From contig JAQBUT010000019.1 of the NCBI GenBank assembly GCA_027623195.1, forward strand, positions 1 to 64,000: DNA of 64,000 bases, read 5' to 3'. The notes below the pieces were generated by a model. It was not told where the DNA came from. It searched no databases and saw only the letters and a program-made list of their open reading frames with translations. Of the stretch, positions 1 to 64,000 are shown one piece after another (position 1 is the first letter of the stretch; every line of letters begins with the position of its first letter). The position numbers were made by a program, and so were the translations under genes. Origin of the DNA: Chloroflexota bacterium (lineage in GTDB: Bacteria; Chloroflexota; Dehalococcoidia; Lucifugimonadales; JADFKI01).

Positions 1-59
1 GAACCCTTCATCTTCGACGCGACACGTCCTGCCATGTCACTCTTTCGTAGGGTTGCCAT
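1..59 (-). CDS. HU-family DNA-binding protein, 5' end (runs off window)
   Basis: Minus strand reads MATLRKSDMAGRVASKMKG(S), resembling the HU N-terminal helix; strong RBS AGGAGG upstream. Only 19 codons visible. Confidence 0.6.
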   Translation of the reverse strand, partial: MATLRKSDMAGRVASKMKG

Positions 60-407
60 AAGTATGTACCCCCTCCTACAAAATTTAGCTTACAATACCT
101 CTAGTTCCCACTACGAAGGTATACACGGTCACGAATGCCGATGTCAAGCACTTTAAACTCGGTAATACCTGTTTATAGGCGCTTGTGGTTAATCAATGCT
201 TATGAAAACTATCAGCAAAATGCATAACACATTCCATTTACGAAGGTCATTTGGTTAAAATGCTACTAGGCCCGCTGGGTATGGGTACGGATTCCGCCGC
301 GTACCAGGTTCACCGTCACCCAGAATCACAACTTGGCCTCATGCTTTGGTTTCCACCCAGGCAGAACCTGTTCCACGCGCAAATAACATAGGGACAAGAG
401 GCAGAAA

Positions 408-1265
408 ATGCAACCGCAAATGATCGCAGATTATCGGTGCCAGGTAGGCGAAGGGCCGATGTGGCACCCAATTGAAAAGTGCGTTTACTGGGTAGACATT
501 CCAAAAGGACGCCTGTTCCGATACGACCCCAAATCCAACACTCACGAGATCTTTTTCGAAGGACCGCAGATCGGCGGCTTCACATTGCAGGCAGACGGCG
601 CACTGCTGCTCTGCATGGAAAAAGGGGCCATAGCGGTCCTGAGAAACGGGTTGCTGGAATACATCTTGGAAGAGATTCCTGCTGAGCGCGAGACCAGGTT
701 CAACGACGTTATAGCTGACCCGGCCGGGCGCGTGTTCTGCGGCACCATGCCGGCTCCGGACCACCCTGGAAGCCTATACAGACTAGACACGGACGGCTCT
801 ATAAGGCAGGTGCTCACGGGCATCGGCATATCCAATGGCATGGGCTTCGCGCCGGACGAAAAACAGATGTATTTCACAGATTCACCTACGCATAACATCT
901 ACATTTTCGACTACGACTTGGTTGGCGGAGAGTTGAGCAACCAGCGCGCCTTCGTAAACACCGGTGATAACGATGGGATACCCGACGGCATGACGGTTGA
1001 CGCCGAGGGGTACGTCTGGTCCGCCAGGTGGGACGGCTCATCCCTGGTGCGCTTCGCCCCCGACGGCAGACAGGACAGGCGAGTCTGGTTTCCCGCCCGA
1101 AAGGTCTCCAGCGTGGTTTTCGGCGGGGAGGACATGACGGACATGTATGTTACGACTGCCGGTGGGGAAGACAAGATGGGCGAAGGTCCGGGGGCGGGAT
1201 GCCTGTACCGAATCAACCTGGGCATCAAGGGCAAGCCTGAATACCTGTCCAGGGTCGGTCTTTAG
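408..1265 (+). CDS. SMP-30/gluconolactonase/LRE family sugar lactonase
   Basis: GEGPxW, RFND, ISNG and PDG motifs. Confidence 0.92.
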   Translation: MQPQMIADYRCQVGEGPMWHPIEKCVYWVDIPKGRLFRYDPKSNTHEIFFEGPQIGGFTLQADGALLLCMEKGAIAVLRNGLLEYILEEIPAERETRFNDVIADPAGRVFCGTMPAPDHPGSLYRLDTDGSIRQVLTGIGISNGMGFAPDEKQMYFTDSPTHNIYIFDYDLVGGELSNQRAFVNTGDNDGIPDGMTVDAEGYVWSARWDGSSLVRFAPDGRQDRRVWFPARKVSSVVFGGEDMTDMYVTTAGGEDKMGEGPGAGCLYRINLGIKGKPEYLSRVGL

Positions 1266-1514
1266 ACTGCCGCACCGCCCACCTGGGCTCTGCGCTGGTT
1301 AGCCCCTGTCGAATATTTGAGAAACAAACAAGCACGGCCTATTTTCCAATCTAAGGCCAAATTGGGTTGATTAGATCTTCGCAAGCGCGCCGCATAACTG
1401 TATGCTCAAAATGTGATTGCGCCCGCTTTGACCAAGTTTTTCTTCACATGATAAAATTAAGTCAAAATCCAGCACCTTATGTTTACTGCACACAACTTAA
1501 AGTAGGAGCTTTTC

Positions 1515-2273
1515 ATGTCAGGTCACTCTAAATGGTCGACAATCAAGCATGCGAAAGCCATTACCGATGCCCGTCGTGGCAAGCTGTTCACAAAGCTGAC
1601 CAAAGAAATCATCATCGCTGCCCGGCAAGGTGGAGCCGACACCGGCATGAACATTAGGCTCCGCATGGCCATGCAAAAGGCCAGGGACGCCAACATGCCC
1701 AAGGACAACATCGACCGAGCCATCAAGCGTGGCACTGGTGAGGGCGCAGAGGCCGACCTGATGGTCGAGTTCATTTACGAGGGGTACGGGCCCGGCGGTA
1801 CAGCCATACTTCTGGAGACCCTTAGCGATAACAAGAACCGTACCGTCTCCGATGTTCGTGCCACCCTGACCAAGGCCGGGGGAAACCTGGCCCAGTCCGG
1901 CGCAGTCGCGTGGCAGTTTCAGCAAAAAGGCGTCGTGGTTTTGGACGCCGACGAAAAAGCAGCCGAGGAATATACTCTGGTCGCGATAGACGCAGGGGCT
2001 GAGGACTTCGATTCCTTCGATTCCACGTTGCAGATTTTCTCCCCGCCTGAGCTTTTGGAGACGGTACGCAGCACCCTGTCCGAAAGCAACGCCTCCATCG
2101 TTTCGTCAGAGCTATCGATGATTCCAACGATCACCATTTCTCTTGACCAGAAAACCGCGATGCAGACGCTCCGTCTTCTCGATCTCCTGGAGGACCTTGA
2201 CGACGTTCAAAGGGTCTTCTCCAATGCCGACTTCCCTGACGAGGCAATGGAACAGTACCAGGGAGAGCAGTAA
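1515..2273 (+). CDS. yebC: YebC/PmpR family protein
   Basis: MSGHSKWSTIKH start, YEGYGPGG motif, AGGAG RBS, adjacent to ruvC. Confidence 0.97.
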   Translation: MSGHSKWSTIKHAKAITDARRGKLFTKLTKEIIIAARQGGADTGMNIRLRMAMQKARDANMPKDNIDRAIKRGTGEGAEADLMVEFIYEGYGPGGTAILLETLSDNKNRTVSDVRATLTKAGGNLAQSGAVAWQFQQKGVVVLDADEKAAEEYTLVAIDAGAEDFDSFDSTLQIFSPPELLETVRSTLSESNASIVSSELSMIPTITISLDQKTAMQTLRLLDLLEDLDDVQRVFSNADFPDEAMEQYQGEQ

Positions 2274-2281
2274 AAACCCGG

Positions 2282-2776
2282 ATGCGTGTTTTAGGGATAG
2301 ACCCCGGAACATTTAACATGGGCCTAGGCATTGTGGATACCGATGGGCCCGACATTCAACTGGCGCATGTGGACGTCTTGAAGGCCAAAAAAAACCTTCC
2401 GATAGCCGAGAGGCTTAGCCTACTCTACGCAGGCGTCCTGCAATGCATTGATGAGTGGAAGCCGACGGAAACGGCTATCGAGCAGCCCTTCGTGGCCCGC
2501 AACGTACGCTCGGCCATGGCTGTGGGCCAGGCCCAAGCTATCGCAATGCTAGCCGCCGCCAACCGAGGCATGAACGCATCCACCTATTCGCCCAGGGAGG
2601 TCAAGCAGGCGGTTACAGACTACGGAGGAAGCTCCAAGGAACAGGTCCAGGAGATGGTACGTGTCCTTCTTGGCCTACAGGATGCTCCGACGTCCTCTGA
2701 CGCCACAGATGCACTGGCGGTGGCCATTTGCCACGTCAATGCCAGCAGAGTGCAAGCCCTATCATTTCGAGACTGA
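2282..2776 (+). CDS. ruvC: Holliday junction resolvase RuvC
   Basis: LGIDPG, AIEQPF, VKQAVT and DATDALAVAICH motifs. Confidence 0.97.
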   Translation: MRVLGIDPGTFNMGLGIVDTDGPDIQLAHVDVLKAKKNLPIAERLSLLYAGVLQCIDEWKPTETAIEQPFVARNVRSAMAVGQAQAIAMLAAANRGMNASTYSPREVKQAVTDYGGSSKEQVQEMVRVLLGLQDAPTSSDATDALAVAICHVNASRVQALSFRD

Positions 2777-2800
2777 TCTTATCCAGGCAGGCTGAGTGAG

Positions 2801-3391
2801 TTGGTATCTTCTTTAATTTCCTCCGTCAGGGGCAAGCTTGAAGGCAAGGGCCCCGACTGGGCCGATGTTGCCGTGGGCGGCGTGACGTTCAGAGTCAATG
2901 TGCCCGGCTCCTCAGTGGAAATGCTGGGGCTAAGCGGTGATCTCGTGCAGTTGCACACATCGTTGCAGGTACGCGAGGACAGCTTGAACCTTTATGGCTT
3001 TCTTTCATACGAGGCTCGGCAGACCTTTGATACCCTAATAGGCATCAGCGGTGTAGGACCGCGCGTCGCTTTAAGCATACTGTCCACTTTCTCTCCGGCA
3101 TCCCTTGCAGCAGCGGTGGAAGGGAGCGACATTAAGGCCTTCACCGGTGTTTCCGGGGTCGGCAACAAGACGGCTAGTCGCATCATACTGGAGCTCAAAG
3201 GCAAACTAGACGACGCATTGGCCTTGGGCATGACATCTCCCGGATCAGACGACGCACTGGACGCATTGACATCGCTGGGGTATACCTCTGTGGAGGCGCG
3301 CCAGGCGCTCACCGCGGTCAACAGTGCGGGCGAGGCCACCTCTGTGGAGGACAGGGTCCGCCTGGCCCTCCAAGAGCTGGCCAGCGCTTAG
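2801..3391 (+). CDS. ruvA: Holliday junction branch migration protein RuvA
   Basis: VREDSLNLYGF, ISGVGPRVAL, GVGNKTASRIILELKGK; start codon uncertain. Confidence 0.95.
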   Translation: MVSSLISSVRGKLEGKGPDWADVAVGGVTFRVNVPGSSVEMLGLSGDLVQLHTSLQVREDSLNLYGFLSYEARQTFDTLIGISGVGPRVALSILSTFSPASLAAAVEGSDIKAFTGVSGVGNKTASRIILELKGKLDDALALGMTSPGSDDALDALTSLGYTSVEARQALTAVNSAGEATSVEDRVRLALQELASA

Positions 3392-3398
3392 CTCGCAG

Positions 3399-4172
3399 AT
3401 GGACTCTTCGCAATACGACTCCTGGGCTGCCATCTACGATTCCGTTTACTCCTACGTCCGAGAGGACATCCCCTTTTACATTGACGAAGCCGAAGCGGCG
3501 CAAGGCCCAGTGTTGGAGTTGGGCTGCGGCACAGGCCGAGTAACCATACCCATAGCGAACACTGGCCTGCCAATTGTTGGGCTGGACTTCTCCAAGGCCA
3601 TGTTGGATGTCGCCAGGGAGAAGGCTAAGGCCTTGGGCGGCCTGGACAACATGACGCTGGTGCACGGAGGTATGGCGGACTTCAGCATAGACGATAAGTT
3701 CGGTCTGGTAATCATTCCTTTTCGAGGATTTCTGTCCCTGCTGTCCGTGGAAGAGGAGATCAAAACTCTTGCCAATATCAAAAAACACCTGACACCCGGG
3801 GGGAAACTGGTCTTCAATATTTTCCTGCCCGATATACATATGATGGCGCAGGACTCCGACGTTCCCTACCACTTCCGAGACGTGGTAGACCCCGACACCG
3901 GGACGCGTTACGTGCTGTGGAACCAGACTAGTTACGATAATTACAGCCAGGTCATGAACATTCGCACTACCGTCGAGCAGACGGACGGAGACGCTATTGT
4001 TGTACGAAAGCTGTACCGCGATTTCCAACTTCGAAACATATTCCGGTGGGAGATGCACCACCTGCTAGTAAGCTGCGGTTACCAGGTCGATGACCTTTTT
4101 GGCGATTTCTCGCGGTCGGCTTTCGACGATGACAGCACCGAAATGGTGTGGGTCGCCTCTGTAGCTAATTGA
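3399..4172 (+). CDS. Class I SAM-dependent methyltransferase
   Basis: VLELGCGTGRV motif I; ATG at 3399 preferred over the ORF-track start, which overlaps ruvA. Confidence 0.88.
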   Translation: MDSSQYDSWAAIYDSVYSYVREDIPFYIDEAEAAQGPVLELGCGTGRVTIPIANTGLPIVGLDFSKAMLDVAREKAKALGGLDNMTLVHGGMADFSIDDKFGLVIIPFRGFLSLLSVEEEIKTLANIKKHLTPGGKLVFNIFLPDIHMMAQDSDVPYHFRDVVDPDTGTRYVLWNQTSYDNYSQVMNIRTTVEQTDGDAIVVRKLYRDFQLRNIFRWEMHHLLVSCGYQVDDLFGDFSRSAFDDDSTEMVWVASVAN

Positions 4173-4364
4173 ATTTCCTGGCCCCGGCATCTACCTCATG
4201 GGCGATGGCATCCAATAAACGGCCCTTCTGCTTTAGTGCATTCGTAAATATGGCAGCGACACTACCCTGGCGCCAAGGAAACGCGTTTTAATTTATGTGG
4301 ATAGCCCGCATCGCGAAATCCTCGGATCAATGACGTGCGTATGTCTGGGTATGGATAGGGAGAT

Positions 4365-5756
4365 ATGAATTCTTTAAGAATGAAAATAAAGATAAACGGC
4401 TTAATGGGGGTTTTTATTCCCGCTGTTCTGCTATTGGCCGTGGCATGCAGTGTTCCAGTGGCTGTCGCTCCGTCTGAGGAGAATATCGCCCCCACGACGG
4501 AGGAGATTACCGCCTCACAAACGGAATTGGCGTCGCCGGTTCAGACGTCGCTAAGCAAAGACACTTCTGCTTCTGCCCAACCTGGAGGCTCTGGTGCGGT
4601 GCCTGCCCCTTCATCCGCGCCGGCATCCGGACCTGCCCAATCTGCCAACACGCAGACCTCGCAGACGCTGTTGGACGTCGATGCAGTAGCCGCCGCCTTT
4701 GAAGAGGTCATCGGCAGGATACACGACGATGTGCTGCCGTCGGTCGTGCAAATTCAGGTTGCCCAAAAAGTCTCTACAGGAGAGGCCTTCCCAGACCCAA
4801 ACTTTCAGTCGCCTTTCGGCGTCCCGCCTCTCCCTAATCAGGAGGAACGCGACTTCTTCTTTCGAGAGGGAGAGGGCTCCGGCTTCGTATGGAGCGAGGA
4901 GGGGTACATCGTGACCAACCAGCATGTCGTTGCTGATGCCGACAGCGTGATCGTTATTTTCGCCAACGGCGTAGAGGTTGAGGGCGAAGTAGTAGGTGAA
5001 GACCCAGACTCCGATCTGGCTGTCGTGAAAGTGGACCTGCCCAAAGACATGCTGCCCCCCGTAAAGCTGGGCGACAGCAATAAAGTGCGTGTGGGGCAGA
5101 TCGCCGTAGCCATAGGCAACCCATTCGGCCAGGATTTCACCACCACTACAGGTATCATCAGTGCTATAGGCCGGACCATACGTAGTGGCAACACTCGTTT
5201 CTCGGTCCCGAAGGTCATACAGACTGACGCCCCAATAAATCCGGGCAATTCCGGTGGTCCTCTTCTAGATAGGCAGGGCAATGTCATCGGCATCAATACG
5301 CAGATAATCAGCCGGACAGGTGCGAGCACAGGCATTGGCTTCTCCGTGCCTATCAACACTGCCAAGCAGGTGGTGCCTGCCCTGATAGCGGATGGGGAAT
5401 TTACGTACGCTTGGCTGGGTATCAGCGGCACCGACCTGCGAAGGGAAGTCGCTGAGGCTATGGATATCGACCCAGGTGTAAAGGGCGCGCTGGTCATTGA
5501 TCTGACACCAGATGGACCTGCCGCAAATGCAGGCCTAAAAGGCAGCACCGACACGCAGGAAACGGAACGAGGACTCATACCCATCGGCGGAGACATCATA
5601 GTTGCTGTGGATGGGACCCCAATCGAGGACATGGATGGGTTGATCATCTACCTCATCGAAAGCACCAGGCCCGGCGACGTGGTATCGATGGACGTCATTC
5701 GCAGAGGTGGGGAAACGGCGGATATCGAGGTAACGCTGGGGTCCCGGCCAGAGTAG
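4365..5756 (+). CDS. HtrA/DegP-family serine protease with one PDZ domain, probable lipoprotein
   Basis: GSGF, TNQHV, DLAV, INPGNSGGPL; lipobox-like LAVAC; start uncertain. Confidence 0.93.
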   Translation: MNSLRMKIKINGLMGVFIPAVLLLAVACSVPVAVAPSEENIAPTTEEITASQTELASPVQTSLSKDTSASAQPGGSGAVPAPSSAPASGPAQSANTQTSQTLLDVDAVAAAFEEVIGRIHDDVLPSVVQIQVAQKVSTGEAFPDPNFQSPFGVPPLPNQEERDFFFREGEGSGFVWSEEGYIVTNQHVVADADSVIVIFANGVEVEGEVVGEDPDSDLAVVKVDLPKDMLPPVKLGDSNKVRVGQIAVAIGNPFGQDFTTTTGIISAIGRTIRSGNTRFSVPKVIQTDAPINPGNSGGPLLDRQGNVIGINTQIISRTGASTGIGFSVPINTAKQVVPALIADGEFTYAWLGISGTDLRREVAEAMDIDPGVKGALVIDLTPDGPAANAGLKGSTDTQETERGLIPIGGDIIVAVDGTPIEDMDGLIIYLIESTRPGDVVSMDVIRRGGETADIEVTLGSRPE

Positions 5757-5825
5757 AAAGCGGCGCATGTAATTAATCCGGAACAAGACAGCCTAACCCT
5801 GTCCGTAGGTTCATTCGTCGGCGAG

Positions 5826-6557
5826 ATGGCGTTAGGTATCGAATCAAAAACTCGAATTAGGAAGTTGGAATACATTTTGAATCTGACACGAGCAAGAACC
5901 TGGGGGGGCCTTCTCGGGGCGCTAATACTGACGGCAGCGTGCGGCTCCCAGGCCCCCGTTCAAGAGGCGGGCCCCTCCGCAGGCGTCGCCGCGCAACCGC
6001 CCCCGGCTGCCGAACCACTACTTACACCGACCGGCGTTGCCGAATTAGCCCCACCAGGCAGCACGGCAACCGGAGCGCCGTCCTCAACTGAAGCGCCACC
6101 AGTCGTCGTACAGACCGCAGATATCGGTCACACCGTTGGCGACCAAATCCCCGGCTTCGAGCTTACCCTCGTTGATGGCAGCAAATTCACATCTCAGGAC
6201 CTCATCTCCCAGGGCAGACCTGTATTCCTGTTCTTCACCGCGTCCTGGTGACGCGCATGCCGCGTTGAGTTACAGCGCATGAAAGAGATCCAACCGGAAT
6301 TCGCGGACAAAGTCTCGCTATACCTGGTAAGGGCTGACCCTTCGGAAGACCTGGAGTACCTCGAAGAGTATCGAAAGAAAAACGAATATCCGTGGCCTGT
6401 GTCGATTCCCGACGATGACATGCTGAGCAATTTCAGAGTCATCTCCCAATCGACTAAGGTAGCAGTCAACGGCGATGGCATCATCACGTACCGGGACGGA
6501 TATGGCCGTGGAGGCGACTCCTGGGAAGACGTATTCAGTGAGCTTGTATCCCAGTAG
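5826..6557 (+). CDS. Selenocysteine-containing TlpA/ResA-like thioredoxin-fold lipoprotein (UxxC), read through TGA 6249-6251
   Basis: ORFs 5826-6251 and 6279-6557 are in frame: FFTASW-TGA-RAC-RVELQRMKEIQ matches TlpA F-x-A-S-W-CxxC-x-x-E; lipobox LTAAC; hairpin after TGA; start uncertain. Confidence 0.88.
6256..6281 (+). promoter_or_regulatory. Putative bacterial SECIS
   Basis: GCGTTG(6262-67)/CAGCGC(6273-78) stem with one G-U pair, loop AGTTA starting 16 nt after the TGA; outer CAT/ATG pairing. Confidence 0.6.
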
Positions 6558-6595
6558 CCCACTGATCTGCGTTCCCGTAAACGTTCGGACAAACA

Positions 6596-6636
6596 AAAAG
6601 GCCGGCTGCGCTAACTTGAGCGCAGCCGGCCTTTTC
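6596..6636. terminator. Bidirectional intrinsic terminator
   Basis: AAAAGGCCGGCTGCGCT-aacttg-AGCGCAGCCGGCCTTTT between convergent genes. Confidence 0.9.
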
Positions 6637-6670
6637 TTTACTCATCGATTATTGCCAGAGAAGCCGGAGG

Positions 6671-8509
6671 TTACACCGCTGGCTGTGGGCTGCTGGCTGG
6701 TCCGCCCGTTAGCAGCTCCTGAAGCTCGCTGCCCTGTAACGTTTCCTGAACCTGTAGTTTCTCTGCCAAGCGGTGCAGCCTATCCTTGTTGGCATTTATG
6801 ACATCGCTGGCCTTGGCACGTGCTGACCCTAGCAGTCCAGATATCTCCGTATCGATCCTCTGGGCCACGGCGTCGCTGTAATTGTGTCCCTGAGAGAATT
6901 CTCTGCCCATGAAGACCTGACCCTGCCCACCAGAGAAGGTTCGCGGCCCCAGATTGGTGCTCATGCCGAACTCAGTCACCATTTTGCGGGCCACACTGGT
7001 AGCCTTCTCTATATCGCTGGATGCGCCAGTGGTAACGTCGCCAAAGATGATCTCCTCAGCGGCGTGGCCACCCATCATGACAGCCAGCATAGCCTCGAAC
7101 TGCCCTTTGGACCAGAGGTTGTGCTCCTCTACGGGAAGGGTTCGTGTGTGTCCACCGGACATCCCCCTGGCCACGATGGTGACCTTATGAACGGGGTCAG
7201 CCTCAGGCAACTGCGCCGCCACCAAGGCATGGCCCGCCTCGTGGTAAGCAACCAGCTTCTTCTCGTGGTCGCTAACCTTTCGGCTCTTGCGGGCTGGCCC
7301 GGCCACCACCCGGTCCACGGCCTCCTCGAACTCTTCGTACCCTATGATCGTCTTGCTCTGCCTGGCCGCCATAATGGCAGCCTCATTCACCAGGTTCGCC
7401 AGGTCTGCGCCGGTGAAGCCCGCTGTCTCTTTGGCGATGGTTGCCACATCCAGGTCCGGAGCAATAGGCTTGCCCTTCATGTGCACACCCAAAATGGCCT
7501 CCCGACCGCGCACATCCGGCGGGTCTATGAGCACACGCCTGTCGAAGCGGCCAGGGCGTACCAACGCCGGGTCCAGCACATCGGGCCTGTTTGTGGCGGC
7601 TATGATAATCACATTGGTGTTAACGTCGAAGCCATCCATCTCGACTAGAATCTGGTTGAGCGTCTGCTCCCGCTCGTCATGGCCCCCGCCGACACCTGAG
7701 CCGCGATGTCGGCCTATTGCGTCAATTTCATCGATGAACACCACTGACGGGGCGTTCTGCTTGGCCTTGTTGAAAAGATCACGCACTCTGCTAGCGCCCA
7801 CGCCAACGAACATCTCGACGAACTCGCTGCCGCTGGTGTTAAAGAAAGGCACACCCGCCTCACCGGCCACGGCCCTGCTTATCAGAGTCTTACCGGTGCC
7901 GGGTAGGCCAACCATCAACACTCCCTTGGGAATCTTGGCGCCCAACTTTGTGAACTTCTCAGGGTTTTGGAGGAACTCAACGACCTCCATAAGCTCTTGC
8001 TTAGCCTCGTCCGCGCCGGCTACGTCATCAAAGCGAACCTGTGGGCTATCAGTGACCTGTCGTGCCTTCGTGCGACCTACGGTCAAAGCCTGGTTAATGC
8101 CGCCCTGGGAACGACGCATCATGTAAAAAATGAGTCCCCCGAAAAGCAGGATAGGCAGCAACGAAAACACAATAGAAATGAAGGATGTCCCCTGTGACTT
8201 CACGCGGACATCTATTCCGCGGGCTGTCGCGTTAACGCCCTGGGTTTCCAGCATCTCAAGAACGCTGGTCCCCGGCTCTTTTCTGGACTTCAGCAGGCCA
8301 CCCGAGATGGTGGTGATAGCCAGGTCATCCCCGGACACCTCTATGGTCTGAATTTCGCCGGATGCAGCTAGTTGAGCAACCCTGCTAATCTCTACTTCCT
8401 CGCCCGCCGCACCTCGCGGGATGGCAAAAAAGAGCAAAAGTAGTAGCAGCGCACCGCCTATCAGAATCCACTGCATGGGATTCACTGAGCGTCGTGGCGG
8501 TTGGTTCAT
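6671..8509 (-). CDS. ftsH: ATP-dependent zinc metalloprotease FtsH
   Basis: Two TM segments, GLPGTGKT Walker A, VFIDEID, HEAGH zinc motif. Confidence 0.97.
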
Positions 8510-8788
8510 TTATATTCTCCTAATACCGTGGTCAATAAGTACAACGTGGAGGGCGGAACAAGGTTGCTGTTCTGCCCAGCGAATCTCAGTCCTTGTGATG
8601 TGTGTACTTCCAGAGATGGGCTAAACCCTAGCATGATAATGGCCTATCATGCACCGCTTTAGCAAGATGCCCTTAAGGTTATCGTTAATCCCGAAAGCAG
8701 TCATTTTAAACGTGATTCCAGTGTCGTTCTAGTGTGAACGCAGCCTCCTTGCGACGATAGCCCAGAGCGGCGCAACCGGTTGGTGACT

Positions 8789-9697
8789 CTATTCGGCTTT
8801 CTTAACCGCATGACCGCCAAACTGGTTCCTCATGGCGGCGAGTAATTTCGACCCGTACGGCTGCTCCTGCCTGGATCTGAAGCGCGCCTGCAGCGAAAGG
8901 GTGATGACGGGTATAGGAACACCTAGCTCCACAGACTCGTCGACGGTCCAGCGGCCTTCGCCGGAGTCATCTACGTATGCCTGTATGCCCTGAAGCTCGG
9001 CATCCTCCTCGAGGGCAGCGGCCGTCAAATCGAGCAGCCAAGAACGCACTACGCTGCCATGCCGCCATATCTGGGAAATCTGCGCAAGGTCCAGGTCCAA
9101 CTCTTCCTTCGCCTTCATCAACTCGAAGCCTTCCGCGTACGCCTGCATGAGGCCGTATTCGACTCCATTGTGTACCATCTTGACGAAGTGGCCTGCGCCA
9201 GCCGGTCCCACATGACCGTATCCCTTGTCCACGGCAGGTGCCAATGTCTGGAATATAGGCTCCAACCGATGGAAAGTCTCGGCCTCGCCCCCTATCATCA
9301 TACTATAGCCTTCAGTGAGACCCCAAATCCCACCGCTAGTCCCCACGTCCATGAACGACAAACCACGTTCTTTCAGGGAGGCGGCGCGCCGGATGCTGTC
9401 CTTGTAATTGGCGTTGCCCCCATCAAGCACAACATCGCCAGGAGAAAGCACATCGGCCAACTGGTCTATGGTCGATTGTGTGATATCTCCAGCAGGCACC
9501 ATAACCCAGACGGCTCGGGGTGAAGCTAATTCGGAAACAAGCTCGCTCAGTGAGACTACTGCTTCCCCACCGGCGTTTATTATCGATTCGCGAGCCTCTT
9601 CGCTGGGATCGAAGGCTACGACCTTGTGGCCGCCGTTAATGAGACGTTGCGCCATATTGCCGCCCATGCGACCAAGACCAACCATGCCCAGTTCCAT
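8789..9697 (-). CDS. gnd: 6-phosphogluconate dehydrogenase, short (YqeC-like) form
   Basis: MELGMVGLGRMG, DVGTSGG, HFVKMVHNGVEYG, RNQFGGH; ATG at 9697. Confidence 0.95.
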   Translation of the reverse strand: MELGMVGLGRMGGNMAQRLINGGHKVVAFDPSEEARESIINAGGEAVVSLSELVSELASPRAVWVMVPAGDITQSTIDQLADVLSPGDVVLDGGNANYKDSIRRAASLKERGLSFMDVGTSGGIWGLTEGYSMMIGGEAETFHRLEPIFQTLAPAVDKGYGHVGPAGAGHFVKMVHNGVEYGLMQAYAEGFELMKAKEELDLDLAQISQIWRHGSVVRSWLLDLTAAALEEDAELQGIQAYVDDSGEGRWTVDESVELGVPIPVITLSLQARFRSRQEQPYGSKLLAAMRNQFGGHAVKKAE

Positions 9698-9853
9698 AGT
9701 CCGGTTCTCCCCGTTTAAGCTTCCCAAAGGTATTGTCCCAGATTTTGTTGGCCTGGCATAGTTATCAAAACAGCAGGTCGATATTTCACGTGCGATGAGG
9801 CATATGAACGGCACCCAGAGCGCCTGATTCGAACTTGGCTGGGGACCAGAGGC

Positions 9854-11515
9854 CTATCTAGATAGCTTTTCGGCAAGCTGCTGAATAGTCGAGGCTACGT
9901 CACTCCCGGCCACGACCCTGACGGCGCGGCGACCCTGTGCCACCAGCGCGTCCAGGTCCCCGGAGGCCTGTGAGTCCACTAGCACGCCAAAGCCGTAGTC
10001 CGATCCAGGAATGGCTATGTCTTCGGCATGAAGAGCCGTTATTTGCAAGAAGAGGCCGGTGTCCGGTCCGCCCTTGTGAAGCTGCCCTGTTGAGTGCAGG
10101 AACCTGGGGCCGTATCCCAACGTAGTAGCTATTTTGTGACGCCGCATAACCGCCTCACGAAGCGACGTCATGGCAGCGTCGGTCTCTGGCGTCTGTTTCA
10201 CATATGCCATGATGGCCAGGTAATCGCCTGGGCGGACTAGAGACAGTAGTTCGTTGAGCGAGCCCCGCGCCTCTAGCTTGGGGCGTACGCCTGTCGACTG
10301 ATACTCCGAAAGCACCTTGGCCGTAATATCCTTGGCCTGCTGCACGTTGGGCTGGTCGAAGGGCTGAATGCCTAACGCCGACCCTGCCACGGCCGTGGCA
10401 AACTCCCATCGAAAGAACTCGGCAGCTATATCGCAAGCGTCGTCCAGGTCCAGGCGAACCAAGGGATGGCCTGCGTCTTCTAGCTTGGCCAGCCTTGAGT
10501 CGGTTTCGCCGTTGTCGTCGCCGGCCAACCGAAGATGCACAAACAGACGGTCGTCGCCATACGCGTCGGCCTCTAGTAGCGGTTCGTCTGCCACGGGGAC
10601 GATGCCTTTGCCCTCTTTACCCGTACTCTCGGCCAAAAGCTGCTCAACCCAAAGTCCGAAACCTGCAATGCGCGGCGAGGCCACCAGTGTAAGCTTGTCT
10701 CTGCCCTGCTTTGCCAGCGTCGCCATGGTCGCGCCAAGGAGCACGCCAGGGTTGTCCCGAAGTGCGACTTTGGGGAGACACTTTGTCCGCATATAATCGA
10801 GGCTATTGAGTAGGAGGGGCAGGTCCATACCGGCCAAAGCAGCGGGTACCAGGCCAAACAACGATTGCACGGAGTAACGGCCACCTATGTCGCTCCGGTT
10901 GAGAAAGGCCTTTCGGAACCCGTCACGCTCCGCCAGCCCATGCAGCACCGAGCCAGAGTCAGTAACTGCGACGAAGTGTCTTCCGGCGGCATCATGGCCT
11001 ACGGAGGCCTCAACCACGGCTCTGAAATAGCGATAGAGGCTGTTGGGCTCTATGGTGCTGCCCGACTTGGAGGATACGATGAACAGGGATTCCGCGGGGT
11101 TTATGGATTGGGTAACAGAAAGAATCCACGCCGGCACAGTGGAGTCCAGGACCGTCAACCGGGGGTAACCGTCGGCCCTACCTATAGCTTGGCGCAAGAC
11201 CTCGGGCCCCAGGCTGCTTCCACCCATGCCCAAGAGGACCACGTCCCTGATTCCGTCGGCCTTTACATCATTTACGAATGCTTGGAGGGATTCCGTCTGG
11301 TCGCGCATGTCGAGAGAGACATCGAGCCAGCCAAGACGGTCGGAAATTTCTGAGGGGTCAGGTTTCCAGACCGTGTGATCTCCCACCCAAATGCGAGGAA
11401 TTACATCGCCCCGATCGAGGTTATTTAGGGTGTCGTCTACCGCTGCCTGAAAATTCCCCAACGCCAACTTGTTATCGGCTGCCTTCCTTTTCGAGAAGCT
11501 GGACGCGTTTGGCAT
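9854..11515 (-). CDS. pgi: Glucose-6-phosphate isomerase of the Tal-PGI fusion type
   Basis: LGMGGSSLG, SSKSGST, IGGRYS, QLLAESTGK, FDQPNVQ; start uncertain, overlaps the end of tal. Confidence 0.9.
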   Translation of the reverse strand: MPNASSFSKRKAADNKLALGNFQAAVDDTLNNLDRGDVIPRIWVGDHTVWKPDPSEISDRLGWLDVSLDMRDQTESLQAFVNDVKADGIRDVVLLGMGGSSLGPEVLRQAIGRADGYPRLTVLDSTVPAWILSVTQSINPAESLFIVSSKSGSTIEPNSLYRYFRAVVEASVGHDAAGRHFVAVTDSGSVLHGLAERDGFRKAFLNRSDIGGRYSVQSLFGLVPAALAGMDLPLLLNSLDYMRTKCLPKVALRDNPGVLLGATMATLAKQGRDKLTLVASPRIAGFGLWVEQLLAESTGKEGKGIVPVADEPLLEADAYGDDRLFVHLRLAGDDNGETDSRLAKLEDAGHPLVRLDLDDACDIAAEFFRWEFATAVAGSALGIQPFDQPNVQQAKDITAKVLSEYQSTGVRPKLEARGSLNELLSLVRPGDYLAIMAYVKQTPETDAAMTSLREAVMRRHKIATTLGYGPRFLHSTGQLHKGGPDTGLFLQITALHAEDIAIPGSDYGFGVLVDSQASGDLDALVAQGRRAVRVVAGSDVASTIQQLAEKLSR

Positions 11516-12599
11516 CGACGTTCCCCAACAGCGTGTCAAAGGAATCGGCAAAGGCCTTTACTCCGTCGGCAAGCAACTTGGACGTAACCTGCTCCATGCT
11601 GACACCAGCCTTTTCCAGAGACTCCGCTGCCTTCGCGGCGGCGTCCACACCGTCGGTGAGTGTAAGCTTCGGGTCGCCGTGATCTAGATAGGCCTCCAAG
11701 GTAACATCAGGTAGGGTGTTCACGGTATTGTTACCGATTAGTGAATCGACGTATAAGACATCGCTATAAGCGGGATTCTTCACGCTGGTGCTGGCCCACA
11801 AGGGCCGCTGCACGTTGGCGCCCTTCCCTTGCAGTTCAGCAAATCGACCCTGGCCGAAGGTGTTGTTGAATTCCCGGTATGCCAGCTTGGCATTGGCAAT
11901 GGCCGCCTGGCCCAGCAAGCCCTTTAGCTCCGGGTTGCCGTTCCTTATCTTGTCCTCCAGTTGACCGTCCACAGTAGTGTCAACCCTGCTGACAAAAAAG
12001 GAGGCCACGGAGCCAACCTTGCTGACATCGCCGCCATCCGAGGCTAGCTTTTCCAGACCACTCAGGTAGGCCTCTCGCACCTGAGCGTACATCTGAAGGG
12101 AGAAGATGAGCGTGATGTTTACGTTGATGCCCTCGCCGATGAGATGTTTCACGGCAGGGATGCCCTCGGGAGTGGCCGGAACTTTGATCATTACGTTGGG
12201 CCTGCCAAGCTCAGCGTAGAGCCGCCGCGCTTCGGCGATGGTCCCGTCTGTGTCGGCTGCCAGATGCGGATTAACCTCCAACGAGGCGAAACCGTCGCGG
12301 CCACCGGTAGCGTCATATATTGGCCTCAGAAGGTCGGCCACGTCCCGAATGTCCTCGATGGCCAACGCCTCGAAGATGTCCGCCGCGCTCTTGCCGCCTC
12401 GGGCCAAACCGACCATGGCGTCGTCGTAATCGGCGCCGCTGGAAATAGCCTTCTCGAATATGCTGGGGTTGGACGTTAGGCCGGTCACCCCGGTGTCTAT
12501 CAGCTTTTGCAGATCACCAGACTTGATGAGCCCTCGGCTTACGTTATCGAACCAGATCGACTGGCCAAGCTTCTGAAGTTCCTTGATGGTGTTGGTCAT
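11472..12599 (-). CDS. tal: Transaldolase (actinobacterial/plastid type)
   Basis: GQSIWFDN, TSNPSIF, MIKVPAT, ASFFVSRVD, RPLWAST. Confidence 0.95.
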   Translation of the reverse strand: MTNTIKELQKLGQSIWFDNVSRGLIKSGDLQKLIDTGVTGLTSNPSIFEKAISSGADYDDAMVGLARGGKSAADIFEALAIEDIRDVADLLRPIYDATGGRDGFASLEVNPHLAADTDGTIAEARRLYAELGRPNVMIKVPATPEGIPAVKHLIGEGINVNITLIFSLQMYAQVREAYLSGLEKLASDGGDVSKVGSVASFFVSRVDTTVDGQLEDKIRNGNPELKGLLGQAAIANAKLAYREFNNTFGQGRFAELQGKGANVQRPLWASTSVKNPAYSDVLYVDSLIGNNTVNTLPDVTLEAYLDHGDPKLTLTDGVDAAAKAAESLEKAGVSMEQVTSKLLADGVKAFADSFDTLLGNVDAKRVQLLEKEGSR

Positions 12600-13109
12600 A
12601 TCTGAGCCTCTCATTAATAGAACTCCGCCCCCCGTCCCTTGGAGGTTAAAGTTTCTAAGTTATATTCAACTGATGAGACGATGACGGAATTAGCATTTTG
12701 AGGGATTTTGATCCCTAGGGGCTACAATTGGTGAGGCTCTTCAGTCACCGTGCACCTCTCTGCAATCTACTGGAGAGCGTTCATATTTAGTCTGCCCTTG
12801 AGATAAATAGACCCCCAATTATACCACACGGGTACATTCCAATTTTCCACCGGACATCCGGAATATTCAATCGCCCAAAGCCACCTATTATGAAAGATGC
12901 GAAATTTTCTCGTATTACCCTTTGGACAAGCCCAGGGCAAACGCAATTCTAAACCTACGTTCCTGCTTAGCCCGCGCCACCAAAGGCAATACGACGATTT
13001 TTCGTGTAAAGCAGCCCTCCACAAACGAAATTCTGACAACTCATTTTTTATCCAGAATCTCCGCGATCGTGCGCCAACCAGTCTTCACTTCAGGATGCTC
13101 GCGTGACAA

Positions 13110-14657
13110 CTAAAGATTTCCGTGGACCAGCGCGTCGTATAGCTCCGACTGGGACTGAATGGCGCGGACGTAGACTCCAGACCGTGTTTCGTCGGGTAGA
13201 TACGTCGACGCGACAGGCGGCTCCACGTCCCTCAAGCCGGACCAGATGCCCAGCGCCCTCAAGGCCAGAATAGCGGAGCCCCGGGTAGCGGCCTCCGGCA
13301 CCGCGCTCATGGTTATAGGCTGGCCAAGTACGTCGGCCATAAGTTGGGCCCAGTACGGCGAACTCAATATGGCCCCGCCGTTGGCAACGATCAAAGCGTC
13401 TTTCGAGGCGTATGGCTTCAACAGGTCCCATATCAAGGCGAATCTATACGCCACAGCCTCTAACCACGCCTGCACTATCTGCACCGGACTGGTGGCGACG
13501 CTGATGCCCTGCACCACGCTGGTGGCGTCTGAGGCCCAGCCCGGACTGCGCTCGCCCGACAAGAAGGGCAGCACTCGCAGTCCGTGAGCCGCCGGGTCCA
13601 GTGAGGCCAACGCAATGTCCAGTTCGGAACGGTCCTGTGAAAATCCCAGGGTGTTATACAGCCAGGCGTAAACGCTCCCCGCGTCGGTGAGGGCGCCCCC
13701 CAGGACGGTCCGACCCCTCAAGTGATACCCCCACAGCCCTTTGGGAATATTCGCTGGCCTGCTATCCAAAAGCATCCTCATGGCCCCGCTAGTGCCAAGG
13801 GTTAGCGCCACGCGATCATCCCCCACGCACCCGCAGCCCACATTAGCCGCACCGCCATCCGGCACGGTGAGAAAGAAAGGCACGTCGCGCAAGGCAGGCC
13901 AACGGTTGGCATACGCTGGCGACAATCCTCGGTGATGCGAATCGTCACTGGCCAACCTGGGTAGTTGTTCCGTCGACAAAGGCAAAACCGAGAGAAGCTC
14001 CTGGTCCCAAGTCAGCTTCGCCACGTCCAGCATGCCAGCCCATGATGCCGCGGCGGTACTTACAGGGACATCATCAAGCCCGAACCAGCGCCGGTGGCAG
14101 AACGCGCCCACATCCACCCACTGATGCGCCTGCTCCACAAGGTCAGGCTGGTTCTTAGACAGCCACAGCATTTGGGCAGGCATGTACGACGTATGCTGGT
14201 GGCAGCCGGTCCGCTGATGCACAGCATCCTCGTCCACCATCTGCCTCAGTTGGACAACTTCCGCCCTGGCCCGGCTGTCTGCGTAGGTAAAGAACGGACC
14301 CAATGGCTCGCCTTCATCGTCCAGTGGAATCATTGTCATGGCCATCGAATCCATACCCACCGCGACGATTTCATTTTGCAGAGAGGCCGCTTTTGCCAGC
14401 ACGTCGCCCATGACAGATTCAACGGCGTTGAGTACATGATCAGGCCACTCAACGGCGGCTCCGGCAACATCCGTATGCAGCTCGTGACCGGACTGCGACA
14501 GAGTTCCCTCGACCATAGTGGCCTCCGCGTCGTAGAGTGCGGCTTTGACAGAGGAGCTGCCTACATCTACGGCAAGAACAAAGGGCTTCTGATAATTCTT
14601 ATTGGAAGCGACCATGGCAAAGCCTGAAAGAGAATTTGAGCCAATCTTATCTGGCAC
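13110..14657 (-). CDS. FGGY-family carbohydrate kinase, probably gluconokinase
   Basis: DVGSSSVKA, LTLGTSGAMR, PFLSGERSPGW; upstream of tal-pgi-gnd. Confidence 0.85.
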   Translation of the reverse strand: MPDKIGSNSLSGFAMVASNKNYQKPFVLAVDVGSSSVKAALYDAEATMVEGTLSQSGHELHTDVAGAAVEWPDHVLNAVESVMGDVLAKAASLQNEIVAVGMDSMAMTMIPLDDEGEPLGPFFTYADSRARAEVVQLRQMVDEDAVHQRTGCHQHTSYMPAQMLWLSKNQPDLVEQAHQWVDVGAFCHRRWFGLDDVPVSTAAASWAGMLDVAKLTWDQELLSVLPLSTEQLPRLASDDSHHRGLSPAYANRWPALRDVPFFLTVPDGGAANVGCGCVGDDRVALTLGTSGAMRMLLDSRPANIPKGLWGYHLRGRTVLGGALTDAGSVYAWLYNTLGFSQDRSELDIALASLDPAAHGLRVLPFLSGERSPGWASDATSVVQGISVATSPVQIVQAWLEAVAYRFALIWDLLKPYASKDALIVANGGAILSSPYWAQLMADVLGQPITMSAVPEAATRGSAILALRALGIWSGLRDVEPPVASTYLPDETRSGVYVRAIQSQSELYDALVHGNL

Positions 14658-14794
14658 ACATCATACATTCCCGTCAGTTTAGTCGCATGGTTCGCCATAT
14701 GGTGTGCTGATTTATCGAACATCCTCTACAAAGTCGGGGCCTGTCGTATAATTCTTGCGATGACTTACCGATTCCTCAACCATGTTGCTGCGTT

Positions 14795-16096
14795 TTGCCT
14801 CTAAACGACACGGGCTCGCAGCCAGAGCCATCCCCAGAGGAACGGCAAGACACGCGGTCAACTCCCGCAGTGGACACTTCCCCTATAAGGCCGTGGTCGG
14901 CGCTAGCCTACCGCGACTACCGCATGCTATGGATATCCGGCGTGGCGCAGATGATAACCATGCAAATGCGCCTTCTGGTCACCGGCGTCTGGCTGTATGA
15001 GGAGACCGGGTCCGGAGTGCAGCTAGGTCTTCTCGGCATAGTGCAGTTGGCGGTGCAATTGCCTGCGGTACTATACGGCGGTGCGTTGGCCGATCAGATC
15101 GATCGCAAAAAGCTTATGTCCTATTCACAAACCGTCAGCTTCGTTCTGCTTGTAGGCCTCACGGCGTTGGTGGCCACGGACCACCTCCGAGCCTGGCACA
15201 TATACGCCACCACGGCTATTTTGGGCGTTGCCAGCACCCTGGGCAATCCCGCCAGATCAGCTTTGACTGCCAACGTGGTGCCCAGAACTCACCTGATGCA
15301 CGCCGTCACAACCAACACAGCCACCTTCCAAGTCGGCGCGGTCATATCGCCCCTGGTCTTCGCCTGGACCATAACGTCGCTAGGATTCACCGCGACCTTT
15401 GCTACAGCCGCAGCCATAGCCGTGCCCGGAATCATCCTGCCCTTGATGATACGCGTGTCCGGCATTCCACAAGACAGAAGCACAGAGACCTCCATGTTGA
15501 GACGAATGTGGCAAGGCTTCCTGTTCATCAAGTCGCATCCCATACTGCCTGGCCTCTACGTAATGGATGTCGGCGTTACCATAGTCAGCCACTACAGGCA
15601 GATAATGCCGCTAATGGCGGACCGGCTGTTTAAGGCTGGCCCGGGGGCTGTCGGAGTTATGACGGCTGCCAATTCCGTCGGGGGCATCGCGGGCACCTTT
15701 GCCGTTCTTTTCCTAACGAGCTTCAGGGCCAAGGGAATGCTGGTGATGTACGCAACTCTGGCATTCGCCCTTTTGCTGATCGCACTGGGGTTCACGACAG
15801 CCCTTTGGCTTGGTGTAGTCATTCTCATCGGCCTTGGCGCAACGGACGCCATCGGCATGGCGACGCGCCAGACTACGGTGCAGTTGACTACGCCGGACAA
15901 CATGAGGGGGCGTGCGGTCAGCTTTAACAACGTCGCGGCCATGAGCGCAAACAACATCGGGACCTTCGAGGTTGGCTTCATGTCTGAACAGATCGGCGCA
16001 GGCAATACAATGCTCCTGGCAGGCGGGGTGGGCCTTGTCGTAGTGCTACTGGTTTGGCGCTCCATGAGAGCCATTCGCGACTACCGGTACCCCTGA
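14795..16096 (+). CDS. MFS transporter (DHA3/EntS-like)
   Basis: About 12 hydrophobic segments, GALADQIDRKK motif A, PDNMRGR. Confidence 0.88.
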   Translation: MPLNDTGSQPEPSPEERQDTRSTPAVDTSPIRPWSALAYRDYRMLWISGVAQMITMQMRLLVTGVWLYEETGSGVQLGLLGIVQLAVQLPAVLYGGALADQIDRKKLMSYSQTVSFVLLVGLTALVATDHLRAWHIYATTAILGVASTLGNPARSALTANVVPRTHLMHAVTTNTATFQVGAVISPLVFAWTITSLGFTATFATAAAIAVPGIILPLMIRVSGIPQDRSTETSMLRRMWQGFLFIKSHPILPGLYVMDVGVTIVSHYRQIMPLMADRLFKAGPGAVGVMTAANSVGGIAGTFAVLFLTSFRAKGMLVMYATLAFALLLIALGFTTALWLGVVILIGLGATDAIGMATRQTTVQLTTPDNMRGRAVSFNNVAAMSANNIGTFEVGFMSEQIGAGNTMLLAGGVGLVVVLLVWRSMRAIRDYRYP

Positions 16097-16223
16097 TACC
16101 CATACCGTTCCTGAGACCAAATCACGACCCTAACGGAACCCAGCGTTGTGCTATACTCTAGCCCGATTTCAAAACGATAATTCCCCCATCAAGTTGACCC
16201 AAACGGACAGGCGAGGTGAGATT

Positions 16224-17069
16224 ATGACGACCCAGGGTTACACCAACCCAGACCTGCTTGTGGAGAGCGAATGGCTTGCCGAGCGGCTGGACGATCCGAA
16301 TGTACGCATCGTTGACTGCGATCCCATGGACGTATACCGCCGGGCACACATCAAGAACGCGGTGGGCATACCCGTGCACCACTACATCAAGCAGGTGGAG
16401 TACGACTCCGATGTCAGGAAGTACCCGCTGGTTGCGCCTGCGGACAGGATGAAAGAGATCATGGAGTCCATGGGCATTGGAGACGACACCCTTGTCGTTG
16501 CCTACGACAGCAATGGCTCTCTGTGGGCAGCCAGGCTGTGGTGGACGCTGAACTACTACGGCCACACCAATGTGAAGGTCTTGAACGGCGGCTGGCGAAA
16601 GTGGTTCGACGAAGGACGACCTGTGGAAGATGGCAGCCCAACCATTCCGGCGGTGACATTTACCCCCAACGCCAATCCGGACCTCATATGCACAGTGGAC
16701 TACGGCGTGGCAAGCGTGGGCAATTCGGACGTGCTATTCTTGGACGTTCGCTCGGGCGGCGAGTGGGAAGGTACCAACGCTCGGGGCAACAAGAGGGTTG
16801 GTCGAGTACCAGGCTCAGTTCATCTGGAGTGGCTCAATTTTGTCACAAAGGACAAGTTCCAGACCATAAAGCCAGCTAGCGAACTCCGTGACATGCTGGC
16901 GGCGGCGGGGGTGACACCTGAAAAAGAAGTCGTCACTTATTGACAGGGTGGCATCCGTGCGGCGCACGGTGTGTTCATCCTCCAGCTACTGGGATACCAG
17001 AGGACTCGAAACTACGACGGCTCTATGGGCGAGTGGGCCAACCGCGACGATACGCCGCTGACGGTGTAG
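16224..17069 (+). CDS. Selenocysteine-containing tandem rhodanese / sulfurtransferase (SseA/TST type), read through TGA 16941-16943
   Basis: EVVTY-TGA-QGGIRAAHG...NYDGSMGEW...TAG; the TGA falls at the catalytic Cys of the CxxGxR loop and the C-terminal signature YDGSxxEW lies after it; RBS GAGGTG before ATG 16224. Confidence 0.93.
16951..16974 (+). promoter_or_regulatory. Putative bacterial SECIS
   Basis: CCGTGC(16955-60)-GGC-GCACGG(16964-69); G-initiated loop starting 17 nt after the TGA. Confidence 0.65.
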
Positions 17070-17105
17070 CGGATTTCCGGCAAATTTCTGTGGCGACGAT
17101 AAATT

Positions 17106-17196
17106 TGGCTCCGCAGGTAGTCCGCCGCAGCGTAGAACCTACGACCGATCGGTTAATCCGCCGCGGCGGAATTGCTCTACCGCTGAGCTACTGCGA
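17106..17196 (-). pseudogene. Degenerate tRNA-Asn copy with two 14-nt palindrome substitutions
   Basis: Near-identical to 17204-17278 except that GATTC is replaced by TCCGCCGCAGCGTA (17121-34) and CAGCCG by TCCGCCGCGGCGGA (17157-70). Confidence 0.9.
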
Positions 17197-17203
17197 GAAA
17201 AGT

Positions 17204-17278
17204 TGGCTCCGCAGGTAGGATTCGAACCTACGACCGATCGGTTAACAGCCGATTGCTCTACCACTGAGCTACTGCGGA
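17204..17278 (-). tRNA. tRNA-Asn(GTT)
   Basis: TCCGCAGTAGCTCAGTGGTAGAGCAATCGGCTGTTAACCGATCGGTCGTAGGTTCGAATCCTACCTGCGGAGCCA: complete cloverleaf with encoded CCA. Confidence 0.97.
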
Positions 17279-17377
17279 GCGTGGGTGTGTGAAGGGGATA
17301 TCTTGAAAGAGATATTCCTGCCACGACATATGTTAGCATCGGTGGCCCACGCCTTCAAGCTGATTTTGTCGTAAGGA

Positions 17378-17656
17378 TCAAGAATCAGAGGCAGCCGTGA
17401 TAATGACCGTTCGCAGCCAGTCCCTGTCCGCCCCGGTCTTCAAATAGCGCTCCCTCATCATCGCCTCAGATCTAGTGGCAAACTCCTCACTGTGAAACAA
17501 AACCCAGGGGCCCCTGCCCTTCGTGTAGCTAGACAGTCCTCCATTATGCTCGGAGGCTCGTCTAGGCAAATCCTTGGTCTGACCGGTATAAAGCCCGCCT
17601 GTAGATTCGCTGACAAATACATAAACGTAAAATGTTTCTACTTCTGAAGGGGCCAA
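17378..17656 (-). CDS. Small stand-alone GIY-YIG nuclease (YhbQ/UPF0213-like)
   Basis: FYVYV...LYTGQT..L.RR..EHN.G...YTK...PW.L...E......A..RE..LK; only a TTG start, may be decaying. Confidence 0.88.
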   Translation of the reverse strand: MAPSEVETFYVYVFVSESTGGLYTGQTKDLPRRASEHNGGLSSYTKGRGPWVLFHSEEFATRSEAMMRERYLKTGADRDWLRTVIITAASDS

Positions 17657-17709
17657 GCTGTGAAATCCAACAGAAAGTTAAAGCCTATCCCATTGTAGTA
17701 GTTAGATTA

Positions 17710-17776
17710 CGGTTAATCCGCCGCGGCGGATTTGCTCTACCACTGAGCTACTGCGGGGCCTGGGTGTGTGAAGGGG
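17710..17776 (-). pseudogene. 5'-half tRNA-Asn copy plus leader, with the same palindrome in the anticodon arm
   Basis: CGGTTAA-TCCGCCGCGGCGGA(17717-30)-TTTGCTCTACCACTGAGCTACTGCGG, plus flank TGGGTGTGTGAAGGGG shared with the intact tRNA. Confidence 0.88.
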
Positions 17777-17886
17777 TTATGTTATAAGAGGCTTTACCAG
17801 AGGACTGTATAATAATATCATCCCCTGTGGACAAATAGTAGACAGGTACAACGGAAATTTACACCAAGTAAATTGCTGCCTACAAG

Positions 17887-18282
17887 ATGAAAAACAGCTT
17901 CCCACGTAAGCCGATGAGTATCAGCCGTAGCGCCAGAAGCTTTGGCAACGCACTTCGCGGAATCCGCACTGTGCTGGCGACTCAAGCCAACGCCCTACTG
18001 CACCTGGCAATCGCCGTCGGCGTTGTGGCGCTCGGGCTGTTCTTGGGCATCTCTCTAATGGAATGGGCACTGGTAGCCATCTGCATTTGTTCTGTCCTTG
18101 CTGCGGAGGCCTTCAACACAGCCCTGGAGTTTCTGGCGGACGGGCTGGAACCGGACCACAACCCTCTGGTCGGTCGATCCAAAGACATAGCCGCCGGGGC
18201 CGTGCTGCTAACGTCGATAGGGGCTGTTGTTGTTGGGATGCTAGTCTTTATCCCGCACGTACTGGCGCTGATTTCAGACTAG
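17887..18282 (+). CDS. dgkA: DgkA-family diacylglycerol/undecaprenol kinase
   Basis: SFGNALRG, AEAFNTALE, SKDIAAGAVL. Confidence 0.9.
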   Translation: MKNSFPRKPMSISRSARSFGNALRGIRTVLATQANALLHLAIAVGVVALGLFLGISLMEWALVAICICSVLAAEAFNTALEFLADGLEPDHNPLVGRSKDIAAGAVLLTSIGAVVVGMLVFIPHVLALISD

Positions 18283-18293
18283 ATACCAGACCC

Positions 18294-19526
18294 CTACTGC
18301 AATCGACGTATTCTCGGCATGCCAAGTGCGGCGGCAATGCTTATGGCCGTCAGCATGGAGCCGTTGACCAGCAACGCGGCCGGCGCGCCGAAACTTCCGG
18401 CGATGACCCCCACTCCCAGGTGTCCTATAGGCGCTACGCCTATGCTGAGCACCCAGGAACCCGTGGCGCGGCCTCGCTGCTCATTAGTGACGTTGAGCTG
18501 CATAAGCGTCTTGTATAGCGTGTCCACAATGGAGGCGCATGCGTTGATGAACCCCAAGACGAGAAGGAATACCACCAGGTGCTTGGACCAGAAGAAGGCC
18601 ACTTGGCCCAGGCCGAACCCGGTGGCACTGGCAAACATCAGCCAACCTTTGCGTCTAGTATTAGCCATGAAGGCCAGTAAAAGAAGCCCCAAGGCACCCC
18701 CTCCCTGACGCACCGCCGTTACGAAGCCGAATCCCAGCGGGCCCAGGCCAAGAACATCCTTGCTGTACACAACGAGAACGCTTTGGTGAGTGAAACCGAA
18801 TACCTCTGTAGCGCTGGTCAACAGCATCAGCACCATAAGAGTCCGGTTCTCGCGGAGCAACTGAAAATAGCCAGCCAGGTTGCTCATAACGGACTCCCGC
18901 TCCTTAGGTGCTGCCTGTCCCACATCACGGGCAGCCAGAAGGAAAAGTACCGAGGCTGCATTGGCGGCCCCAATTACGAGGTACTGGACCCCCACACCTG
19001 ACTGGGATACTATCACCCCGGCAACCAGCGATCCTATCACTCCCCCAAATCTCTGCCCCATGGCGTTGAGCGATAAGCCATTGAGGGCTTTTTCCGGCCC
19101 GACGATATCGAAGGTGTAGGAGTGGCGTATGGTCATCACGAACGCCCACATGCAGCCTGTCGCGGCGGCTAACGCAATGACGTACCAGACGTTTTCGACA
19201 CCCGAGAGCAGCATCGCTGCCATGATGAAGGCTATGATGCTTCCGCCTATGGTCACCAATCTCAGAAAAATCCGTCGGTCCACCCTGTCGGTGATTGCCC
19301 CAGACAGTATGCCCAGGAAGAAGAAGGGGGCCATTCGGGCGGCGGCGGATACGCCAACCATAAATGGGGATTCTGTCAGGCTCAGCACAAGCCAGGATAG
19401 AGCCATCTGCTCCATGCCCATCGCCAACGAGTGCAGTAATGTTGCGCCCCACAAAAACCGGAAGTCTCTGTACTGGAATGATGCCGCCCAGGTAGAGTTT
19501 GGTCCTAGAAACGACCTCATCGCCAT
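18294..19526 (-). CDS. MFS transporter (DHA3-like)
   Basis: GAITDRVDRR motif A, about 12 TM segments. Confidence 0.88.
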   Translation of the reverse strand: MAMRSFLGPNSTWAASFQYRDFRFLWGATLLHSLAMGMEQMALSWLVLSLTESPFMVGVSAAARMAPFFFLGILSGAITDRVDRRIFLRLVTIGGSIIAFIMAAMLLSGVENVWYVIALAAATGCMWAFVMTIRHSYTFDIVGPEKALNGLSLNAMGQRFGGVIGSLVAGVIVSQSGVGVQYLVIGAANAASVLFLLAARDVGQAAPKERESVMSNLAGYFQLLRENRTLMVLMLLTSATEVFGFTHQSVLVVYSKDVLGLGPLGFGFVTAVRQGGGALGLLLLAFMANTRRKGWLMFASATGFGLGQVAFFWSKHLVVFLLVLGFINACASIVDTLYKTLMQLNVTNEQRGRATGSWVLSIGVAPIGHLGVGVIAGSFGAPAALLVNGSMLTAISIAAALGMPRIRRLQ

Positions 19527-19611
19527 AAGGGAGTTGTGAATGTGCGAAGCATAACGAGCGGGATTATAGCACCGTGAGGAGTTGCCAGGGCCATTTCTTG
19601 GCCGGCTCTAA

Positions 19612-20538
19612 TTAGTTCTGTGACCTGAAGTCGCTGGAGTTTAGAAGAAGCGTTCCTGTTACGCCAGTGTCGACCACGTACACAGCGGACCGGTCCGGCG
19701 TTCTTACAAAGAAGGACGTTTCGTCCCTCGGAAGGAAACGCACCCTGGTCGTAGGATAGTTTGATTCGAGCAACGGCGTGATACGCACGGAAATACCGTT
19801 AGCCCCCGCAAAGTCCATCCCCTGAGTGTCTTCTGGAGCCGCAAAGGCTCTGGCTACCAGAACCTCTATGTTGGATAGCACAGCATTTACGGCGAATATG
19901 TCGGCAGGTTCCTCACCCGACCCGCTGTCGATGGTCCAACCGCGGTCGACGCGCTTGAGGACGAACTCCTCATTGGGGTAGCTGAACTCTATCATTGCGA
20001 CCGCATCCCGAGGAATACTCACGATAATAGGGTCGCGCCACCCATCGGGGTCCGGATCGAAGATGTTCGTCAACGGGCACGGGATGCCATAAACCTGGTC
20101 GCGGTCCGGCTTGCGAAGGTAGCACAGGCGCACGTCCTGAGACCACTTGCCGACGATGAATTCCTCCTGCTTGAAATCGCCCAGCCAGAAGGCCACGTAG
20201 GTGCCCTGGTCATCTCCAACGCCCATGCGAGCGTGATTTACCGGGTTTTCAGCGATAAGCTGCGCGCCATCTATATCTACCGTTGCTGTCCAGAGGGCTT
20301 CCAGCTTGGGTACGAATGCAGGATCACGGCCTACCAGCCACGTTTGCCCGACCTTCTCCAACTCCGCCTCGTTAACAGGCGACGTTATTGTCACCCTGTT
20401 TATAACCTCTGGAGAGATAGGCAGGATTCCTTCAAGCACCAGATTGTTGGAGCCGACCGAAAGGAGTCGCACCACCAGCCCTACCAGGCCGATGACGATG
20501 AGAGCCGTGAGAACGTACCCTAACTGCTTACTCTTCAC
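19612..20538 (-). CDS. DUF4340-like membrane-anchored protein of the Gld-type ABC operon
   Basis: N-terminal TM anchor, WRD motif, position after the GldG-like gene. Confidence 0.7.
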   Translation of the reverse strand: MKSKQLGYVLTALIVIGLVGLVVRLLSVGSNNLVLEGILPISPEVINRVTITSPVNEAELEKVGQTWLVGRDPAFVPKLEALWTATVDIDGAQLIAENPVNHARMGVGDDQGTYVAFWLGDFKQEEFIVGKWSQDVRLCYLRKPDRDQVYGIPCPLTNIFDPDPDGWRDPIIVSIPRDAVAMIEFSYPNEEFVLKRVDRGWTIDSGSGEEPADIFAVNAVLSNIEVLVARAFAAPEDTQGMDFAGANGISVRITPLLESNYPTTRVRFLPRDETSFFVRTPDRSAVYVVDTGVTGTLLLNSSDFRSQN

Positions 20539-22777
20539 GACGGTACACCCTGATCCCCGTGCTGCGGCGTTTCAGGTACCTAAGCAGGCCCAGCAATATG
20601 AAAGCCAGTGGCACTCCTGCGATGTTAGCGTACTGCACTAAATTCCTATGCGAGGGGGAGTTGAATATCAGAACCCTGGTAGTAATGACCTTCGAGCGAA
20701 TCTCGGCCAGGGCATCCTCCTGGGCCAACCAGTCGATGAGATTTAGACCCAGCGCCAGATTCTCCTGCGCTCGACCCACTACGCCGTCGGTAAGCCAGTC
20801 TGAGTCACCAACGACGATCAGCCTGGATGCCTCGTCGCTACCGATTCCCCCCTTGGTTTCGACTGCCATTGCAATATCGTTCTCGAAAAGCTGTATACCG
20901 GAAATGTCCAGCTGAGGCGAATTAGGCGTTATATCGCCATAGGCATAGTCTGCCGCCGCAAATGGCGACGTGCGTATCAGGGGAATGAACTCTGCCTCCC
21001 CTACCTGAGACTCAGTTATGCCGACGGAGCTAGGCCACGGGATCAAAACAGACTCAACTTCACCCGCCACCTTCCGGTCCACGATTGGCGCCCGCACCCA
21101 GTAAGGGTATGGCAGAAGCACGGTGCCAAAGGGCAGCGTCTGGTTAGATCGCACGTCGAACACGAGGTTGTCTTGCACCTCAATGCCGTACTTTTCTGCG
21201 ATGTCGCCGAAGTGGAACTGATTAGGCAACGCCATCATGTTCTGTAGGTCGATATTGAGAGGGTCCACCAGGAGCATCACCTTGCCGCCAGAGGCCAGGA
21301 ATTCGTCTACTGCCTGGTAGACTTCCTCCGGCATGCGCTGCGTGGGTCCGGGAACGATGAGCACATCCAGTTGGCTCAGGTTTTGCAGACCCTCTTCATC
21401 TCCCGTAATTTCGGACAATTCGTACTGCTGGGCCAGGAGCCCGGCAAGGTTGTTGAAGTCCTCCCTCATCGTCTTCTCGCCATGCCCTATGAGGAAACCA
21501 ACACTCTTACGGGAGGACTCCTGCTGCAACATGTTGAATGCCAGAGTTGCCATTCGATATTCGAAACCATCCACCGTGCCTATGAAAGGCATTACCTCAC
21601 GGCGGTCTGCGTAAGTCAGCACCACGCCCAGGTATCCAATTTCTATCTCTAGTCCGTTGGATGTCTGCCTGTTGAACTGCTCTGGCCTAACCCCGGCAAG
21701 CTGTGCCCTTCGGGCGTCCCCTTCGTCCGCGTCCGGGAAACGCCGAACCAGATTGACTTTACCACCTGACCGTCCAGTGAAATCCTCCAGAAAATCGCTT
21801 ATGTCTCTGGACGCCAGGTCTATCTGCACAGGCGGCGGATCAGACCGGTAAAGCTCCACCGTTAGCAGGTCATCCATGCCAGACAAAATATTGTCCGTCC
21901 CCTGGCTCAGCGTAAAAAGCTTGTCGGCAGTAAGGTCCAAGCGACCCTGCACGGAGCTTCCAAACCAGCCAACCAGCACGCTCAGCACAATTAGAGCCAA
22001 GGTCCCCAGTTGCAGGTTGCGGTACTGCGGCGAGTGGTGGCTTAACGTCTTGCCTCTTATGCTCAAGAAGGTCGCGCTAAGGAAAGTGGAGATTAACGCC
22101 ACGAAATACAACACGTCGCGAAGATCGATTACGCCTCTAGAGATGCTCGTGAAATGCGCTATAGGGCTCAGCGATTGCAAGAGCGTGGCCACAGAACCAG
22201 GCAAAGTCACGCCTACAGCGTCCAAGCCTAGCAACATGAGCATCAGTGTCACGAAAAGTCCCAAGATGAATGCCACAATCTGGTTTCGCGTCAGGCTGGA
22301 TGTGAACAGACCAATTGCCACGAAGGAAGCGGCCAGGAATAAGCTCCCGACGTACTGGCCTGTCACCGCGCCCCAGTCCAGGTCGCCAGCCGTCTGGAGG
22401 GAGATAGGGATGCCTACTGTGGCTATGATCGCAACCGACACGAATATAAGGCCAGATACGAATTTGGACATCAGTATTACCCAGCCACGTATGGGCTGAG
22501 TCAGGAGTATTTCAAGCGTGCCGTCACGCTGCTCTTCTGCCAACAGCCGCATAGTCGCGGCGGGAACCATAAGAGCAAGCAGCCACGGGATGGAGGGGCT
22601 CTCCACGGCGAAGTCCACCGTGAATAATGGTCTTAGCGATGCCTCCGATGTGAGAAAGGCCGAACGGAAGAACGACCATGACAATAGCGCGACAAAGCCA
22701 ACGATAAGAATGTAGCCGGTTGGCTGATCGAAATAGCCCTTCAGGTCTTTTCTGACAAGCGCCAACAGTGAACGCAT
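20528..22777 (-). CDS. GldF-GldG-like fusion (ABC-2 permease plus auxiliary component)
   Basis: TMRLLAEEQRDGTLEILLTQP, FTSSLTRNQIVA, RLDLTADKLFTLS, GHGE, VVGDSDW, NLIDWL. Confidence 0.88.
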   Translation of the reverse strand: MRSLLALVRKDLKGYFDQPTGYILIVGFVALLSWSFFRSAFLTSEASLRPLFTVDFAVESPSIPWLLALMVPAATMRLLAEEQRDGTLEILLTQPIRGWVILMSKFVSGLIFVSVAIIATVGIPISLQTAGDLDWGAVTGQYVGSLFLAASFVAIGLFTSSLTRNQIVAFILGLFVTLMLMLLGLDAVGVTLPGSVATLLQSLSPIAHFTSISRGVIDLRDVLYFVALISTFLSATFLSIRGKTLSHHSPQYRNLQLGTLALIVLSVLVGWFGSSVQGRLDLTADKLFTLSQGTDNILSGMDDLLTVELYRSDPPPVQIDLASRDISDFLEDFTGRSGGKVNLVRRFPDADEGDARRAQLAGVRPEQFNRQTSNGLEIEIGYLGVVLTYADRREVMPFIGTVDGFEYRMATLAFNMLQQESSRKSVGFLIGHGEKTMREDFNNLAGLLAQQYELSEITGDEEGLQNLSQLDVLIVPGPTQRMPEEVYQAVDEFLASGGKVMLLVDPLNIDLQNMMALPNQFHFGDIAEKYGIEVQDNLVFDVRSNQTLPFGTVLLPYPYWVRAPIVDRKVAGEVESVLIPWPSSVGITESQVGEAEFIPLIRTSPFAAADYAYGDITPNSPQLDISGIQLFENDIAMAVETKGGIGSDEASRLIVVGDSDWLTDGVVGRAQENLALGLNLIDWLAQEDALAEIRSKVITTRVLIFNSPSHRNLVQYANIAGVPLAFILLGLLRYLKRRSTGIRVYRREE

Positions 22778-22848
22778 CTGTTAAATTACGCCCCTGCTAA
22801 CCAACTTCGGACAGCACCGACAAGTGCTATGAATCTTCAAGAATTTAT

Positions 22849-23871
22849 TCAAGACTGTTTGTTGCCATCGTTCTGAGGCTCAGAAGTGAGATCGTGGAAC
22901 ACGTCCTCCATACGGGCACGCTCCTCGCGGAGCTCGTACAGCACCCAGTCCCTGCGCTTGGCGAGATTGAATATCTCCGGCCTAAGATCTTCGTCGGCTT
23001 TGGTTGAAATGACGTAGCGTTTGTGGCCATCTACACGGTCCTCGCGCTCGATTGAGTCCACGTTGGGCAGACCCTCCAGAGCTCGCTCAACTTCGTTACC
23101 TTCAACCTCGATATGTACTGTGCGGACGCCCTGCGCCCTGAGCAGCAAATCGCTAACGGGACTGTCAGCCACAAGGTTGCCCCGGCTGATTACCAGAACT
23201 CTCTCGCAGGTGGTTTCCACCTCCTGCATTATGTGAGTGCTAATCATAACAGTGCGTTCCTGGCCCAAAGACTTTATAAGGTCGCGAATGGTCAGGCGCT
23301 GGTTGGGGTCCAAGCCCTCTGTCGGCTCGTCAAGGATAAGAATGGACGGGCGATGAAGGATGGCCTGTGCCAATCCCACTCGCTGCTTATAGCCCTTGGA
23401 AAGCTGTCCAATAGGCCGGTAGTAGACTTCTGCTAAACCTGTCTCTTCGACGGTGGGCGGAATGTTCTGCTTGCGTTCCTCTTTAGACAGCCCGCGCAGA
23501 TCGGCCACGAAATTTAGGTATTCGCTAACCAAAAGGTCCGCGTAAAAAGGGTTATTCTCAGGCAGGTAGCCTATGCGATACCTGGTCATCAGGTCCTGGT
23601 CCTGAGTATCCATGCCGTCGATCTTGATGCGTCCCTCGTCCGGTGTGTAGAAGGACGTGAGCATGCGCATAGTGGTCGTCTTGCCGGAGCCATTTGGCCC
23701 CAGGAATCCCACAATCTCGCCCTTTTTTACGCTGAAGGATAGGTGGTTGACAGCGGTCAGCGGCCCAAAGAACTTGCTGACGCCGCTAATCTCTATGGAC
23801 ATGTCCCCGCCAGAAGTGGGCGGCGTTGTCTGGCTATCAGACTGGCCATCGACGAGAGTAACTTCCGCCAT
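22849..23871 (-). CDS. ABC ATP-binding protein (GldA-like)
   Basis: GPNGSGKTT, LSKGYKQRVGLAQA, ILDEPTEGLDPNQ. Confidence 0.93.
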   Translation of the reverse strand: MAEVTLVDGQSDSQTTPPTSGGDMSIEISGVSKFFGPLTAVNHLSFSVKKGEIVGFLGPNGSGKTTTMRMLTSFYTPDEGRIKIDGMDTQDQDLMTRYRIGYLPENNPFYADLLVSEYLNFVADLRGLSKEERKQNIPPTVEETGLAEVYYRPIGQLSKGYKQRVGLAQAILHRPSILILDEPTEGLDPNQRLTIRDLIKSLGQERTVMISTHIMQEVETTCERVLVISRGNLVADSPVSDLLLRAQGVRTVHIEVEGNEVERALEGLPNVDSIEREDRVDGHKRYVISTKADEDLRPEIFNLAKRRDWVLYELREERARMEDVFHDLTSEPQNDGNKQS

Positions 23872-24053
23872 TTCGCTGCTCACCTCCTAACTGGATTACG
23901 AGTGATTACTTTGGATGCATTCGGCTTGAATCGCTATGGGATTATAGTGGCACAGACTCCCCGCTTCAATACACCTGGGTTCATAAGGCTTCGACTTTAA
24001 TTGCCGGGCGATCATCCACCCGACGCGTTTTTACTTAGGAACATTCGTCTGAA

Positions 24054-24150
24054 GTCAATCCGAGCCGCCGGGAAGATTCCAGGGCCTGTGCCTTTGGCAA
24101 GGGCGATACGCTTTGGATTCCTCGTCCCATTTGGCGCCCCTCGGAACGAC
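24054..24150. repeat. Degenerate REP-like inverted-repeat element
   Basis: Ends GTCAATCCGAG / CTCGGAACGAC pair imperfectly; intergenic. Confidence 0.45.
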
Positions 24151-24223
24151 AATTCATTTATGTCAAATGTTACCCAAATGTTCAATTCGCTTTCTTGAAG
24201 CACCCTACCCCTATTAAATAAAA

Positions 24224-24250
24224 CGAGGGCAGGTTAGTAACCTGCCCTCG
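24224..24250 (-). terminator. Intrinsic terminator of groEL
   Basis: CGAGGGCAGGTT-agt-AACCTGCCCTCG followed by a T-run on the minus strand. Confidence 0.9.
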
Positions 24251-24280
24251 CATTCGCTTATATCTTAGTGTCTCCGGCGA

Positions 24281-25882
24281 CTAGTCGTCGTATGGGGCCG
24301 GTAGCTTCATGGGGTTAAGCTCCGTCATGATGGAGTCCGTGGTCAGCATCATGCCCGCAACGCTGGCGGCATTTTCCAGGGAAGCACGCACAACCTTGGT
24401 TGGGTCAACGATGCCCATCTCGTACATGCTGCCGAACTTGCCCGCCTCCGCGTCGAAGCCGTAGTCCCCTTCGCCCTTCTGAACGTCGTCTAGCACGACA
24501 ACGCCGCTGTATCCTGCGTTGTCGGATATCAGCATTAGCGGAGCGGTAAGGGCCTCGAAGGTGATATTAGCGCCCGTGAGTTCGTCACCTGTCAATGCGA
24601 GCTTCCCTCTGGCGGCCTTTGCTGCCCTAACTAGAGCCGTTCCACCACCAGGCACAATACCCTCTTCCATGGCGGCGCGGGTGGCAGCCAGTGCATCCTC
24701 TACCCGTTGTCGCTTCTCACGAAGCTCAATCTCGGTCACAGCGCCTACTCTGAGGACGGCGACACCGCCAGCCATCTTGGCCGCGCGCTCCTCTAGCTTT
24801 TCCCTGTCGTAGTCGGACGAAGTGTCTCCAGCCTGCTGACGGATCTGACCAATGCGGGCGTGAATGTCCACCTGGTTTCCAACGCCCTCAATGAACGTCG
24901 TTTCGTCCTTGTTGGAGACTATCCTCCGGCAACGGCCCAGGTCTTCGATGGTAGCCGAGTCTATGCCACGACCGATGTCCTTGCTGATGACGGTGGCGCC
25001 GAACAGTATCGCCATATCTTCCATTATTGCCTTGCGTCGGTCGCCAAAGCCCGGTGCCTTGACAGCCAGGGCATTGAGGTTGCCGCGAATCTTGTTAACC
25101 ACAAGGGTGGCCAACGCCTCGCCGTCAACGTCCTCGGCGACGATAACGATGTTACGGCTCGTTGGGCTTAAGCTTTCCAGCAACGGAATAAGGTCGGACA
25201 TTGCCGAAATCTTCTCCGTGGTCAACAGAATGTAAGGGTCCTCCACCTCAGTGACCATCTTGTTCTGATCGGTAACGAAATAAGGAGAGAGGTAGCCTCT
25301 GTCAATCTGCATTCCCTCGACGTACTCAACTTCGTAGCCGATGCCCTTGGACTCTTCCACGGTGATCACTCCGGTTTTGCCTACCTTTTCCAGCACGTCG
25401 GCGATGAGATTGCCCATCTCCTCCTCGTGCGCAGCAAGTACGGCGACCTGAGCTACGTTATCCCTCCCTTCGACGATGCGGGACATTCCAAGAATCTCTT
25501 CACGAATGGCGGCAACTGCCTTGTCGATGCCCTTTTTAAGATCCATTGGGTTGGCTCCGGCAGCCATGTTCTTGAAGCCCTGACGAAGCAGGTGCTGCGC
25601 CAGGATAGTAGACGTAGTGGTTCCATCGCCCACAACGTCGTTGGTCTTGCTGGCCGCGACCTTTACAAGCTGAGCGCCCATATTCTCAAAGGGCTTCTTC
25701 AACTCAATCTCTTTCGCGATGGTCACTCCGTCACTGCACACTTGAGGTGGCCCAAAATCCTGCGCCAGGACAACGTTGCGTCCGCTAGGACCTAGCGTAA
25801 CGCCAACTGCCCTGGCGAGGGTATCTACGCCCACCATAAGTTGCAGCCACGCATCCTGTTGGAATTGGAACTGCTTTGCCAT
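24281..25882 (-). CDS. groEL: Chaperonin GroEL paralog (no adjacent groES, no GGM tail)
   Basis: TLGPSGRNV, GDGTTT, KAPGFGDRRK, GIVPGGG. Confidence 0.96.
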   Translation of the reverse strand: MAKQFQFQQDAWLQLMVGVDTLARAVGVTLGPSGRNVVLAQDFGPPQVCSDGVTIAKEIELKKPFENMGAQLVKVAASKTNDVVGDGTTTSTILAQHLLRQGFKNMAAGANPMDLKKGIDKAVAAIREEILGMSRIVEGRDNVAQVAVLAAHEEEMGNLIADVLEKVGKTGVITVEESKGIGYEVEYVEGMQIDRGYLSPYFVTDQNKMVTEVEDPYILLTTEKISAMSDLIPLLESLSPTSRNIVIVAEDVDGEALATLVVNKIRGNLNALAVKAPGFGDRRKAIMEDMAILFGATVISKDIGRGIDSATIEDLGRCRRIVSNKDETTFIEGVGNQVDIHARIGQIRQQAGDTSSDYDREKLEERAAKMAGGVAVLRVGAVTEIELREKRQRVEDALAATRAAMEEGIVPGGGTALVRAAKAARGKLALTGDELTGANITFEALTAPLMLISDNAGYSGVVVLDDVQKGEGDYGFDAEAGKFGSMYEMGIVDPTKVVRASLENAASVAGMMLTTDSIMTELNPMKLPAPYDD

Positions 25883-26062
25883 CTACACCACCTTTTTTTT
25901 ATTTTTAGGATTTCATTTAGGGCCGTGCTTCTTCAAGAAGGCCCCTGTTATACGAATGTCGATTTCCCAGGCTATAGTGCTAACTAACAACCACAGGCCG
26001 CAAACACCGCCTGCCATTCTTCAATACACACAGGGGCGAATTGCCACTGAGTCGCGCGCTTT

Positions 26063-26200
26063 CTAACTCTTGTCCTGCAGCGCCTTTTGCATAACTGCAG
26101 GAGACATGGGCAACTCGCGCATTCGAACTCCTGTTGCATTATAGACTGCGTTGGCTATGGCTGCCAACGACGGCACTTGACGGGCCTCACCAACGCCCGC
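26063..26200 (-). pseudogene. C-terminal remnant of a xanthine dehydrogenase/CoxL-family molybdopterin subunit
   Basis: Reads AGVGEARQVPSLAAIANAVYNATGVRMRELPMSPAVMQKALQDKS*; in-frame TAG six codons upstream. Confidence 0.8.
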
Positions 26201-26324
26201 AAACAAGGCCAATACCTATTCGAAAAACAGCGCCAAAACTACACTGTGGCAGCCAAAAATATAACGCCCGCGCGTTTTTAAGCGGCGCGAGCGTTGGGAT
26301 GCTGTAAATCTAAGTGTGAGTGGT

Positions 26325-26855
26325 TTAGTGATCGGCCGCCATCCCACCCAGGGGACATGAACTTTCATTAAAGGCTTCCAAATCGTTTTTGGTGTGCTTT
26401 ATTTGTATGCAGTCGCCGGTGGCCAAAGCCCCATTAACCGCGTTTACCACCGCCGTACTGGTTATTCCGTAATTGGTGGCTCCAAGAACAAGGGCGTTCA
26501 AGAAGGCAGCAACGCCGTGGCGCCCAAGAGCTTTCTCGCATCCGCCGCCCTGATTCAAAGCGTCATCCAGGCTCTTGGGAGAACCCAGCGACGACGCGTA
26601 CGCCGCCGGTACATTGAACACCGAATCGAATGCAGTATCTGTATCGTAAGGTGAGGGCCATGAACTGTGGTGATTTTTCCAGTATCCGGGCGTGCATCCG
26701 CTACCGCCATAGTCGGCAAAGGCCGGCTTGGGAGCGATTGTCGATATTATAGGCTGGCTAAAGGCAAGGCCCAGGGCAGCCAGTCCACCGGCTTTTATGG
26801 CCTGCCGACGGCTAATTTTGCTGGTCAGGTATTTTGTCGCATATTGGCTGTCCAC
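26325..26855 (-). CDS. Hypothetical Tat-secreted protein
   Basis: SRRQAIK twin-arginine signal with AFA cleavage site; GCTPGYWKNH motif; four Cys; downstream hairpin at about 26263-26295. Confidence 0.75.
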   Translation of the reverse strand: MDSQYATKYLTSKISRRQAIKAGGLAALGLAFSQPIISTIAPKPAFADYGGSGCTPGYWKNHHSSWPSPYDTDTAFDSVFNVPAAYASSLGSPKSLDDALNQGGGCEKALGRHGVAAFLNALVLGATNYGITSTAVVNAVNGALATGDCIQIKHTKNDLEAFNESSCPLGGMAADH

Positions 26856-27147
26856 GGTTTCTCCTAATAAGAGTTATGTAATTCAACTTACCTTACATAC
26901 GTTCCTTTTAAGGTCACTAGTAAGTGACAAAAAAGGGAACAGATGGAGACAAAATAGTTAGGGCCTCTAACTGGCTATTCTCCAGATGAACGGGCTATTT
27001 ATGTGCGCCTGGGGAGAATTCGCTGGTAGAAAACTTGGTGCGCATAGGGCGGTTTTAGGTGAAAACTTCATTACGGTACTGTTGGAAGCACCCTCTCGTA
27101 CAAGGGGCACCGGGGTTATTTTGGAAATATAGGGAGAGGAGAGCGAT

Positions 27148-27789
27148 TTGCCCGCAACTAAAGTTGTAATAGTCGAAGACGAGCCGTTATTTCGGGAAAT
27201 GCTTCGCGTCCAGCTATCGGCGGACCCGGAGTTGGAAGTCATAGGCGAGACCGATAACGGTGAAGCAGCCGTGGAAATGGCTCGTGAGCTGACGCCCGAA
27301 GTTATGCTTATGGACATTGAGCTGGGCCAGGGCATGACGGGCATAGAGGCCGGTTACGCAATCAAGTCCGAGCGACCTTCGACGGGCATTGTGCTGCTCT
27401 CCAACCACAAGGCCAAGCAGTTCATCGTCACGTCGGGCGGCTGGTCCTACCTGATAAAGCGGAACGTCCGTGATATCGATACGGTGCTGCGAGCCGTTAA
27501 AGGCGCGGCCTGGGGTCTACTGGTGATCGACCCAACTCTAACCGACGCGCTGAGGCCAAAGCAGGGCGAGGCGCTGTCGACACTGGAGATGATCGAATTG
27601 AAGGTCCTGGAGCTCCTGGCTCAGGGATATTCCAACCAGGCAATTGCTCGGGAACTGGTCATGGAGCCTACCATAGTCCAGCGCAACCTAGCCCTAATCT
27701 ACGCAAAACTAAAAATCGATATGCGTGGAGACGTGGACCCGAGGGTTGCCGCCGTTCGCACCTACCTGGAGCAGACAAGCGGCAGGTAG
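27148..27789 (+). CDS. NarL/LuxR-family response regulator
   Basis: Receiver domain (VEDE, LMDI) plus LuxR HTH (LLAQGYSNQAIAREL). Confidence 0.9.
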   Translation: MPATKVVIVEDEPLFREMLRVQLSADPELEVIGETDNGEAAVEMARELTPEVMLMDIELGQGMTGIEAGYAIKSERPSTGIVLLSNHKAKQFIVTSGGWSYLIKRNVRDIDTVLRAVKGAAWGLLVIDPTLTDALRPKQGEALSTLEMIELKVLELLAQGYSNQAIARELVMEPTIVQRNLALIYAKLKIDMRGDVDPRVAAVRTYLEQTSGR

Positions 27790-27858
27790 GCACATCCTGT
27801 TCCCCGTATGCTTTTTACCCCAAATTTCGTTATATCGTTGTTTTAGAGAGCTTAATCA

Positions 27859-28224
27859 ATGCTTCGCGTGATGATTGTGGATGACCAAGGCGGCATGCGC
27901 CAAATGATGAGAAAAATCCTTGAGGCCGACGGCGGCTTCGATGTGGTTTGCGAGGCTTCCAACGGAAAAGAGGCCCTGGAGCTTGTCGAGGAGCAACCCC
28001 TTGACCTGATATTGATGGACGTTCAAATGCCACAGATGGATGGGTTCGAGGCTACGAAGCAGATTCTGGCCAGCCATCCCAACATTGGTATAGCAATCAC
28101 GAGCATGAATAAGGACGCGCAGTACGTCAGGTTAGCCAATGAGGTTGGCGCCATGGGGTTTATCGCCAAACAGGCCCTAAAAGGCCATGTACTGATGGAG
28201 CTGATGGCGTCACGAGCATCTTAA
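27859..28224 (+). CDS. Single-domain response regulator
   Basis: [19 protein letters not shown]. Confidence 0.92.
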
Positions 28225-28239
28225 TGTAGGCGGTCACGC

Positions 28240-29343
28240 CTATTCCGATATATCCACATACGCCGTAATTATGGTTCCCTGATTCGGCGTCGACTCAATG
28301 CTGAACTCCCCACCTACCGCTCCCATATGATCCTCAATCGTGGTTAGGCCCAAGCTGCGTTTGCTAGTCGTATCATCCATATCGAATCCGCGACCGTCGT
28401 CCTCCACTGACATGAACACAGTACTCTCCTGCTCGACCCAGAGGCTCACCTTAGCCCGGGTTGCGCCGGAGTGCTTCACGACGTTGCCGATGGCTTCCTC
28501 AGCAACTCTGTACATGGCCAGTCGTACCTTGGCCGGAATAGACGACCCGCCCATCGCCTCACGCGCCTGAATTTCCTCCGAGATGTCTACCTCGATGGGA
28601 ATGGCCCTCTCGTACTGGTCACGCAGCGACATTACACCCGCGCTGAGGTTAAGACGAATAACACTGGGGTGCAAACGATGAGAAATCTGCCGAATGTCGT
28701 TTTCTCTGATATCGTCTAGTTGCACCGCGAGCCTGTCTAACTCCTCTTTGACTTCCGCATCTTCTATCTTTCCTGAGAGGTCGGTCAGGGCCATGTAAAG
28801 AATCATCATCTGCGTTTGCACGTGGCCGTGAAGCTCTTCTGCTATGGCCTTTCGAACGTCTTCCTCGGCGTCCACAATACGACCGCGGGACAGGCGTAGC
28901 TCCTCCACCATCTGCTCCAAGGTGCGGACGTAGTAGCTTGTCTCCTCTTCGATCCGTTGACGCTGAAGTCGGACGATGCGCTGCCCAACTCGGACTCGTG
29001 CGCGGAGTTCTTCAGAATCGAAGGGTTTCGTCAGATAATCGTCCGCACCGGCCTGAAGACCTTTAATCTTGTCTTCCTTGGAGCCTTTAACTGTGAGCAG
29101 CATGAGGTAAGGGTCGGTGGCTCTGGGGGTTTCGCGGAGTTTGCGGCATATCTCAATACCATGCATACCGGGCATCATCCAGTCGATGATAGCTAGAGAC
29201 GGCGCGTCGTCCTTACTGAGAGCTTCCCAGGCTTCCTTGCCATCGACGCACACCACGACTTCGAACCCGTACTCGAGAAGAAGATCCTCAAGTACAGTCC
29301 GCGAAACGGGGTCGTCCTCTGCTATCAGGACTTTGTTAGTCAT
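28240..29343 (-). CDS. Cytoplasmic hybrid: receiver + HisKA_3-type histidine kinase + HATPase
   Basis: N-terminal receiver (AEDD, IDWMMP, GADDYLTKPF), AEELHG, NVVKHS, DDGRGF. Confidence 0.9.
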   Translation of the reverse strand: MTNKVLIAEDDPVSRTVLEDLLLEYGFEVVVCVDGKEAWEALSKDDAPSLAIIDWMMPGMHGIEICRKLRETPRATDPYLMLLTVKGSKEDKIKGLQAGADDYLTKPFDSEELRARVRVGQRIVRLQRQRIEEETSYYVRTLEQMVEELRLSRGRIVDAEEDVRKAIAEELHGHVQTQMMILYMALTDLSGKIEDAEVKEELDRLAVQLDDIRENDIRQISHRLHPSVIRLNLSAGVMSLRDQYERAIPIEVDISEEIQAREAMGGSSIPAKVRLAMYRVAEEAIGNVVKHSGATRAKVSLWVEQESTVFMSVEDDGRGFDMDDTTSKRSLGLTTIEDHMGAVGGEFSIESTPNQGTIITAYVDISE

Positions 29344-29367
29344 GGTCTAATTCGCTCATGCCAGGAA

Positions 29368-29724
29368 TCACAGAAGGGGAATTAAAGCCTCAGCCAGTCT
29401 CTCGATTACCACGGTAAGCGCGTCGTATGCGTCCTGAAGTCCATCCGTAACGCCATCGCGTCCCATATGCTCCAGCTTCATAGCTGCGGCGGACGCATAG
29501 CTAGCGGACAGGTAGGCCATGGAGCTACCAAGTGTGTGTGCGGCCATCTCCAGCTTCTTGTAGTCGTCGTCAGCTATTGCTTCTTCTATGTCGGTGGTGT
29601 GCTTGGCGGCGTTGGCTTTGAAGACGCCAGCCACCTTCCTGAGAAGCTTCTCGCTACCTAGCCTCTCAACAGCCGACTTAACGTCCATGACCGGGTGGGC
29701 GCCCGTCTGGTCTGTGGAACTCAT
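29368..29724 (-). CDS. Hpt phosphotransfer protein
   Basis: AAHTLGSS motif, helical 118 aa. Confidence 0.85.
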   Translation of the reverse strand: MSSTDQTGAHPVMDVKSAVERLGSEKLLRKVAGVFKANAAKHTTDIEEAIADDDYKKLEMAAHTLGSSMAYLSASYASAAAMKLEHMGRDGVTDGLQDAYDALTVVIERLAEALIPLL

Positions 29725-30097
29725 TTAATCACCTGAAGGCTCAAAGGCCTGCTTAACAACTTCTGCAGACGAACAAACTATTAAAGTCCGGACGACCTGC
29801 CTGTCTCACAAGAGGAAGGTGTTTGCCCTATTTTCAACTCAGCCTAGGTGTTGTAGGAGCTTTGACGCCCCAAAACCCCTACACACACCATTTGCCTAGA
29901 GGAGGCTAGGCACACTAGAAGATAACCAGTTTGCCACATCATTGACACCTACCCAATTACCTCAGGCACACCCGAACTGGACCACTGAAGATAACCGTAT
30001 AGTTAGCGATATAGCGGTATCTCCCAGATGCTGATAATCTATGGCGCGACAAAACTCGATAATGTACCTGCATTAATGAAGCCTGAAATAAAGGGGA

Positions 30098-31192
30098 ATG
30101 AATATGAAAGTAACCGGATTCACCACCAAGGTCGTTAGCGTGCCGCGAGAGACCGGTCCGCTTGGAGATGGCATTGGTTCACTGGCATCCAATTTCGTGA
30201 CTCTGAAATTACACACTGACGAGGGTGTGGACGGCATCGCCTACGCGGGCTTCACCAGCTCCGTCATGCTACCGGCTCTGAAGGCGGCCGTGGACTCCCT
30301 GAGCGAACAGGTAATCGGCGAAGACCCCATCAACGTCGAGGCTATCAATCACAGGCTTACCACGCTGGCTGGCGGCGGGTCGCCCGCTGGACTCGTCACA
30401 CGGACCGTGTCGGCCATCGACGTGGCGATGTGGGACCTGAAAGGCAAGGCCCTGGGAGAACCAGTTTATCGCCTTCTTGGTGGGTTCCAAGACCGCGTAC
30501 CGACCTATTACAGCGGCAAGTTGTGGCGTCCGTACAGCCTTGGAGAGCTTGCGGAGAGTTCTGCCGAGCTTGTTTCGCAGGGTTACAAGGCCATGAAGTT
30601 CCGAATGGGGGCCGAGGACACGGCCGCCAAGGAAATTGCCCGCATGCAGGTCATGCGCGAGTCGGTAGGCCCGGACATCGACATCATGCTGGATATCAAT
30701 CAGGGTTGGGACGTCAATACCGCCATATCAATAGGAAGAGAACTGGCTGCGTACAACCTGTTCTGGCTGGAGGACCCGACGCAACACAATGACTTCGAAG
30801 GGCTAGCGCGCATTGCCGATGCCCTGGACACCCCCGTTGCGGCTGGAGAGTACCACTACGGCATTTCGCCATTCAGGTACATGCTAGAGCATCGGTCCAT
30901 CGACATCGTTATGGTGGACCTGCTGCGAGCGGGCGGCATCACCCAGTGGATGAAGGTTGCCCACATGGCGGAGGCGTACAACTTACCTGTGGTTAGTCAC
31001 CTGGCGCCGGAGTTCCTGATGCACGGCATGGCCGCCATTCCCAATGGCATTTACACTGAGCTGATGCCGTGGGCGTATCCTCTGTTTAAAGAGGAGCCTA
31101 AAGTCGAGGACGGCATGCTGGTATTGCCGCAATCCCCTGGCTTCGGCATGGAGTTCGACGACGAGGCCCTGGAGCGGTTTGCGGTGGTGTAG
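30098..31192 (+). CDS. Mandelate racemase/muconate lactonizing enzyme family enolase
   Basis: DVAMWDLKGK, KxR, D-x-N, WLEDP, AGE, SH. Confidence 0.92.
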   Translation: MNMKVTGFTTKVVSVPRETGPLGDGIGSLASNFVTLKLHTDEGVDGIAYAGFTSSVMLPALKAAVDSLSEQVIGEDPINVEAINHRLTTLAGGGSPAGLVTRTVSAIDVAMWDLKGKALGEPVYRLLGGFQDRVPTYYSGKLWRPYSLGELAESSAELVSQGYKAMKFRMGAEDTAAKEIARMQVMRESVGPDIDIMLDINQGWDVNTAISIGRELAAYNLFWLEDPTQHNDFEGLARIADALDTPVAAGEYHYGISPFRYMLEHRSIDIVMVDLLRAGGITQWMKVAHMAEAYNLPVVSHLAPEFLMHGMAAIPNGIYTELMPWAYPLFKEEPKVEDGMLVLPQSPGFGMEFDDEALERFAVV

Positions 31193-31434
31193 GCCCCCTG
31201 GGTCTCCCCCAAACTTCTAGTCGCTGCTGAAACACATCATATTTTTTTCATGCTCCGCCGTTCGAAGGGCATGGGGCGCGAAAAGCTCGCCGGAGGGAAC
31301 GGGTACATTCCCGCTCCGGCGGGTTTTCTCTGACTGAGATACTTTCGTGATCCCAAGTAGAATTCAATTTAAAACGTTTTAGCCAATATGTGAAATGCCC
31401 CGGCTGCGGACTGTCACTCTTCCTCTGCAACGGG

Positions 31435-32361
31435 TCACTTGTACTTTTCTACGGCTTCAATACGAGCCTCAACCACATCGTCCCTCATGAGAAGTTCCGT
31501 TACCTTATGGGCCGGCGTCACAATCGCCATACCTGAATTTAAGGCCGTTGTTATGATGCCCATTACGTCTCCAGTGGGTTTGGCCTGAGCATCAATTTCA
31601 AAATGACCGCTTACTAATCCTATAAACGCATGGGTCCAAACAAGATCGGTTCTAAAAACGTCGTCAGAGCCTTCTAACCGATCGACAAAAGTAGGTTTGG
31701 CGATAAATGTAGACGATCCGCTATGACCGCCCCAAGAATGGCTCTCCATTAGATATGCCTCGGCCTCGAAACTTGTGCCGCCTGTACGGGGCATTGTAAT
31801 TTCACTTGGCATGCGCGCGATGTGTCCAAATCTAGCGATCGGCAAAATCTTCTCATGCCCTGGGTGCTGGGAAAATAACCCTGCAAAATATATTTCCGCG
31901 CCAACCTGAGATTTAATCGAAATGGGTCCATATATGGGGTGTTCATTTATCACTTCATAGTCAGGGCCAGGCCCCATGAATTCTCACATGTCTAAGCTAG
32001 CACCGCCCACATCTTTGCGTACCATTCCTTTGGGCAGCATGTTCGGCAGTATTAAGATTGCGGCTACGTCCGCATGGTCGTGCGTAACCCAACTATCTCT
32101 AGACTTTTTAATTTCAAAGTACGAATCATTTGTACGATTGAACCTCACATAAATTTCGGCATATTCATGCGCTTCTTAGATGCAGTGCCTCGCCGTGACA
32201 ACGTAATCTATCCCTTCATAAGGTTCGTTTGATTTTGATATGGGAACACGCACCAAGAAACCTGACGCTTTAGGGACGCGGTGTTTCACACCTGCGTCAT
32301 CATGTTGGTCAACGCACAGGAAGACTGTTGAGTCCATAAAGCCAGTGGGTACATTTTCCAT
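31435..32361 (-). pseudogene. Trypsin-like serine protease pseudogene with two in-frame stops
   Basis: Single frame: ASGF...VTARHCI*(TAA 32176-78)...ADVAAI...*(TGA 31984-86)...GGHSGS; H/D/S triad present; AT-richer than flanks. Confidence 0.8.
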
Positions 32362-32476
32362 TTTCTATCCTACGATTAGGGATAAAATTCAATATTAGAG
32401 GATTCGCTAAACCCATATTAGCGAATAAGTGATTTGCGCAGAAGAAATGCCTTGTATGTACCGCTTTTCCTCTTTA

Positions 32477-32518
32477 ACCTCGAACTATCCACTAAAAACT
32501 AAAAACCAGTAACTAACA
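32477..32518. repeat. Heptamer-periodic array
   Basis: ACCTCGA ACTATCC ACTAAAA ACTAAAA ACCAGTA ACTAACA. Confidence 0.6.
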
Positions 32519-32526
32519 AATCGGCC

Positions 32527-33321
32527 CTACGCATACACTCCCGAACCCGCGCCGCCACTGGCCGATATCGATTCGCCGGTGATGGCCAATGACTTTGGAG
32601 AGCACAGGAAGGCCGCCAGCGGGGCGATTTCGCTGGCATCCACGATCTTGCGTATGGCGTTGCGACCGGCAACCTCAGCCTCCACCTCTTCCACGGTGAT
32701 ACCCCTCTGCTTTGCCTGCTCCTCGTATAAAGGGCGGGAGCGCTCCGTATAAGTGGTGCCGGGATGTATGAGGTTAACGTTGATACCAAATGGCCCTAAC
32801 TCCATGGACAGCGTCTTCGTAAAGTGCACCAGCGCCAGGTTTCGCATACCGCTGATGGTCCCAGCGTTGCGCGCAGCCATGCCGGATATGTTAATGATGC
32901 GTCCCCATCCGGCCTTCTTCAGATGAGGCAATGCCGCCTGAGCGGACCTAAAGTAGCCCATAATTTTGGTGTTGATATCGGCCAGCAGGTCCTCTTCTTT
33001 GGCCCCCTCTAACCCGCCCTGCACAAAGCCACCCACCGGGGCAGCGTTATTGACGAGTATCTCCAGCTTACCCAGGGCGTCGACTGCCTGCTGGACCATG
33101 CTCCTGACCGAATCGCCGTCAGTAGTGTCTGCGACTATGGGCACGACGATTCCGCCGGTCGCCGCCTCTATCTCTTTTGCCGTAGCCTCCAGCGTTTGCT
33201 GCGTGCGCCCGCTAATGGCCACGGCTACACCTTCACCGGACAACTCTCTGGCGATGGCCTTGCCAATGCCTCTGCTGCCCCCTGTTATTAACGCCGTTCT
33301 TCCGTTCAATTCCAGATCCAT
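32527..33321 (-). CDS. SDR-family oxidoreductase
   Basis: TGGSRGIG, LVNNA; the canonical YxxxK is not evident. Confidence 0.92.
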   Translation of the reverse strand: MDLELNGRTALITGGSRGIGKAIARELSGEGVAVAISGRTQQTLEATAKEIEAATGGIVVPIVADTTDGDSVRSMVQQAVDALGKLEILVNNAAPVGGFVQGGLEGAKEEDLLADINTKIMGYFRSAQAALPHLKKAGWGRIINISGMAARNAGTISGMRNLALVHFTKTLSMELGPFGINVNLIHPGTTYTERSRPLYEEQAKQRGITVEEVEAEVAGRNAIRKIVDASEIAPLAAFLCSPKSLAITGESISASGGAGSGVYA

Positions 33322-33333
33322 TTCGAGTTCCTC

Positions 33334-34380
33334 TCAAAGGTGATTTTCAAAAAATTCGAAGGCCTTGTTGCCCGCGAACGCGTGCCCGCCGGGATGCCTG
33401 TCCGCCCACAGAACATCAAGTGCCCCTGCGGCGGCGTATAAGCGTTTGACAGCTTCGTAACCCTCCATCTGGTCCTCGATGGGAAACGTGGTGTCTGCCT
33501 CGCCCATTTCCAGCAGCAGCGGTCGCGGCGCAATAAGGCCAGCGATGTCGGACGTATCCAGGTAGCGGTAGACCTCTGGAACGATCTGAGAACCGCAGAA
33601 GTTGGCATTTTGAATCCCAAACGCTTTCCAAGGATTGACGTACCCGATGATATCTGCGGCCTTTATGCGGGGTTCTACCGCAGCAGTGAAGGCCGTCATT
33701 GTCCCGCCCTGCGACAGGCCCATCATGCCAATGCGGTCCGAATCCACCTCGTGCCTGGACTGCAGGTAATCCACGCAGCGCATCATGTCCCAAATGTTCA
33801 GCGTCAGGGTATAGATGCCCATGAGGGCGCCTCGGATGAAGTGGACATTGCATTGGTCCTTGCCCGGATAAGGGTCACCGCCGTCGGATCTCTCTCCGAA
33901 GCCACGCAAATCTGGGCTCAGCGTCACGAAGCCCCGCCGGGCCATCTGCTCGGCATAATTATAGTTATGGAAGGCTATGTTTGCCCGCAGGCCCTCTGAA
34001 GATGCGTTACCCGTCACCGGCTCTTTGCCGTAGGGACCGTGGCCGTGGCAGCACAGAATGGCCGGTGACGAGCCATCGTTCTTGGCCGTCGACAGCTTCA
34101 GGAGAGTGCATGGCACTGACATGCCTTCTTCGGAGTCGAACACAACCCGCTCACGAACCAGGCCGTCCTGCGGTACCGAGTAAATGACCTCAGCGTTCAT
34201 GTCCACCGCCTGAGGGTATTCGCCCAAAAGTTCAGTGAGCTTCTTCGAGGCCTCGGCCTGCCATAGCCTCCATTCGGGGATCGAATTTCCCGCGCCAGTG
34301 CCGGTAAAAGACAGCGAAGGAACCCAGTCCTCGGCCCTGCGATTGAAGTACTCCACCATAGAGAAGTTACGTCCAGCCAT
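33334..34380 (-). CDS. Alpha/beta hydrolase (dienelactone hydrolase/Abhydrolase_7-like)
   Basis: HGHG, GLSQGG nucleophile elbow, LIAPRPLL, GGH. Confidence 0.85.
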   Translation of the reverse strand: MAGRNFSMVEYFNRRAEDWVPSLSFTGTGAGNSIPEWRLWQAEASKKLTELLGEYPQAVDMNAEVIYSVPQDGLVRERVVFDSEEGMSVPCTLLKLSTAKNDGSSPAILCCHGHGPYGKEPVTGNASSEGLRANIAFHNYNYAEQMARRGFVTLSPDLRGFGERSDGGDPYPGKDQCNVHFIRGALMGIYTLTLNIWDMMRCVDYLQSRHEVDSDRIGMMGLSQGGTMTAFTAAVEPRIKAADIIGYVNPWKAFGIQNANFCGSQIVPEVYRYLDTSDIAGLIAPRPLLLEMGEADTTFPIEDQMEGYEAVKRLYAAAGALDVLWADRHPGGHAFAGNKAFEFFENHL

Positions 34381-34554
34381 CTCTAACGTCCCCTGATACG
34401 ATTTCGCGTTGGTGAATGATAGCTCATCTAAATTTTCCAAAGAATAATTTTCCTTGCGTGACTCTATACAGGCGCCCTCAGGTCATCAGCAGCCAGACAA
34501 GAGGTAGAATACATGAGATATCCTTCGGTGATTCTGATATAGTAATTTACCTGT

Positions 34555-35904
34555 TTGGCCTCCATCGCAGAAAGCGTGATTTCGCAAATTCAAAAGGAAA
34601 CCCGAAAGCGACCGTTTTACGGCTGGTACGTAGTCGCCGCTGCGTCCGTTCAGGGCATGTTTGGAAATGGCACTGTCTCCAACGGCTTCTCCATATTTTT
34701 CCAGTCAATACGCACGGACCTTGGCGTAAACTACACCGCAATGGCGCTGGTCTTCAGTCTCTCCCGCGCGGAAGGCGGCCTGGGCGGCCCACTTGTTGGT
34801 TGGTTGGTGGACCGTTTCGGCGCCAGGCGAATGATTCTTATCGGCGGTATCACAGCAGGTATCGGACTCATCCTCGTTTCACAAGCCAGGGAGTACTGGC
34901 AGTTCATTCTGCTATTCGTTGGCGTTGTCTCCGTGGGCAAGACAGCCGGACTGGGACAGACACTGATGGCTGTGGTCAACCAGTGGTTTGTTCGCAGAAA
35001 AGGCGTGGCCCTCTCAACCCTGATGACCAGCTTCGCAGGGGGCGGTGCCATCGTCGTGCCGCTGTTGGGACTGGGCATTGGCACCATTGGCTGGCGCGCC
35101 ACGTTGATGTACGCAGGCATCTTCATCATCTGCATTACCATCCCTGTAGCCAAGGTAATCCGCAGCCGCCCGGAAGACATAGGACTGGGTCCTGATGGCG
35201 ACCCCATGGAGTCCGACACTCCCCTCGATATTGTCCAAGGGGAGGAAGGGGCATCTAAAGCAATTGAATCCCCAAAATTGGGACCGGACTTTACCGTGCG
35301 AGAGGCCATCAAGACATCGGCCTTCTGGCTGTTGCTGCTAGGTCTGACGATCCGCGTCTCCGCCACTAACGCAATAGTGATACATATCTTTCCAATACTG
35401 GAGGAGCAAGGTTTCGGGGAGCAACAGGCAGCGTTTTTCGTGTCCGCCATGTTCTTCATAGCCATACCGCTTCGTTTTGGAATGGGCGTTGCAGGAGATT
35501 ACCTGTCGCCACGCAAAATCCTGTTCGTGGGGATGAACGGCGCCGCTCTGGGCCTGCTTGCCCTCTACATGCTGCACGGCATGACGGCGGTAGTCCTCTT
35601 CATCATTGGCTTTTCGCTCGTGGAGGGCGTAACCTCCGTTAACTGGCTCATGGTTGGCAATTACTTCGGACGCCGCAGGTTCGCTAGCATCATGGGCTTT
35701 ATGAGCATGTTCCACAACACTGGCATGGTCATATCACCGTTATTCAGCGGATGGATCAAGGACACAACGGGCAGTTACGATATCGTGATGCTGACCTTCA
35801 TACCCATATTCGTAATAGGCGCTCTGGCCTTCACTCTGGCTCGCAAACCCGTACATCCCTCGATTACAAGAGTTGCGACGACTCTACCCATCGTAAAGAC
35901 TTAA
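34555..35904 (+). CDS. MFS transporter (OFA/monocarboxylate-like)
   Basis: FYGWYVV, GWLVDRFGAR, WFVRRKG, YFGRR. Confidence 0.9.
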   Translation: MASIAESVISQIQKETRKRPFYGWYVVAAASVQGMFGNGTVSNGFSIFFQSIRTDLGVNYTAMALVFSLSRAEGGLGGPLVGWLVDRFGARRMILIGGITAGIGLILVSQAREYWQFILLFVGVVSVGKTAGLGQTLMAVVNQWFVRRKGVALSTLMTSFAGGGAIVVPLLGLGIGTIGWRATLMYAGIFIICITIPVAKVIRSRPEDIGLGPDGDPMESDTPLDIVQGEEGASKAIESPKLGPDFTVREAIKTSAFWLLLLGLTIRVSATNAIVIHIFPILEEQGFGEQQAAFFVSAMFFIAIPLRFGMGVAGDYLSPRKILFVGMNGAALGLLALYMLHGMTAVVLFIIGFSLVEGVTSVNWLMVGNYFGRRRFASIMGFMSMFHNTGMVISPLFSGWIKDTTGSYDIVMLTFIPIFVIGALAFTLARKPVHPSITRVATTLPIVKT

Positions 35905-35931
35905 AAGCCAAGTCCCATTGAGCCGAGGAAC

Positions 35932-36714
35932 CTAGCGCATCTCTCTGTACCATGCGGGCAGCTTTTCTTCCATACCAACCCAAGTCGATTGACAATTACA
36001 CGCCGCCGTATCCGGCACCGCCGCCACAGCCGCGCGCATAATTGGGGTCAACTCCTCTGGGGTAATCATCGCCCAGTCCCGCTCGCCAGCCTCTCCGGCC
36101 ATATCGCACACCCAGGCTATGCCTGCGAAGCAGATCTCCAGCTCACGAAAATAGACCACCTCTGGGTAAACCGTGGTGCAAATGATGTCTGCCCCCAGTC
36201 GCCTGTAGGCCTCAACCTCGGCAGGCGTCTCGTCGTGTGGCCCCTGAACGCAGATGTTCACAGCCTGGTCAATAACGCGTCGGGAGCTGTTTTGGCGCGA
36301 CGAATCTGCCAAAGCCGTACGAATTTCTGGGCAGAAGGGCGTCCTCATGTGCGCTCGGGGCCACCTCGGCTCGCCCACGAATATAGTTGTCGGCGTTCGC
36401 TCCACCATGCGAATGTAATCGTGATAGATGACCAGGTCGTCGAGTTCTATATCACGACCTACGCCCCCAAAACCATTCATCGTAATGGCCCTACGAACCC
36501 CAAGGCTTCGAAATGCCATGGCATTGGCAGCATGATTCACTACATTCGATGCAAGATTGTTTTCCCAGCCGAATCTCCGGATATAAGCCACCTCTTGCCC
36601 CGCAATACTCCCCAGTAATATGGGCACATCCCCAAATCGAGTAGTGATTACCGTCCGCTCGTCTTGCGTCACCAGCACACTCTCGTACTGGGACGCTCCA
36701 AGAATTCCAATCAT
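35932..36714 (-). CDS. MTAP-like nucleoside phosphorylase family protein (divergent)
   Basis: TRFG, PFCPEIR, QGP..ETPAE, PEV...RELEICFA. Confidence 0.8.
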   Translation of the reverse strand: MIGILGASQYESVLVTQDERTVITTRFGDVPILLGSIAGQEVAYIRRFGWENNLASNVVNHAANAMAFRSLGVRRAITMNGFGGVGRDIELDDLVIYHDYIRMVERTPTTIFVGEPRWPRAHMRTPFCPEIRTALADSSRQNSSRRVIDQAVNICVQGPHDETPAEVEAYRRLGADIICTTVYPEVVYFRELEICFAGIAWVCDMAGEAGERDWAMITPEELTPIMRAAVAAVPDTAACNCQSTWVGMEEKLPAWYREMR

Positions 36715-36806
36715 GCTATTCCTCTTTCTTTATCAGGAGACATCTTTTGTTTGGATTTGCCTGCAACGCCTTGTTTAAGCCATTGAGTGGCGATTACAGG
36801 TTCGTT

Positions 36807-36924
36807 AGTTTAGACATCGTTTTGAAGGGGTGTCAAGGCCAAATATCGGCTTTCGCAAGCCCATAGCATGGTGCTTGTGAAGCCTTGCCTCCGGTTGACA
36901 GAAGTCGAATTAGCATGCTACCGT
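36807..36924. promoter_or_regulatory. Divergent sigma70-type promoters
   Basis: Plus strand: TTGACA 36895-900 with TG-c-TACCGT -10 at 36919-24. Minus strand: TTGACA 36836-31 with TAAACT 36812-07. Confidence 0.55.
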
Positions 36925-37219
36925 CTTCGGCAGCGTAATTGCTATGAACTACGTCCAATTTCCAATTTCCAATTTCTAGAAACCTTAATAAATCTAGTCT
37001 TGCTCATAAATCGTATCGTTTTGGAAGTAATGGATGTTTGAATCAGCCATTTATTTTCAGCGTCTCGCTCAGTACGAGAGGCTGATTGCGGTAATGAGCT
37101 GACGCTAGGAAAGTTAATAGTCTTATCCAGAAGTCCTGCAACAGAATCGAAGCCCACTAATTATCGAAGGCCTTATCCCTAAATATTAAAAAGGCGAATA
37201 ATAAACAGGAGGATAGTAC

Positions 37220-39013
37220 ATGAGGTTTTGGAAGAATCGCAGACGGGGGGGCCTGCTGACTCTAGTGGTTAGCATGGTTTCTCTCGGGTTAATCGCAGCA
37301 GCGTGTAGCAGCTCAGAGCCGGAGCCAGCGGCGCCACCCGTGACAGGGGCTACGGCGGCACCCGCCCCGGCAACGTCCGTGCCGGTAGCCCCAGTTGCTG
37401 AAATTGGCGCCGGTGAGACAATGGCCATACTGGTAGCGAACATAGGTAACGGCCGCTTCGACACTTGGCTTTCCGATGGCGAGGACGCTAAGTTCCATCG
37501 CATAATGAACATAGGTCTTGTGGGTGGTTCAGGCGGAAGCGTCCTGGTTCCTGCCGCGACCAAGTCATGGGAGATGAGTGCCGATGGCATGCAGTGGGTT
37601 TTCACCGCCAACGAAGGCGTGTTCACCGACCATGCAGGTAACGCTCTCGGTATCGCGGACGCCAAATGGACCGCCGACAAGGTTCTCGGCAATGAGGCCC
37701 GAAGGCTTGCTGAGACCGGGTACTATGAGCCACGGGACATTGCAGACGCGGCTCAGTTCGAAAAGGTAGAGTTTGGACCGGGACCGGACCAGTTTACGGT
37801 CTTCGCGGCGTCCATGCCCAGGCCGGATGTTCCTGCGTTCCTTTCGGAGCATGCGCAAGGCCCTCAGGGAATGTTGCAGTCCAAGACATATACCGATTCC
37901 CAGATACAGCCTGGAGACCTCGGTTACGAAGGCTTTGAAAAGGCCCCTGTCGGTACCGGTTCCATGGTACTTACGAACTGGGTCCCAGAGCAGAAGTTTG
38001 AGTTTGAACGGTTCGTTGACTTCGCCTGGCATCCTGGAAACGGTTTCGCAGATGACCGCCGGATGAAGTTCGAATTCATCAACATGGAAGTTGTTCCTGA
38101 GGACGCTACTCGCATCGCCGCCCTTCAAAGCGGCAGCGGCGACCTCATTGAAGCCAACATTCTTATGTTGGAAGGCATTGATAATGCCGGAGGCAAGGTA
38201 GTCTGGCAGAACGAATCAGCCTACAACTGGGTTGTTATGGTTGACTGCTGGGAGCCCGACATGTGGTGCTGGGACAAGCGCGTGCGCCAGGCCATGGAGC
38301 TTGCGGTTGACAGGCCCACGATCGTAGAGCAGCTTTACGGACAAGGAGCCACTATCAAGGGCTGGAACCACGTAACCCCCAACTCCCTTGGTTATAGCCC
38401 AGAGCTTGACCCCCCTGGATACGACCTGGCCAAGGCCAAGGCTTTGTTGGCAGAGGCTGGAATCGTAGACGGCAAGATGCCGAACGGCGAGCAGGTTTCT
38501 TTCAAGATTTACACCTGGGTAGCCGGCGACACGCCATTGCTTCCTGAGCTCTCACAGCTCTTTGCCGATGCTTACAACGACGACCTGGGCATGGATGTCG
38601 AGGTTGTCGTAGGTGATGCCTCTGCTACTCGTCAGCGGTGGAACAACCGCGAGCTTGCTGCCAACATGTTGGTTCGTACCAACGAAGCTCGTTATGACGG
38701 CACCAGCTCATTGGATGGTGGCTACAACAACAAGGACATCGGGTGGCGGGCCATCAAGGATCCCGATCTAGAGCCTTGGGCCAGTGTCACCACGCCAATC
38801 GTACGCAAGGCTTTGGCAGACATTAACCTTGCGACACGAGACGCCAGCTTCCTGGAGGCGTACAAGGTTGTGAAGGACGAGGCCAACTTCTGGAGTGGCT
38901 TCTACACCAACTTGCCCTGGGGTATTGGTCCTGACGCCGATGCCTCCACTTACAAGCCGTGGGAATTGGTTTCCTACATAACTGCAGTTTGGACGCTTGA
39001 GCCAGCCAAGTAA
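37220..39013 (+). CDS. ABC transporter substrate-binding lipoprotein, family 5 (Dpp/Opp/Nik)
   Basis: Lipobox IAAAC, PVGTG, TRIAALQSG, DKRVRQAM. Confidence 0.9.
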   Translation: MRFWKNRRRGGLLTLVVSMVSLGLIAAACSSSEPEPAAPPVTGATAAPAPATSVPVAPVAEIGAGETMAILVANIGNGRFDTWLSDGEDAKFHRIMNIGLVGGSGGSVLVPAATKSWEMSADGMQWVFTANEGVFTDHAGNALGIADAKWTADKVLGNEARRLAETGYYEPRDIADAAQFEKVEFGPGPDQFTVFAASMPRPDVPAFLSEHAQGPQGMLQSKTYTDSQIQPGDLGYEGFEKAPVGTGSMVLTNWVPEQKFEFERFVDFAWHPGNGFADDRRMKFEFINMEVVPEDATRIAALQSGSGDLIEANILMLEGIDNAGGKVVWQNESAYNWVVMVDCWEPDMWCWDKRVRQAMELAVDRPTIVEQLYGQGATIKGWNHVTPNSLGYSPELDPPGYDLAKAKALLAEAGIVDGKMPNGEQVSFKIYTWVAGDTPLLPELSQLFADAYNDDLGMDVEVVVGDASATRQRWNNRELAANMLVRTNEARYDGTSSLDGGYNNKDIGWRAIKDPDLEPWASVTTPIVRKALADINLATRDASFLEAYKVVKDEANFWSGFYTNLPWGIGPDADASTYKPWELVSYITAVWTLEPAK

Positions 39014-39068
39014 CCCTGGTTTCACGCAGTCCATTGGTTAGAAACAAACTGCCGCAAAGGTAGAAAAC

Positions 39069-39096
39069 GGGGGAGAGGAATTAACTCCTCTCCCCC
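39069..39096 (+). terminator. Hairpin after the SBP gene (partial terminator/mRNA stabiliser)
   Basis: GGGGGAGAGGA-attaac-TCCTCTCCCCC. Confidence 0.75.
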
Positions 39097-39119
39097 CATT
39101 TATTTAGATTTGGTGAACT

Positions 39120-40085
39120 ATGCAGGGATTCATACTTAGAAGGCTCGGGGAGGGTTTAATCACCCTCATTGCGCTTAGCTTCGTTGTATTCGGAAGCGTT
39201 CAGCTAACCGGAGATCCAGCCCGATTCCTACTTCCTATATCTGCGTCCGCATCTGAAGAGGTATACCAAAAGCAACGGGCAGCCATGGGACTGGATAAGC
39301 CTTTCATTGTTCAGTACTGGAATTTTGCCAAGAAGGCCATCTTCCTTGATTTCGGAGACTCTTTCACCGCACGTCGGCCAGTTAGGGACATCCTGTTGGA
39401 GAGACTTCCCGCCACGGTACATCTCGCCGTATCCGGCATGCTCATGGCGGTAATTATCGGCGTTCCCCTGGGCATTTTATCTGCGGTAAAACGCGACTCT
39501 ATATTTGACAAAATAACCAAGATATTCGCCATATTTGGCATGTCCGCCCCACAGTTCTGGATTGCAATTATGCTGATTATCCTTCTCGGCGGGCGCCTCG
39601 GCTTATTGCCCGTGTACGGCCGGGGGGACATGGAAGGCTGGTTCCCAGCCGTGGAGCTTATCCCTGATATGATCCTGCACCTTATCATGCCCTCCTTTGT
39701 GCTCGCTCTGGCGATCATAGCAGCGTTTATGCGCCTTGGTCGTTCGGCTATGCTGGAGGTCCTGGATACCGACTACGTTAAGTTCGCCCAGGTTAAAGGT
39801 CTAAGCGGGCGGCTGGTTATCTGGAAGCACGCAACTCGCAACGCGCTTATCCCAATCCTAACCTTCGGCGGAATTGCTCTGGCCGGTCTTCTTAACGGCT
39901 CCGTCATCGTGGAGGTCGTGTTCGCATGGCCCGGAATTGGGCTGATGCTTCTTGAGGGCATTCTGTCTAGCAACTTCCCACAGGTTGAGGGCGCCATAAT
40001 GATTTCCGGCGTCGCATACATCCTAACCGCCATGACGGTCGACATTCTTTACGGGTATGCCGACCCAAGAGTGCGATTGAATTAA
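39120..40085 (+). CDS. ABC permease DppB/OppB-like
   Basis: GLDKPF..QY, ERLPAT, RSAMLEVL..DYV..A..KGL, DPRVR. Confidence 0.94.
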   Translation: MQGFILRRLGEGLITLIALSFVVFGSVQLTGDPARFLLPISASASEEVYQKQRAAMGLDKPFIVQYWNFAKKAIFLDFGDSFTARRPVRDILLERLPATVHLAVSGMLMAVIIGVPLGILSAVKRDSIFDKITKIFAIFGMSAPQFWIAIMLIILLGGRLGLLPVYGRGDMEGWFPAVELIPDMILHLIMPSFVLALAIIAAFMRLGRSAMLEVLDTDYVKFAQVKGLSGRLVIWKHATRNALIPILTFGGIALAGLLNGSVIVEVVFAWPGIGLMLLEGILSSNFPQVEGAIMISGVAYILTAMTVDILYGYADPRVRLN

Positions 40086-40103
40086 TATACGGAGGTAACT
40101 GCT

Positions 40104-40988
40104 GTGGCAACCGCAGATACGGTTATAGCTCAACCCAGTGGTGCTTCGTCAACCTGGAAAAAATTCCGGGAATTGCGATTGCCCTGGTTCCCTATCGTAA
40201 TCCTGTCGTTCATCGTCTTCCTCGCAATATTTGCGCAGGTTCTGGCACCCCATGATCCAAAAAAGAACGATATTCTACAAAGGCTCAACCCTCCTTTCGT
40301 TACCACCGAAAATATCCTCGGAACGGACGGCCTTGGTAAGGATGTTCTCAGCCGTCTTATTTTCGGCGCTCGCACCATAATGAAGGTGACTGTCCCAGCG
40401 ATGCTCGTGGCAATTCTGGTAGGCACTACGGTCGGCCTTGTCGCAGGATACGCCGGTAAGTGGGTTGATTCATTACTGATGCGTATAACGGACGCTGTGA
40501 TGGGCTTCCCCTCTATTCTAGTGGCTTTGCTCATTGTGAGCCTGGTAGGTACGGGGCTGGTGCCTGTCTTATTCGCAGTCACAGCAACAACTTGGGCTAG
40601 ATTCGCTCGTATGATTCGTGGCGAAGTCCTCTCAACAAGAGACCGGGATTTCGTGGTCTTGGCCCGGATTTCTGGCGTGTCACCAGCCATGATAATCTGG
40701 CGGCACCTGTTTCCCAACGTCGTAAATACATTAATGGTAATCACCAGCATCACCGTGGGACAGGTTATCCTCCTGGTCGCCTCACTAAGCTTCCTGGGCC
40801 TGGGCCTAAAACCCGGTGAGCCTGCATGGGGCGTCATGGTGGCTGAAGGTAGAAATTATATTAACGGCAACGGCTGGTGGCTTTCTCTGTTCCCCGGCAT
40901 TGTCATCACGGTTGTAGTTATGGCATTTAATCTCCTGGGCGATTGGCTGCGAGACTTCCTGGACCCGAAGTTGCGCCGCTCTCGCTAA
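40104..40988 (+). CDS. ABC permease DppC/OppC-like
   Basis: LGTDGLGKD, SLSFLGLG, WGVM, LGDWLRDFLDPK. Confidence 0.94.
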   Translation: MATADTVIAQPSGASSTWKKFRELRLPWFPIVILSFIVFLAIFAQVLAPHDPKKNDILQRLNPPFVTTENILGTDGLGKDVLSRLIFGARTIMKVTVPAMLVAILVGTTVGLVAGYAGKWVDSLLMRITDAVMGFPSILVALLIVSLVGTGLVPVLFAVTATTWARFARMIRGEVLSTRDRDFVVLARISGVSPAMIIWRHLFPNVVNTLMVITSITVGQVILLVASLSFLGLGLKPGEPAWGVMVAEGRNYINGNGWWLSLFPGIVITVVVMAFNLLGDWLRDFLDPKLRRSR

Positions 40989-41029
40989 CCCAGAACTACT
41001 TGATACATTAATCGGGAAGGAAATCCGCA

Positions 41030-42007
41030 TTGCAGGAAGACCCAGTCCTAAAAGTAGAAGACTTAAAAACACACTTCTTTACACGTTCCGGCGTTGTTAA
41101 AGCTGTGGACGGCATCAGTTTCGAGGTACGTCGGGGCGAGACCCTGGGTATCGTCGGTGAGTCGGGCTCCGGCAAGAGCATGACGGCCTGGTCCATCCTT
41201 GGCATGGTGCCTCAACCCGCTGGAAAGATCGTCGGCGGAAAGATAATGTACCTCGGTGAGAACTTGCTGGAAAAAGACGCGAATGAAATGCGGGAAATCC
41301 GGGGCAAAGGGATCTGCATGGTCATGCAGGATCCGCTAACGTCCTTGAACCCTGTGTTCACCGTTGGCAACCAGATTCTAGAGTCCTTGAAAATGGATTA
41401 CCAGGAGCCCAAGTCCTCCCTGGTAGAGAGGGCTGTGAAGCTCCTGGCTAACGTGAGGATTCCCGCCCCCGAATCGCGAATGTCAGTCTTCCCGCATCAG
41501 ATGAGCGGCGGTATGCGCCAACGCGTGGTGGGCGCCATTGCCATGTCTCGCTCCCCCAACGTGCTGATCGCAGACGAGCCGACTACTTCTCTAGACGCCA
41601 CAATTCAGTTGCAGTACCTTCGCCTACTCAAGGAAATTCAGGCAGAAACAGGCGCTGCTATTCTGTTTATAACCCATGACTTTGGCGTGGTTGCCCGCAT
41701 GTGCGACCGCGTAGCCGTCATGTACGCCGGCAAGATCGTAGAGCAGGCGGATGTTTTGGAACTGTTCGACAATCCCAAGCACCCGTACACCCAGGCCCTG
41801 CTGAAGTCGGTGCCCGACCTCGACGAGGAGGTGGACTTCCTGCCGTCGATTGAAGGCCAGCCGCCAACCCTGGACAATCTACCAGTGGGCTGTGCCTTCG
41901 CGCCACGCTGTCCATACGTATTCGACAAATGCAATGAGTATCCAACCGAGTTCACTGCGGGGCAGGATCACGTCGCTAGTTGCTGGAGGCTTGAAGGTGC
42001 AAACTAA
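41030..42007 (+). CDS. ABC ATPase DppD/OppD-like
   Basis: GESGSGKS, MSGGMRQR, ADEPTT, C-terminal Cys cluster. Confidence 0.95.
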   Translation: MQEDPVLKVEDLKTHFFTRSGVVKAVDGISFEVRRGETLGIVGESGSGKSMTAWSILGMVPQPAGKIVGGKIMYLGENLLEKDANEMREIRGKGICMVMQDPLTSLNPVFTVGNQILESLKMDYQEPKSSLVERAVKLLANVRIPAPESRMSVFPHQMSGGMRQRVVGAIAMSRSPNVLIADEPTTSLDATIQLQYLRLLKEIQAETGAAILFITHDFGVVARMCDRVAVMYAGKIVEQADVLELFDNPKHPYTQALLKSVPDLDEEVDFLPSIEGQPPTLDNLPVGCAFAPRCPYVFDKCNEYPTEFTAGQDHVASCWRLEGAN

Positions 42008-43007
42008 CGGAAGTACCGGTACAGCCAACATAATCCGATTGGATGGAATTAAAAAGCATTACCCAGTGCTCAAGGGCATCGTATTCCAAAAGACCGTAGG
42101 CTTGGTAAAGGCCGTAGATGGCATATCTCTAGCCATACCAGAAGGTCAGACGTACAGCCTGGTCGGCGAGTCCGGCTGCGGAAAAACCACTACCTCCCGC
42201 CAGGTCCTTATGGTGGAGAAACCCACTGAGGGCGAAATCTACTTCCAGGGCAAGGCCATGGGAGAATTTAGCAACAGCGAACGGAGGGAGTTCCACTCGT
42301 CGGTGCAGGCAGTCTTCCAGGATCCCTGGAGCTCCCTGAATCCTAGAATGCGAGTCGATAGCATTGTCTCAGAACCTCTGATTACCCACCAAAACCTGAC
42401 CAAACAAGAGGTGAAGACGCAGGTAGGCGAGCTCCTAGAGGTCGTGGGTCTCCACGCGTTCCATGCGGAGCGCTACCCTCACGAATTTAGCGGTGGCCAA
42501 CGTCAGCGCATCGCCATTGCACGCGCGCTCTCTACACGACCCAAGCTCATAGTTCTGGACGAGCCTGTGTCCGCTTTGGACGTGTCCATTCGTGCCCAGA
42601 TACTTAACCTGCTCAAGGAGCTGCAGAAGACTTTCAATCTAAGCTATCTGCTGATTGCTCACAACCTGGCAACGGTCCGGTACATGAGCCACCGAGTTGG
42701 CGTGATGTACCTGGGCAAGATAATCGAAGAGGCCTCTCCCGGGGACATTTTCACCAATCCGCTCCACCCATATACCAAGGCGCTGATTTCAGCGTCGCTG
42801 CCGGCTCATCCCAACCAGCAGCGTGAGGAGATCGTCTTGACCGGCGAGGTTCCATCGCCACTTAATCCACCGGGGGGCTGCACATTCCATCCCAGGTGCC
42901 CAGTGGCCTTCGAGCCATGCTCAAGCCAAATTCCCGTGATTCAGGAAGTCACGCCTAGCCACCTAGTAAACTGCCACCTGTTCACAGGCGCAGAGGCTCC
43001 AAACTAA
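41997..43007 (+). CDS. ABC ATPase DppF/OppF-like
   Basis: GESGCGKT, FSGGQRQR, GCTFHPRC; GTG at 41997 with GGAGG RBS. Confidence 0.94.
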   Translation: MQTNGSTGTANIIRLDGIKKHYPVLKGIVFQKTVGLVKAVDGISLAIPEGQTYSLVGESGCGKTTTSRQVLMVEKPTEGEIYFQGKAMGEFSNSERREFHSSVQAVFQDPWSSLNPRMRVDSIVSEPLITHQNLTKQEVKTQVGELLEVVGLHAFHAERYPHEFSGGQRQRIAIARALSTRPKLIVLDEPVSALDVSIRAQILNLLKELQKTFNLSYLLIAHNLATVRYMSHRVGVMYLGKIIEEASPGDIFTNPLHPYTKALISASLPAHPNQQREEIVLTGEVPSPLNPPGGCTFHPRCPVAFEPCSSQIPVIQEVTPSHLVNCHLFTGAEAPN

Positions 43008-43040
43008 GAGCTAGGGGGCAAAATAGCCCAACACTTTAGA

Positions 43041-45002
43041 CTAAAGTTCTCGGCCTATCTTGTGACCTTCATACACTGCAGCCTCCACCGTGCGAGGCTG
43101 CAGGCAATCCCCAATGGCATGCAGGTCAGCGACTGACCCTTGGAGTGTCCGGAATAGCTGATCGTTGGCCACACCACCCGACGCAAACACCACCGTGTCC
43201 ACGCCCTCGATCACACCCGTTGCATCGGTGAACACTGCGTTAAAAGTGGATACCGTGCTCTCGCCTATAGCCGACACACCCGTCATTGGCGACATCCTCA
43301 CTCCCTGCCGCAGTAACTCCTCATACAGGTGGCGCCAAACGCCCGCCTGAATGTTCTCCCCCACATATGGCATGCCTGTAATAATCTCGACGTCCTTACC
43401 CTGCTTTGACAGATAGTTGGCAACGTCGCAACCCAGCCTCATACCCTGGGTGTCTATGATAACCACGCGGTCTCCCACCATTACGTCAGTTTCCAGCACC
43501 TGCCGCGCCGTTAGAACGTTGCCTCCTTCGGCGCCAGGAATCTGAGGCACATGTGGGAATGAGCCGGTAGCTATGACAACCGCATCCGCCGCCTCAGACC
43601 TCACCAGATCCGACGTTACCTCCGTATTCAGGCGCACTTCTACCTTGAGTCTCCTTAGCTGTCCGGCCATGTATCGGGCTATCTCTCCGAACTCCATACG
43701 ACCTGGCGCAGAAGCGGCGACGTTGATCTGTCCCCCGAGCCGGTCCGACCGCTCAACCAGCACTACCTGGTGTCCTCGTTCAGCAGCGACCCTGGCCGCT
43801 TCCATGCCCGCCGGACCTCCCCCGACCACCAGCACTCGCTTCGGTGAAGCGGCAGGCGCAAAGTCACCCCACTGCCCTTCCCTGCCCGAGGCAGGATTGT
43901 AGATGCAGGTGATAGGCAAACCTACCGCCTGGTGACCTTTGCAGCTCTGGTTGCAAGCGACGCAGGGTCGAATATCCTCGAGCAGACCCTCCCTGGCCTT
44001 TCGGGGGTAGTGCGCGTCGGCGATCAGCTCTCTGGCCATCCCTACCATGTCCATCTGTCCCTCCGCTATCATGCGCTCGGACAAGGCGGGGCTGTTCATT
44101 CGTCCGGCTCCAACCACCGGCAATTTCGATACCGTTTTCATTTCCGCAGCCAGACCAGCGAACTCACCTGGTTTGTAATAGTGCGAGGGGATGATATTGG
44201 CCGCGCTGTCCAGGTCGTAGTTGGTGCCCGCGGATACGCTCACGTAGTCCAGACTACCGGTCGCTTCCAGCAGCGGAACGATACCCTTCAGGTCCGCCAT
44301 GCTAAGCCCGTAATCAAGGTAGTCCTCCGTAACTCGTATGCCGAGAATCAGATCGTCGCCCAACTGTCGCCTTGATGCGGCGATAATTTCGTATGCGAAC
44401 GTTAACCTCTTTTCGAAAGACCCACCGTACTTATCATTCCTCTTGTTGCTGGCTTCCGCGAGAAACTGGGGGATGATATTTCCAAAGGCGATGGACAGTT
44501 CGACTCCGTCCGCGCCAGAGGCCCGCACCCGACGGGCCGCTTCCCCAAAGGCGAAAACGAGTTCTTCAACCTCAGCAGTGGACATCTCGTGGGGCATCAT
44601 CTGCCCGAAGTGGAGAGACGGCGCGGGTATGGCCGATGGCGCGACCGAAATCTGCTCCAGAACTCCGCCTGGGCTTGGCGCCCGTCTGCCGGCATGGGTG
44701 GCCTGCACCAGAATGGGCACGTCAAACTCATGAACGGCGCTTGCGATACGACTGAGCATCGGAATAACATCGTCTGTAAACAGATGCAGTGGGGCAACGC
44801 CCGTTGGGTGAACGCTGGCCGCCTCGGATATAATCATGCCCACCCCGCCCCTGGCCCGCTCGCGATAGAAATGAAGGTGTCGTTCGGTGAATCGGCCTTG
44901 CTGCTCAAATACCGTGGCGTGGCCAGTACATACGATGCGATTGGCAATAGTCATCCTGCCCACCTGAATAGGGCTGAACAAATTGGGATACTCTGAAGTC
45001 AT
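43041..45002 (-). CDS. OYE/FadH-type NADH:flavin oxidoreductase with Fe-S and FAD domains
   Basis: TIM-barrel RNDKYGGS, CVACNQSC...C cluster, VGGGPAGMEAA. Confidence 0.92.
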   Translation of the reverse strand: MTSEYPNLFSPIQVGRMTIANRIVCTGHATVFEQQGRFTERHLHFYRERARGGVGMIISEAASVHPTGVAPLHLFTDDVIPMLSRIASAVHEFDVPILVQATHAGRRAPSPGGVLEQISVAPSAIPAPSLHFGQMMPHEMSTAEVEELVFAFGEAARRVRASGADGVELSIAFGNIIPQFLAEASNKRNDKYGGSFEKRLTFAYEIIAASRRQLGDDLILGIRVTEDYLDYGLSMADLKGIVPLLEATGSLDYVSVSAGTNYDLDSAANIIPSHYYKPGEFAGLAAEMKTVSKLPVVGAGRMNSPALSERMIAEGQMDMVGMARELIADAHYPRKAREGLLEDIRPCVACNQSCKGHQAVGLPITCIYNPASGREGQWGDFAPAASPKRVLVVGGGPAGMEAARVAAERGHQVVLVERSDRLGGQINVAASAPGRMEFGEIARYMAGQLRRLKVEVRLNTEVTSDLVRSEAADAVVIATGSFPHVPQIPGAEGGNVLTARQVLETDVMVGDRVVIIDTQGMRLGCDVANYLSKQGKDVEIITGMPYVGENIQAGVWRHLYEELLRQGVRMSPMTGVSAIGESTVSTFNAVFTDATGVIEGVDTVVFASGGVANDQLFRTLQGSVADLHAIGDCLQPRTVEAAVYEGHKIGREL

Positions 45003-45117
45003 TGAATGATCTCCCTGCGAAAGATGTCAGGTCTGACGGCAACCTTGGCATATGCTAAGGCCAGCTATATAATCGTGCAAACAAAAACCTGTCCTGCAAC
45101 AGAAAAAGAGGTGTATT

Positions 45118-46038
45118 ATGGCCAGCCCAGAACTGAACGACATACTTCAGATGCTAAAAGATCGCGCTCAGGCCGGGGCTGCTAATCCTCCAACCTTGGC
45201 AGAGAAAAGAGCCGGGGCCGAAGCCGGCGGCAAGGCCTTCGAAGACCTGTCCGGCATCACCACTGAGGCCGTGGATGCAAACGGCGTTCCATCCGAATGG
45301 GTTGTGGCAACCAACGCCGACCCCAATCGCACCATGCTTTATTTGCATGGCGGCGGATACGTCATCGGCTCCATAGTCAGCCATCGAGGCCTTGCGGCCA
45401 GCCTGTCCAAGTCGGCCCGAGCCCGCGTCTTGAGCGTCGACTATCGGCTGGCGCCAGAGCACAAGTTTCCTGCAGCCGTGGACGACGCCATTGCTTCATA
45501 CCGCTGGCTTCTGGATTCCGGCGTGGACCCTGCCAACACCGTGATTGGCGGCGACTCTGCCGGCGGCGGTCTTGCTGTGGCAGCCCTGGTCGCCATCAAG
45601 GAAGCAGGCCTGCCAATGCCTGGCGCTGGCATTTGTTTGTCGCCCTGGGTAGACATGGAGGCCTTGGGTGAGTCCTACGTAACCCGTGCAGCCCTCGACC
45701 CCATGCTGACGAGGGAAGGCATTCAGGCATTCGCAAAGGAGTACCTTGGAGACGCTGATCCCAAGTCTCCGCTGGCGTCACCCATATACGCCGACCTTTC
45801 TGGACTGCCGCCTCTGATAATTCAGGTTGGCACGTCCGAGGCGATCTACGACGACGCCACATGGCTCAGAGACCACGCTATGAGGGCTGGCGTAGATGTC
45901 ACATTCGAAGCGTGGGAGGACATGGTACACGTCTGGCAACGCTACGCATCCAAACTACCAGAAGCTCAACTGGCAATGGACAGGCTCGGAGAATTTGTGA
46001 ATGAGAAGCTAGGCTCAGCCGTTACCTCAGCGGACTAG
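45118..46038 (+). CDS. HSL-family esterase/lactone hydrolase
   Basis: HGGGY, GDSAGG, HVW. Confidence 0.92.
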   Translation: MASPELNDILQMLKDRAQAGAANPPTLAEKRAGAEAGGKAFEDLSGITTEAVDANGVPSEWVVATNADPNRTMLYLHGGGYVIGSIVSHRGLAASLSKSARARVLSVDYRLAPEHKFPAAVDDAIASYRWLLDSGVDPANTVIGGDSAGGGLAVAALVAIKEAGLPMPGAGICLSPWVDMEALGESYVTRAALDPMLTREGIQAFAKEYLGDADPKSPLASPIYADLSGLPPLIIQVGTSEAIYDDATWLRDHAMRAGVDVTFEAWEDMVHVWQRYASKLPEAQLAMDRLGEFVNEKLGSAVTSAD

Positions 46039-46068
46039 GGGAAAATAGCGGAGAAACCGAATCAAATA

Positions 46069-47094
46069 ATGACGACATCTATATCGAAAACCTTCAAATT
46101 TGCAGACTACGATGAAGCCCAGGAGTATTACCAGGCTAACGGCCTAACCGACGGTTTGCCCATCGTACCGCCCACAGGGGCTAAGGTGCAGGCGATGCTA
46201 GACGGCGCTGGCCTTCAACCGTCAGACGTAGTGGCGGTGGAGGGCGTGCGTGGCAAGACGTTCGTGGCGGAAACGGTGGCTATCAACGCAGTTATGGCAG
46301 GCTGCAAACCGGAGTACATGCCGGTAATCGTGGCTGCGGTGCAGGCGATATCCGAACCGCAATTCAACTTCCACGCCAACAGCACGTCGACCAACGGCGT
46401 GGGCGTACTGGTCCTGGTCAGCGGACCGATTGCCAATAAGATCGGCATCAACTCCGGCACTGTGCTCATGGGGTACGGATTCCGCGCCAACGCTACGATA
46501 GGTCGTGCTATGGGCCTGCTCAAGATGAATGCCTACGGCTCGGTGCCTCACGACATGGACAAGAGCACGCTAGGTCATCCCGGCCAGTACTCCTTCTGCT
46601 TCGCGGAGGACGACGACGTTATCCCCTGGGAGCCGTTACGCGTTGAGAAGGGCTTCACTACCGACGCCAGCACCGTAACGGTCTTCGCAGCCAACTCGCC
46701 TCTGCAGGTGAGCACACACAACTACAGCCAGCCACCCGAGTTTCTTGCCATCGTATCCCACGCTATTCAGAGTTTGGGACTGGGGTCTTCGGAGGTAGTG
46801 GTTGTTGTAAGCCCTGAAATCCTGGAGTACGTTCGAAGTTCAGGCTGGAGCAAGGCCCAGATCAAAGATTTTGTGTTCAAGAACATCCACCGCACGGGCA
46901 GCGAGTGGAACGCCTATTACCGTACCGAGCATCCATTTTCCGGCGACGACCTGACCACGGGATTCCCCGTCGTGGCCTCGCCGGACCACATTACGCTGGT
47001 TGGAGGCGGTGGCGCGGCAGGGGCTTTTGTATCGATCATAGGCGCATGGGGCGGCGTAAGCTCCGTGACCAAAGAGATATCTACCGGGAGGTAA
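46069..47094 (+). CDS. Conserved hypothetical 'TDGLPIVPPT' protein, partner of the UGSC protein
   Basis: TDGLPIVPPT, AINAVMAGCKPEY, RANATIGRA, GHPGQY motifs; 9 nt upstream of the UGSC gene. Confidence 0.8.
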   Translation: MTTSISKTFKFADYDEAQEYYQANGLTDGLPIVPPTGAKVQAMLDGAGLQPSDVVAVEGVRGKTFVAETVAINAVMAGCKPEYMPVIVAAVQAISEPQFNFHANSTSTNGVGVLVLVSGPIANKIGINSGTVLMGYGFRANATIGRAMGLLKMNAYGSVPHDMDKSTLGHPGQYSFCFAEDDDVIPWEPLRVEKGFTTDASTVTVFAANSPLQVSTHNYSQPPEFLAIVSHAIQSLGLGSSEVVVVVSPEILEYVRSSGWSKAQIKDFVFKNIHRTGSEWNAYYRTEHPFSGDDLTTGFPVVASPDHITLVGGGGAAGAFVSIIGAWGGVSSVTKEISTGR

Positions 47095-47103
47095 TTTTCA
47101 ACA

Positions 47104-47634
47104 ATGGCGGATGAGATTGTGACTCTAGACCCTAGAGACAGTTCCCCTGCAAAGACCGAAGGCATTGCACCCAGGTCTGGCTCGCTGGACGGCAAGGTAG
47201 TAGGCCTGCTTTCCAACAACAAGCCCAACTCCGAGCTTCTGTTGCGAGGCGTGGCTGACCTGCTCAAAGAGAAGTACAACGTAAAAGAGGTTGTAGAGGC
47301 CAACAAGGGCAGCCACCGCATTCCCGCTCCGCCGGAGATGATTGATGACCTGGTGGCTAGGTGCGACGCTATGGTGGTCGCCACTGCCGAATGAGGAAGC
47401 TGCACCTCCTGCTGTATGCAGGACGCTGTAGCCCTAGAACGCAAAGGCATACCTTCCGTGGTGCTTGTTACCAAGCCTTTCAACTCACAGGCCAAAGCCA
47501 TGGCCAACCTCCTGGGCCTGCCGGGGTACGAGTACGCCGTCATAGGCCATCCGATGGGCAGCCTGACCGATGAGCAGGTCCTAGACCGCGCCAAAGAGGC
47601 AATCGACCAGGTCGAGAAGCAGCTAACAGCGTAA
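47104..47634 (+). CDS. UGSC-family selenoprotein, read through TGA 47392-47394
   Basis: ORFs 47104-47394 and 47416-47634 are in frame: ATAE-TGA-GSCTSCCMQDAVALERKGIPSV; GGAGG RBS; hairpin follows the TGA. Confidence 0.92.
47399..47432 (+). promoter_or_regulatory. Putative bacterial SECIS
   Basis: GCTGCA..TCCTGC-TGTAT-GCAGGA..TGTAGC; loop starts 18 nt after the TGA with G in second position. Confidence 0.7.
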
Positions 47635-47661
47635 CACCACGTTAACTCCCCAGAGTATTAA

Positions 47662-47700
47662 CGCCCTGCCGTCGAGAAGAGCATTCCCGACGGCAGGGCG
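47662..47700 (+). terminator. Probable terminator hairpin
   Basis: CGCCCTGCCGTCG ... CGACGGCAGGGCG, 13-bp stem. Confidence 0.75.
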
Positions 47701-47804
47701 TACTTCTATCGTCCCCTTGTGATTGACCTTACCTCGCAGTAATATGCGCATGTACGGCATTGAACTGAGTTCCCGACGCATATTCAAATCGGCAGAGGGC
47801 CAAA

Positions 47805-48560
47805 ATGAAGATAGCTAGATTCCTATGGCAAGGCCAGCCGCAATGGGGAGTGGTCGACGGAGACGAACTGCGAGAGCTCCCGAACGGCCCCTTCGTTGAT
47901 CTTCGGCTGGGCAACGCACTGTGCAAACTGTCTGATGCGAAACTTCTTGCGCCCATCGACCCTTACGGCAACAAGGTCCCTGCCATGGCAGCTAATTACG
48001 GGGAAAAGGCAGGTCGGGACGGCCCAGGCATCTTCATGAAGCAGCCAGGCACCGTCATAGGCCACGGCGAGGCCATCGTCTACCCCAGGTCGTGCACCAA
48101 GGTCGTGCACGAGGCCGAGGTTGGTATCGTCATAGGCAAGGAGGCGCGGCACGTCAGTGTCGAGAATGCATTGGACTACGTGCTTGGCTACACCTGCGTC
48201 AACGATGTGAGCGCCACGGAGATGAAGACCAATGACGTGGGCCGAGGCATGAGCCTGCGCTGGAAACACTTCGACACCTTTTGTCCAATCGGGCCATACG
48301 TCGTGACTAACCTGGATGGCGATAACCTGGGAATTACGTGCCGGGTCAACGGCGAAACGGTGCTTGAAGGCTCCACACGGGACATGCTTTGGGGCATGGC
48401 AGAGGTGGTGAGCTGGACCTCTGAGGTCATGACCCTGTATCCAGGCGACATCATTCCCAGCGGCTGCCCCGGGGTCCTCCCCTTCGAGATCGGCGATATC
48501 GTAGAGGTCGAAATTGAGGGCGTCGGCACACTAAGCAATCCGGTAGTGGCTGATAGTTAG
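47805..48560 (+). CDS. Fumarylacetoacetate hydrolase family protein
   Basis: FMKQPG, HEAEVG, GYTCVNDVSA, KHFDTFCPIGP. Confidence 0.93.
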   Translation: MKIARFLWQGQPQWGVVDGDELRELPNGPFVDLRLGNALCKLSDAKLLAPIDPYGNKVPAMAANYGEKAGRDGPGIFMKQPGTVIGHGEAIVYPRSCTKVVHEAEVGIVIGKEARHVSVENALDYVLGYTCVNDVSATEMKTNDVGRGMSLRWKHFDTFCPIGPYVVTNLDGDNLGITCRVNGETVLEGSTRDMLWGMAEVVSWTSEVMTLYPGDIIPSGCPGVLPFEIGDIVEVEIEGVGTLSNPVVADS

Positions 48561-48575
48561 ATTCAAAGCGCCGTG

Positions 48576-48638
48576 CCCTTCGACAGGCTCAAGGCAAAGG
48601 GTCCCTAAAGCCAATTTTCGTTGTTAGCCCGTCGAACC
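48576..48638. repeat. 63-nt REP-like doublet, copy 1
   Basis: CCCTTCGACAGGCTCAAGGCAAA ... TTCGTTGTTAGCCCGTCGAACC; its reverse complement aligns with 55164-55226. Confidence 0.75.
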
Positions 48639-48709
48639 GCAGCGCCGAAGCCAGCGCATAGACCGCTCTTTAACCATAATTACTCTCAAAAGATTCGGAG
48701 GATGAAGAT

Positions 48710-49927
48710 ATGAGTAAAGCCCTTGAAGGCATACGCGTAATCGATATGACCCATGACCAGGCCGGGCCCTCCTGCACGCAGGTGCTGGCCTGGCTGGGCG
48801 CAGAGGTCATCAAAATCGAAATGGCGGACGGTTACGGCGACCGCGCCCGCCACCTGCGCCGGGACGACCCAAACCTGGACAGCTACTTCTTTCTGGTGCT
48901 GAACAGCAACAAGAAGAGCACTACACTGGACCTGCGAGACCCCAGGGGCAAAGAGATTTTTCGCACACTCATCAAAGACGCTGACATCCTGGCTGAGAAT
49001 CGAGGCCCCGGGGCTATGGATCGGCTGGGCTTCAGCTACGAAGAGATGAGCAAACTCAATCCGAGGCTGGTCTATGCCTCCGTAAAGGGCTTCGGTTCAT
49101 TCGGGCCTTATTCTGACTACAAGTGCTTTGAGCCTATAGCCCAGGCCACTAGTGGCGCACTTAGCGCAACGGGCTTCAGCGACAGACCTCCTGCGTTACT
49201 GGGAGCAAACGTAGGCGACTCCGGCACGGGCATGCACACGGTCATAGGCATCCTGGCCGCACTGGTACAGCGCAATGTGACCGGCAAGGGGCAGATGGTT
49301 GAGGTGGCCATGCAGGAAGCCGTGCTCAACCTGACCCGCGTCCGCTACACTGGAACGCTCTCGGACGGCACTCCTGAGCCGCGACAGGACGACGAGTTCG
49401 CAGGACGTCCCGGCATGGTCGGCGGCCTATTCGCGTGCTCCGAAGGCGGCCCCAATGATTACGTATACATGATGATCCCACCAGAAAACGGGGGCATGTT
49501 CAAGGCGGCCATGGATGTCGTAGGTAGGCAGGACCTCGTTGAAGACACGAGGTTCGACTCCGAGAAGGGCCGGCATGACAACGCAGAGGAGATCATGGTC
49601 GTCGTGCGTGAATGGGCCAAGTCCAAACCCAAGCGAGAGGTGATGGCCGCCTTCGCTGGCAAAGGTGTGCCTTGCGGCGCAGTGTTCGACACGGCAGAGG
49701 TCCTGGCCCACCCGCATTTGAGGGAGCGAGGCATGATAACAGACGTGCAGCACGCAACCAGAGGGACATTCCCAATGATCGGCTGCCCCGTGCGCCTTTC
49801 CGATTCGCCCGTGGAACTGAAGCCAGCTCCCCTTTACGGCGAACACTCAGACGAAGTGTTCACCACTCTGGGAGGCCTAACGCAGCAGCAGGTGGACGAG
49901 TTGCGTAAGGACAAGGTCATCATCTAG
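48710..49927 (+). CDS. Family III CoA-transferase (CaiB/BaiF, formyl-CoA transferase-like)
   Basis: QAGPSCTQ.LAWLGAEVIK, NSNKKS, catalytic GDSGTG. Confidence 0.92.
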   Translation: MSKALEGIRVIDMTHDQAGPSCTQVLAWLGAEVIKIEMADGYGDRARHLRRDDPNLDSYFFLVLNSNKKSTTLDLRDPRGKEIFRTLIKDADILAENRGPGAMDRLGFSYEEMSKLNPRLVYASVKGFGSFGPYSDYKCFEPIAQATSGALSATGFSDRPPALLGANVGDSGTGMHTVIGILAALVQRNVTGKGQMVEVAMQEAVLNLTRVRYTGTLSDGTPEPRQDDEFAGRPGMVGGLFACSEGGPNDYVYMMIPPENGGMFKAAMDVVGRQDLVEDTRFDSEKGRHDNAEEIMVVVREWAKSKPKREVMAAFAGKGVPCGAVFDTAEVLAHPHLRERGMITDVQHATRGTFPMIGCPVRLSDSPVELKPAPLYGEHSDEVFTTLGGLTQQQVDELRKDKVII

Positions 49928-49984
49928 CCCGCCCCGAACGCGGAGTGAAATTACTCATGGGCTCATGATCCAAGAAGGAAAAAA

Positions 49985-50872
49985 ATGCCAAACAAGGAAA
50001 TCCTATGTGCCTTTGGTATCGACGTGGACGCTGTAGCCGGGTGGCTGGGGTCCTACGGCGGTCAGGACTCGCCTCTCGACATATCCCGAGGAATGTTTTC
50101 GGGGGAGGTGGGCGTGCCGCGCCTGCTGCAACTGCTGGACCGTTTCGGCATCAAGGCGACCTGGTTCATCCCCGGCCACTCCGTCGAGACGTTCCCTGAC
50201 CAGATCAACGCCGTGGCTGCGGCGGGACACGAGATAGGCGTTCACGGCTACTCGCACGAGAACCCTATCGCCATGACCCCTGAGCAGGAGGAGGTTGTGC
50301 TGGACCACTGCATTGATCTCATCACGCGGGTCAGTGGCAGGCGTCCCACGGGATATGTCGCGCCCTGGTGGGAGTTCAGCCCGGCGACTAGCGAACTGCT
50401 GCTGAAGAAGGGCATCAAGTACGATCACAGTCTGATGCATCAGGACTTTCAGCCACACTACGTGCGCACCGGCGACACCTGGACCAACATCGACTATAAC
50501 AAGCATCCCAGCGAGTGGATGCGCCCGCTTGTTCGCGGAACAAATAACACCAATCTTATCGAGATTCCTGCAAACTGGTACCTAGACGATCTCCCTCCCA
50601 TGATGTTCATCAAGGAGTCGCCTAACAGTCACGGATTCGTGAGCCCCCGAGACCTGGAGCAGACCTGGCGGGACCAGTTCGACTGGGTGTACCGCGAGTA
50701 CGACTACGCCATCTTTCCCATCACCATACACCCCGACGTGTCTGGCAGGCCACAGGTACTGATGATGCTGGAAAGGCTCTACGCCTACATCACCAGCCAC
50801 CCCGGCGTGCGCTTCCTGACATTCAACGAGATCGCCGACGATTTTTCTGCAAGGTCAGGCAATGCAAATTAA
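49985..50872 (+). CDS. Polysaccharide deacetylase family (HP0310/PuuE-like) hydrolase
   Basis: [38 protein letters not shown]. Confidence 0.9.
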
Positions 50873-50884
50873 TGGAGGCTACTA

Positions 50885-51640
50885 GTGGCTGAACTACGGG
50901 AGAATAAGGCCAAGCGTAAGCTGCAGAACGGCGGGGTCGTGACCATGCTCATGGGCGGTGCGCACCCTCCGGATATGATCGACTATATGGGCCAGTTCGG
51001 CTTCGACTCCGTGCTCATAGAAGGCGAGCACGGCCCCGTGGACTATGGCCACATCCCGGACCTGACCAGGGTTTGCGACCTATGGGGCATGACCTCCGTG
51101 GTACGAGTAGGAGCCAACCGACCGGAGATGATCTACCGCACCTTCGACCTGGGGGCGCAGGGCATCATGGTGCCGCACATCAACACTCGTGAGGACGGCC
51201 TGGCGGTGGTGGACGCCTGTAAGTTCGCGCCAATCGGCAACCGCGGCATGGGAGCCGGGCGACAGGCTTTCGGCGTGCCCGACTACTTCCAGAAGGCCAA
51301 TGACGAGACGCTGGTGACGGTCCTCATAGAAGACATCGCCGCCATGGACCATTTGGATGAGCTAACAAGTGTTGACCACATCGACGTCTTCTACGTCGCG
51401 CCGGGAGACCTGGCCCAGAGCATGGGGCTTATTGGCCAGACGACGCACCCCGAAGTGCTGCGGGTCATTGACGAGGCCATCGCGCGAATCGTGGCCAACG
51501 GCAAGACGGCTGGCGCACTGGTTAACGACGCAACAGCCAACGATTACATTGCCAAGGGGGCACGTTTTCTGGGCATTCCCTGGACGCCCTGGGTGGCCAA
51601 CGGAGCGCGCAATTTCCTGGGAAATTTACATATACCTTAA
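50885..51640 (+). CDS. HpcH/HpaI-family aldolase
   Basis: IEGEHG, GIMVPH, PIGNRG, IED, APGDL. Confidence 0.9.
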   Translation: MAELRENKAKRKLQNGGVVTMLMGGAHPPDMIDYMGQFGFDSVLIEGEHGPVDYGHIPDLTRVCDLWGMTSVVRVGANRPEMIYRTFDLGAQGIMVPHINTREDGLAVVDACKFAPIGNRGMGAGRQAFGVPDYFQKANDETLVTVLIEDIAAMDHLDELTSVDHIDVFYVAPGDLAQSMGLIGQTTHPEVLRVIDEAIARIVANGKTAGALVNDATANDYIAKGARFLGIPWTPWVANGARNFLGNLHIP

Positions 51641-51667
51641 ATAACCCTCTACGTTCAGGAGAGACCT

Positions 51668-52681
51668 ATGCCAGATTTTGATATATTCGAACTGGGCGAT
51701 GTTGTGCTGCAGTGCGGCCTTACGCTGCGCGACGCAAAACTGGCTTACAAGACTTACGGCACTCTGAACGAGCGGCGCGACAACGTCGTAGTCTTTCCCA
51801 CGTTTTTCAGCGCCAATCACGTGGCCAACGAGCCTATGATCGGACCCGGCATGGCGCTGGACCCCGAACGCTACTTCATCATCGCGCCAAATCTTTTCGG
51901 CAACGGCCTGTCGTCGTCGCCCAGCAATACTCCGTCGCCCTACAACGCGGGGCGTTTCCCAACAGTTTCGTATTACGACAACGTCACCTTCCAGCATCGG
52001 CTTCTTTCCGAGCAGTTCGGCGTTGAGCGCATTGCCCTGGTGTGTGGCTTCTCCATGGGAGCCATGCAGTCCTTCCAATGGGGGGCCATGTTCCCGGACA
52101 TCGTGGAACGCATCGCGCCATGGTGCGGCTCCGCCAGGACCTCCCGGCACAACCATGTCTTCCTGGAGGGAGTGAAGGCCGCGCTGCAAGCTGACGACGC
52201 CTGGAACGGCGGATGGTACGACCGCCAGCCAACGAAGGGCGTTCGAGCTGCCGCGCGAGTGTACGCCGGGTGGGGACCGTCCCAGGCCTTCTATCGCGAG
52301 AAGGTCTACCTGGATATGGGCTTCTCCTCGGTGGAGGACTACATCGTCACCGGGTGGGAGGGACGCTTCCTTGAGCTGGACGCCAACGATCTTCTGGCAA
52401 TGGTGGCCACCTGGCAGGCCGGAGACATCAGCGCCAACCCGACGTATCAGGGCGATTTCCAAAAGGCGTTAGGCTCTATCAAGCCCAAGGCCCTGGTAAT
52501 GCCGTCGCAGACCGACCAGTACTTCCCGCCCGAGGATAGTCAGATCGAGGTCGGCATGATGCCCAAGGCCGAGCTAAGAATCATACCTTCCATATGGGGA
52601 CACCTGGCAGGCGGCCCCGGCCGCAATCCTGTGGACACTCGGTTCATCGACGCCGCGCTGAAAGAGCTGCTGGCAACGTGA
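51668..52681 (+). CDS. MetX-like alpha/beta hydrolase
   Basis: YKTYGTLN, GNGLSSSPSN, GFSMGA, DQYFPP, WGH. Confidence 0.85.
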   Translation: MPDFDIFELGDVVLQCGLTLRDAKLAYKTYGTLNERRDNVVVFPTFFSANHVANEPMIGPGMALDPERYFIIAPNLFGNGLSSSPSNTPSPYNAGRFPTVSYYDNVTFQHRLLSEQFGVERIALVCGFSMGAMQSFQWGAMFPDIVERIAPWCGSARTSRHNHVFLEGVKAALQADDAWNGGWYDRQPTKGVRAAARVYAGWGPSQAFYREKVYLDMGFSSVEDYIVTGWEGRFLELDANDLLAMVATWQAGDISANPTYQGDFQKALGSIKPKALVMPSQTDQYFPPEDSQIEVGMMPKAELRIIPSIWGHLAGGPGRNPVDTRFIDAALKELLAT

Positions 52682-52692
52682 TGCCTGCCGAC

Positions 52693-54129
52693 CTAACACA
52701 CAGGGTTCGCCAGCACTCCAGGCGATACGCTTCGCTCCAGCCAGCGTCCATCTGCTGGGCTTCCTAGAAGCTGGCCATCCTCCATGATAACCTTGCCGCG
52801 CAATATGGTCGTAACAGGGTATCCGCCGCATTCAAACCCATCCCATATGGAGTAGTCCGAGTCGGCGTGCAGGTCCTCCAGCCGTATCGTCTTCTTTAGG
52901 TCCGGGTCGAAAAGCACGATATCGGCATCGCTGCCCGTGGCGATAGCCCCCTTTCGCGGATACATGCCTAGGATCTTCGCGGCGTTGGTCGATGTGATGT
53001 CCACGAATCGCTCGATGGACACGCGGCCCGTGGAAACAAGCTTCGTGTACACCACCGGCAATCGGGTCTCGATGCCGTTGTGCCCACCGCAGACCGTATG
53101 GATGGTGTTACCGGAGAGCTTCACATCCTTGTACGTGGTGTATTCATCAGTGGCCGTGGTGCTCAGCGTCCCATCCGCCAGCGCCTCCTGCAGCGCGTCC
53201 CGATCTTCGGCGAACTTAATGGCAGGATAGGTGTGGACCGACGTGCCGTTCGGCTGCTTGTAATGCTCGGAGGTGAAGTGCATGTAGTTGTGCAGCGCCT
53301 CGCCGTAGACCGGCAGTTGCTTCATGCGGGCGTCGGCTATAGCCCGCGCGCCTTCCTTGGCCGTCGTGTGCACGAAGTAGATACCCGTCTGAGTATGCTC
53401 CGCCAGCCGAACAATCTTCCGAAAAGATATGTCCTCGGATATGTTGTTGTGAACCAGGTGCAGGTTATAGCCCTGGTCGTTGCCCTCGCGGACAAGCTTC
53501 TTCTCCATGTATTTTACGATGTCGTCGTCTTCGGCGTGCACTGCCATGATGCCGCCGCTTCGTCCGACCTCCTCAAAGATGGCCCAAAGGTGTCCATAGC
53601 CCACTTTGTTATCAAACGTCGTGAATATCTTGAAGCTGGCCACGCCCGCCTGAATAGCCTCTCGGATCTCGCCGATGGCCTTTGCCGGCACCTCTCCCGA
53701 CAGTGTGTAGTGGAAGGCAAAGTCGGTGTAGGAATGCCCAGCGAAAGTGCTGCGTCGCTCGTCCAGGCGGCTCATGATGGATTTATCAGTCCTGTCGCCA
53801 TTCTCAGTACCCGGCATGCCGCCTGCAAAATCGACGTACGTGGTCACGCCGCCAAAGGCCGCAGCCCGGCTTGCCGCCTCCGGTGACTGGGTCATCACTC
53901 CCGACCTTCCAGCCCACGCAGGCGATACGCCCGTCGCGATGTGGGTGTGGGGCTCGATGCCTCCGGGCAACACGTACTTTCCCGAGGCGTCCAGCGTTCG
54001 CGCCGATTCCAAGTCCACGACGCCGCTTTCGGCCACCAGAACAATCTTCTCGCCCTGGACACCGACATCGAAACGGCCTGTCCCCGCAGGTGTTACCACC
54101 ATCCCGCCGCGTATCAACAAGTCCAACAT
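52693..54129 (-). CDS. Dihydropyrimidinase/hydantoinase-like cyclic amidohydrolase
   Basis: PGGIEPHTH, SFK, HAED, FVH, NAAKILGMYPRKG, DADIV. Confidence 0.9.
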   Translation of the reverse strand: MLDLLIRGGMVVTPAGTGRFDVGVQGEKIVLVAESGVVDLESARTLDASGKYVLPGGIEPHTHIATGVSPAWAGRSGVMTQSPEAASRAAAFGGVTTYVDFAGGMPGTENGDRTDKSIMSRLDERRSTFAGHSYTDFAFHYTLSGEVPAKAIGEIREAIQAGVASFKIFTTFDNKVGYGHLWAIFEEVGRSGGIMAVHAEDDDIVKYMEKKLVREGNDQGYNLHLVHNNISEDISFRKIVRLAEHTQTGIYFVHTTAKEGARAIADARMKQLPVYGEALHNYMHFTSEHYKQPNGTSVHTYPAIKFAEDRDALQEALADGTLSTTATDEYTTYKDVKLSGNTIHTVCGGHNGIETRLPVVYTKLVSTGRVSIERFVDITSTNAAKILGMYPRKGAIATGSDADIVLFDPDLKKTIRLEDLHADSDYSIWDGFECGGYPVTTILRGKVIMEDGQLLGSPADGRWLERSVSPGVLANPVC

Positions 54130-54252
54130 GATTCTTCTCCTTGAATATTTCCGGCCTGCTATCTAAAACACCCACTAGCCCAGCAAGGGCGTTGCATGTC
54201 ATTTCAGAAAGAAGATACCATACTGAAAACTCAAACGCCGGGAGACAACGCA

Positions 54253-55122
54253 ATGCCAACAACATTCGGATTCGATAACTACCAGTACCAGTTAGTGGAA
54301 GGTTGGGGAAGCCTGCCAAAGCAGTGCGTCGCGTCAGATGTGGCGGTGGACTCACAGGGCAAGGCGTACGTAGCGATACGCGAATGGCCGTACCCGGATG
54401 TTACCGGCGGTGCCGTGCTGGTGTTCGACCGCGACGGCAAACTGTTGGAGAGTTGGGGCGAAGACCTGTTCACAACACCTCACGGCATGTGGATTGGTCC
54501 CGACGACGAGATTTTCATGACGGACAGCGCCGACCATACGGTGAGGAAGTACGCTCCCTCCGGCGAGTTGCTCATGACCATAGGCGTCAAGGGCCAGCCG
54601 GGAACGCCCGGTGCGCCATTCAATCGGCCAACGCGCGCTGTGATGTCGCCACGCGGCGAGATATTCGTTGGCGACGGTTACGGTCAGAACCGAGTACACC
54701 GCTTCACCGCTGGCGGAGAACTCATCACATCCTGGGGCGAAGACGGCGTCGGGCCGGGCCAGTTCAACCTTCCTCACGATGTCACGGTCGACGCAGACGA
54801 CAACGTCTACGTGATGGATAGGGAGAACAACCGCTGCCAGGTGTTCGACGTGAACGGCAACTTCCAGTCAGAGTGGCCGGGTGTCCCAGGGCCCAATGAC
54901 GCTTTGCTAGCCGATGACGGCCTGCTGCATATCGCCACAGGCCACGAGGGAATACACGTCATGTCACTGGACGGCAAACTTGTTGGCAAGTGGAACCAAC
55001 GCGGCGACCAGCCGGGCCAGTTCCGAGGCTACCCTCACGGCATCTGGGTAGACTCGGCCGGGGACGTGTACGTGGCAGAGGTTGGCGCAGACAACGCGCT
55101 GCAGAAGTTCGCGCGGGTGTAG
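54253..55122 (+). CDS. NHL-repeat protein (peptidylamidoglycolate lyase-like)
   Basis: PHG, FNRPT, DGYGQNRV, FNLPH, DRENNR. Confidence 0.88.
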   Translation: MPTTFGFDNYQYQLVEGWGSLPKQCVASDVAVDSQGKAYVAIREWPYPDVTGGAVLVFDRDGKLLESWGEDLFTTPHGMWIGPDDEIFMTDSADHTVRKYAPSGELLMTIGVKGQPGTPGAPFNRPTRAVMSPRGEIFVGDGYGQNRVHRFTAGGELITSWGEDGVGPGQFNLPHDVTVDADDNVYVMDRENNRCQVFDVNGNFQSEWPGVPGPNDALLADDGLLHIATGHEGIHVMSLDGKLVGKWNQRGDQPGQFRGYPHGIWVDSAGDVYVAEVGADNALQKFARV

Positions 55123-55163
55123 GCGAAGTGCTGCCATCTGAGATAGGTGGTTTTACCGACCAA

Positions 55164-55226
55164 GGTTCGACAAGCTGACCAAGAACATTACGAAAAAAAT
55201 TCGATTGCCCTGAGCGTGTCGAGGGG
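55164..55226. repeat. 63-nt REP-like doublet, copy 2
   Basis: GGTTCGACAAGCTGACCAAGAA ... TTGCCCTGAGCGTGTCGAGGGG. Confidence 0.75.
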
Positions 55227-55242
55227 GTATGACCGCGGCGTT

Positions 55243-56235
55243 TTAGGGTAGCAACCGCCGACTGGCCAAAAAATCCCTTACCTCATTAATGGTAGGCATG
55301 GCCGCTGTGTCACCTTGTCGTGTGCAGGTCAGCGCGCCGCAGACGTTTCCGACCTCCAGGGCATTTTCAATCCTAACCTGACGTTCCGATGGCTCCAAGT
55401 CCAACAGACCGCGCAGCGTATGACTCTCGAAAACGCTGCCCAAGAAACCAGCAACAAAAGCGTCGCCTGCGCCCACAGGGTCCAGCACTTCAACGGCGTA
55501 ACCCGGCTGCTCCACCAGACTATGGCCATCGAAGGCGAGTGCGCCATCCATGCCTCGTGTGACCACCACCACGCCACCGTTTATCCCCTGGAAGTGCGAG
55601 GCATAGCGTTCCGCAGTCCAGCCACTTCGCCATATGGATTCAGCCTCGTCATGGCCTAATTTGAACAGTGATGCGAATGGAATCATCTCGTTAACAACGG
55701 CCTGCGCCTGTGAGGGAGTCCAGAGCTGCTCGCGGTAATTCAGGTCGAAACTTACTGGAATGTTATTGTCTTTAGCATACTGGAGGGACTGGAAAATCGC
55801 GGCCCTGGCCTCGTCTCCCAGCGCCGGAGTGATGCCCGTGACATGCAGGACGTCAGCGCCATTCAGGTGGGGTGCGATATCGTCAAATGTCAGCAGACTC
55901 GCCGCGCTGCCTTGTCGGCGATAGGTTTTGACGTGTTGCCCGTCAGCCAGGTGGTTCAGGTAAGAGACGCCCGTTCGCTGGCCGATGTGTCGGGAAGCAG
56001 CGACCTGGACTCGACCGGACAGCTCATTGAGGATGAAGTTGCCAGCCTCGTCGTCACCCAGTCTGCTTATCCAGACCGCTTCGATACCGGGCAGCCCTAG
56101 TTTGAGTAAGTCCACGGCAACATTGGACTCGGCGCCGGCGCAATCCAGTACGTACTCGCCGCCTTCATCGAAAGGGCCCAAAAACGATGCGTTGTACTGC
56201 GCCATCGTCTCGCCGAATGTTACGAATTTGACCAT
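55243..56235 (-). CDS. PfkB-family sugar kinase (KDG kinase-like)
   Basis: GAESNVA, GITPAL, FDLNYR..LW, DPVGAGDAF. Confidence 0.9.
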   Translation of the reverse strand: MVKFVTFGETMAQYNASFLGPFDEGGEYVLDCAGAESNVAVDLLKLGLPGIEAVWISRLGDDEAGNFILNELSGRVQVAASRHIGQRTGVSYLNHLADGQHVKTYRRQGSAASLLTFDDIAPHLNGADVLHVTGITPALGDEARAAIFQSLQYAKDNNIPVSFDLNYREQLWTPSQAQAVVNEMIPFASLFKLGHDEAESIWRSGWTAERYASHFQGINGGVVVVTRGMDGALAFDGHSLVEQPGYAVEVLDPVGAGDAFVAGFLGSVFESHTLRGLLDLEPSERQVRIENALEVGNVCGALTCTRQGDTAAMPTINEVRDFLASRRLLP

Positions 56236-56248
56236 GTAAGCTCGGCTG

Positions 56249-56581
56249 CTACTGAGGTCCGCGGTCTAAAGAATTGCCGGCCTGATCTCGATGAGTGACC
56301 CAGGAACCACCCTCGGTGTCGTCTGGGCCACTGTACAGACCTATGCGCAGACGCAACATCACCAGATTAACCACCGCCGCCACTATCAACCCAAATCCGA
56401 TGCCGACAGGAATCATTAGGATACCCGCGCTGCCTCCGACCACCAGTAGCACATTCCATTCGAGGTCAGTGCTACCAATAGCCTCCGCCACAGTTCGGAA
56501 ACGTGCCAAGGTGCGGATCATCATGTAAACAAAGGCGAACACGGCACCAAGCGCGCCGCCAGTTAAGTAAAGCCATTTCAT
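56249..56581 (-). CDS. Hypothetical membrane protein
   Basis: Two long hydrophobic segments; 13 nt upstream of the kinase gene. Confidence 0.6.
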   Translation of the reverse strand: MKWLYLTGGALGAVFAFVYMMIRTLARFRTVAEAIGSTDLEWNVLLVVGGSAGILMIPVGIGFGLIVAAVVNLVMLRLRIGLYSGPDDTEGGSWVTHRDQAGNSLDRGPQ

Positions 56582-56655
56582 AAAAAATCCCAAGTGTTAA
56601 GCGCATGTAATATACTCATCATACTATATTCGAACTTAGTGTCAGATAATAAATA

Positions 56656-57942
56656 TTGCGAACAATCTCGCGCCTCAAAGGCATATATCATGGCTGGTGG
56701 GTGCTGTTAGGGACGACGCTTCTAGCCACCTTTTCGGGAGGCGTTCTACTTCACGGCGCATCCGTATTCTTCATCCCCATTCGAGAAGACCTGGCCCTTT
56801 CGGCAGCCCAGACATCGATCATTTTCACCAGCTCCCGTGCACTAGCGGGCGTGGGCGGCCCTCTCTTCGGGTGGCTTGCCGACCGATTCGGCGGACGACC
56901 TCTGATTATCGTCGGCAGCATACTGGCAGGGCTTGGGCTGATCTACCTACAGACGCTTAACAGCTACCTGCCTTTCGTTCTGGTGTACTTGCTGGTAGTT
57001 GCCCTGGGCACGCACCTGGGCTTCGCACAGACGCTTCTCACAGTGACGAACCGCTGGTTCGTTCGAAGAAAGGCCGTTGCCATAACCATCCTGCTGACAG
57101 GATTTGCGGCAGGAGGCGCCATATTCGTCTTTCCGCTGGGGATAGGAGTCGAGCAGATCGGCTGGCGGCAGACCCTGGTTTACTCAGGCTTGTTCATAAT
57201 GATTACCGGCGTGGGCCTGTCCCTGCTCGTGCGTCACTCCCCGGAGAGCATGGGACTAAACGAGTCCAATGAACCTGAACTCACGCCTGTTCAGACGTCA
57301 GGCGGCTCCACCGACGGTCCTGCAAAAAGGGACTACACAGCGTATGAGGCGCTAAGAACCAAGGTATTCTGGCTTATTCTAGGCTCGTCAACCCTGCGCA
57401 TCTCCGCCGAGACGGCCATCATGGTGCACATCATTCCCATCATGGCTTGGAAGGGGATGGACGAGCAGACCGCTGCTGGCATGGTGTCGATCTTTTTCTT
57501 CTTATCGATACCCTTCCGTCTGGGAGTGGGGTTGATCGGCCAAAGACTGCCATTCCAGCCACTGCTAGTAGGAGGCCTTATGGCTTCGGCCGTGGGAATG
57601 GCCCTGGTGATTAGTGTGGATGAACTTTGGGTGCTCTACCCGTTCGTGGTGCTTCTTGCGATATACGAAGGCTCCGTGGTGCTCCAGTGGTTGGCCCTGG
57701 GCGACTACTTCGGTAGAAGAAGCTTTGGCACCCTGACCGGCATCATACGCGCTTCGGACGTGCTCCCATCCATATTGATCCCAATCTATGCGGGTTGGGT
57801 GTTCGACACCACGGGAAGCTACACCAAGGCTCTGATTACACTTGTGGTCATGATGGCGGCCGCGGCTATGCTCATAGCCACGACCCGCAGGCCTTCAGCC
57901 GCGCCGAAGCCAAGGATTGCCTCGGATAGGCCCACGGCCTAA
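56656..57942 (+). CDS. MFS transporter (OFA-like, paralog of 34555-35904)
   Basis: YHGWWV, GWLADRFGGR, WFVRRKA, YFGRR. Confidence 0.9.
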   Translation: MRTISRLKGIYHGWWVLLGTTLLATFSGGVLLHGASVFFIPIREDLALSAAQTSIIFTSSRALAGVGGPLFGWLADRFGGRPLIIVGSILAGLGLIYLQTLNSYLPFVLVYLLVVALGTHLGFAQTLLTVTNRWFVRRKAVAITILLTGFAAGGAIFVFPLGIGVEQIGWRQTLVYSGLFIMITGVGLSLLVRHSPESMGLNESNEPELTPVQTSGGSTDGPAKRDYTAYEALRTKVFWLILGSSTLRISAETAIMVHIIPIMAWKGMDEQTAAGMVSIFFFLSIPFRLGVGLIGQRLPFQPLLVGGLMASAVGMALVISVDELWVLYPFVVLLAIYEGSVVLQWLALGDYFGRRSFGTLTGIIRASDVLPSILIPIYAGWVFDTTGSYTKALITLVVMMAAAAMLIATTRRPSAAPKPRIASDRPTA

Positions 57943-57968
57943 ATCATCCCTAGCAGCTGGCCTTTGGA

Positions 57969-58556
57969 CTAAAAGCGTGGGGCGAGACCCCACCAGAGAG
58001 ACCGGACCATCCCACGGACGTCCCCTTCAGCGAAGGCGCCGCCATGAACACCTAGCCTTTCGAACAACGCCAGGCTGTGAACCGCCGACACTAGATTCAG
58101 CACCGCGGGGCCTATTTTTCCAAGTGATACGTTTCCCGCCTCTTGTTGTGACTGCAGATATTCAACAAGGCCAGTGCGAAGCCCGGCCAGCGGAGAGTTC
58201 GGGTTTCGTCTGGAAAACTCCTCGAAGTCGAATGAAGAGTGGGTCATTAGGAGCACCAGTATGGGCATGATCTCCCGAAAGTAATCCAGCATGCGCAAAG
58301 CAATTATTTCCAGGTGACCGCACACGTCGGCGTCGGGCGGGCCATCTGCTAGAACCGTCTCAACATCCAATGGCGGCAAGACCATTGATGCGAAAAAGAG
58401 GTCTTCCTTTGTGGGGTAGCGTTGGTAGATAGCCGCCTCAGATATACCTGCGCTTCGGGCGACCTCCCGCGTCGAGACGCCTATGCCGTTCTCGACGAAC
58501 ACACCTCGTGCGACTGCCAACAGTTCGTCGTCCTCGATGATTTTCTTGCGGCCCAT
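57969..58556 (-). CDS. TetR/AcrR-family regulator
   Basis: STREVARSAGISEAAIYQRYPTKEDLF HTH. Confidence 0.93.
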   Translation of the reverse strand: MGRKKIIEDDELLAVARGVFVENGIGVSTREVARSAGISEAAIYQRYPTKEDLFFASMVLPPLDVETVLADGPPDADVCGHLEIIALRMLDYFREIMPILVLLMTHSSFDFEEFSRRNPNSPLAGLRTGLVEYLQSQQEAGNVSLGKIGPAVLNLVSAVHSLALFERLGVHGGAFAEGDVRGMVRSLWWGLAPRF

Positions 58557-58593
58557 ATCAGAGTCTCCGGTTCCATAAAGAAAAGCTTCGCGA

Positions 58594-59649
58594 CTATGAG
58601 GACGAAGTCTGCTGCCCGGACTTTCTATTGGCCAACCATCGCGTGACGGCAGCCAACAGCAGCAATACGACGCCTACATGCATCCCCACTAGTATGAATA
58701 TAGCAATCCATGCCCACGAAATGTTCCCCTGAACGCCCTGTAAAAATATTGCCGCTGTGACCACCGCTAATCCCGTAGCCTGCATGAACCTGGCTGCACC
58801 TCGGCCTTGAGGAAGGTGGCTTTTCAGCACTCCCCTAACCATGTCGGCAGATGAAGCCCTGCCTTTACTAACAGAGCGAACCCCTTCAAATGCCGACGAT
58901 TCCGCACCCCGCGCACGAAGCAGAAACCACGCAGCACCACGAGAAGAGCCCTCCGAACTCAGTTGAAAACCGGCTTCATCGAGAACCCTCCTCCAGTAAC
59001 CCCGCGTGCGGAACATGTGAAAGATGGCCGGAGTGTAGGCTATAGCCATCCAGATATTAGGCACGATAACCATGAGTAGGAATTCGCCATCGCTACTCAA
59101 GACTCGGCGGGCCTCGGATAGAGCAACGGGTATGTCTTGCGGGTCCAGGTGGTCGATGGCGTAAGAGCTAACCGCAGCATCGAACGACCCATCGTCGAAA
59201 GGCAGGCCGCGGAAGTCGCCTTCCTGTATCGTTATTCGCCCCTCGATGCCCGCTACTTGAAAGTTGCGCAGCGTTTTCTCTTGGCCGTGACCCTGGATGT
59301 AGTCCGCGCTGAAGTTATCCAACAATGTGATCTGCGCTTGAGGCCTACCCAAGCCAACCATGATCGAAGTCCTACCAGCTCCGCAGCCCAGGTCGATTAT
59401 TTTGCCAGCGCTAGCCGCATATTCAGAAGACGGCAACGACATGGGATCGTTGACACGAATCAGTAATTTCGAGATGAGCAATCCAGCCAAGGCCCATACC
59501 GCCAGAGCCAGGAGAGGCACCCAGACCCAAACGGATGCGCCGAAGAACCAGGCTATCCCAACGCCACCGGCAAAGGCGGCGGTTGGCACCAGGTGACCGC
59601 TTGTCCAAACCCAGGAATATCCAAGGTCCAAGGCGTTCTTTCCATCCAT
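58594..59649 (-). CDS. Membrane-anchored class I SAM methyltransferase
   Basis: IIDLGCGAG, GLPFDDGSFD; hydrophobic segments at both termini; GGAGG RBS before ATG 59649. Confidence 0.82.
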   Translation of the reverse strand: MDGKNALDLGYSWVWTSGHLVPTAAFAGGVGIAWFFGASVWVWVPLLALAVWALAGLLISKLLIRVNDPMSLPSSEYAASAGKIIDLGCGAGRTSIMVGLGRPQAQITLLDNFSADYIQGHGQEKTLRNFQVAGIEGRITIQEGDFRGLPFDDGSFDAAVSSYAIDHLDPQDIPVALSEARRVLSSDGEFLLMVIVPNIWMAIAYTPAIFHMFRTRGYWRRVLDEAGFQLSSEGSSRGAAWFLLRARGAESSAFEGVRSVSKGRASSADMVRGVLKSHLPQGRGAARFMQATGLAVVTAAIFLQGVQGNISWAWIAIFILVGMHVGVVLLLLAAVTRWLANRKSGQQTSSS

Positions 59650-59896
59650 CCCACAACCTCCAGAAGCATATTGGGTGATAAATATAAGTGAGTTCCCACT
59701 TATATTTATCATTGCAGCAACTTTACGTCAAGAACTGAGAATCTAACCCCCGCTACCTGGAACCTTACTGCGAGGCCGAAACAAAGCATATTCGAGCTAA
59801 CATATGGGGAAAACACTTGCCCATTCCCTAGCCTATTCAGGCGTTCTCTGGTAAACTTGACCTAATTTCCAACTTCTAAATCAGGGAGTTCGGCCT

Positions 59897-61027
59897 ATGA
59901 CAACCGAGACCAAAAAAGACCCTATCCTCGTAGTAATTCAGTTGACGGGCGGAAACGACTACGTAAACACTGTCGTCCCATATACCAGTTCGACCTACTA
60001 CGACAACCGAAGCAACCTGGGGGTAGCCCCGGAGGACGTTCTGCCAATTGACGCGGAATTCGGCCTAAACCCTGCCCTGGCGCCCCTCAAAAGGCTCTAC
60101 GACGACGGCAAGGTTGCCATTATTAATGGCATAGGCTATCCCAACCCAAACCGGTCCCACTTTCGCTCTATGGATATCTGGCACACCTGCGAGCCGGACA
60201 AAATCGGTGACGAGGGCTGGCTGGGCCGTGTAATCCGTGATCTCGACCCCAAGCACGAGAACGTGCTCAAGGGCGTTAACTTCGGGCGAGGGCTTCCAAG
60301 GTCCATGTCCCTTACAGGAGTTCCCGTTGCCTCGGTGGCCATGCTGGAGGCTTACGGCATCCTGACCGGTATCCAGGGCGAACCAGACCGTGGAGAGGCG
60401 CTGGACCTCTTTGCCAAGATGTACAGGCCTATGATCGGCTCCGGCCCTGTAATGGAATACATCGGCCAGACAGGACTAGACGCCCTCAAAGGCGCCGACA
60501 TTCTCAAAACAGCGCCAACGTTGTACAACTCCAACGTAGAGTACGCCGATAGCCCCATTGGCCGGAACCTACAGGGTATAGCCAAGGTTCTGCTTTCAGG
60601 CTTCGAAACGCAGGTGTTCTACACCATGCACGGCGGCTACGACACCCACGCAAACCAGGGTCCGTTCCATCCCAAGCTACTGGGTGACCTGTCCCAGGCT
60701 ATATCCGATTTCTACGACGACCTTCGCGAGCATGAGGCGTCGGACAATGTACTGATGTTTGTGTTCACAGAGTTCGGACGCCGCGTGAAAGACAACGGCT
60801 CCGGCACCGACCACGGCGCGGGCGGAGTAGCCTTCGCGGTCGGCGACCCGGTCAAGGGCGGAATGCACAGCGAATATCCGTCCCTGCTTCCCGCAGACCT
60901 TGTGGAGGGCGACCTGGAGTTCAACATAGACTTCCGTGGGGTGTACGGCACTATCGTAGAGAAGTGGTTGGGGCTAGACCCAGTCCCTGTCGTGGGCGGC
61001 CACTTCGAGCAACTAGAGTTCGTATAA
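59897..61027 (+). CDS. DUF1501 family protein
   Basis: QLTGGND, PNRSHFRSMDIW, GGYDTH, EFGRR, GTDHG. Confidence 0.9.
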   Translation: MTTETKKDPILVVIQLTGGNDYVNTVVPYTSSTYYDNRSNLGVAPEDVLPIDAEFGLNPALAPLKRLYDDGKVAIINGIGYPNPNRSHFRSMDIWHTCEPDKIGDEGWLGRVIRDLDPKHENVLKGVNFGRGLPRSMSLTGVPVASVAMLEAYGILTGIQGEPDRGEALDLFAKMYRPMIGSGPVMEYIGQTGLDALKGADILKTAPTLYNSNVEYADSPIGRNLQGIAKVLLSGFETQVFYTMHGGYDTHANQGPFHPKLLGDLSQAISDFYDDLREHEASDNVLMFVFTEFGRRVKDNGSGTDHGAGGVAFAVGDPVKGGMHSEYPSLLPADLVEGDLEFNIDFRGVYGTIVEKWLGLDPVPVVGGHFEQLEFV

Positions 61028-61028
61028 G

Positions 61029-61140
61029 AGTTCTCAGTAGACAGTTCTTAGTTTTTAGTCTGGATTGCTCCCAGAATGGCACGTCCTGATTCCTGAAGAC
61101 TAAAGACCAACTACTCTAAACTAACTACCAAAAACCAAAG
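61029..61140. repeat. Heptamer-periodic inverted array
   Basis: AGTTCTC AGTAGAC AGTTCTT AGTTTTT AGTC ... CCTGATT CCTGAAG ACTAAAG ACCAACT ACTCTAA ACTAACT ACCAAAA ACCAAAG. Confidence 0.75.
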
Positions 61141-61154
61141 GAGCCACCGCTTCT

Positions 61155-62588
61155 ATGACAACCATAGCAACTGATAAGGCGCTTGTAGCTCACCTGCTGC
61201 GCAGGGCAGGTTTCGGCGCAACCTTTCAGGAAATAGATAAGTTCGCAGAGATGGGCTACGAGGAAACCGTAGATTACCTCTTGCATCCTGAGCGTGTCCC
61301 AGACATCGACGAAGACTTGCTGGAACGCTACTACATCGACTGGAAAGAGAGCCGCAACATCGAGGGCGCTCTTGTTGAGACTGTTTACCGCTTCAACGCG
61401 CGCGCGGGCGTCAGGCCGATGCAGGAGAAGATCGCCCTATTCTGGCATCACGTTTTCGCCACAGGCCTTGCCAAGGTGCTGCACGAAAAAACGCTCCTGA
61501 ACCAGATAGACATGTTCCGCGACTATGGACTGGGAAGCTACCGCGACCTGCTTGTCCACCTAGCCAAGGACCCGGCAATGATCTTCTGGCTGGATAACAA
61601 CGTCAACCACAAAGGCGCTATCAACGAGAACTGGGGCCGCGAACTGCTGGAGCTCTTCTCTATGGGCATAGGCATGGACGGCAAAGACAACTACACCGAG
61701 AACGACGTTCAAGAGGTGGCCCGGGCTTTCACTGGCTGGACGATGGACGACGACAACACAGCGTCCATCCCCTTTGGCAAGACTCCATGGCTGTTCAAGT
61801 TCGACGCCGACGACCACGACTACGGCGAGAAGACTGTTCTTGGCGAGACCGGTAACTTCACCGGCGAGGACGTTATCGACATCATCGCGAAGCAGCCCTC
61901 CACGGCGCGTTTCATTTGCCGACACCTGTACAACTTCTTCGTTGCCGACGAGGTGCAAGTGCCTTCGTGGCGGGACACGGCCCCGCTAGACCCTGAGGCT
62001 ATTAGGATCATGGAGGACGCATACTTCGAATCCAACTACGACATACGCTCCATTCTGAAAGTGGTTTTCAACTCCGAGTTTTTCAAGAACGCCCGCTTTC
62101 AGAAGGTGAAGAGCCCCGCCGAGGTAGTGTGCGGAACCATGCACATTGTGGGCAGCTACAAGTTCCCAGATCAGAGGTTCTTTGAGGAGGCCTTGGAATG
62201 CCGCTATATGAACCAGGACCTGCTGAACCCGCCTTCAGTCGAGGGCTGGCACACTGGCAAGGAATGGATCGACAGCGGGAGCCTGGTAGAGCGCATTAAC
62301 TACGTCGCAGACGAGCTAAGCGACACTACCAAGCCAGGCGTTCGGGCTATGGTGGACAATCTGCTGTCGCGACAGTCGGAATTCACCCCCGAAGGGTTAA
62401 TTGAGGGCTGCCTGGAGCTTCTGGGTTACTTCGAATTAAAAGACAAAACACGTTCCGACCTTATCGAGCTGGTCTACCGGGCTGGCGAAATCCGCACCGA
62501 CAATCCGGAGGACCGCATGTTTGCGGAGCAGCTTATGCTTCGCACCCTAAAGATGATTGGCGCCACCCGCGAATATCAGTTTGCATAA
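61155..62588 (+). CDS. DUF1800 family protein
   Basis: HLLRRAGFG, LFWHHVFAT, NENWGRELLELF, ARAFTGW, PPSVEGW. Confidence 0.92.
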   Translation: MTTIATDKALVAHLLRRAGFGATFQEIDKFAEMGYEETVDYLLHPERVPDIDEDLLERYYIDWKESRNIEGALVETVYRFNARAGVRPMQEKIALFWHHVFATGLAKVLHEKTLLNQIDMFRDYGLGSYRDLLVHLAKDPAMIFWLDNNVNHKGAINENWGRELLELFSMGIGMDGKDNYTENDVQEVARAFTGWTMDDDNTASIPFGKTPWLFKFDADDHDYGEKTVLGETGNFTGEDVIDIIAKQPSTARFICRHLYNFFVADEVQVPSWRDTAPLDPEAIRIMEDAYFESNYDIRSILKVVFNSEFFKNARFQKVKSPAEVVCGTMHIVGSYKFPDQRFFEEALECRYMNQDLLNPPSVEGWHTGKEWIDSGSLVERINYVADELSDTTKPGVRAMVDNLLSRQSEFTPEGLIEGCLELLGYFELKDKTRSDLIELVYRAGEIRTDNPEDRMFAEQLMLRTLKMIGATREYQFA

Positions 62589-62590
62589 AC

Positions 62591-62655
62591 AGCTTTTAGC
62601 CGTCAGCTTTTAGCCGCAAATCTAGTAGCTGACCGCTGACTGCTGATAGCTAAGA
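62591..62655. repeat. Heptamer-periodic inverted array
   Basis: AGCTTTT AGCCGTC AGCTTTT AGCCGCA ... GCTGACC GCTGACT GCTGATA GCTAAGA. Confidence 0.75.
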
Positions 62656-62663
62656 GGCTTTTC

Positions 62664-63659
62664 ATGACACTACAAACGATAGGAAATCCGCCTTCTGTAA
62701 AAGGGCATTATGAGTACCACAGCGTTATCGGTGCCCTTGCTGGAAGCGGGCCCGGCTTTAGCGGTCCGGTTTCCCTAGACTTCGGACCGGATGGCAACCT
62801 TTATGTGGCCAGCCGTGGCAACCCCAACCAGCACGAGGCAGTTCGCGTCACCAGGTGCACCAAGGACGGCGAGTACCTGGGCCAGATGCCCGGCTGGGGA
62901 GAAGGCGAAGGCGAGTTCATCTGGATTACAGATATAGCCTTTAACGCCGAGGGCAAGCTATTCGCCACAGAAGAACACACTCATAGAATCAACGTATACG
63001 ACCCAACGGACTTCTCGTTCCTTTACACCTTTGGGGAGCATGGCAGCGGCGAAGGTCAGTTGGACAGGCCGTCAGGCATAGCTTTCGATTCCTGCAACAA
63101 CGTCTTAGTGGTGGACTCGCTTAACAACCGCGTACAGCAGTATAGCGTCGACGGGAAGTTCCTGGGCCAGTGGGGCGAGTTTGGCGACGGTGAGGGCCAG
63201 TTCAATATGCCGTGGGACATCTTCATAGATGGAGACGACAACGTATTTGTCACAGACTGGCGCAACGACCGCGTTCAGAAGCTTACGCGCGATGGCCAAG
63301 TTCTCATGGTGTTCGGTGGTTCGGGTGACGGCGAGGGCCAGTTCAATCGTCCTACTGGCATTGCGACCGATGCCGACGGCGACATATACGTATGCGACTG
63401 GATGAATGATCGTGTGCAGGTCTTCGACGCGCAGGCCAAATACAAGGACACCCTGATCGGCCACGGCGGCGTTTCCAAATGGGCACAGGATTACCTGGAC
63501 GCCAACCCCGAAATCGAGCACAAGCTCAAGCTGGCCGAGCAGAACATCGAACCCAAGCGTCGCTTTTACCGGCCCGTCTCCGTCAAGGTCGACACCGACA
63601 ACAAGGTCTACGTCGCCGACTGCTACCGCCACCGCGTGCAGATCTACCAGAAGGTTTAG
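62664..63659 (+). CDS. NHL-repeat beta-propeller protein
   Basis: Repeated GxGEGQFxxPxGI ... DxxNxRVQ units. Confidence 0.92.
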   Translation: MTLQTIGNPPSVKGHYEYHSVIGALAGSGPGFSGPVSLDFGPDGNLYVASRGNPNQHEAVRVTRCTKDGEYLGQMPGWGEGEGEFIWITDIAFNAEGKLFATEEHTHRINVYDPTDFSFLYTFGEHGSGEGQLDRPSGIAFDSCNNVLVVDSLNNRVQQYSVDGKFLGQWGEFGDGEGQFNMPWDIFIDGDDNVFVTDWRNDRVQKLTRDGQVLMVFGGSGDGEGQFNRPTGIATDADGDIYVCDWMNDRVQVFDAQAKYKDTLIGHGGVSKWAQDYLDANPEIEHKLKLAEQNIEPKRRFYRPVSVKVDTDNKVYVADCYRHRVQIYQKV

Positions 63660-63756
63660 GGCCGCGCAAAACAACTTCGCATAATGCAAACAGGGCGCAC
63701 AATAGTGCGTCCTGTTTGTTTTTCTTTGTGCCTTTACGAGATGTATTCCACGAAAG

Positions 63757-63999
63757 CTACTTTTTCAGTTCATACCTGTAATCTCGCCCCGAGCCCACTT
63801 CCGGCAGAGCGCGCTGTTCGTTGGCCATATACCTGTAACCCTCTGTGGATATCACCGGGGCATCGACTGTCCCGCGTAAGGCTCCTATGCCTTCAACCGA
63901 AAGCTCCACCTCATCGCCCGGTTGAAGGTAGCGCGCCTTCTCGAAGCCCTTGCGCACGGCCTCGCTAATGGAGCCGCCGCCAACCGTGCCGCTGCCAAA
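63757..63999 (-). CDS. FAH-family protein, 3' end (partial)
   Basis: FGSGTVGGGS...YLQPGDEVELSVEGIGAL. Confidence 0.82.
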   Translation of the reverse strand, partial: FGSGTVGGGSISEAVRKGFEKARYLQPGDEVELSVEGIGALRGTVDAPVISTEGYRYMANEQRALPEVGSGRDYRYELKK

Positions 64000-64000
64000 T

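Follow-up and report, generated by a model that had tools for sequence, protein, structure and literature searches.

Likely selfish GIY-YIG nuclease cassette with its own hairpin palindrome at the tRNA-Asn gene of a member of the phylum Chloroflexota

The tRNA-Asn locus of a Chloroflexota genome (G000), contained in the stretch of 64,000 nucleotides analysed here (the window), carries what is likely a selfish cassette. It is composed of a gene for a small GIY-YIG nuclease and its own hairpin palindrome, resembles the Ssn/NTS systems and appears to be docked by tRNA homology, its putative cutting and mobility being deduced by analogy. The directly observed part comprises the anatomy of the locus, a clade- and strand-specific tie of the nuclease to tRNA genes, palindrome types that match the nuclease lineage, tRNA pieces of local origin and replacements of 5–6 nt at sites other than tRNA genes.

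The features of the locus are given in Table 1 in minus-strand order. Its layout, coordinates and palindromes, and the replacement of CGGCTG and of five T-arm nucleotides, all described in an earlier sequence-only reading, were confirmed. Copy A occupies the former start of the host tRNA-Asn gene, and the replaced CGGCTG (tRNA positions 29–34) includes the wobble base in both copies. The intact tRNA-Asn(GTT), separated from copy B by a spacer of 6 nt, is the sole tRNA-Asn found in the assembly. The predicted fold of copy B is a long hairpin formed by its two palindromes and not a cloverleaf, and its 2-mismatch palindrome differs by one base from the allele that copy A has in the related population described below. 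The exact 14-mer TCCGCCGCGGCGGA occurs three times in the 3.0-Mb genome, against 0.04 expected occurrences under a 4th-order Markov model.

Table 1. Features of the tRNA-Asn locus (positions in the window) and non-tRNA sites at which a palindrome replaces host bases
Feature	Position	Strand	Support or detail
Copy A: native leader, tRNA-Asn positions 1–28, palindrome and TTAACCG (7 nt)	17710..17780	-	sequence; leader alignment
Perfect palindrome TCCGCCGCGGCGGA in copy A, in place of CGGCTG (tRNA 29–34)	17717..17730	.	sequence
GIY-YIG nuclease gene, stand-alone, 92 aa, TTG start, Slx1/UPF0213-like	17378..17656	-	Pfam PF01541, E 3.7e-14
Second copy of host leader, preceding the intact tRNA	17279..17301	-	aligned with the leaders of copy A and G002
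Intact tRNA-Asn(GTT)	17204..17278	-	tRNA call; predicted fold a cloverleaf
Copy B: patched, near full-length tRNA copy up to the CCA end	17106..17197	-	sequence
Perfect palindrome TCCGCCGCGGCGGA in copy B, in place of CGGCTG	17157..17170	.	sequence
2-mismatch palindrome in copy B T arm, in place of GAATC	17121..17134	.	sequence
Non-tRNA replacement, L193			19 empty copies with 6 nt in G000
Non-tRNA replacement, L204			(4)
Non-tRNA replacement, G000	C56:28076		AATCCT
Non-tRNA replacement, L215			net +8
Non-tRNA replacement, L202			5 nt replaced, net +9, coding region

The insert is 0.4 kb long and holds one gene only. As the earlier reading had stated, no integrase was detected among the 7 neighbour genes scanned with Pfam, which comprise only metabolic and transport genes. 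Its claim of a replacement without target duplication holds for the palindromes themselves and needs refinement for the cassette, which is a local duplication of ~70 nt of the leader and the 5' half of the tRNA. Integrase-built islands at tRNA genes also keep an intact tRNA, and a partial copy bounds the insert. The present locus differs from them in the lack of an integrase, in the small size of its one-gene insert, in the duplication of 5' halves with the leader and in the palindromes borne by the copies. A promoter scan gave no minus-strand site, and two near-consensus matches seen by eye (about 17834–17806, and ahead of the intact tRNA) are not claimed. On the plus strand of the window, a rhodanese gene (16224–17069) contains an in-frame TGA (16941–16943) at its active-site position, kept in relatives (L003, L007 and L011); this codon is probably a selenocysteine, so that the gene would extend to 17069.

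Contigs of a possible source run cover positions 16500–17232 and 17243–18500 with 0 differences at a depth of 34; they break only within shared tRNA sequence, the assembly being fragmented and no single contig spanning the whole stretch. Copy A, the gene and the tRNA were also present in 4 runs of a second study, with 11 differences across 17203–17830. One contig spans these positions in two of its runs (X3 and X5) and continues into other DNA where copy B would be. That copy B was not found in this related population was judged from contigs running on at 17203, and not from missing cover of 17084–17167 (study P2). The population has a one-base variant of the copy A palindrome at 17725, and its nuclease gene shows 8 differences, 5 of which alter a residue, none at the conserved positions Y12, Y23, G25, R33, H37 and E69. 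In runs X3–X6, at least 3.7 kb of other DNA, possibly an integrated island, follows the 3' end of tRNA-Asn (window 17079–17203). Because both sides match the source-run contigs, and the second study carries the cassette with other DNA at the site of copy B, the cassette is genuine, with copy B as an additional, variable part.

The 92-aa nuclease is an Slx1-like protein of a single domain that retains the active-site residues and has no extra DNA-binding domain. Within an alignment of 40 rows (A1), Y23 and E69 were conserved in 40/40, Y12 in 39/40, and R33 and H37 in 38/40; G25 was conserved too. Foldseek with the predicted model (pLDDT 84.6) placed UPF0213 and Slx1 proteins at ranks 1–13, and UvrC and I-TevI at E values of 0.4–0.6; the best solved relatives in a PDB sequence search were also UPF0213 proteins and Slx1 (PDB 1zg2, 1ywl). 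The score with the group I intron endonuclease model was 13 bits, below the cut-off of 56. With a domain that holds the Tyr, Arg, His and Glu, and a predicted fold nearer to Slx1/UPF0213 than to UvrC or I-TevI, the protein belongs to the GIY-YIG superfamily, in its minimal Slx1-like type. The homologue pool comprised 6547 cluster representatives at E 0.001. Some homologues in alignment A1 (P0017, P0021, P0026, P0034 and P0038) have C-terminal tails of GRAGPPxAD-like sequence, likely translated from a patched tRNA copy and palindrome.

Only 2 homologues were found in the genome, one at the tRNA-Asn locus and one at a tRNA-Ala locus (L097, C61:56591–57073). In this second cassette tRNA-Ala(GGC) immediately precedes the gene; patched copies lie on both sides, the upstream one being a 5' copy, and the palindromes have TCCCG..CGGGA arms (TCCCGA..TCGGGA type), unlike those of the tRNA-Asn locus. 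The downstream palindrome appears to combine the TCCCGA and CCGCC types. Other tRNA duplications of this genome are a tRNA-Gly(CCC) followed at a distance of 600 nt by a degraded copy of its full length, the small gene between the two not being a nuclease (C35:35055–35719), and tRNA-Pro genes with 5' and 3' half copies and no palindromes (C11:3255–3405, C11:16611–18345 and C13:4172–4335).

Empty sites in related genomes, which the earlier reading proposed to look for, do exist: the tRNA-Asn locus is plain in 21 relatives, in 3 of which little upstream flank is visible, and the nuclease part of the locus matched none of 40 relatives. A counterpart of copy A is present in G002, from the same genus (L002), where a patched 5' half of tRNA-Asn ends at the same base as copy A, directly before the tRNA. 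No Asn-linked nuclease was found in G002, whose assembly is 89% complete and whose contig ends within this tRNA. The AT-rich block upstream of copy A is conserved there. The leader duplicated at the present locus differs from the orthologous leader of G002, and the duplication was thus made from local DNA. The same G002 assembly also contains two versions of the tRNA-Ala(GGC) site that share their leader, one plain and one patched (L185 and L210, on C140 and C143), and no nuclease gene follows the patched one.

A search of the whole class gave matches in 194 of 401 genomes. The locus set comprised 138 loci: 102 were among the best-scoring of the 364 class-wide matches, 2 came from G002, and collections of genomes, metagenomes and viruses supplied the other 34; in viral contigs the single protein gave no match and alignment A2 gave 2 loci. 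The best gene per locus was taken for the 137 of 138 loci with an HMM hit, L094 being dropped for lack of one. The tree is a quick one, of 88 columns and with many open forks, and the in-group and out-group counts follow it; a motif rule for the sorting of clades misplaced 7 rows and was discarded in favour of the tree.

One branch (SH-aLRT 98) divides 87 rows, including the query, from 50 rows. A tRNA gene on the same strand within 600 nt was found at 79/87 in-group loci (57 upstream and 22 downstream) and at 2/50 out-group loci; 4 of the 8 in-group loci lacking it lie <300 nt from a contig end. Hairpin replacement in tRNA copies, as detected automatically, occurred at 48/87 versus 0/50 loci, and a typed palindrome at 68/87 versus 7/50. 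The association of nuclease homologues with tRNA genes and palindrome-patched copies, on which the sequence-only reading depended, is therefore strongly borne out by this contrast. Several loci have tandem units. Named hosts include Bacteroidota, Saccharimonadota, Pseudomonadota and Thermodesulfobacteriota, and the closest homologues of the query nuclease are in Bacteroidota, Saccharimonadota and others. L031 and the out-group loci L123–L175 represent a further small GIY-YIG clade with a Cys-x-Asp motif, with TTCGAC.RGCTCA repeats in the flanks (21/50 out-group loci) and with neither SRM nor tRNA; it is likely another enzyme–repeat pair. G000 carries these repeats, and no gene of the Cys-x-Asp type was found in it.

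The palindromes of the in-group clade are 14–20 nt long and have no fixed flank. Five arm types cluster on the nuclease tree, with 10 changes versus 29.5 after shuffling, and among the 24 tRNA-Asn rows with 3 changes versus 7.4; since kin share labels, this result is one of clustering and not of co-evolution. The tRNA type clusters as well (25 changes versus 46.6 shuffled). The CCGCC type is found at Asn, Gln, Val, Arg and Met tRNAs, and tRNA-Asn bears three types. Of the two roles offered for the palindrome by the earlier reading, a recognition site is favoured over a repair scar, because the palindrome type follows the nuclease tree even within the tRNA-Asn loci.

A patch at tRNA positions 29–34 was found at 11 tRNA-Asn loci, with two arm types. 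In 9 of these 11 loci the 3 bases before the palindrome are those of the resident tRNA (AAT, GCG, GAG, AAG, GGG), and one-base differences from the resident tRNA were seen before the palindrome in query copy A, L093 and L120. L054 has a T-arm patch too, with another palindrome. This register is common and not universal, as 0–17 nt are replaced at other loci, in the D loop, anticodon arm or T arm, and copy length varies widely. At Val, Ala and Ile loci a palindrome hairpin of similar length substitutes the entire anticodon arm. No conserved target motif or hairpin register was seen around the replaced bases on inspection by eye.

Dispersed copies of the palindrome YCCGCCNNGGCGGR numbered 0 in G001, 9 in G000 and 28 in G002, with controls of 1, 1 and 4, respectively. 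In G001, from the same genus (86% complete), the tRNA-Asn is plain and no nuclease was detected; G000 is mildly enriched, with 9 copies versus 2.4 expected. Across 53 genomes, the median ratio of count to control in carriers of the matching type versus carriers of other types was 5.7 versus 1.0 (TCCTTC), 3.9 versus 1.4 (CCCGA), 2.8 versus 1.7 (CCGCC) and 2.4 versus 1.65 (GTCGCC), the control being the reversed palindrome, local copies contributing 1–5 per count, the types being defined from the same flanks, the genomes not being phylogenetically independent and those with no nuclease being mostly small members of one order. A 3-fold enrichment was reached by only 5/12 CCGCC carriers and 3/9 GTCGCC carriers. 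The genome-wide count suggested by the sequence-only reading thus gave dispersed palindromes where the system is present in the same-genus series, with exceptions in both directions among the 53 genomes: G400 has 93 CCCGA palindromes and no nuclease match, G168 has 78 TCCTTC copies and another local type, and G387, G399 and G312 are carriers with no enrichment. Counts of YCCCGA..TCGGGR were very high in G004 (55), G091 (939) and G247 (313), G004 having no match to the query protein.

The dispersed sites examined were 32 (30 of the 32 of G002 and 2 of G000). Other hairpin repeats harbour 17/32 of them, versus a background of 9%; one composite insert is common to about 11 of the 30 sites examined in G002, which are non-independent, and 4 are chance coding matches. 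This composite insert, of about 45 nt and with the palindrome first, lies inside a TTCGAC-type repeat and has been multiplied with it (G002 L191, L194, L200, L201, L206–L209 and L211–L213). At 5 non-tRNA sites with an empty counterpart (Table 1), most dispersed sites having no alignable one, the palindrome replaces 5–6 nt with no duplication, so that the footprint of the tRNA copies is not confined to tRNA. The counterparts in G001 and G002 of the G000 palindromes on C41 and C33 are related sequences that are themselves palindromic in part, and gave no clean empty site, the G000 palindromes on C40, C51, C20 and C3 being outside the comparison. Another, at C47:76784, lies within a sequence that, by eye, we take to be 23S rRNA.

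Among known systems, Ssn with its NTS/SRM repeats is closer than RAYT/REP, which the earlier reading had taken as the nearest logic. SsnA (cd10448; PMC11893778) is also encoded by a single-domain GIY-YIG gene of ~90 aa, <150 aa, flanked by hairpin repeats that are dispersed in the genome, with different enzyme–repeat pairs and conserved Tyr, Tyr and Glu. In contrast, the SRM pattern is absent near the query and at 86/87 in-group loci (1/87, versus 10/50 out-group loci), and the query falls outside a 21-row clade (SH-aLRT 99) that holds the SRM-flanked genes and is termed Ssn-like from its SRM matches, SsnA itself not being in the tree. The query system is moreover docked in tRNA duplicates and its palindromes replace target bases, whereas the word "tRNA" occurs 0 times in the main text of PMC11893778.

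REPtrons (RAYT and REP; PMC3733652) likewise consist of an enzyme gene flanked by its own small palindromes, which match a genome-wide family; the query palindrome is dispersed as well, weakly in G000 itself. The query enzyme is a GIY-YIG protein and not a tyrosine (IS200-type) transposase, only its gene lies between the copies, neither a GTAG nor a CGTC tag was seen and the docking is at tRNA. SegB of phages T4 and T6 (PMC2330249, PMC13096335) is a GIY-YIG gene among tRNA genes, linked to the duplication of tRNA segments, but it is phage-borne and cuts double-stranded DNA at a 27-bp site, and patched tRNA copies or palindromes are not described in the available text of those papers, whereas the query protein is chromosomal and Slx1-like. 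The I-TevI-type domain and the further DNA-binding part of Seg-type homing endonucleases are absent from the single domain of the query. Slx1-like/UPF0213 minimal proteins (PDB entries as above; PMC1564403), the best sequence and fold matches, also have a minimal domain with no auxiliary parts; they have a predicted DNA-repair role, and the accessible part of that paper gives no link to tRNA genes or palindromes. The query system works like Ssn/SRM and REPtrons and belongs to neither, nor to the Seg-type homing endonucleases.

SsnA binds its hairpin NTS as single-stranded DNA and nicks nearby (PMC11893778). By analogy, the cognate palindrome, folded as a hairpin of single-stranded DNA, would be the recognition target of the query enzyme; a nick next to it would free an end, which host repair would then insert at another site. 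A freed end in which tRNA arms flank the palindrome could pair with a resident tRNA gene. Exchange in the 5' arm would give a patched copy, the gene and an intact tRNA, as in the query layout, and exchange in the 3' arm an intact tRNA, the gene and a patched copy; in either case one working tRNA would always survive. Repeated rounds may have produced tandem units and extra patched copies such as copy B, and a bare palindrome, when moved, would overwrite about 6 nt at other, often hairpin-forming sites. We propose only tentatively the stronger form of this model, in which a nuclease of ~90 residues alone drives a new class of minimal mobile DNA, writing a lineage-specific palindrome of 14–20 nt with no duplication and using the flanking tRNA arms as homology guides into tRNA genes across phyla.

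It is unlikely that the cassette is a homing-type element like SegB of phage T4, with a nuclease that cuts intact tRNA genes and a palindrome that serves as an immunity patch or is a repair scar copied during break repair. The tie to tRNA genes, the clustering of tRNA types on the tree and the tandem units are consistent with such an element, and SegB recognises a T-arm motif of tRNA and amplifies tRNA segments (PMC2330249, PMC13096335). However, an intact tRNA adjoins the gene in 79/87 loci, the palindrome type tracks the enzyme and not the tRNA, non-tRNA sites are also overwritten, and the protein lacks an additional DNA-binding domain and is nearer to Slx1 than to I-TevI.

Equally improbable is a nuclease that recognises the palindrome and does not move it, acting as a domesticated filter of single-stranded DNA or repair factor, while host recombination or another enzyme spreads the palindromes and duplicates the tRNA. 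This would agree with the role of SsnA in modulating transformation, its mobility being only hypothesised (PMC11893778), with the existence of palindrome-rich genomes lacking a matching gene and with the many G002 copies carried in other repeat families. It fits poorly with the patchy distribution among close relatives (0/40 match the gene), the occurrence of the closest homologues in other phyla, the use of several docking tRNAs per genome and the lineage-matched genome-wide enrichment.

The patched copies might instead act as RNA, either as guides directing the nuclease towards tRNA genes or as decoys against anticodon nucleases, and this seems very doubtful. Copy A follows the native upstream region, and is thus probably transcribed, the AT-rich block is kept in G002, and the anticodon-arm swaps at Val, Ala and Ile loci preserve a hairpin of similar length. 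On the other hand, copy B is predicted not to fold as a tRNA, no copy B was seen behind the tRNA of the related population, the position of the patch and the length of the copies differ greatly between loci, and SsnA does not bind RNA (PMC11893778). The locus can hardly be explained by an error of assembly, or by an ordinary integration scar that decayed by chance, despite the fragmented assembly, given that independent contigs cover both junction sets with 0 differences, that the cassette recurs in a second study, that the exact palindromes far exceed expectation and that dozens of genomes share the same layout; the artefact reading is refuted for copy A, the gene and the tRNA.

In open-licence PMC and bioRxiv papers we found no account of minimal GIY-YIG genes that are docked at tRNA and accompanied by overwriting palindromes, and the supplements of the Ssn paper may list such loci. 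New here are the contrast between clades, the genome counts matched by type, the series of 0, 9 and 28 copies within one genus and the footprint of 5–6 nt at non-tRNA sites. The origin and multiplication of very short bacterial palindromes are explained only for RAYT-linked REPs, and mobility is hypothetical for the Ssn repeats. The clade, with matched enzyme–palindrome pairs, both occupied and empty sites and a footprint defined as 5–6 replaced nucleotides, makes the question of palindrome spread testable. If the proposed selfish reading is true, these cassettes would rank with the smallest elements able to spread themselves. They would also give rise to in-frame insertions and tRNA pseudogenes, and their enzymes would form a new group of small nucleases with sequence specificity.
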